Source: an uncultured virus (IMG/VR IMGVR_UViG_3300032309_001794) (Duplodnaviria; Heunggongvirae; Uroviricota; Caudoviricetes). From it: a DNA stretch of 20,000 nt. The stretch lies in IMG/VR virus record IMGVR_UViG_3300032309_001794, one strand, 5' to 3'. Position 1 is the stretch's first letter. Each line of letters opens with the position of its first letter. A program made the position numbers and the translations under genes. Shown here piece by piece: positions 1 through 20,000 of the stretch. The notes beneath the pieces were generated by a model. The model was not told the DNA's origin, ran no database searches, and worked only from the letters and a program-made list of their open reading frames with translations.

Positions 1-114
1 ATTGAGACTTTGCTACAAAACTTAGAAAGGGATACTGCATTGGTATCTCGTGAGCTTACCCGTCGCACTTCTAACAGTGGTGTTACTGCTCGTGCAAGGA
101 AGTACACAGCATGA
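1..114 (+). CDS. Hypothetical protein, 3' fragment (5' truncated by window edge)
   Basis: Frame +1 is open from base 1 (IETLLQNLERDTALVSRELTRRTSNSGVTARARKYTA*). The TGA at 112-114 overlaps the next ATG (ATGA). Not in the ORF track. Confidence 0.7.
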   Translation: METLLQNLERDTALVSRELTRRTSNSGVTARARKYTA

Positions 115-386
115 GCATTTTAGAAGAAGCAAATTCTTTAGTTAACGGTGCACGTCAGGACTATTACGATCATCCTTTAGATAACTTCACCCGTATTGCA
201 AAAATATGGTCAGTAATTTTAGATAAAGAGATTACCCCAGAACAAGTTGGTTTATGCATGGTTGGAATGAAAGTTGCACGCGAAGCCTTTACGCATAAAA
301 GGGATAACCTTGTAGATGGGGCCGGATACTTTTACACCATAGAGTTAGCTATGGAAGAAGCAGAGCGTCGTGGCAGCAAATCCTAA
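111..386 (+). CDS. DUF6378-family phage protein
   Basis: Typical pattern ILEEA..LVNG.RQ.YY..P.DNF.RIA..WS......TPEQV..CM...K.AR.....KRDN.VD.AGY. Confidence 0.85.
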   Translation: MSILEEANSLVNGARQDYYDHPLDNFTRIAKIWSVILDKEITPEQVGLCMVGMKVAREAFTHKRDNLVDGAGYFYTIELAMEEAERRGSKS

Positions 387-921
387 AGTATTTAATGGCG
401 GCCTTAAAGAAGGATCTGAATGCTTTGTAGGTATTGATCAATCATTAACAGGTTTTGCCGTAACTTTTTTAGGGTTAGACGATAAGTACCTTACTCTTGT
501 CTACAAAGGAGAAGGAACAGGTATTAAACGCCTTGTAGATATTTATGTGTGGCTAAGTACGACTATATATAAGTACAAAGTTTTAGACGTAGCAATGGAA
601 GCTCCGGTTAAAATGTCTCATTCCGCAATAATTTCAGGTGAACTATTTGGTCTTGTTCGTCTTTGCTTATACGACCAAGGTCCTTTATTTCCTTTACAAG
701 TACCCCCAACAATGTTAAAAAAATATGTAACAAGTAAGGGAACAGGGGTACAAAAAAACCAAATGTTACTACAAGTTTATAAAAAATGGGGAGTTGAGTT
801 TAATGACGACAATGGAGCAGATTCTTATGGTCTTGCTCGCATTGCCCGTGGAACTGATGTATTAGCATACGAAATAGAAATATTAGAAAAGTTAAAAGAC
901 CCTAAATTTAGGGATAGTTAG
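370..921 (+). CDS. ruvC: RuvC-like Holliday junction resolvase
   Basis: RNase H-fold motifs VGIDQSLT, AMEAP, PP..LKKY.T.KG, K..M and DDN.ADS..LA. GTG start overlaps the upstream gene. Confidence 0.85.
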   Translation: MAANPKVFNGGLKEGSECFVGIDQSLTGFAVTFLGLDDKYLTLVYKGEGTGIKRLVDIYVWLSTTIYKYKVLDVAMEAPVKMSHSAIISGELFGLVRLCLYDQGPLFPLQVPPTMLKKYVTSKGTGVQKNQMLLQVYKKWGVEFNDDNGADSYGLARIARGTDVLAYEIEILEKLKDPKFRDS

Positions 922-998
922 AGCACTTTATACTTACATATTGATATAGAGTCTTCTTGAGGGCGCTCATATAACATCGAACAAAAGGAACACTAATC

Positions 999-1277
999 GT
1001 GAGCGAAATAACAGAAGATAAGTACCTTCGGGTAAGTGGGGGTTCAAACGCCCAAGCCGTAGGTTCAGCAATTGCCCATGCACTATACGAAAATCCTACG
1101 GTAAAAATACGTGCGGTAGGTGCATCAGCCGTAAATCAGGCTGTAAAAGCTATCGCTATTGCTAGAGGGTATGTGGCCCCAAGAGGGCTAGATCTTGTCT
1201 GTAAGCCAGGCTTTACCAGCGTGGAGTCCAGAGAAGGTACAATTTCAGCTATTGTATTCACTATTACTGCGAGTTAA
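999..1277 (+). CDS. spoVS: Stage V sporulation protein S homolog (Alba-like fold)
   Basis: LRVS..SN..AV..AIA, AVGASAVNQAVKAIAIARGYVAP.G.DL...PGF and ISAIVF match the SpoVS signature closely. SD AAAGGA lies upstream of the GTG. Confidence 0.93.
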   Translation: MSEITEDKYLRVSGGSNAQAVGSAIAHALYENPTVKIRAVGASAVNQAVKAIAIARGYVAPRGLDLVCKPGFTSVESREGTISAIVFTITAS

Positions 1278-1343
1278 TGCTGATTAATTCTTGTAGAAAG
1301 CGTACCGTTTTCTATAGAACTCTATTTTAGAATGAGGTAAAAA

Positions 1344-1730
1344 GTGGCTAATTCTTCCGAGAATGTAGACGAAGCTTTGGCTGGCATGGCCAAGACAGGC
1401 GCACCACGCGTTCCTATGGGTACATCGGCAATTGAGGGTGCAAATTACCCTTCAGCTACTGAAACCGGCCGTGCAACGCTAATGCCCCGCAAAAACACAC
1501 AAGCAGGAGATCCATACGCTGGACCTACTAATAGGCCTGCTAACGTACTGTCGCCAAGTGTAGGCACAGGACCAGAACGCAATGGCGCACGTTATGCGGT
1601 TGCAGTTAATACTGTAATTCCAACGGCTCCTGAAGCGGGAGCAACCCAGTCTAGTGGTCGTATCGTAAAGCCTTCGGTTAATCGTAGCCGCAAGGTATTT
1701 GACGACGGCATGGGTTCGTCGTATATTTAA
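1344..1730 (+). CDS. Hypothetical protein, Gly/Pro/Ala/Thr-rich, probably disordered
   Basis: 128 aa ORF with SD GAGG before the GTG, followed by a strong hairpin. Confidence 0.7.
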   Translation: MANSSENVDEALAGMAKTGAPRVPMGTSAIEGANYPSATETGRATLMPRKNTQAGDPYAGPTNRPANVLSPSVGTGPERNGARYAVAVNTVIPTAPEAGATQSSGRIVKPSVNRSRKVFDDGMGSSYI

Positions 1731-1759
1731 GTCATAACTAAATAACAACTTAATATAGC

Positions 1760-1781
1760 GAGTGGCCCTTCGGGGCCACTC
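1760..1781 (+). terminator. Stem-loop, probable terminator or processing hairpin
   Basis: GAGTGGCCC-TTCG-GGGCCACTC: perfect 9-bp stem with a cUUCGg tetraloop. No clear U-tract. Confidence 0.65.
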
Positions 1782-1813
1782 TACAATTCGGGATAACTAA
1801 TTGGAGAATAAGT

Positions 1814-2053
1814 ATGTTGGCTGACGCCTTAAATAATTTTAAACAAACACGCGATTCCGCCATAAGGCGTTGTATAGTTGGTGATTGGTCTACTACCCTT
1901 AGCGAAGAAGACCAAGGATTGCTAGTAGAAGCTTTAGCAGATTACACGATTTCTAATCGTCAGCTTCTTAAAATCTTACGTGATGCTGGGGCTTCATATA
2001 GTCTTGAAGCTATTCGTAAGCACCGTAACCAGGAGTGCCCATGTCTAGTTTAG
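1814..2053 (+). CDS. Small putative Zn-binding, HTH-like protein preceding the metallophosphoesterase
   Basis: C...(helical segment)...IRKHRNQECPC. SD GGAG. Overlaps the next gene. Confidence 0.7.
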   Translation: MLADALNNFKQTRDSAIRRCIVGDWSTTLSEEDQGLLVEALADYTISNRQLLKILRDAGASYSLEAIRKHRNQECPCLV

Positions 2054-3048
2054 GTAGCGAGTTAAATAAACTTCGCCAGCAGTTACAGTATGACGGCCCT
2101 GAATGGCCTGTAGTACAGCCTGCAAAACCTATAGTTATTAAACAACCTGTTAAGCCAAAGAAAACACCTTCATTAATTAGCGGTTGGAAAACGGCAATAA
2201 TTTTGCCAGACCCACAGATTGGTTTTCGCCAGTTAGAGGACACGGGTTTAGATCCTTTTCATGATGAAGACGCTATGTCTGTGGCTTTACAAATTGTCAA
2301 TGCTGAACAGCATGACGGTGGAGTACACCAAGTAGTAAACCTTGGCGATTACATTGATCTTCCAGCGCAAGGAAAGTATGAGCAGGAAGCGTCGTTTGCG
2401 TTTACTACTCAACATGCTATTGACCGTGGCAGTTTGTTTGCCGCTGAACAACGTGCTGCAGCGCCAGATGCAAAAATTATTATTCTTGAGGGTAATCACG
2501 ACCGCCGTATGCAAAAGTTTGTGCAAGCTAACGCACTTTCTGCTTTTGGTTTACGTCGTGCCAATACCCCAACTTCTTGGCCGGTAATGTCTATGCCTTA
2601 CCTTCTTCGGCTAGAAGACTTTAATGTTGACTACATTGATGCTTATCCGGCAGGAATGTGGTGGATTAACGACAAACTTCGTGCGATCCACGGAGATAAA
2701 GTTAATTCAGGCGGATCAACGGCTATGAAATATACCAATGAGATGCCTCATATTTCCACAGTGTTTGGTCACATACACCGTCAAGAAATTCAATCAAAGA
2801 CTACATTTGACCGCGAAGGCAAGATTAAAGCTATGGCTATTAGTCCAGGATGCCTTTGCCGTATAGATGGCCACGTTCCTAGCGTTAAAGGATCTGTAGA
2901 CTCAAAAGGCGTTCCAGTTACTTATTGGGAAAATTGGCAGCAAGGTATTGCAGTCATTCGCTACAAAGATGAAGGCTCATTCCATGTAGATCTAGTTCAC
3001 ATTGATGATGGTAAGACGCTTTATAAAGGTCAAGAATTTAAAGCTTAG
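2041..3048 (+). CDS. Calcineurin-like metallophosphoesterase
   Basis: Motifs ILPDPQIG, LGDYID, EGNHD, IHGD, FGHIHR. Start moved to ATG 2041 because SD AGGAG is at 2031-2035. Confidence 0.9.
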   Translation: MSSLGSELNKLRQQLQYDGPEWPVVQPAKPIVIKQPVKPKKTPSLISGWKTAIILPDPQIGFRQLEDTGLDPFHDEDAMSVALQIVNAEQHDGGVHQVVNLGDYIDLPAQGKYEQEASFAFTTQHAIDRGSLFAAEQRAAAPDAKIIILEGNHDRRMQKFVQANALSAFGLRRANTPTSWPVMSMPYLLRLEDFNVDYIDAYPAGMWWINDKLRAIHGDKVNSGGSTAMKYTNEMPHISTVFGHIHRQEIQSKTTFDREGKIKAMAISPGCLCRIDGHVPSVKGSVDSKGVPVTYWENWQQGIAVIRYKDEGSFHVDLVHIDDGKTLYKGQEFKA

Positions 3049-3060
3049 TTGCACCGAATA

Positions 3061-3094
3061 CCAGAGGGCTCACCAGAAATGGTGGGCCCTTTGG
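3061..3094 (+). terminator. Stem-loop, probable intrinsic terminator
   Basis: CCAGAGGGCTCACCA-GAAA-TGGTGGGCCCTTTGG: 15-bp stem with two G.U pairs that work only on the + strand, and a GNRA loop, just after the metallophosphoesterase stop. Confidence 0.7.
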
Positions 3095-3130
3095 CATTAC
3101 ATCTACAAATAAATAAAGGAAAATGAGAAA

Positions 3131-3367
3131 ATGAGTGACAATACTTTTGGCCCAGTTGCAAAATACGGCAGATCTCCAGAAAACGAGATTGCTTCCGTAG
3201 AGTCATTGTCTCAGATGCACAAAATCATGCATGGGGCTAAAACAGGGTCAGGCTACACGCCATCAAAAGCTGAAGAGTTTATTACAGGAAGAACCGGAGA
3301 ACCTGCGGTAGATGACATGGGGTTCTGTAACTTGTGCAATAAGCATACAATTGCGGGAGATAAGTAA
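3131..3367 (+). CDS. Hypothetical protein with C-terminal CxxCxxH
   Basis: 78 aa ORF. TAATG overlap with the next gene. Confidence 0.7.
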   Translation: MSDNTFGPVAKYGRSPENEIASVESLSQMHKIMHGAKTGSGYTPSKAEEFITGRTGEPAVDDMGFCNLCNKHTIAGDK

Positions 3368-3897
3368 TGCCTGGTACACATCAAAACTGGCAATACCTGG
3401 GTGGTAACGGTTTTATTGGCTCTTACACCACCACAGGTGGCGGTGGCACGCCTGTAACTGGTCGAAGTGAAATGGACTTTGCTCGTTTAGGTGTAGGTAA
3501 GACTCCTTCCGCTGAGTACCCAGATGGATACCTAGGAACTATTCGTTCTCGTCGTGATGACCGAGGTAACGGAACTGACACTGTTGTAGATTCTCTTAAA
3601 AATCGCCAAAATCAAAGAGCTTATCAACGAGGTGTGCACAAAGGTGAGCGTATTGATCCGGGCGAATATTACTGGCCTGAAGGTATGAATCCTGACAGAA
3701 GATTAAAGGTTAAAGCCAAAGCTATCGATAATGATGGAGCTATTAACTTGATGGTTACTCGCTACGCCCCACAAACACAGCTAGCGCCAGCACCTCACCT
3801 TGTTAATGATGGTAAGGCAAACATTCGTGCCAATGATCCAGCTGAAGTAAATAAGTACAGGGCTCAATCCCTACAACATCTAAAGCCTACGTGGTAA
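3367..3897 (+). CDS. Hypothetical protein, Gly-rich, possibly virion-associated
   Basis: 176 aa ORF, translationally coupled. No recognised catalytic motif. Confidence 0.75.
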   Translation: MPGTHQNWQYLGGNGFIGSYTTTGGGGTPVTGRSEMDFARLGVGKTPSAEYPDGYLGTIRSRRDDRGNGTDTVVDSLKNRQNQRAYQRGVHKGERIDPGEYYWPEGMNPDRRLKVKAKAIDNDGAINLMVTRYAPQTQLAPAPHLVNDGKANIRANDPAEVNKYRAQSLQHLKPTW

Positions 3898-3900
3898 ATC

Positions 3901-4242
3901 ATGAATTCAGCAGATAGCCGGTATAACCGGAGACCCTGGAATGAAGACAACAGAGGTCCTCGATATGACTACATGGGGCCTTATTCAGACAAGCAAGAGC
4001 AACTCACATCACAAGCTCTAGCAGCTAACACTGTGCCTGGAGAGTTCTTAGCGGACATAGTTAGACCACCCCTGCCACAAATACAATTATTTAGGTCTCG
4101 TTTTGGGTATAGAACACGAGAATTAGGTATTTCTGACATCATGGATGTAGATGATATCTACGCAGAGCCGCGCACAGAATTAGGCGGAGCTGCCGGATTC
4201 TCCGGAACTAGCAGAAATACCTCCGGCAACGCCGCGTGGTAA
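3901..4242 (+). CDS. Hypothetical protein
   Basis: 113 aa ORF packed tightly between neighbours. Confidence 0.7.
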   Translation: MNSADSRYNRRPWNEDNRGPRYDYMGPYSDKQEQLTSQALAANTVPGEFLADIVRPPLPQIQLFRSRFGYRTRELGISDIMDVDDIYAEPRTELGGAAGFSGTSRNTSGNAAW

Positions 4243-4257
4243 CTAAGAGGATTAATA

Positions 4258-4740
4258 ATGGCTAACGCAGACAAAAACACAAACCTTGAAGCTCATGTTA
4301 ATGAAGAAGTTGCTAGCAGACGGGCAGCAGGAAATTGCCCAAGTTGTAATGCTCAACTAGGGCGAGAGGGAGATTGCCCAATTCATGGGACTAACCTTAA
4401 TAATATCAGCAGCACTAGGTCAAATTTTAATGTAAGTAGTGATTACGCAGCTACTGGACGTCTTGGACCTAACTCTACTCTTGGTGATTTTCGTCATTTT
4501 GCTTCATTTAACGATGGAGTTATACATGCACAAGATAAGACTTGTCCTTGGAGTATTTGCAGCCCAGAAAAAATTGATCACAAAGACCGTGTAATAGTTC
4601 ATTGGGATGCAAGAGACCCTGAGCAAAAAAACCCAAGTCATCGTCGTTTTTCTCCAAAGCTTATGGTAAGAACTCATCGTTCTTCCGGTATTTTCCGCTC
4701 ATCAGATAACATTAGAGAAGAAACTCAGACGCCACTATGA
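4258..4740 (+). CDS. Hypothetical protein with CxxC-x9-CxxH knuckle
   Basis: SD GAGGA. Contains CPSC...CPIH and H....CPWSIC. Confidence 0.75.
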   Translation: MANADKNTNLEAHVNEEVASRRAAGNCPSCNAQLGREGDCPIHGTNLNNISSTRSNFNVSSDYAATGRLGPNSTLGDFRHFASFNDGVIHAQDKTCPWSICSPEKIDHKDRVIVHWDARDPEQKNPSHRRFSPKLMVRTHRSSGIFRSSDNIREETQTPL

Positions 4741-4895
4741 TGAGTAATGAGACAATTTACAATAGTTCTGATGACTGCAAGCTATGCGGATCATTAGTAA
4801 ACCCTGTGGAAAAATTATTTGCAATAGACGATAATCTATGCCCAGACTGCAGACATGTAGAGGCTGGAAAAAGAGTTAAGAGAGCAATGGCATGA
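4737..4895 (+). CDS. Small Zn-ribbon protein (52 aa), not in ORF track
   Basis: MMSNETIYNSSDDCKLCGSLVNPVEKLFAIDDNLCPDCRHVEAGKRVKRAMA*. ATGA overlaps at both ends. Confidence 0.75.
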   Translation: MMSNETIYNSSDDCKLCGSLVNPVEKLFAIDDNLCPDCRHVEAGKRVKRAMA

Positions 4896-6043
4896 TTAAT
4901 AGTGAAGATCAATTTGAAGAATCAAAGTGCGAACTTTGCGGCAAGGTAAAGTCTCCTGACCATACTCATGAGTTTGATAGCCCTGCTCAACAAAAAAGAT
5001 ATGCGCGAGTTACTGCAACACGTCCAGTAAATCCAGAGGTTTCAACTGCAAATCCTGTAGATTACGCTAGAGAACGAATGCTTGAACAAACTGCAGATCC
5101 AGCAGAAGCAGCTAGAACTCTTGGAAGAATTGCTCAAACTGAATCTACTTCACAAAAAACTGGGTACGACCCAAGAACAGGTAGATCAACATTAGCTAGT
5201 GGTTTGCGTGAGCTTAGAGGCGGAACATTTAACGGCGGCATGAGCACAAGTGCCTCAGCTCATGTTGCAGGCCTGGGATCCTCACTTAAAAGTCATCCAG
5301 CTTACGCAGCTTTTCACAAAGTCCATGTAACTCTTAAAGACCATAGTCAAGTTCCTACTGCATCTGTCATTGGTGGGGGAGAACAAAGCAGCCGCATTAT
5401 TCCTAGAGCTTTAGGAAGATTCCACATTGGTGCTGTAGAACCAGGTAGTCAAGATGGAGTATCAGGCATCCATGTAAACGGGACGTTCTACCCAGATGAC
5501 AAAGTACATAGTGTTGATTATGTAAAAGACGCTGGAGCTCCTAAGAAAACAACGGCAAACGGACAAGAAGACATGTCTCTTGATGAACAAAGGGAATGGT
5601 ACGACAAGTCTGAGCAATCAGTTAAAGATAGACTTTCTTACGAATTAGAAGCAACGCAAAAACTTGAAAACCGTAAACCAGATATTGTTTCTAGGCGCGT
5701 TGAGGACGCTTCAAGAGCCTCACAACGAGCAAAAGAAAAATCTGCTTTGGTAGATAAACTTGGAGAAGAAGGAGCGGCAGAAGCTGAAGGAAAAGCTGCT
5801 CACATTAATAGAATTTATGAAGCGGCTAAACTCCATGGAATAAGCATTCCTCAGCCTGATATAAATTCTCCAACTCTTGAAGTAAGAGCACAACGTGCAG
5901 GCCTTAAAGACGAACATCTTGCAGCGTATGATTCTCTTATTAAACAAAGAACATCTAGTGGTTACAGTGGGTACATTCCTACACAGCCAGAAAAACTTTG
6001 GTTTACAACCGACCCCCTACCCTATCAAAAGAAGGATATATAA
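4892..6043 (+). CDS. Hypothetical protein, N-terminal CxxC-x7-HxH, largely low complexity
   Basis: 383 aa ORF, translationally coupled to the upstream gene. Confidence 0.8.
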   Translation: MINSEDQFEESKCELCGKVKSPDHTHEFDSPAQQKRYARVTATRPVNPEVSTANPVDYARERMLEQTADPAEAARTLGRIAQTESTSQKTGYDPRTGRSTLASGLRELRGGTFNGGMSTSASAHVAGLGSSLKSHPAYAAFHKVHVTLKDHSQVPTASVIGGGEQSSRIIPRALGRFHIGAVEPGSQDGVSGIHVNGTFYPDDKVHSVDYVKDAGAPKKTTANGQEDMSLDEQREWYDKSEQSVKDRLSYELEATQKLENRKPDIVSRRVEDASRASQRAKEKSALVDKLGEEGAAEAEGKAAHINRIYEAAKLHGISIPQPDINSPTLEVRAQRAGLKDEHLAAYDSLIKQRTSSGYSGYIPTQPEKLWFTTDPLPYQKKDI

Positions 6044-6044
6044 A

Positions 6045-6338
6045 ATGACAGTTAACAACTCTAGATCTCAAAATGAGTCTATGAATGAAGGCGCAACAGA
6101 TGGTAAGTACCGCAAGGTTCGCCCAAATACAACTGTTGCACCAGGTCTTGGCGACGAAATAGTTCGTGCTAACCGTAATGATCTACACCCATTCAACAAC
6201 TATGGTTTTATTGATGTTGAAGAAAAAGACAAGGTATCTCCTGGAAGTACCAAAGTCAAAGGTAATAGCACCGCTCGTGCGTATGCATCTGCGACTGCTT
6301 ACATGAGAAATTACATGACAAACGATCAAGATCAGTAA
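6045..6338 (+). CDS. Hypothetical protein (97 aa)
   Basis: Start moved from 5895 to ATG 6045 (MTVNNSRSQN...), which has SD AAGGA and removes a 149-nt overlap. Confidence 0.75.
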   Translation: MTVNNSRSQNESMNEGATDGKYRKVRPNTTVAPGLGDEIVRANRNDLHPFNNYGFIDVEEKDKVSPGSTKVKGNSTARAYASATAYMRNYMTNDQDQ

Positions 6339-6484
6339 TGCTTTACGAAGATGAGTTAGATGAGGGCCTATCTCATCAACAAAGAATGCTCAAAGAGCTT
6401 CACCTTAGACGTAGTGAAGATGAACTATACGCTTTGTTAGATGAAGCGTTAAAACGACAGGATTTAGAGAGAGATGGACAATAG
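6338..6484 (+). CDS. Small acidic helical protein (48 aa), not in ORF track
   Basis: MLYEDELDEGLSHQQRMLKELHLRRSEDELYALLDEALKRQDLERDGQ*. TAATG coupling; fills the gap between neighbours exactly. Confidence 0.7.
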   Translation: MLYEDELDEGLSHQQRMLKELHLRRSEDELYALLDEALKRQDLERDGQ

Positions 6485-7910
6485 CTCTAGTATTAGCGTC
6501 CCGTGTAACTACCCCAACAGCGGACCTAATGGAGAAACTGTTTATTGCTCTAAACCGGCTACTCATGTTGTCTACACTATTGATGAACCAGGTAACGAAA
6601 AGTCTTCTGTAGATAAGTTTAGTGTTCACCAAGCTTGTAAAGAACACGGAAAAGAAATGCAGCAAAATTTAAATTTTGCACATTTAGCCGGTAAAGGTCT
6701 TCAAAGAAACTCAACTACTTTTTTAGCAGAGGGTGAAAAAGATTTTCCAAATGAATTTGCCGAACATATTAAAAAAGCACTTCGCAGAAATTATTTGTTA
6801 GAGACCACAAAAAATAAATCCCCATTTGAAGAAGAAGATTACGGTGTAGCCCCCGGTGCACAACCTTTAACTGCTGAAGAAGCCGCTTACGAACATTCAA
6901 AAATGTTTGCCAGCAGTCTTGGAGAAGATGAGAGTTTTTTTCCAACGCCGGCTCCAAGTACTGGTTTAGAAGAGCTTCCAACAAAAGAGTTTTTAAGAGA
7001 ATCTGATCCCGTAAAGCATTTTAATAGATTAGTTTCTGAAGAAGAACAAGCCCGTAGAGCTGCTGGAACAGACGCTTCACTAAGGTCAAGAGCACGTGCA
7101 GCAGGGGAACCAGATGCTCCGCCTATTCGCAGGCCAGGTCGCCCTCTTCCTGTTGATAACGCCGGACAAGTTGGCGTAACTATGTATAGTCTTAGAAAAA
7201 TTCAAAAAGGACGAGGTTTAACTGGGGCTCAAGAGCCAGGTTTACGAACCGAACGTCCAAACGAATCACTTACAGACATTTTTCCACCATCCGCTGATGC
7301 CCCAGCAATTCCAAATCAAGCTCGTTTACGTGGAAGAGTTTCTCCAGTAGATGTATCCCCACAAGATAACGTTATTACTCAAGAAGACGAAGCTAGAGCA
7401 TATCAACTTAATCTTCTTGGAGCACAAAGAAGCGACGTCGCTGAAGCAGAGCCAGAAATGGTTTCAGCTTTAAAGGCAAGAGAATTAGGTAAATTAGGCG
7501 CAGAAGTTTCTAAAGAAGGCTCTGATGAGTCTGGTATGCAAGCAATTAAAGAGAGAGCTCCAAAGATTGCAACTGGCAAGCCCTATGAATTAGCAGTAAA
7601 AATGCATCATACTGGCCATCCTATGGCTTGGCATGATGACAAAGCTGTAATGGTAGCTGCTGTTCCTCACTATGATGAGAGTGGAAACCATGTTAAAAAC
7701 AGGTACGGAAATCCACAATATCATTGGGTACCAACAACAGTTGTAGCAAAAAACAAACAAGGTCAACCAATGTCAAAAGATGAAGTTGAACGCTCGGAAT
7801 TATACCGCGCTCATCAAACAGCAGCTAGAAAATTTACAACTTCTGAACGTCAAAGCATCCTTGACGAAGCTATCTCATCAGCAAGATCTCAAGGGCAAAT
7901 AAATGGATGA
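6474..7910 (+). CDS. Hypothetical protein, N-terminal C..C..CxxH, long Pro/Glu/Ala-rich disordered core
   Basis: 478 aa ORF overlapping both neighbours by a few nt. Confidence 0.8.
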   Translation: MDNSSSISVPCNYPNSGPNGETVYCSKPATHVVYTIDEPGNEKSSVDKFSVHQACKEHGKEMQQNLNFAHLAGKGLQRNSTTFLAEGEKDFPNEFAEHIKKALRRNYLLETTKNKSPFEEEDYGVAPGAQPLTAEEAAYEHSKMFASSLGEDESFFPTPAPSTGLEELPTKEFLRESDPVKHFNRLVSEEEQARRAAGTDASLRSRARAAGEPDAPPIRRPGRPLPVDNAGQVGVTMYSLRKIQKGRGLTGAQEPGLRTERPNESLTDIFPPSADAPAIPNQARLRGRVSPVDVSPQDNVITQEDEARAYQLNLLGAQRSDVAEAEPEMVSALKARELGKLGAEVSKEGSDESGMQAIKERAPKIATGKPYELAVKMHHTGHPMAWHDDKAVMVAAVPHYDESGNHVKNRYGNPQYHWVPTTVVAKNKQGQPMSKDEVERSELYRAHQTAARKFTTSERQSILDEAISSARSQGQING

Positions 7911-8577
7911 CGAAAAACGTTTTGTTCCTTATAACAAAGAGGGGTCTGAAAATGACGTTATGTGGCAAGGGCGTAAATATGAGTTCCCAACAAGGCTAGG
8001 TAACCATGTTCCTAGACCGCCCAACCCTACTTACAACATAGATAAATTAGCTGAAGCTGAAAAAGAGCGTGAAGCACGTGTTGAAGCTGCTAAACAAAGG
8101 CGCAAAGAATACGAGGAAGCTAGAAACAAAACTCGTGTACGCCCCAGTAGAGCCGGTCAAGGTGCTGGAACAGCGCCTAGACCTTCTGCTCCTAAAGCAA
8201 CTGAAGAACCTGAAACTCGCTATATGACTGACGAGGAGTATGCAAAAGCACAAGCTAAATTAGAAGCAGCTAAGCAAAATCCACCACAGAGCCCGTATAG
8301 CCCGTCTAAAACTACTAATGCTAAAGCTTTTGAAGAAGTTGCAAAACCTCGAATTCTTCAGCATAAAGGCCATAGAGTGCACTACGTAGAGGTTACGGGT
8401 TCTGGCGGAGATGTCACCAGCCGCCCTATGACTGCTGATGAACACTATGATTTTCACGTTGATAGGGCCGAAACTGCTTACAACAATAATGATAATAAAA
8501 CTGGCAATTCTTTCATGAATGAAGCCGCTTTTTGGGCTGAGGAGCCTCAAGATTGGCATAAAGAATACAAAAATTAA
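7903..8577 (+). CDS. Hypothetical protein, charged and Pro-rich
   Basis: 224 aa ORF with E/K/R-rich helices and Pro-rich linkers. Confidence 0.8.
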   Translation: MDDEKRFVPYNKEGSENDVMWQGRKYEFPTRLGNHVPRPPNPTYNIDKLAEAEKEREARVEAAKQRRKEYEEARNKTRVRPSRAGQGAGTAPRPSAPKATEEPETRYMTDEEYAKAQAKLEAAKQNPPQSPYSPSKTTNAKAFEEVAKPRILQHKGHRVHYVEVTGSGGDVTSRPMTADEHYDFHVDRAETAYNNNDNKTGNSFMNEAAFWAEEPQDWHKEYKN

Positions 8578-8653
8578 AATTAGTATTCTGTAACTGCGGA
8601 TAAACTTCAAAAGTGCCTGTAAAGTAGTCCTGTAACTACTATTAGGAGCATTT

Positions 8654-9241
8654 GTGGGCATTCCAATAATTGGACAAGGCAATAACACGCCTTCTGCTGG
8701 CCAGGGCAAGGTAACAGAAATTAAGGACGAAGGTCCTAAAATTAGAATTCTTTACTGCTGGAACTGTAAGTCTATCGAAGAACTTCCCGATTTTGAGGGT
8801 AACCCTGATGACGACGTTCTTTTAGCTGTTCTCATTGAGCGTCACGAATCCGCTGGCGTACCTCACGCAGGTAGTTTATTTAAAATTGGAGTTAAACTCT
8901 GGGCTCAAGAAAAATACCGCAAAGAAATAATTGAGCAGATGCGCGATAAAGTTGGCGGCGGTTTAGATAATCTTGATAAGGGCTACTACGAAACTCGTGC
9001 GACTTTTTATGAAGATGCCATGTCTTGCTACTCAAAGCATCTACGACCACAAGATAGTTGCCCTGATTGGCAAAATGAAAGCAAGCGGTTAATTCCAAAA
9101 ACAGCGGAATTACGTAAAGAAGCCGGGCTTGTAGCCCCAGATAAATCACAAGGAACTCGCGTATACTTATGCGATTTCTGCCCAGTTAAATCAAACGTAA
9201 TGACTAAGCAGCGCCGTGCTGCAGGTATGTACAAGGAGTAA
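8654..9241 (+). CDS. Hypothetical protein with two putative Zn sites
   Basis: CWNC...H..H and C...H...C...CDFC. SD AGGAG before the GTG. Confidence 0.8.
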   Translation: MGIPIIGQGNNTPSAGQGKVTEIKDEGPKIRILYCWNCKSIEELPDFEGNPDDDVLLAVLIERHESAGVPHAGSLFKIGVKLWAQEKYRKEIIEQMRDKVGGGLDNLDKGYYETRATFYEDAMSCYSKHLRPQDSCPDWQNESKRLIPKTAELRKEAGLVAPDKSQGTRVYLCDFCPVKSNVMTKQRRAAGMYKE

Positions 9242-9244
9242 AAT

Positions 9245-9526
9245 ATGGAAAACACAGTAGAAACAAATTCAACAGAAGCACCAGAATTGCCTGAAGCACC
9301 AAAAATTAAAGCAGCTTTTGTAATTGCAATTGGAGAAGATGGCTCCGTGTTTTTAGAGCGCAACACTCAGGCTATAACTATTCCAGTAGAGCGTGAAGCA
9401 TCTATGATTGAAATTCGCCGCTACCTTTCTGAAATCCTTATGGATCTTCAGGCACAAGCTGCTGCAGAATATACTTTGACAGCATTATCACAAGTTCGTG
9501 CGCCACAAGCGCCTGACCAGGCGTAG
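9245..9526 (+). CDS. Hypothetical protein
   Basis: 93 aa ORF with SD AAGGAG. Confidence 0.75.
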   Translation: MENTVETNSTEAPELPEAPKIKAAFVIAIGEDGSVFLERNTQAITIPVEREASMIEIRRYLSEILMDLQAQAAAEYTLTALSQVRAPQAPDQA

Positions 9527-9539
9527 GAGTATTGGGTCA

Positions 9540-9764
9540 ATGTATGTAGAATTGGTTTGCTCATGTGAGGCATCCTTAAGCATTGACTCAGATGGCGACG
9601 CAAATGAAACTGTTTGGGCTTTGACCTGGCGTTTTTCCAACGCACATGTAGAATGTGGGTTTATCTCTCCTAGCAAACCTGCTGAAGAAGATAACGAAAT
9701 TTATAAAAAACGTGGTCTTAAAGCCAAAAAACTAGTCGAGGAAGAAGAGGATGAGGATGATTAA
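9540..9764 (+). CDS. Small Cys/His protein with acidic tail
   Basis: Start moved to ATG 9540 (SD AGGAG). Contains CSC...HVEC and ends EEEEDEDD. Confidence 0.7.
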   Translation: MYVELVCSCEASLSIDSDGDANETVWALTWRFSNAHVECGFISPSKPAEEDNEIYKKRGLKAKKLVEEEEDEDD

Positions 9765-10689
9765 TGATTTTAATTCCTTTAGCGATGTAGACGTTCAGCC
9801 AAGTTCTACATCATACTTCAGTGAGCCTTCTTCTGGTCTTGATCCAAAATTGTTTGAAGGAATGCACCTACGGTCTTGGGTCCGTAATAGCGTTTTAAGA
9901 ATTCTCTTTGATCATTTAGCAGTAATGTACCAAGAGCCTAACCTTTGGGTATCAGCTTGGTTGGCTGGCTCTGGTGTGTCTTACCAGTGGGAAAGTGCAC
10001 GACAGCCCGGCGATTTAGATTGCTTAGTAGGTATTGATTACGTAAAGTTCAGACGAACAAACTCTGATTTTACGGGCATGTCTAATGAAGAAATTGCAGG
10101 CATGTTTAACGAAGAGTTTGCAAATCAAGTTATGCCTAAGACTTCTAATTGGGAAGGGTTTGAGCTAACTTACTATGTAAATCCACAATCAAACATAGTT
10201 GATATTAACCCTTACGCCGCTTACGATTTAATCAATGATGGTTGGACTGTAAAACCTTCACAGGACACTAGTCCTCCATATTCCCGTGTTTGGGGACAAA
10301 GTGTTGAACGCGATTACAATACTGCCATAGAGCTTGTAAACAGATATGGACAGGCCCTTGCAGAATTTAGAGGGTCAACCAGCTCTGCTAATAGAGTGAA
10401 CGCTGAACGTAAATTACAACTAGCTATTGATCAAGCAGCTGATATGTACGAAAACATACACCATGGACGCAAGATAGCTTTTAGTAAGACTGGTGCAGGT
10501 TACGAAGATTATCACAATTATCGTTGGCAAGCTGGTAAGCAGTCTGGAATTGTGCAGGCTCTTAAAATGATTAAAGATTATAGAGATGCTGCTCGTAAAA
10601 GCGACGAGCTAGAAACTTACGGAATTGAGCTGCCAACCCCAGACACTTTAATTAGGCGCACAATATCGCATAAGAGTCCTTTACAATGA
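9751..10689 (+). CDS. DNA polymerase beta-superfamily nucleotidyltransferase
   Basis: hGS-x-DhDh motif WLAGSGVSYQW...GDLDCLVGID. Third acidic residue is probably in FELTYYV. Helical C-terminal domain. Alternative start at 9757. Confidence 0.8.
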   Translation: MRMINDFNSFSDVDVQPSSTSYFSEPSSGLDPKLFEGMHLRSWVRNSVLRILFDHLAVMYQEPNLWVSAWLAGSGVSYQWESARQPGDLDCLVGIDYVKFRRTNSDFTGMSNEEIAGMFNEEFANQVMPKTSNWEGFELTYYVNPQSNIVDINPYAAYDLINDGWTVKPSQDTSPPYSRVWGQSVERDYNTAIELVNRYGQALAEFRGSTSSANRVNAERKLQLAIDQAADMYENIHHGRKIAFSKTGAGYEDYHNYRWQAGKQSGIVQALKMIKDYRDAARKSDELETYGIELPTPDTLIRRTISHKSPLQ

Positions 10690-11162
10690 CAGCACTTATT
10701 TCAATTGAAGGTGTTTTAAGAAAGCCCAATAAAGATCCAATACCTGAAGGATTTAAACTTCTTAGAACTTTGGTTGTTTCTTATCGAGTAGTTTTGTCTA
10801 CTGACAGCAATGAAGCAGAAATAAACCACTGGTTAAAAACTAACTATTTATTTGATTACTCAGATGTAATGGATAGTTCACATTTCTATGCAGGTCAAGA
10901 TTATAAAGCTAGACATTTAGAGCTTGCCCGCACCCAGGGTAAAGTAGAGATTTATGTAGATGCTGATCCAGACGCCTGTGCAGCAGCTTTAGCACAAGGC
11001 ATACCTACTCTTTTATTCTCTAGCCCTAAGTATTTCCCGTCTTCTCGTGAAATACGTCCTTGGGACACAATTACAAAAGAACAAGAAAGACAGAAGCAAT
11101 TAATTGCTGAAAAATATGCAAAATTAAACAGCAATGATAGCGAAGGCTTCCGATTTGAATGA
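10686..11162 (+). CDS. HAD-superfamily, PNKP phosphatase-like domain with degenerate motif I
   Basis: ISIEGVL in place of hDhDGTL; PIPEG; VVLSTD (motif II); K; IYVDAD (motif IV); GIPTLLF. Confidence 0.7.
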   Translation: MTALISIEGVLRKPNKDPIPEGFKLLRTLVVSYRVVLSTDSNEAEINHWLKTNYLFDYSDVMDSSHFYAGQDYKARHLELARTQGKVEIYVDADPDACAAALAQGIPTLLFSSPKYFPSSREIRPWDTITKEQERQKQLIAEKYAKLNSNDSEGFRFE

Positions 11163-12634
11163 GTGAGCTAATCTTTTTGGGCGGTGAAGTTCCCTCTCAC
11201 AGAAATCTACTTATTGCTACAGGTGCTTCATCTATTGGCATTAATTATTGGGCCTTAAAAAGACGCGGTTTACCTAAAACTAAAGACTATTTACTTTCAG
11301 AAAGATATCCTGAAGAAACAAAGATTTACGCAGATAGTGGCGTTTCTAGCAGCTTAAAGTCAAATTTGTCACTTATGGAGCTCGAGGCGTACTGCGAGGA
11401 ATATCAAGAGTGGATATCTATTAATGAGGAAAGACTTTCTGGGGCAACTGAGTTTTCTCATCCTATTCTTGGAGAAGACTGGATTGAAAACCAAAGAGAA
11501 AGCTTTTGGAGCTACACAACCCCAGGAATATTCTGGCCTTTGTGGAGTGTAGAGCAAGGACCTGTAGAGCTTCTAAACCTTGCTACAGAGTATGGACACG
11601 TTGCTATACCTGGAGCAGCCATAGAGACTGAACTAACCTTAGCGTCCCGCGTAAGGGCTATAAAGAGCCAATATGACGTAGACATACACGGCATTGCTTG
11701 CGCTAAACCAGATAACCTAAGGCAAATACCTTTTACCACCGCCAGCACTATGTCGTGGCTAAGTCCCATGATGCGCGGAGAAACCATCGTATGGGATGGT
11801 AACAAGCTTGTCCGGTACCCTAAAAAAATGAAGTCTCAAGCCCGCCCACGGTATAAGAGAATCATTGAGAGTGCCGGACTTGATTTTAGTAAGATAATGG
11901 ATGATGACCCTAACGAGGTAACCCGCCTTGCAATTTGGTCCTACTTGCAATTGGAGAAAACCTTGGATAAAAATCGCCCTATGTTATCTGATAACAGTGA
12001 TGACATGGATGACCCAGGTTCTGCGGAAACAGGGGGTGCAAACCCTGATAATAGAGTGGTCCATGTGCGGAAAGAATTAGCCCCTAGGGAGCCCTCAGAG
12101 ACACGTACACTGCCTGTATTTGGGGTCGAACAACGCACCATTATGGACAAAGATGCGTCCGGTAGAGACGTTCTCAGAGACGCTCCTGTATTGTCCTCAA
12201 ACTCACAATCTTTACGTCAATGTGACACCTGTTTTGTGGCTGCAAACTGCCCTGCTTTTACCCCACAAAGTGCTTGTGCATTTAACCTTCCAGTGGAAGT
12301 AAAGACTAAGGATCAACTGCGTTCATTGCTTAATGCAATTATTGAAATGCAGGCCGGAAGAGTAGCATTTGCAAGGTTTTCTGAAGAATTAAACGGCGGC
12401 TATCCTGACCCAAATACCGGCCAAGAAATCGACCGACTGTTTAAGATTGTAGAGCAATTAAAGAAGCTAGAATCTAATAATGAGTTTGTTAGAATGACCG
12501 TAGAGCGTCAAACTTCTGGCGGTATTTTAAGTAACTTATTTGGGGATAAAGCAAGTGTTTTGAACCAACTTCCAAACGATGGATTGTCTGAAGAATCCGT
12601 CACTGAGATCATCATTGATCAAATAGAGGGCTAA
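11159..12634 (+). CDS. TGT/DpdA-like TIM-barrel protein (divergent) with C-terminal Cys4 cluster and helical domain
   Basis: IYADSG, WPLW, VAIPG, IHGIA and TASTMSW occur in the order of the phage TGT-like motifs (lDSG, PVwH, vaiG, iHglG, SvDSssW). Followed by CDTC-x5-C-x8-C. Confidence 0.6.
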   Translation: MSELIFLGGEVPSHRNLLIATGASSIGINYWALKRRGLPKTKDYLLSERYPEETKIYADSGVSSSLKSNLSLMELEAYCEEYQEWISINEERLSGATEFSHPILGEDWIENQRESFWSYTTPGIFWPLWSVEQGPVELLNLATEYGHVAIPGAAIETELTLASRVRAIKSQYDVDIHGIACAKPDNLRQIPFTTASTMSWLSPMMRGETIVWDGNKLVRYPKKMKSQARPRYKRIIESAGLDFSKIMDDDPNEVTRLAIWSYLQLEKTLDKNRPMLSDNSDDMDDPGSAETGGANPDNRVVHVRKELAPREPSETRTLPVFGVEQRTIMDKDASGRDVLRDAPVLSSNSQSLRQCDTCFVAANCPAFTPQSACAFNLPVEVKTKDQLRSLLNAIIEMQAGRVAFARFSEELNGGYPDPNTGQEIDRLFKIVEQLKKLESNNEFVRMTVERQTSGGILSNLFGDKASVLNQLPNDGLSEESVTEIIIDQIEG

Positions 12635-12686
12635 AAAGTACTACCCTGATAACAAGCGTATTTCACCGTGAAATAGACTTGTGAAA

Positions 12687-12714
12687 TTGACATATAAAAA
12701 TATGTTGATACTGT
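12687..12714 (+). promoter_or_regulatory. Putative housekeeping-sigma promoter of nrdJ
   Basis: TTGACA (12687-12692), 16-nt spacer, TGn-extended TACTGT (12709-12714). SD AAAGGAGA at 12733-12740. Confidence 0.55.
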
Positions 12715-12744
12715 TATGCCATAAACACCTAAAAAGGAGACTAA

Positions 12745-14766
12745 GTGTTCTCATTTCACTTAAATGAAGACTTTGTAAATACATACGTAGACCGTCAGGT
12801 TCCATGGGGCTATACCGACGCCGGAGGCAACTCAGTAGGTGAAATTACTTTTATGCGTACATACTCTCGTCTTAAAGAAGACGGGTCTAAAGAGACTTGG
12901 GTAGAGGTATGCCGCCGGGTCATTGAGGGAATGTACTCAATTCAGAAAGATCATTGTAAAGATAACCGTCTCCCATGGAACGGCCATCAAGCTCAGGCAT
13001 CTGCCCAAGAAGCTTTTGACCGCCTGTTTAATCTGAAGTGGACTCCTCCAGGTCGTGGACTTTGGATGATGGGCACCGAGTATGTAATGTCTAAGCGTAA
13101 TTCTGCAGCACTTCAGAACTGCGCATTTGTATCAACTAACGATATGACTAAGGCTGATCCGGCTGCACCTTTTCGTTTCCTAATGGAGGCATCTATGCTC
13201 GGAATCGGGGTAGGTTTCGACACCAAGGGTAAAGACAAGGGTTTTGAAATATACAGCCCAGAACGTACTGATGATATTCACGTCATTCCAGATACCCGCG
13301 AAGGTTGGGTAGAGGCTATGGCTATGGTTGTAAATAGTTTCTTAAAGCCAGGACAAAAACTTCCAAAGTTTGACTTTAGTGAAATTCGCCCAGCGGGAGA
13401 ACCAATCAAAGGATTTGGCGGAACTTCGTCAGGACCAGCACCGCTCATTAAGTTACTTGATGCGCTAACTACAGTACTTTCTAAGGCAACTAACAAGTCA
13501 CTTGATTCAATTCTCATTACTGATATTTCTAATCTCATTGGTGTCTGCGTTGTGTCCGGCAACGTCCGCCGCTCAGCTGAGTTAGCTTTAGGTCAGCCAG
13601 ATGACATTGATTTTATTAATGCTAAGAATCCAGAGAAATTTCCAGATCGCAACTCGTACGATCCTAAAGCTCAGGGTTGGGGTTGGATGTCCAATAACTC
13701 TCTAGAAGCAACTGTTGGAATGGATTACTCTCCGTTTGTAGAGAACATTGCTCTTAATGGTGAGCCTGGATTTATCTGGCTGGATACTTCTCGCAAGTAT
13801 GGCCGTATTGGTGACCCAATTAATAACAAAGATTACCGGGTTGCTGGGTACAATCCTTGCGCAGAACAGTCTCTTGAATCATATGAATGCTGCACGCTTG
13901 TAGAAACCTACATCAATCGTCACGAAGATCTAAAAGATTTTATGCGTACTCTTAAGTTTGCATATCTTTATGCCAAGACTGTAACTCTCATCCCAACACA
14001 CTGGGAGCAGACCAACGCAATCATGCAGCGTAACCGCCGCATTGGCTGTTCAGTTTCAGGACTAGCAGCATTTGCTGATGTTAAGGGTCTTCCGGTACTA
14101 CGTGACTGGCTGGACAACGGCTATGACGAAGTACAAAAGTGGGACACTATGTATTCTGAGTGGTTGTGTGTACGTGAGTCAATTAAGACTACAACTGTAA
14201 AGCCGTCCGGCACTGTATCAATCCTTGCGGGTGAGACTCCTGGAGTTCACTGGCCAGTAGGTGGAGAGTACGTACTGCGTTCAATTCGTTTTTCAAAGAT
14301 TGACCCTATGGTTCCTTTATTTGAAAAGGCTGGGTATCTCATTGAGGATTCAGTAACCGATCCTGATAATACCGTTGTCGTGTACTTCCCAGTTAAGTCT
14401 GTAGCTGTACGCCCTGAAGGTGAAGTATCTTTGTTTGAGAAGGCTAACTTGGCGGCGTTTGCGCAGCAATACTGGTCAGATAACTCAGTATCAGTAACTC
14501 TCAGTTTTGATAAAGAAACAGAGGCAAAGCACGTAGGCACAATCCTTCACATGTACGAAGGCCGGTTAAAGACGGTATCGTTCTTGCCACAGGGTAAAGA
14601 CGTGTACCCACAGCAGCCTTACACTGAGATCTCAGAAGAAGACTACAAGTCTTACATTGGTAAGCTAAAGAAGATTAGCCTAAAAACTATCTATAAGAGC
14701 AAGGCATTAGACGCTGTGGGAGAAGCCTACTGCACCACTGATGCCTGCGAGATCCCTAGCGCATAA
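12745..14766 (+). CDS. nrdJ: Class II (adenosylcobalamin-dependent) ribonucleotide reductase, monomeric RTPR type
   Basis: PPGRGLW, LQNCAF, NVRRSA, NPCAEQ (thiyl-radical Cys), CCTLVE, TVKPSGT and the C-terminal CTTDAC redox pair. Confidence 0.95.
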   Translation: MFSFHLNEDFVNTYVDRQVPWGYTDAGGNSVGEITFMRTYSRLKEDGSKETWVEVCRRVIEGMYSIQKDHCKDNRLPWNGHQAQASAQEAFDRLFNLKWTPPGRGLWMMGTEYVMSKRNSAALQNCAFVSTNDMTKADPAAPFRFLMEASMLGIGVGFDTKGKDKGFEIYSPERTDDIHVIPDTREGWVEAMAMVVNSFLKPGQKLPKFDFSEIRPAGEPIKGFGGTSSGPAPLIKLLDALTTVLSKATNKSLDSILITDISNLIGVCVVSGNVRRSAELALGQPDDIDFINAKNPEKFPDRNSYDPKAQGWGWMSNNSLEATVGMDYSPFVENIALNGEPGFIWLDTSRKYGRIGDPINNKDYRVAGYNPCAEQSLESYECCTLVETYINRHEDLKDFMRTLKFAYLYAKTVTLIPTHWEQTNAIMQRNRRIGCSVSGLAAFADVKGLPVLRDWLDNGYDEVQKWDTMYSEWLCVRESIKTTTVKPSGTVSILAGETPGVHWPVGGEYVLRSIRFSKIDPMVPLFEKAGYLIEDSVTDPDNTVVVYFPVKSVAVRPEGEVSLFEKANLAAFAQQYWSDNSVSVTLSFDKETEAKHVGTILHMYEGRLKTVSFLPQGKDVYPQQPYTEISEEDYKSYIGKLKKISLKTIYKSKALDAVGEAYCTTDACEIPSA

Positions 14767-14779
14767 GAGGAAGTGCATT

Positions 14780-14845
14780 ATGGAACGTGACCCCTGGTGG
14801 AATCAACCAATGAGTACACCTATGTATGAAGATGACGAGGATTAA
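14780..14845 (+). CDS. Possible microprotein (21 aa)
   Basis: MERDPWWNQPMSTPMYEDDED* with GAGGA upstream. Fills the gap between nrdJ and the next ORF. Confidence 0.45.
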   Translation: MERDPWWNQPMSTPMYEDDED

Positions 14846-14847
14846 AA

Positions 14848-15060
14848 ATGGTTAGTTATGATGATATGGATGAACGTCTTTCAGCATTAGAAGGAATGCT
14901 GGATGTATCTCTTCGTTTAATTACTATAGAGAAAAAACTTGATTTTCTATCCGGACTTGTAGGTTCCATTAGAGGCACACGCACTCCGTCAAGTGTACCT
15001 ACGTCAAATATAAATGGTGAATATAACAAGCACGGCAACTACCAGCCTGCATACAAGTAA
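14848..15060 (+). CDS. Hypothetical protein, short coiled coil
   Basis: 70 aa ORF with SD GAGGA; last gene of the + block. Confidence 0.65.
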   Translation: MVSYDDMDERLSALEGMLDVSLRLITIEKKLDFLSGLVGSIRGTRTPSSVPTSNINGEYNKHGNYQPAYK

Positions 15061-15091
15061 AAAAGGGCCCAAGTATGGCCCAACACAAACA

Positions 15092-15123
15092 AATAGCCCC
15101 CGACCATAAGGCCGGGGGCTATT
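15092..15123. terminator. Bidirectional intrinsic terminator
   Basis: AATAGCCCCCG...CGGGGGCTATT stem, followed by T-rich sequence on both strands, between the convergent blocks. Confidence 0.85.
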
Positions 15124-15131
15124 GTTATTTG

Positions 15132-15425
15132 TTAAAGGGTGTCTTCAGCTAACTGACGTTCTTCTAATTCTGATTTACAATTATGTGTATACACGAGGAT
15201 ATCATTAACGTCATCGTGACCAGGTACGTGTTCTCCACACGATATTAACTCAACGGATACTGTAGGAACATCTAACGACAATACACAGTCTAAAAGATAG
15301 GTATCATCGGGAACTCCCAATTTATCTGCAAGTTCTACAAACTTACGTACGTCAGCTAATGTTGGTTCTTGCATGTCATAAGTTACTTGTATGCTTGTCA
15401 TACTACTTAATGTTACTTTTGCCAT
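15132..15425 (-). CDS. Hypothetical protein
   Basis: 97 aa ORF abutting the upstream gene. Confidence 0.7.
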   Translation of the reverse strand: MAKVTLSSMTSIQVTYDMQEPTLADVRKFVELADKLGVPDDTYLLDCVLSLDVPTVSVELISCGEHVPGHDDVNDILVYTHNCKSELEERQLAEDTL

Positions 15426-15426
15426 T

Positions 15427-15915
15427 TTAACCTATTTCCTTTACTATTGAGCGTTCTATAACTAACGCTGGTTGTTGTTTTAAATCGGTAGGCCACAGAT
15501 AGGGAAGGTTATCTTCAACATCCCAACCAAATTTACCGTAGTACTCAGGGTCTTTACGAAGCAAGTTAGATCTATGAGAGTCAATTACATCTTGGTTTTT
15601 AATCCAATCTGGATATATAACTTCCCCGTTACTAAGTTTTAATGCTTCCGTTAAAAAGTCCATAAATTTATCTTTACAGGTGTCTTTGTAACCTCTATTT
15701 TTCCATTCATAGCACATTTCTAACCCATACATACATAAAGCTGTTTCGTAGCCTTTCCACATTTTTGCAGCTGGGTGGTTGACCCAACCTACGGTGTAGC
15801 CTAGGTTGGCTTTAAGAATTTGTATTGCCTCTACCCGTTGTTTTCCTAGACGTTTGTAGTCAAGAATTGTAGCTGAAACATAAAAATTCTCATCAGGTAA
15901 AAAAGTGTTAACCAT
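15427..15915 (-). CDS. Pyrimidine dimer DNA glycosylase / endonuclease V-like (MSMEG_6728 family)
   Basis: NTFLP, LD.KRLGKQRVEA.QIL, GW.NHPA..MW.GYE.AL, EW..RGY.DT, SHRSNLLRKDPEYY, LPY.WP. Confidence 0.9.
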   Translation of the reverse strand: MVNTFLPDENFYVSATILDYKRLGKQRVEAIQILKANLGYTVGWVNHPAAKMWKGYETALCMYGLEMCYEWKNRGYKDTCKDKFMDFLTEALKLSNGEVIYPDWIKNQDVIDSHRSNLLRKDPEYYGKFGWDVEDNLPYLWPTDLKQQPALVIERSIVKEIG

Positions 15916-16097
15916 TAAACCTCAATTTTATTTGATTTAACTTGATCAATTATTTCTTGCAGACGGCTGATACCTACGTACATATGCTGAGGTACAGCGT
16001 CTTTACGCGCTTCAGCCATAATTAAATCACAAATACTTGCAATTAAATCATTGGTGTGATTAATTATTGTTTCTACTGTTGGATATTTTTCACCCAT
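15915..16097 (-). CDS. Small helical hypothetical protein (60 aa)
   Basis: Start moved to ATG 16097 (MGEKYPTV...), which has SD AAGGAG. Overlaps the hicA-like stop by 8 nt. Confidence 0.7.
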   Translation of the reverse strand: MGEKYPTVETIINHTNDLIASICDLIMAEARKDAVPQHMYVGISRLQEIIDQVKSNKIEV

Positions 16098-16380
16098 TTG
16101 ATTGCTCCTTTTTCTTTGTAGACGTGCCCTTAAATATAGACACGTCAAACCCTATTTGACGTAGAGTCATGTACATGTTTTCCCGTTGACGACCATTACC
16201 AGCTGGTGTAGATGGAATGGTTGCTTGTTGCCCCGTCTTTAGGTTCTTAATCTTTATGTGCTTGTTACCTTTTTTAGTGCATTCAAAACCTGCGCGATCT
16301 AACTCACGCACAACTCTTCTTATTTCTTTATTAGGGGAGATCATTGCAAGCGCAAATACCCCTGGTTTATTATTTTTCAT
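16090..16380 (-). CDS. hicA: HicA-like dsRBD-fold RNase/toxin
   Basis: KEIR.VV..L..AGF.....GNKHIKI......ATIPSTP, with the His in the GxxH loop retained. SD AGGAGG at 16385-16390. Confidence 0.75.
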   Translation of the reverse strand: MKNNKPGVFALAMISPNKEIRRVVRELDRAGFECTKKGNKHIKIKNLKTGQQATIPSTPAGNGRQRENMYMTLRQIGFDVSIFKGTSTKKKEQSNG

Positions 16381-16382
16381 AG

Positions 16383-16477
16383 TGCCTCCTATTGAAAATA
16401 GGCGGCAGAAGGACAGTACAGTACTTTTGCGAATAACCGACTTAGATTTCTTGCACCTTCAGCTGCCTCACCTATTT
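16383..16477 (-). promoter_or_regulatory. Structured tRNA trailer / hicA 5' leader with alternative pairings
   Basis: Segment 16396-16408 is complementary both to 16383-16393 (contains the SD) and to 16463-16477. Confidence 0.55.
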
Positions 16478-16478
16478 G

Positions 16479-16551
16479 TACCCCCAGCTGGATTCGAACC
16501 AGCGACCTTAACATTAGAAGTGTTTCGCTCTATCCACTGAGCTATGGGGGT
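16479..16551 (-). tRNA. tRNA-Arg (anticodon TCT, reads AGA)
   Basis: ACCCCCA TA GCTC AGTGGATA GAGC G AAACA CT TCT AA TGTTA AGGTC GCTGG TTCGAAT CCAGC TGGGGGT A. The A20 Arg identity element is present. CCA is not encoded. Confidence 0.95.
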
Positions 16552-16552
16552 T

Positions 16553-16598
16553 AGATATTGGCTGAAGTGAAAGGAGATAACGTCTTCAGCCAATATCT
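16553..16598 (-). other. Perfect 15-bp inverted repeat directly 5' of the tRNA
   Basis: + strand reads AGATATTGGCTGAAG - TGAAAGGAGATAACGT - CTTCAGCCAATATCT. Confidence 0.85.
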
Positions 16599-16600
16599 GT

Positions 16601-16792
16601 TTATTTTACCACAGACTTTTTATGGCAATCGCAACCACAAGTAACCGTATCCCCTGGTTTATGGTTCGCGCTTTCTGTAGCAGTTACATAAGATTTTGGG
16701 CAACTTTCATGGTCTACCTCATTAGGCCATCCTCCACACCAACCGAATGTAAAGGTTGACGGTTTGTTTGTGTTGGGCTTACTTTTTGTCAT
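16601..16792 (-). CDS. Small Cys/His-rich putative Zn-binding protein
   Basis: FGWC...HESC...CGCDCH. Start moved to ATG 16792 (ATGA overlap, SD GGAG). Confidence 0.7.
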   Translation of the reverse strand: MTKSKPNTNKPSTFTFGWCGGWPNEVDHESCPKSYVTATESANHKPGDTVTCGCDCHKKSVVK

Positions 16793-17049
16793 AGCTCCCA
16801 TTCAATGTCTCCGGCTTCTCCATTAAGAATTTTATCACTGGAAGTTTTAATAATCCTTGAGTCATTCTCAAAGTTTTCATTCAACCACTCATAGAATTCT
16901 TCAGCGTACTCAAAACGAATGTCTTCCTCATGTTCTGGAAAACCATCTTCGTCTCTAACTGTGTCTTTAAAGTCTAGCCAGACTTCTTCTGGAAATTCAT
17001 AGGTCTCTAGATACATAACTGTTGCTAGCAAAGTATCGTGTATTTTCAT
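16789..17049 (-). CDS. Highly acidic hypothetical protein
   Basis: 86 aa ORF with SD GAGGAG. Confidence 0.75.
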   Translation of the reverse strand: MKIHDTLLATVMYLETYEFPEEVWLDFKDTVRDEDGFPEHEEDIRFEYAEEFYEWLNENFENDSRIIKTSSDKILNGEAGDIEWEL

Positions 17050-17117
17050 TAGTGCTCCTCAGTCACTGTTCCCGCCAATTTGGAAGGTATTTGTATTGTT
17101 TTGAGGGAGTCACACAT
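17049..17117 (-). CDS. Possible 22-aa leader ORF
   Basis: MCDSLKTIQIPSKLAGTVTEEH*. Its TAA overlaps the next ATG (TAATG). Confidence 0.3.
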   Translation of the reverse strand: MCDSLKTIQIPSKLAGTVTEEH

Positions 17118-17176
17118 TAAGTCAGATAGACTTAGTTATGTACCTCCTCAAGGTCGTAGTTATTCCCGTAACTAAT

Positions 17177-17215
17177 GAGAGGCTCTAAGGCTACTGTGCA
17201 ACCTTAGAGCCTCTC
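17177..17215. other. Perfect 14-bp inverted repeat (terminator or RNase processing site)
   Basis: GAGAGGCTCTAAGG - 11 nt - CCTTAGAGCCTCTC, 4 nt after the stop of ORF 17220-17399. Confidence 0.8.
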
Positions 17216-17219
17216 TGCT

Positions 17220-17399
17220 TTAATTCTCTATACGAACTTTAGGTCGAAAAGCTTCTTCACCTTTACGATCTAAATCAATATCAAAAATGAGACCGTCGCT
17301 ACTTAGCATTGTTAGATTGTAACTACTAGGATTTAAAAGGTCTATACCGCGACTGTCATCAACTTCTATGAGAATACTGACACGTACTTTTTTGATCAT
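17220..17399 (-). CDS. Hypothetical protein (59 aa), not in ORF track
   Basis: MIKKVRVSILIEVDDSRGIDLLNPSSYNLTMLSSDGLIFDIDLDRKGEEAFRPKVRIEN* with SD AGAAAGG. Confidence 0.7.
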   Translation of the reverse strand: MIKKVRVSILIEVDDSRGIDLLNPSSYNLTMLSSDGLIFDIDLDRKGEEAFRPKVRIEN

Positions 17400-17418
17400 A
17401 TGTGCCTTTCTTATTTAG

Positions 17419-17955
17419 TTATAGATCGACTTCTTCTTTCTCTACCCCTAGTACTTCTTTAAAAGACGTAGAAGTTATAGATCCAGAGAATATAGCTGCA
17501 CCATGAGTGCTCATGAATTTATCATCCATCTGTATTGCTGTAAGAATTAGGTTTGATAAATTTGTATACTCTTCGTCGTAATTAATTGCTTTCTCAGCAG
17601 CTTCTTTAGCAAGTTCGTATTGCTTATCTAACAACAATACTCCAGACACTAAACAAAGCAGGGGCGCTTTGTCAGAAGGTGACAAGTTTTGTATATCTGT
17701 GGTTTTAGAGTTCCACCACGTAAAGAAAGCATCCCTAGCAGGTTTTGACTCATTAAAGACATACAACATGGCGTCACGTATTGATAAACACTTAATTACG
17801 TCAGCCACGTCGGCTACCTTCACTAATTGTGGCGCGTTGTACACGCTTATGGTGTCACGCAACAGTTTAAAATGATTTACACGTGCATCTGGGTGTTCTT
17901 TAAGAAAAGTAAGAAAACCTTCTAACTCTTCTTTCGTTCTATTATTAGTTGTCAT
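17419..17955 (-). CDS. DUF4192-like (TPR-like helical) protein
   Basis: IRDA...W...APLLCL......A..A...A...D..Y..L..L...A resembles the DUF4192 C-terminal half. Start moved to ATG 17955 (SD AGGAGG). Confidence 0.6.
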   Translation of the reverse strand: MTTNNRTKEELEGFLTFLKEHPDARVNHFKLLRDTISVYNAPQLVKVADVADVIKCLSIRDAMLYVFNESKPARDAFFTWWNSKTTDIQNLSPSDKAPLLCLVSGVLLLDKQYELAKEAAEKAINYDEEYTNLSNLILTAIQMDDKFMSTHGAAIFSGSITSTSFKEVLGVEKEEVDL

Positions 17956-17963
17956 TTGCCCTC

Positions 17964-18158
17964 CTAGCAACTAGACATTATTAGGTTGTCCATGTTATCA
18001 AACAACCACTCATCTGAGTCAACCACTTCATACACTTCCAGGGAAAATATGTTGTGGTTAGACATTTCTTCTACTTTTGCGATAAAACTACTCGCATCCT
18101 CACTTGTGTTAAACCCACCAATCATTGATTGGGTATCTGGGTCACTAACTATGAACAT
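17964..18158 (-). CDS. Small acidic hypothetical protein
   Basis: 64 aa ORF with SD GGAGG. Confidence 0.75.
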   Translation of the reverse strand: MFIVSDPDTQSMIGGFNTSEDASSFIAKVEEMSNHNIFSLEVYEVVDSDEWLFDNMDNLIMSSC

Positions 18159-18167
18159 AGTTCCTCC

Positions 18168-18884
18168 TTAGTTACTTACTTCAAAGTAATTACCGTTGGC
18201 ATCAATACCAATGGGTGAATGGCTATCCCAAACACGCCCCTTGAGTTTGTTACCGTATTCTTTCTTTCCTACGCCGTTACAGTTCCAACACTTAGCACGT
18301 TCTTTAGGTGTTTGATGGTATTGCGTATAGCCATGTATGCACGTTCGATGTTTGTGTTGAGTTCGTGCTTCCCACATAGCATCTTGTGCTTTATCCCAAT
18401 TATCTCTCTCGTTGATGAAGTCAAAGCTTTGTACAACTTTTGCTGCTGCTAGAACTGCTTGGTATTGTTCACAGTTTTCATCACTGCAGCCATTTGGACC
18501 CCAACAAGTTCCAGGCACTGTACCAACACCGCTACATTTTCTACAATTCTGTAACTTACTTGGCGTTGTGCCGTCAACGGGAAGGCTAATTACTAAGTGA
18601 CCTTTGCGTACGACCATTTTTAAGTTAGGAACGTACTCCATGTAGATACGTCTAATGGATTGGTATCCAAACCTTGGTCTATGCAAGATGATAGACCCAT
18701 CTGATTTATATACGATGTAATCTCCACCATGCCACCCTGTAATACGTACCGCAATGGCGTTTGGGTTTATTCTTACTAGCTTTACACCTGGTTCTTTAAG
18801 AGTTCGTTCTGTTTTGAAAACAGAGCGTGCTCCTTGTAGCCATGCTTCTGCCGATGCATAGTCTTTAACACCTGACCGGTTCAT
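18168..18884 (-). CDS. Hypothetical protein with DnaJ-type CxxCxGxG Zn finger
   Basis: CRKCSGVG and CWNCNGVG. No J-domain HPD motif. SD GAGGAG. Confidence 0.8.
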   Translation of the reverse strand: MNRSGVKDYASAEAWLQGARSVFKTERTLKEPGVKLVRINPNAIAVRITGWHGGDYIVYKSDGSIILHRPRFGYQSIRRIYMEYVPNLKMVVRKGHLVISLPVDGTTPSKLQNCRKCSGVGTVPGTCWGPNGCSDENCEQYQAVLAAAKVVQSFDFINERDNWDKAQDAMWEARTQHKHRTCIHGYTQYHQTPKERAKCWNCNGVGKKEYGNKLKGRVWDSHSPIGIDANGNYFEVSN

Positions 18885-18909
18885 GTTGCTCCTCTCTTTA
18901 TGTTAATAA

Positions 18910-18937
18910 TGAGTGGGCGCATTTCTGCGCCCACTCA
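18910..18937 (-). terminator. Intrinsic terminator after the vWA gene
   Basis: - strand reads TGAGTGGGCGCA-GAAA-TGCGCCCACTCA-TTATT: perfect 12-bp stem with a GNRA loop. Confidence 0.8.
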
Positions 18938-18943
18938 GTTGTG

Positions 18944-20000
18944 TTATGCGTGAATAGCTGACCTGATGGTCGTAGTCACAACTTGCTTAGCAAACGGAAG
19001 TAAATCAGCCGCTGTAGTAACAGAGCCACGAATAGTACAAGAGTGGAACATGTCCAACCCTTGCTTACTGTATCCGTCCTCTGTGTACTGGCGCTCTAAG
19101 TACTCCAACTGCTTTGGGTTAGCAATAAGAACCATAACTGTAATGACTCCCATTGCATTCATGCGCTTGATCATATCGTCATTCTTGTTATGATCGAACT
19201 CGCCATCGGTAATTAAGAACATCATCTTAGTTTTACGACGACTGGTCTTTAGCAACCTCTCAGTAGCAACCAATGCGTTATGTGGATTTGTGCCACCAGA
19301 ACCGTATACAAACGGTAATGATGTCTTATTAGCACGTTGATTACGATCAAACACTACTTCGGTTTTATCGTCAAACGCATAGATTGTTGTACTGGCAGAT
19401 ATTTGTTCTAGAGCGCGTTTAATAACCCAGCCTGCTTCTGATGCACGCATGTCGTTATTATCTCCACCCATAGAACCTGATCGATCGATAAGCATGACAG
19501 CTTCGATATCAGTACCATCGCTGCCTTCTTCCCATCGATCAAACGCGTTGTCAATCTCACATCCACGAATTACGCGTTGGACATTGACACGACCAGATGA
19601 CATTTCCCGTTGCCATGTTGGCTCGCAATCCTGCTTGAGGCGTTCGAGTTCACGAGCAAAACGACGTGCTGCTAACAGCACATTGCTTGGGACTTCTACA
19701 TTGTCATACTTACCTTGGCGTACTGCATCTTCGTGCTTACCATCGCCACCAATAATGACGCGCTGCTTGATTTTGATATCTTGCTGCACATCCTTACGGT
19801 TGTAGATGTCATTCTCAATGGATTCCATGATCTCAATAATGTTATCTGGAATACCGCCGAGACTTTGAGCACTACCTTGACCGGGTGGAGCATTACGAAC
19901 TGTAGTATCTCGCTGTTCCAATGCTTCTTGAATGGTTGTGGGAGGAACGAATACGTTACCTACGCCACTACCGTCTGCACCACCTGGGCCATTGTTTGTG
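18944..20000 (-). CDS. von Willebrand factor A domain protein (CobT/NorD-like architecture), 5' truncated
   Basis: MIDAS motif DRSGS, GGT, ITDGE; upstream SGRVN. The frame stays open from 19921 to the window edge (TNNGPGGADGSGVG...), so the true start lies outside the window. Confidence 0.9.
   Translation of the reverse strand, partial: TNNGPGGADGSGVGNVFVPPTTIQEALEQRDTTVRNAPPGQGSAQSLGGIPDNIIEIMESIENDIYNRKDVQQDIKIKQRVIIGGDGKHEDAVRQGKYDNVEVPSNVLLAARRFARELERLKQDCEPTWQREMSSGRVNVQRVIRGCEIDNAFDRWEEGSDGTDIEAVMLIDRSGSMGGDNNDMRASEAGWVIKRALEQISASTTIYAFDDKTEVVFDRNQRANKTSLPFVYGSGGTNPHNALVATERLLKTSRRKTKMMFLITDGEFDHNKNDDMIKRMNAMGVITVMVLIANPKQLEYLERQYTEDGYSKQGLDMFHSCTIRGSVTTAADLLPFAKQVVTTTIRSAIHA

What the first reader, a model, noticed from the sequence alone, without database searches (positions are those of the whole stretch)
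16383..16477. tRNA 3' trailer forms a two-state switch over the hicA ribosome-binding site
Seen: on the - transcript the tRNA-Arg 3' end is followed by element A' (AAAUAGGUGAGGCAG, 16477-16463), about 55 nt of spacer, element B (CUGCCGCCUAUUU, 16408-16396) and element A (AAUAGGAGGCA, 16393-16383). A contains the hicA SD, AGGAGG. B pairs with A as a local hairpin (UGCC-G-CCUAUU/UUC/AAUAGG-A-GGCA, 10 of 11 bp) that buries the SD. B can instead pair with A' (7+5 bp, extended by AAGG/CCUU), which frees the SD. A' is a near copy of A with a 2-nt insertion. Established: this is the anti-SD/anti-anti-SD logic of riboswitch expression platforms and toxin leaders. Inference: translation of an RNase toxin with no visible antitoxin is controlled in cis and may be coupled to tRNA processing or to a ligand or protein that binds the spacer. 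I do not recognise this as a described family.
Basis: partly seen in the sequence, partly recalled or inferred. Interest (0 to 1): 0.8.

Follow-up and report, generated by a model that had tools for sequence, protein, structure and literature searches.

The report
Conserved folded RNA behind phage tRNA
The stretch between a phage tRNA gene and the next gene is one copy of a conserved folded RNA that follows this tRNA in related lake phages; it is probably a processing or stability element, not a switch for the neighbouring toxin-like gene.

Summary
Observation confirmed. A', B and A lie where stated. B:A is a -11.9 kcal/mol hairpin over the AGGAGG site. In folding models of the window, A':B and B:A are about equally likely.

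The comparative evidence separates the two helices. A':B is the closing stem of an ~85-nt structured RNA that starts 0-2 nt after tRNA-Arg(UCU) in 8 related uncultured freshwater phage loci.
- Covariation: 88% of cells paired against 42-48% for slid controls, and 12 of 28 pairs carry double changes.
- Rfam has no match.
- The gene after the element varies, so the element belongs to the tRNA, not to hicA.

B:A is not conserved. It is 46.6% paired, the same as shuffles. Contigs from four other runs share the window's layout, and all carry A instead of C16384. Across three haplotypes rebuilt from them, B:A drops to -7.5, -7.5 and -3.8 kcal/mol and A':B dominates.

Other tRNAs of these phages are also flanked by helices.

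Best reading: a tRNA-flank processing or stability module. A regulated two-state switch is unlikely (~8%). "No antitoxin" is doubtful, because a small ORF overlaps the hicA-like stop codon in 12 of 12 relatives.

The parts
16553..16598 (-). Hairpin that ends 1 nt before the tRNA 5' end. It has a 15-bp perfect stem (16598-16584 with 16567-16553) and a 16-nt loop holding CUCCUUUCA (16576-16568), a copy of the anti-Shine-Dalgarno end of 16S rRNA.
   Evidence: Alignment A4 of 10 loci gives 15 pairs, 10 of them with compensatory changes, and the loop motif is invariant.
16478..16551 (-). tRNA-Arg, anticodon UCU. CCA is not encoded.
   Evidence: ARAGORN; Rfam RF00005 at 71.1 bits. It is the only tRNA in the 29-kb record.
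16393..16479 (-). The whole structured RNA element (type 1) as matched by the covariance model R1.
   Evidence: R1 match of 47.2 bits, E 1.3e-10, over model positions 1-86. Homologues score 65.9-95.7 bits in 8 loci.
16463..16477 (-). A': the 5' strand of closing helix P1 and of outer P2. It is purine-rich and SD-like.
   Evidence: Covariation is shown. Close relatives carry compensatory changes at G16472/C16401 and at A16477/U16396.
16409..16462 (-). Core of the element: inner helices and conserved unpaired bases (GCAA..UAAGU hairpin ..AGUA).
   Evidence: Invariant columns in A3. Only one difference in this core (16421) is listed in the X2/X4 haplotype, against 11 substitutions and 1 deletion listed in its outer parts (A', B, the B:A loop and A).
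16396..16408 (-). B: the 3' strand of P1/P2. In this window it can also pair with A.
16383..16393 (-). A: the ribosome-binding region of the next ORF (AGGAGG 16390-16385). It corresponds to the SD of whichever ORF follows the element in relatives.
   Evidence: C16384 is replaced by A in the contigs of all 4 other runs.
16090..16380 (-). HicA-like ORF, 96 aa.
   Evidence: Pfam PF07927 E 0.0076, 16.8 bits, below the cut-off of 27. phrog_2089 1.4e-8. 22 homologues. AlphaFold2 model is alpha-beta-beta-beta-alpha, pLDDT 75.6. Foldseek puts E. coli HicA 6hpb_A first at E 0.062.
15915..16097 (-). 60-aa helical ORF whose ATG overlaps the HicA-like stop codon (ATGGGTGA). It is a candidate partner of the HicA-like protein.
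   Evidence: An ORF of 66-84 aa sits in the same overlapping position in 12 of 12 loci. Alignment A5 has 33% mean column identity.

Best explanation
Shown:
- The 97-nt tRNA-to-ORF spacer is the window's divergent copy of a conserved ~85-nt structured RNA.
- In a group of uncultured freshwater phages this RNA begins 0-2 nt after tRNA-Arg(UCU) and ends 8-25 nt before the ribosome-binding site of whatever ORF comes next.
- The tRNA lies inside a polycistronic unit.
- A covarying 15-bp hairpin abuts its 5' end.
- Other tRNAs of these phages are likewise flanked by helices.

Inferred mechanism:
- RNase P and an RNase Z-type cut release the tRNA from the mRNA. No CCA is encoded, which points to an RNase Z-type cut.
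- The upstream hairpin then forms an exonuclease-resistant 3' end on the upstream mRNA piece.
- The downstream element forms a structured 5'-monophosphate end that shields the downstream mRNA from 5'-end-dependent decay.
- Both flanks also keep the tRNA folding on its own.
- The SD just 3' of the element normally stays free.

The B:A hairpin: it is a by-product in this one sequence. The P1 5' strand is SD-like in the whole family, so its partner B is anti-SD-like. In this lineage the linker to the SD is only 3 nt. The C at 16384 adds the pairs that make B:A competitive. B:A may lower HicA-like translation here, but it is not a selected switch.
For: Structure:
- RNAalifold on the MAFFT alignment A2 finds 17 P1/P2 pairs, 9 with compensatory changes.
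- With the hand-drawn structure on A3, 88.3% of cells pair against 41.6-48.2% when partners are slid. 12 of 28 pairs carry double changes against 3-8 when slid. 0 of 500 shuffles reach these values. Statistics on the model-made alignment A6 are almost identical.
- Selection acts within the window's own lineage. G16472:C16401 changes to A:U in the X2/X4 contigs, and A16477:U16396 changes to G:C in the X3 contig.

Link to the tRNA rather than to hicA:
- tRNA-Arg(tct) is upstream in all 15 loci that reach far enough.
- The element is single-copy per record and always directly behind that tRNA.
- The ORF that follows differs between loci.

Generic flank design:
- Where type 1 is absent, a different helix takes the same place: a 12-bp helix in L002 (run length), a 114-nt 'type 2' element in L012, and a 77-nt 'type 3' element in L016/L017.
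- 16 of 18 tRNA 3' flanks have an uninterrupted helix scoring at least 20 that starts within 3 nt of the tRNA end. These include 3 of the 4 other tRNAs (Met, Asn, Met, Cys). Only 2.4% of 3000 random positions do so. 12 of 18 5' flanks also reach that score.

Operon context: the spacer holds no terminator. The one promoter-like site near it (16398-16369, 9 of 12 matches) is no better than chance, 8 sites found against 8.4 expected in the scanned region. The next strong terminator is at 15123-15092.

B:A is not selected.

Background on end protection: passages of the review PMC3997798 read. A 5'-monophosphate stimulates RNase E and RNase J attack, and a hairpin at or near the 5' end stabilises downstream mRNA.
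Against: - No transcript data exist. No RNA run holds the sequence, so the cuts, the ends and any stabilisation are inferred.
- A purely generic hairpin role does not explain the invariant unpaired bases of the type-1 core or the invariant CUCCUUUCA loop of the upstream hairpin. Both suggest sequence-specific recognition.
- The alignment has only 9 sequences from one phage group, and relatedness inflates shuffle tests.
- One of the four other tRNAs (L153) has only an interrupted 3'-flank helix (score 11), and L154 lacks a 5'-flank hairpin.
- The variant haplotypes rest on an incomplete difference table (38 differences were not listed).
Confidence: 0.5

Rival explanations
1. The trailer is a two-state translational switch. 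B pairs either with A (SD buried, HicA-like protein off) or with A' (SD free, on), and the balance is set by tRNA processing or by a factor that binds the spacer.
For: - In the window the two helices are mutually exclusive and close in energy. The SD-free fold is -21.2 kcal/mol and the SD-paired fold is -24.8 kcal/mol. P(A':B) is 0.23-0.54 and P(B:A) is 0.30-0.51.
- Attaching the tRNA shifts the model from A':B 0.50 / B:A 0.34 to 0.26 / 0.49.
- Removing A' gives P(B:A) 0.94.
- The B:A hairpin is in the top 0.4% of 28-nt windows.
Against: - B:A pairing is at shuffle level in 8 relatives (46.6% against 47.1%; 386 of 500 shuffles reach it). In those relatives P1 stays formed in both constrained folds.
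- All 4 other runs that share the window's layout carry A at 16384, which breaks the G16406-C16384 pair.
- With the listed natural differences B:A falls to -7.5, -7.5 and -3.8 kcal/mol. P(B:A) is 0.00 and P(A':B) is 0.55-0.99.
- The C16401>U change is compensated in A':B but only tolerated as a wobble in B:A.
- The shift caused by the tRNA is within the error of nearest-neighbour models.
- The element is not tied to hicA.
Confidence: 0.08
2. The element is a separate stable RNA, a small RNA or protein-binding RNA. tRNA processing releases it, and it acts in trans, by analogy with 3'ETS-leuZ of E. coli or the T4 stable RNAs encoded among its tRNA genes.
For: - The core has invariant unpaired bases, and few differences are listed there, whereas the stems vary with compensation.
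- It is single-copy and always behind the same tRNA.
- Its 5' end would be made by the tRNA 3' cut.
- The neighbouring upstream hairpin shows an invariant anti-SD loop, which suggests RNA-RNA targeting in this cassette.
- Unchecked earlier notes of this scan describe anti-SD RNAs linked to tRNAs in other phages.
Against: - There is no terminator or other evident 3'-end signal between P1 and the next SD.
- Unrelated hairpins replace the element at the same place.
- No target and no transcript are known.
Confidence: 0.2
3. The element and the upstream hairpin are RNase III-type processing signals. They would work like the irregular hairpins between the early genes of phage T7 and cut the polycistronic RNA next to the tRNA.
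For: - P1 plus P2 form about 18 nearly continuous base pairs topped by internal loops.
- The upstream stem is 15 perfect pairs.
- Both lie between cistrons of one transcription unit.
Against: - The stems are shorter than the roughly two helical turns usual for RNase III substrates (recalled knowledge).
- RNase P and RNase Z already provide cuts at exactly these borders.
- No cleavage data exist.
Confidence: 0.1
4. The element is a ligand-sensing riboswitch aptamer whose P1 controls the adjacent ribosome-binding site.
For: - The core is conserved and closed by P1, and it lies 8-25 nt upstream of an SD.
- The P1 3' strand is pyrimidine-rich and could pair with an SD.
Against: - P1 plus P2 are very stable in relatives (MFE -31 to -42 kcal/mol, with P1 formed in all of them).
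- The downstream genes are unrelated to one another.
- Plain hairpins substitute for it.
- There is no Rfam match.
Confidence: 0.03

Closest known systems
Anti-SD / anti-anti-SD expression platforms (translational riboswitches such as the add adenine riboswitch; processing-activated type I toxin leaders such as hok and tisB). Recalled knowledge.
   Same: In the window one strand (B) can pair either with the SD region or with an upstream SD-like strand, giving two near-isoenergetic folds.
   Different: - Only one of the two helices is conserved.
- The balance vanishes in the nearest natural variants.
- No ligand or processing trigger is known.
- The element is not linked to one gene.
5'-terminal stabiliser hairpins and 3'-terminal protective hairpins of bacterial mRNAs (review PMC3997798, passages read).
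   Same: The helices begin 0-3 nt from the ends that tRNA excision would create. These are the positions at which such hairpins block 5'-end-dependent RNases and 3' exonucleases.
   Different: - Here the ends would be made by tRNA processing inside a phage operon.
- The 3'-flank element is an elaborate, sequence-conserved 85-nt RNA, not a plain hairpin.
- Stabilisation has not been tested.
tRNA punctuation of polycistronic transcripts (mitochondria; plant t-elements; MALAT1-mascRNA). Recalled knowledge; listing (PMC5716156, PMC8457004, titles and abstract starts only).
   Same: A tRNA inside a longer transcript serves as the cutting signal that separates the flanking RNAs.
   Different: - This is a bacterial virus, and a real decoding tRNA is kept.
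- Dedicated covarying hairpins sit on both flanks.
3'ETS-leuZ of E. coli, and the stable RNAs C and D of the phage T4 tRNA cluster. Recalled knowledge; one search gave only a listing, and one search found no paper on the T4 RNAs.
   Same: A non-tRNA structured RNA is co-transcribed with a tRNA and released by tRNA processing.
   Different: - 3'ETS-leuZ ends at a terminator and sponges known small RNAs.
- Here an ORF follows directly, no terminator is present, and no target is known.
- No sequence or Rfam similarity was found.
tRNA-linked hairpins of murine gammaherpesvirus 68 (tRNA-like element followed by pre-miRNA hairpins that tRNase Z frees), and engineered tRNA-shRNA constructs (PMC1885648, listing only; the rest is recalled).
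   Same: A hairpin starts directly after a tRNA-type structure, so the tRNA 3' endonuclease defines the hairpin's 5' end.
   Different: That is a eukaryotic system producing microRNAs. Nothing suggests such a product here.

Membership tests
Any Rfam 15 family | A covariance-model match on the trailer at or near the family's gathering score | tested here: not met
   Scanning the window 15800-17000 at E up to 10 gave only the tRNA above threshold and nothing on 16381-16477. Eleven related loci at E up to 1 gave only tRNAs above threshold and no match on the trailer elements.
Two-state anti-SD translational switch | Two mutually exclusive helices that share one strand, one of them covering the SD | tested here: met
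   Met in the window sequence only.
Two-state anti-SD translational switch | Both alternative helices maintained in evolution | tested here: not met
   A':B covaries. B:A is 46.6% paired against a shuffle mean of 47.1%. B:A is also weakened in all close variants.
Two-state anti-SD translational switch | Constant association with the regulated gene | tested here: not met
   Different ORFs follow the element in relatives. The hicA-like gene lies 125-1394 nt from the tRNA.
Riboswitch | A conserved ligand-binding core with ligand-dependent P1 formation | not testable with these tools
   The core is conserved, but P1/P2 are very stable without any ligand.
Intrinsic (Rho-independent) terminator | A GC-rich hairpin followed by a run of U | tested here: not met
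   No terminator-like site lies in 16381-16477 or at the upstream hairpin. The nearest on the - strand are inside or beyond the ORFs, with a strong one at 15123-15092.
5'-terminal mRNA stabiliser hairpin | The helix begins within a few nt of the RNA's 5' end | tested here: inconclusive
   The helix starts 0-3 nt after the tRNA end in 16 of 18 flanks, against 2.4% of random positions. The actual cut site has not been mapped.
5'-terminal mRNA stabiliser hairpin | It lengthens the half-life of the downstream mRNA | not testable with these tools
   No RNA data are available.
HicA toxin (Pfam PF07927) | Score at or above Pfam's gathering cut-off | tested here: not met
   16.8 bits against a cut-off of 27, E 0.0076. 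Three of the 22 homologues carry a precomputed PF07927 hit. A profile search of PDB sequences found no HicA.
HicA toxin (Pfam PF07927) | A dsRBD-like alpha-beta-beta-beta-alpha fold | tested here: met
   The AlphaFold2 model has H18-29, E32-37, E41-46, E52-56 and H63-75, with pLDDT 75.6. HicA chains rank 1 and 4 (6hpb_A and 6hpb_C) and 28 (6g26_E), and 1whz (deposited only as a hypothetical protein) ranks 2, all with weak E-values of 0.06-0.45.
HicA toxin (Pfam PF07927) | A catalytic histidine | tested here: inconclusive
   H41 is invariant in 23 sequences. Its equivalence to the HicA active-site His was not checked residue by residue.
HicAB toxin-antitoxin pair | A HicB antitoxin gene directly downstream | tested here: inconclusive
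   The downstream ORF has no Pfam family. A small helical ORF overlaps the stop codon in 12 of 12 loci.

The most novel reading that the evidence does not exclude
The tRNA-Arg of these lake phages sits in an undescribed riboregulatory cassette with two parts. The first is an upstream covarying hairpin that displays an invariant copy of the 16S rRNA anti-SD end (CUCCUUUCA). The second is a downstream 85-nt RNA whose closing stem is built from an SD-like strand and an anti-SD-like strand. Together they would couple tRNA excision to ribosome access on the flanking genes. In the window's allele the downstream module has become a truly bistable leader that throttles a HicA-like RNase.
Probability: 0.12. 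Interest if true: 0.75.

Novelty: new variant of a known kind. Interest (0 to 1): 0.45.

Why it matters
- It replaces an attractive but unsupported 'toxin riboswitch' reading with a tested one: an uncatalogued structured RNA family tied to a phage tRNA.
- It shows that these phages build their tRNAs into mRNAs between end-sealing helices.
- If the processing and stability model holds, it describes a compact way for phages to carry a tRNA inside an operon without losing the flanking messages.
- The invariant anti-SD loop next to the tRNA adds to repeated, still unexplained sightings of 16S-end mimics beside phage tRNAs. This makes the question testable with a simple cassette in a laboratory host.

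Tried and rejected
- Phage records (GenBank/INPHARED): blastn with the window region matched only tRNAs. tblastn with the HicA-like protein found nothing. blastn with a relative's element and with its upstream hairpin found nothing.
- Viral contigs: exact scans with the B-A hairpin and with the core gave 0 hits. The protein-only scan gave 0 relatives.
- Two degenerate core patterns gave 9 and at least 120 stretches. The 9 stretches look unrelated by eye and carry no tRNA. Of the at least 120, the 80 whose flanking DNA was fetched (L028-L107) were scored with R1 and none matched beyond three 15-bit hits; the rest were not examined.
- Genome contigs: one weak partial HicA-like match in an Anaerolinea MAG, of no use.
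- Sequencing runs: no RNA holder listed.
- Complex prediction for the HicA-like protein with the downstream ORF was not available, so binding is untested.
- tblastn of the 60-aa downstream ORF against 12 loci gave no hit at E up to 1e-3. Its relatives were recognised only by position and pattern.
- My first flank statistic (energy of a closed domain) was useless, because random positions scored a mean of -15.3 kcal/mol. It was replaced by the uninterrupted-helix score.
- The '>' constraint was not enforced in some relatives (ddG 0.0), so those rows show only that P1 persists.
- PMC10690425 reports about 8,500 candidate structured RNAs from IMG/VR. I read passages. Three of its six supplementary files (1-3) could not be searched; files 4-6 were read and held none of the terms tried (motifs and sample ids). 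I therefore cannot say whether these motifs are already in that catalogue.
- Ideas rejected: a conserved small ORF inside the element (starts and stops are not conserved); T-box-like pairing of an AGA triplet with the anticodon (AGA is absent from three members); pairing of the upstream anti-SD loop with P1's 5' strand (complementary only in L005, L014 and L015, by eye).
Full report
WHAT IS IN THE WINDOW

The window is part of a 29-kb uncultured-virus record estimated to be about 32% complete. On the - strand the order of features is as follows:
- A 66-aa Cys-rich ORF.
- A perfect 15-bp hairpin (16598-16553).
- tRNA-Arg(UCU) (16551-16478).
- A 97-nt spacer.
- A 96-aa ORF starting at 16380.
- A 60-aa ORF whose ATG overlaps that ORF's stop codon.
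- A DenV-type pyrimidine-dimer glycosylase (Pfam PF03013, 4.2e-20).
- One more ORF of 97 aa (15425-15132), then a strong terminator at 15123-15092.

The spacer holds no terminator. The one promoter-like site near it (16398-16369, 9 of 12 matches) is no better than chance. The tRNA therefore sits inside a polycistronic unit.

CHECK OF THE OBSERVATION

- B:A forms 10 of 11 pairs and folds at -11.9 kcal/mol. Only 0.4% of 28-nt windows of this strand do as well, at 16 places in 20 kb.
- A':B also forms (cofold -18.7 kcal/mol).
- The two compete. The MFE of the spacer contains B:A and the centroid contains A':B.
- Mean pair probabilities are 0.23-0.54 for A':B and 0.30-0.51 for B:A.
- There is a modest shift toward A':B once the tRNA is removed. 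Without A', P(B:A) is 0.94.
- The spacer as a whole folds no better than shuffles (z -0.99).

Its meaning has to come from comparison with relatives.

RELATIVES

The 96-aa protein has 22 homologues of 60-94% identity in metagenomes. Protein-guided scans gave 5 viral and 12 metagenomic loci, several of which are duplicates of one another. A tRNA-Arg(tct) lies upstream in every locus that extends far enough. The distance from the tRNA to the hicA-like gene ranges from 97 to 1394 nt, and other small ORFs intervene.

What is conserved is the RNA directly behind the tRNA. In 8 non-redundant loci an ~85-nt element starts 0-2 nt after the tRNA. It ends 8-25 nt before the SD of the next ORF, whatever that ORF is.

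THE A':B HELIX IS THE CLOSING STEM OF THAT ELEMENT

- On a plain MAFFT alignment RNAalifold predicts 17 pairs (P1 and P2), 9 of them with compensatory changes.
- With a hand-drawn structure (P1 12 pairs, P2 6, P3 7, P4 3), 88.3% of cells pair against 41.6-48.2% when the partners are slid by 1-3 columns.
- 12 of 28 pairs carry double changes against 3-8 when slid.
- No shuffle out of 500 reaches the observed values. Nearly identical figures come from the model-made alignment.
- A covariance model finds one copy per record, always behind tRNA-Arg. Scores are 47.2 bits in the window and 65.9-95.7 bits elsewhere. It finds none in G001, where a plain helix takes the same place.
- Rfam has no match in the window or in 11 relatives.
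- GenBank phage records have nothing similar.

THE B:A HELIX IS NOT CONSERVED

The shuffle mean is 47.1%, 386 of 500 shuffles reach the observed value, and the slid controls give 30-58%.
- In relatives P1 stays formed in both the 'SD free' and the 'SD paired' constrained folds. Where the SD pairs at all, it pairs with a separate pyrimidine tract.

The decisive evidence came from contigs of four other public DNA runs that share the window's own tRNA-97 nt-ORF layout.
- In RNA sense, all four carry A in place of C16384. This breaks the G16406-C16384 pair of B:A, and nothing compensates for it.
- The X2/X4 haplotype changes G16472 to A and C16401 to U. This is a compensated pair in A':B, but only a U-G wobble in B:A.
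- The X3 haplotype changes A16477 to G and U16396 to C. This is again a compensated A':B pair.
- I applied the listed differences inside a script. B:A then falls from -11.9 to -7.5, -7.5 and -3.8 kcal/mol. P(B:A) becomes 0.00 and P(A':B) becomes 0.55-0.99.
- Caveat: the difference table was truncated, with 38 differences not shown. For the X4 record about 19-20 of its 21 differences are listed.

The near-equal balance of the two folds is thus a property of this one sequence. It is not a property of its lineage.

WHY A' LOOKS LIKE A

The 5' strand of P1 is purine-rich and SD-like in the whole family. Examples are GGAAAGGAGG, GAAAAGGAGG, GAAGAGUGGG and, in the window, AAAUAGGUGAGG. Its partner strand is therefore anti-SD-like. 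In relatives roughly 8-25 nt (read from the sequences) separate P1 from the SD. In the window only 3 nt do, so B can fold back on the SD. The similarity of A' and A follows from both being complementary to B.

A GENERAL FLANK DESIGN

- Where the type-1 element is missing, another helix occupies the same place. L002 has a 12-bp uninterrupted helix (run length). L012 has a 114-nt 'type 2' element, which also follows type 1 in L004. L016 and L017 have a 77-nt 'type 3' element.
- The four other tRNAs (Met, Asn, Met, Cys) of three of these phage records also have a hairpin starting 1-3 nt after their 3' end. Three of the four have a strong hairpin ending 3 nt before their 5' end.
- With an uninterrupted-helix score, 16 of 18 tRNA 3' flanks and 12 of 18 5' flanks reach a score of 20. 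Only 2.4% of 3000 random positions of the window reach it. Many of the 18 are homologous. Counted as 9 independent designs, 8 pass.
- None of these tRNA genes encodes CCA, read from the sequences.

MECHANISM (INFERRED)

- CCA-less precursors are matured by an RNase Z-type cut after the discriminator base. This is established knowledge, recalled here.
- Together with RNase P, that cut would sever the operon mRNA on both sides of the tRNA.
- The upstream hairpin would leave a structured 3' end with a 1-3-nt tail.
- The downstream element would leave a structured 5'-monophosphate end with 0-2 free nucleotides.
- According to the review PMC3997798 (passages read), these are the arrangements that hinder 3' exonucleases and the 5'-end-dependent attack of RNase E, RNase J or RNase Y.
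- The flanks would also keep the tRNA folding independently of the neighbouring mRNA.

I give this processing and stability reading about 0.5. The structural claim itself (A':B is the P1 stem of a conserved RNA) I put near 0.9.

This reading leaves two things unexplained: the invariant unpaired bases of the core and the invariant loop of the upstream hairpin. For that reason a separate, sequence-specific RNA function remains the main rival (0.2).

THE NEIGHBOURING PROTEIN

- The 'hicA' label is a distant assignment. Pfam HicA_toxin scores 16.8 bits, below its cut-off of 27. A profile search of PDB sequences found no HicA.
- However, the AlphaFold2 model (pLDDT 75.6) has the alpha-beta-beta-beta-alpha order. 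Foldseek lists E. coli HicA first at E 0.062, with 1whz and a Burkholderia HicA further down.
- The claim of 'no visible antitoxin' is doubtful. The next ORF starts inside the stop-codon region (ATGGGTGA). An ORF of 66-84 aa with the same helical pattern holds that position in 12 of 12 loci, although it evolves fast. tblastn finds no hit for it, and A5 has 33% mean column identity.
- Whether the two proteins bind could not be tested.

COMPARISON WITH WHAT IS KNOWN, AND NOVELTY

- The window sequence works on paper like an anti-SD / anti-anti-SD platform. It fails the membership tests of conservation of both helices and of constant gene association.
- The closest functional analogues are end-protecting mRNA hairpins and tRNA-punctuated transcripts.
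- The closest analogues as tRNA-linked RNAs are 3'ETS-leuZ and the T4 stable RNAs (recalled knowledge). No sequence relation to either was found.
- Full-text searches found no description of helices flanking phage tRNAs or of this element.
- One catalogue of candidate viral RNAs (PMC10690425) could not be checked, because its supplements were too large.
- Earlier unchecked notes of this scan report anti-SD motifs near tRNAs in other phages. I used them only as context.

VERDICT

The two-state control of hicA is not supported by comparison, even with the nearest relatives.

Noticed in passing
window 16553-16598 (- strand); loop motif at 16576-16568: A hairpin ends 1 nt before the tRNA. Across 10 loci it has a 15-bp stem in which 10 of 15 pairs carry compensatory changes. 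Its 16-18-nt loop has an invariant CUCCUUUCA, a copy of the anti-Shine-Dalgarno end of 16S rRNA. Rfam and the GenBank phage records have no match. Its function is unexplained.
   Followed up: partly
window 15915-16097 (- strand); for example L007:1784-1996 and L009:915-1115: A 60-aa helical ORF overlaps the stop codon of the HicA-like gene. A 66-84-aa ORF of the same pattern holds this position in 12 of 12 loci and is duplicated in L005, L014 and L015. It is a possible partner or antitoxin.
   Followed up: partly
L012:473-586, L004:1099-1225, L017:1379-1455, L016:948-1024, L002:1283-1310: Other, unrelated structured trailers sit directly behind the same tRNA slot. There is a ~114-nt 'type 2' long hairpin, which also stands in tandem after type 1 in L004. 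There is a 77-nt 'type 3' hairpin behind tRNA-Leu or tRNA-Arg. L002 has a 12-bp uninterrupted helix (run length).
   Followed up: partly
L153-L156 (G003 25344-25417 and 35514-35585; G001 5993-6066; G002 48140-48211): The other tRNAs of these phages (Met, Asn, Met, Cys) also have a hairpin 1-3 nt behind them. Three of the four have one 3 nt in front as well. None encodes CCA.
   Followed up: yes
L009:544-636, L011:1413-1505, L012:604-696, L005:957-1043 and others: In most relatives the first ORF after the element is a 28-30-aa peptide beginning MISYICGVCYQ, with two Cys pairs that look like a zinc ribbon. It is absent from the window.
   Followed up: no
window 16390-16478, compared with X4 record 15: One public contig has a HicA-like gene about 82% identical in DNA and the same tRNA. 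Between them the spacer is replaced by 91 bases that do not align at 80% likeness. The letters were not shown. It would be the best test case for B:A.
   Followed up: no
window 16141-16163 (- strand) and 16095-16153: A 10-pair hairpin lies inside the 3' part of the HicA-like ORF, just upstream of the next ORF's SD. It overlaps a sub-threshold Rfam hit to DUF2815 RNA (23.9 bits against a gathering score of 41.2, E 0.08). This is probably chance.
   Followed up: no
window 16601-16801 (- strand): The 66-aa ORF upstream of the hairpin is Cys- and His-rich (CGCDCH near its end). It has weak relatives in 4 loci at 34-41% identity. No Pfam or PHROG family matches it.
   Followed up: no
window 15427-15915 (- strand): A DenV-type pyrimidine-dimer DNA glycosylase (Pfam PF03013, 4.2e-20). 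It is conserved downstream in all 12 loci at 54-63% identity.
   Followed up: no
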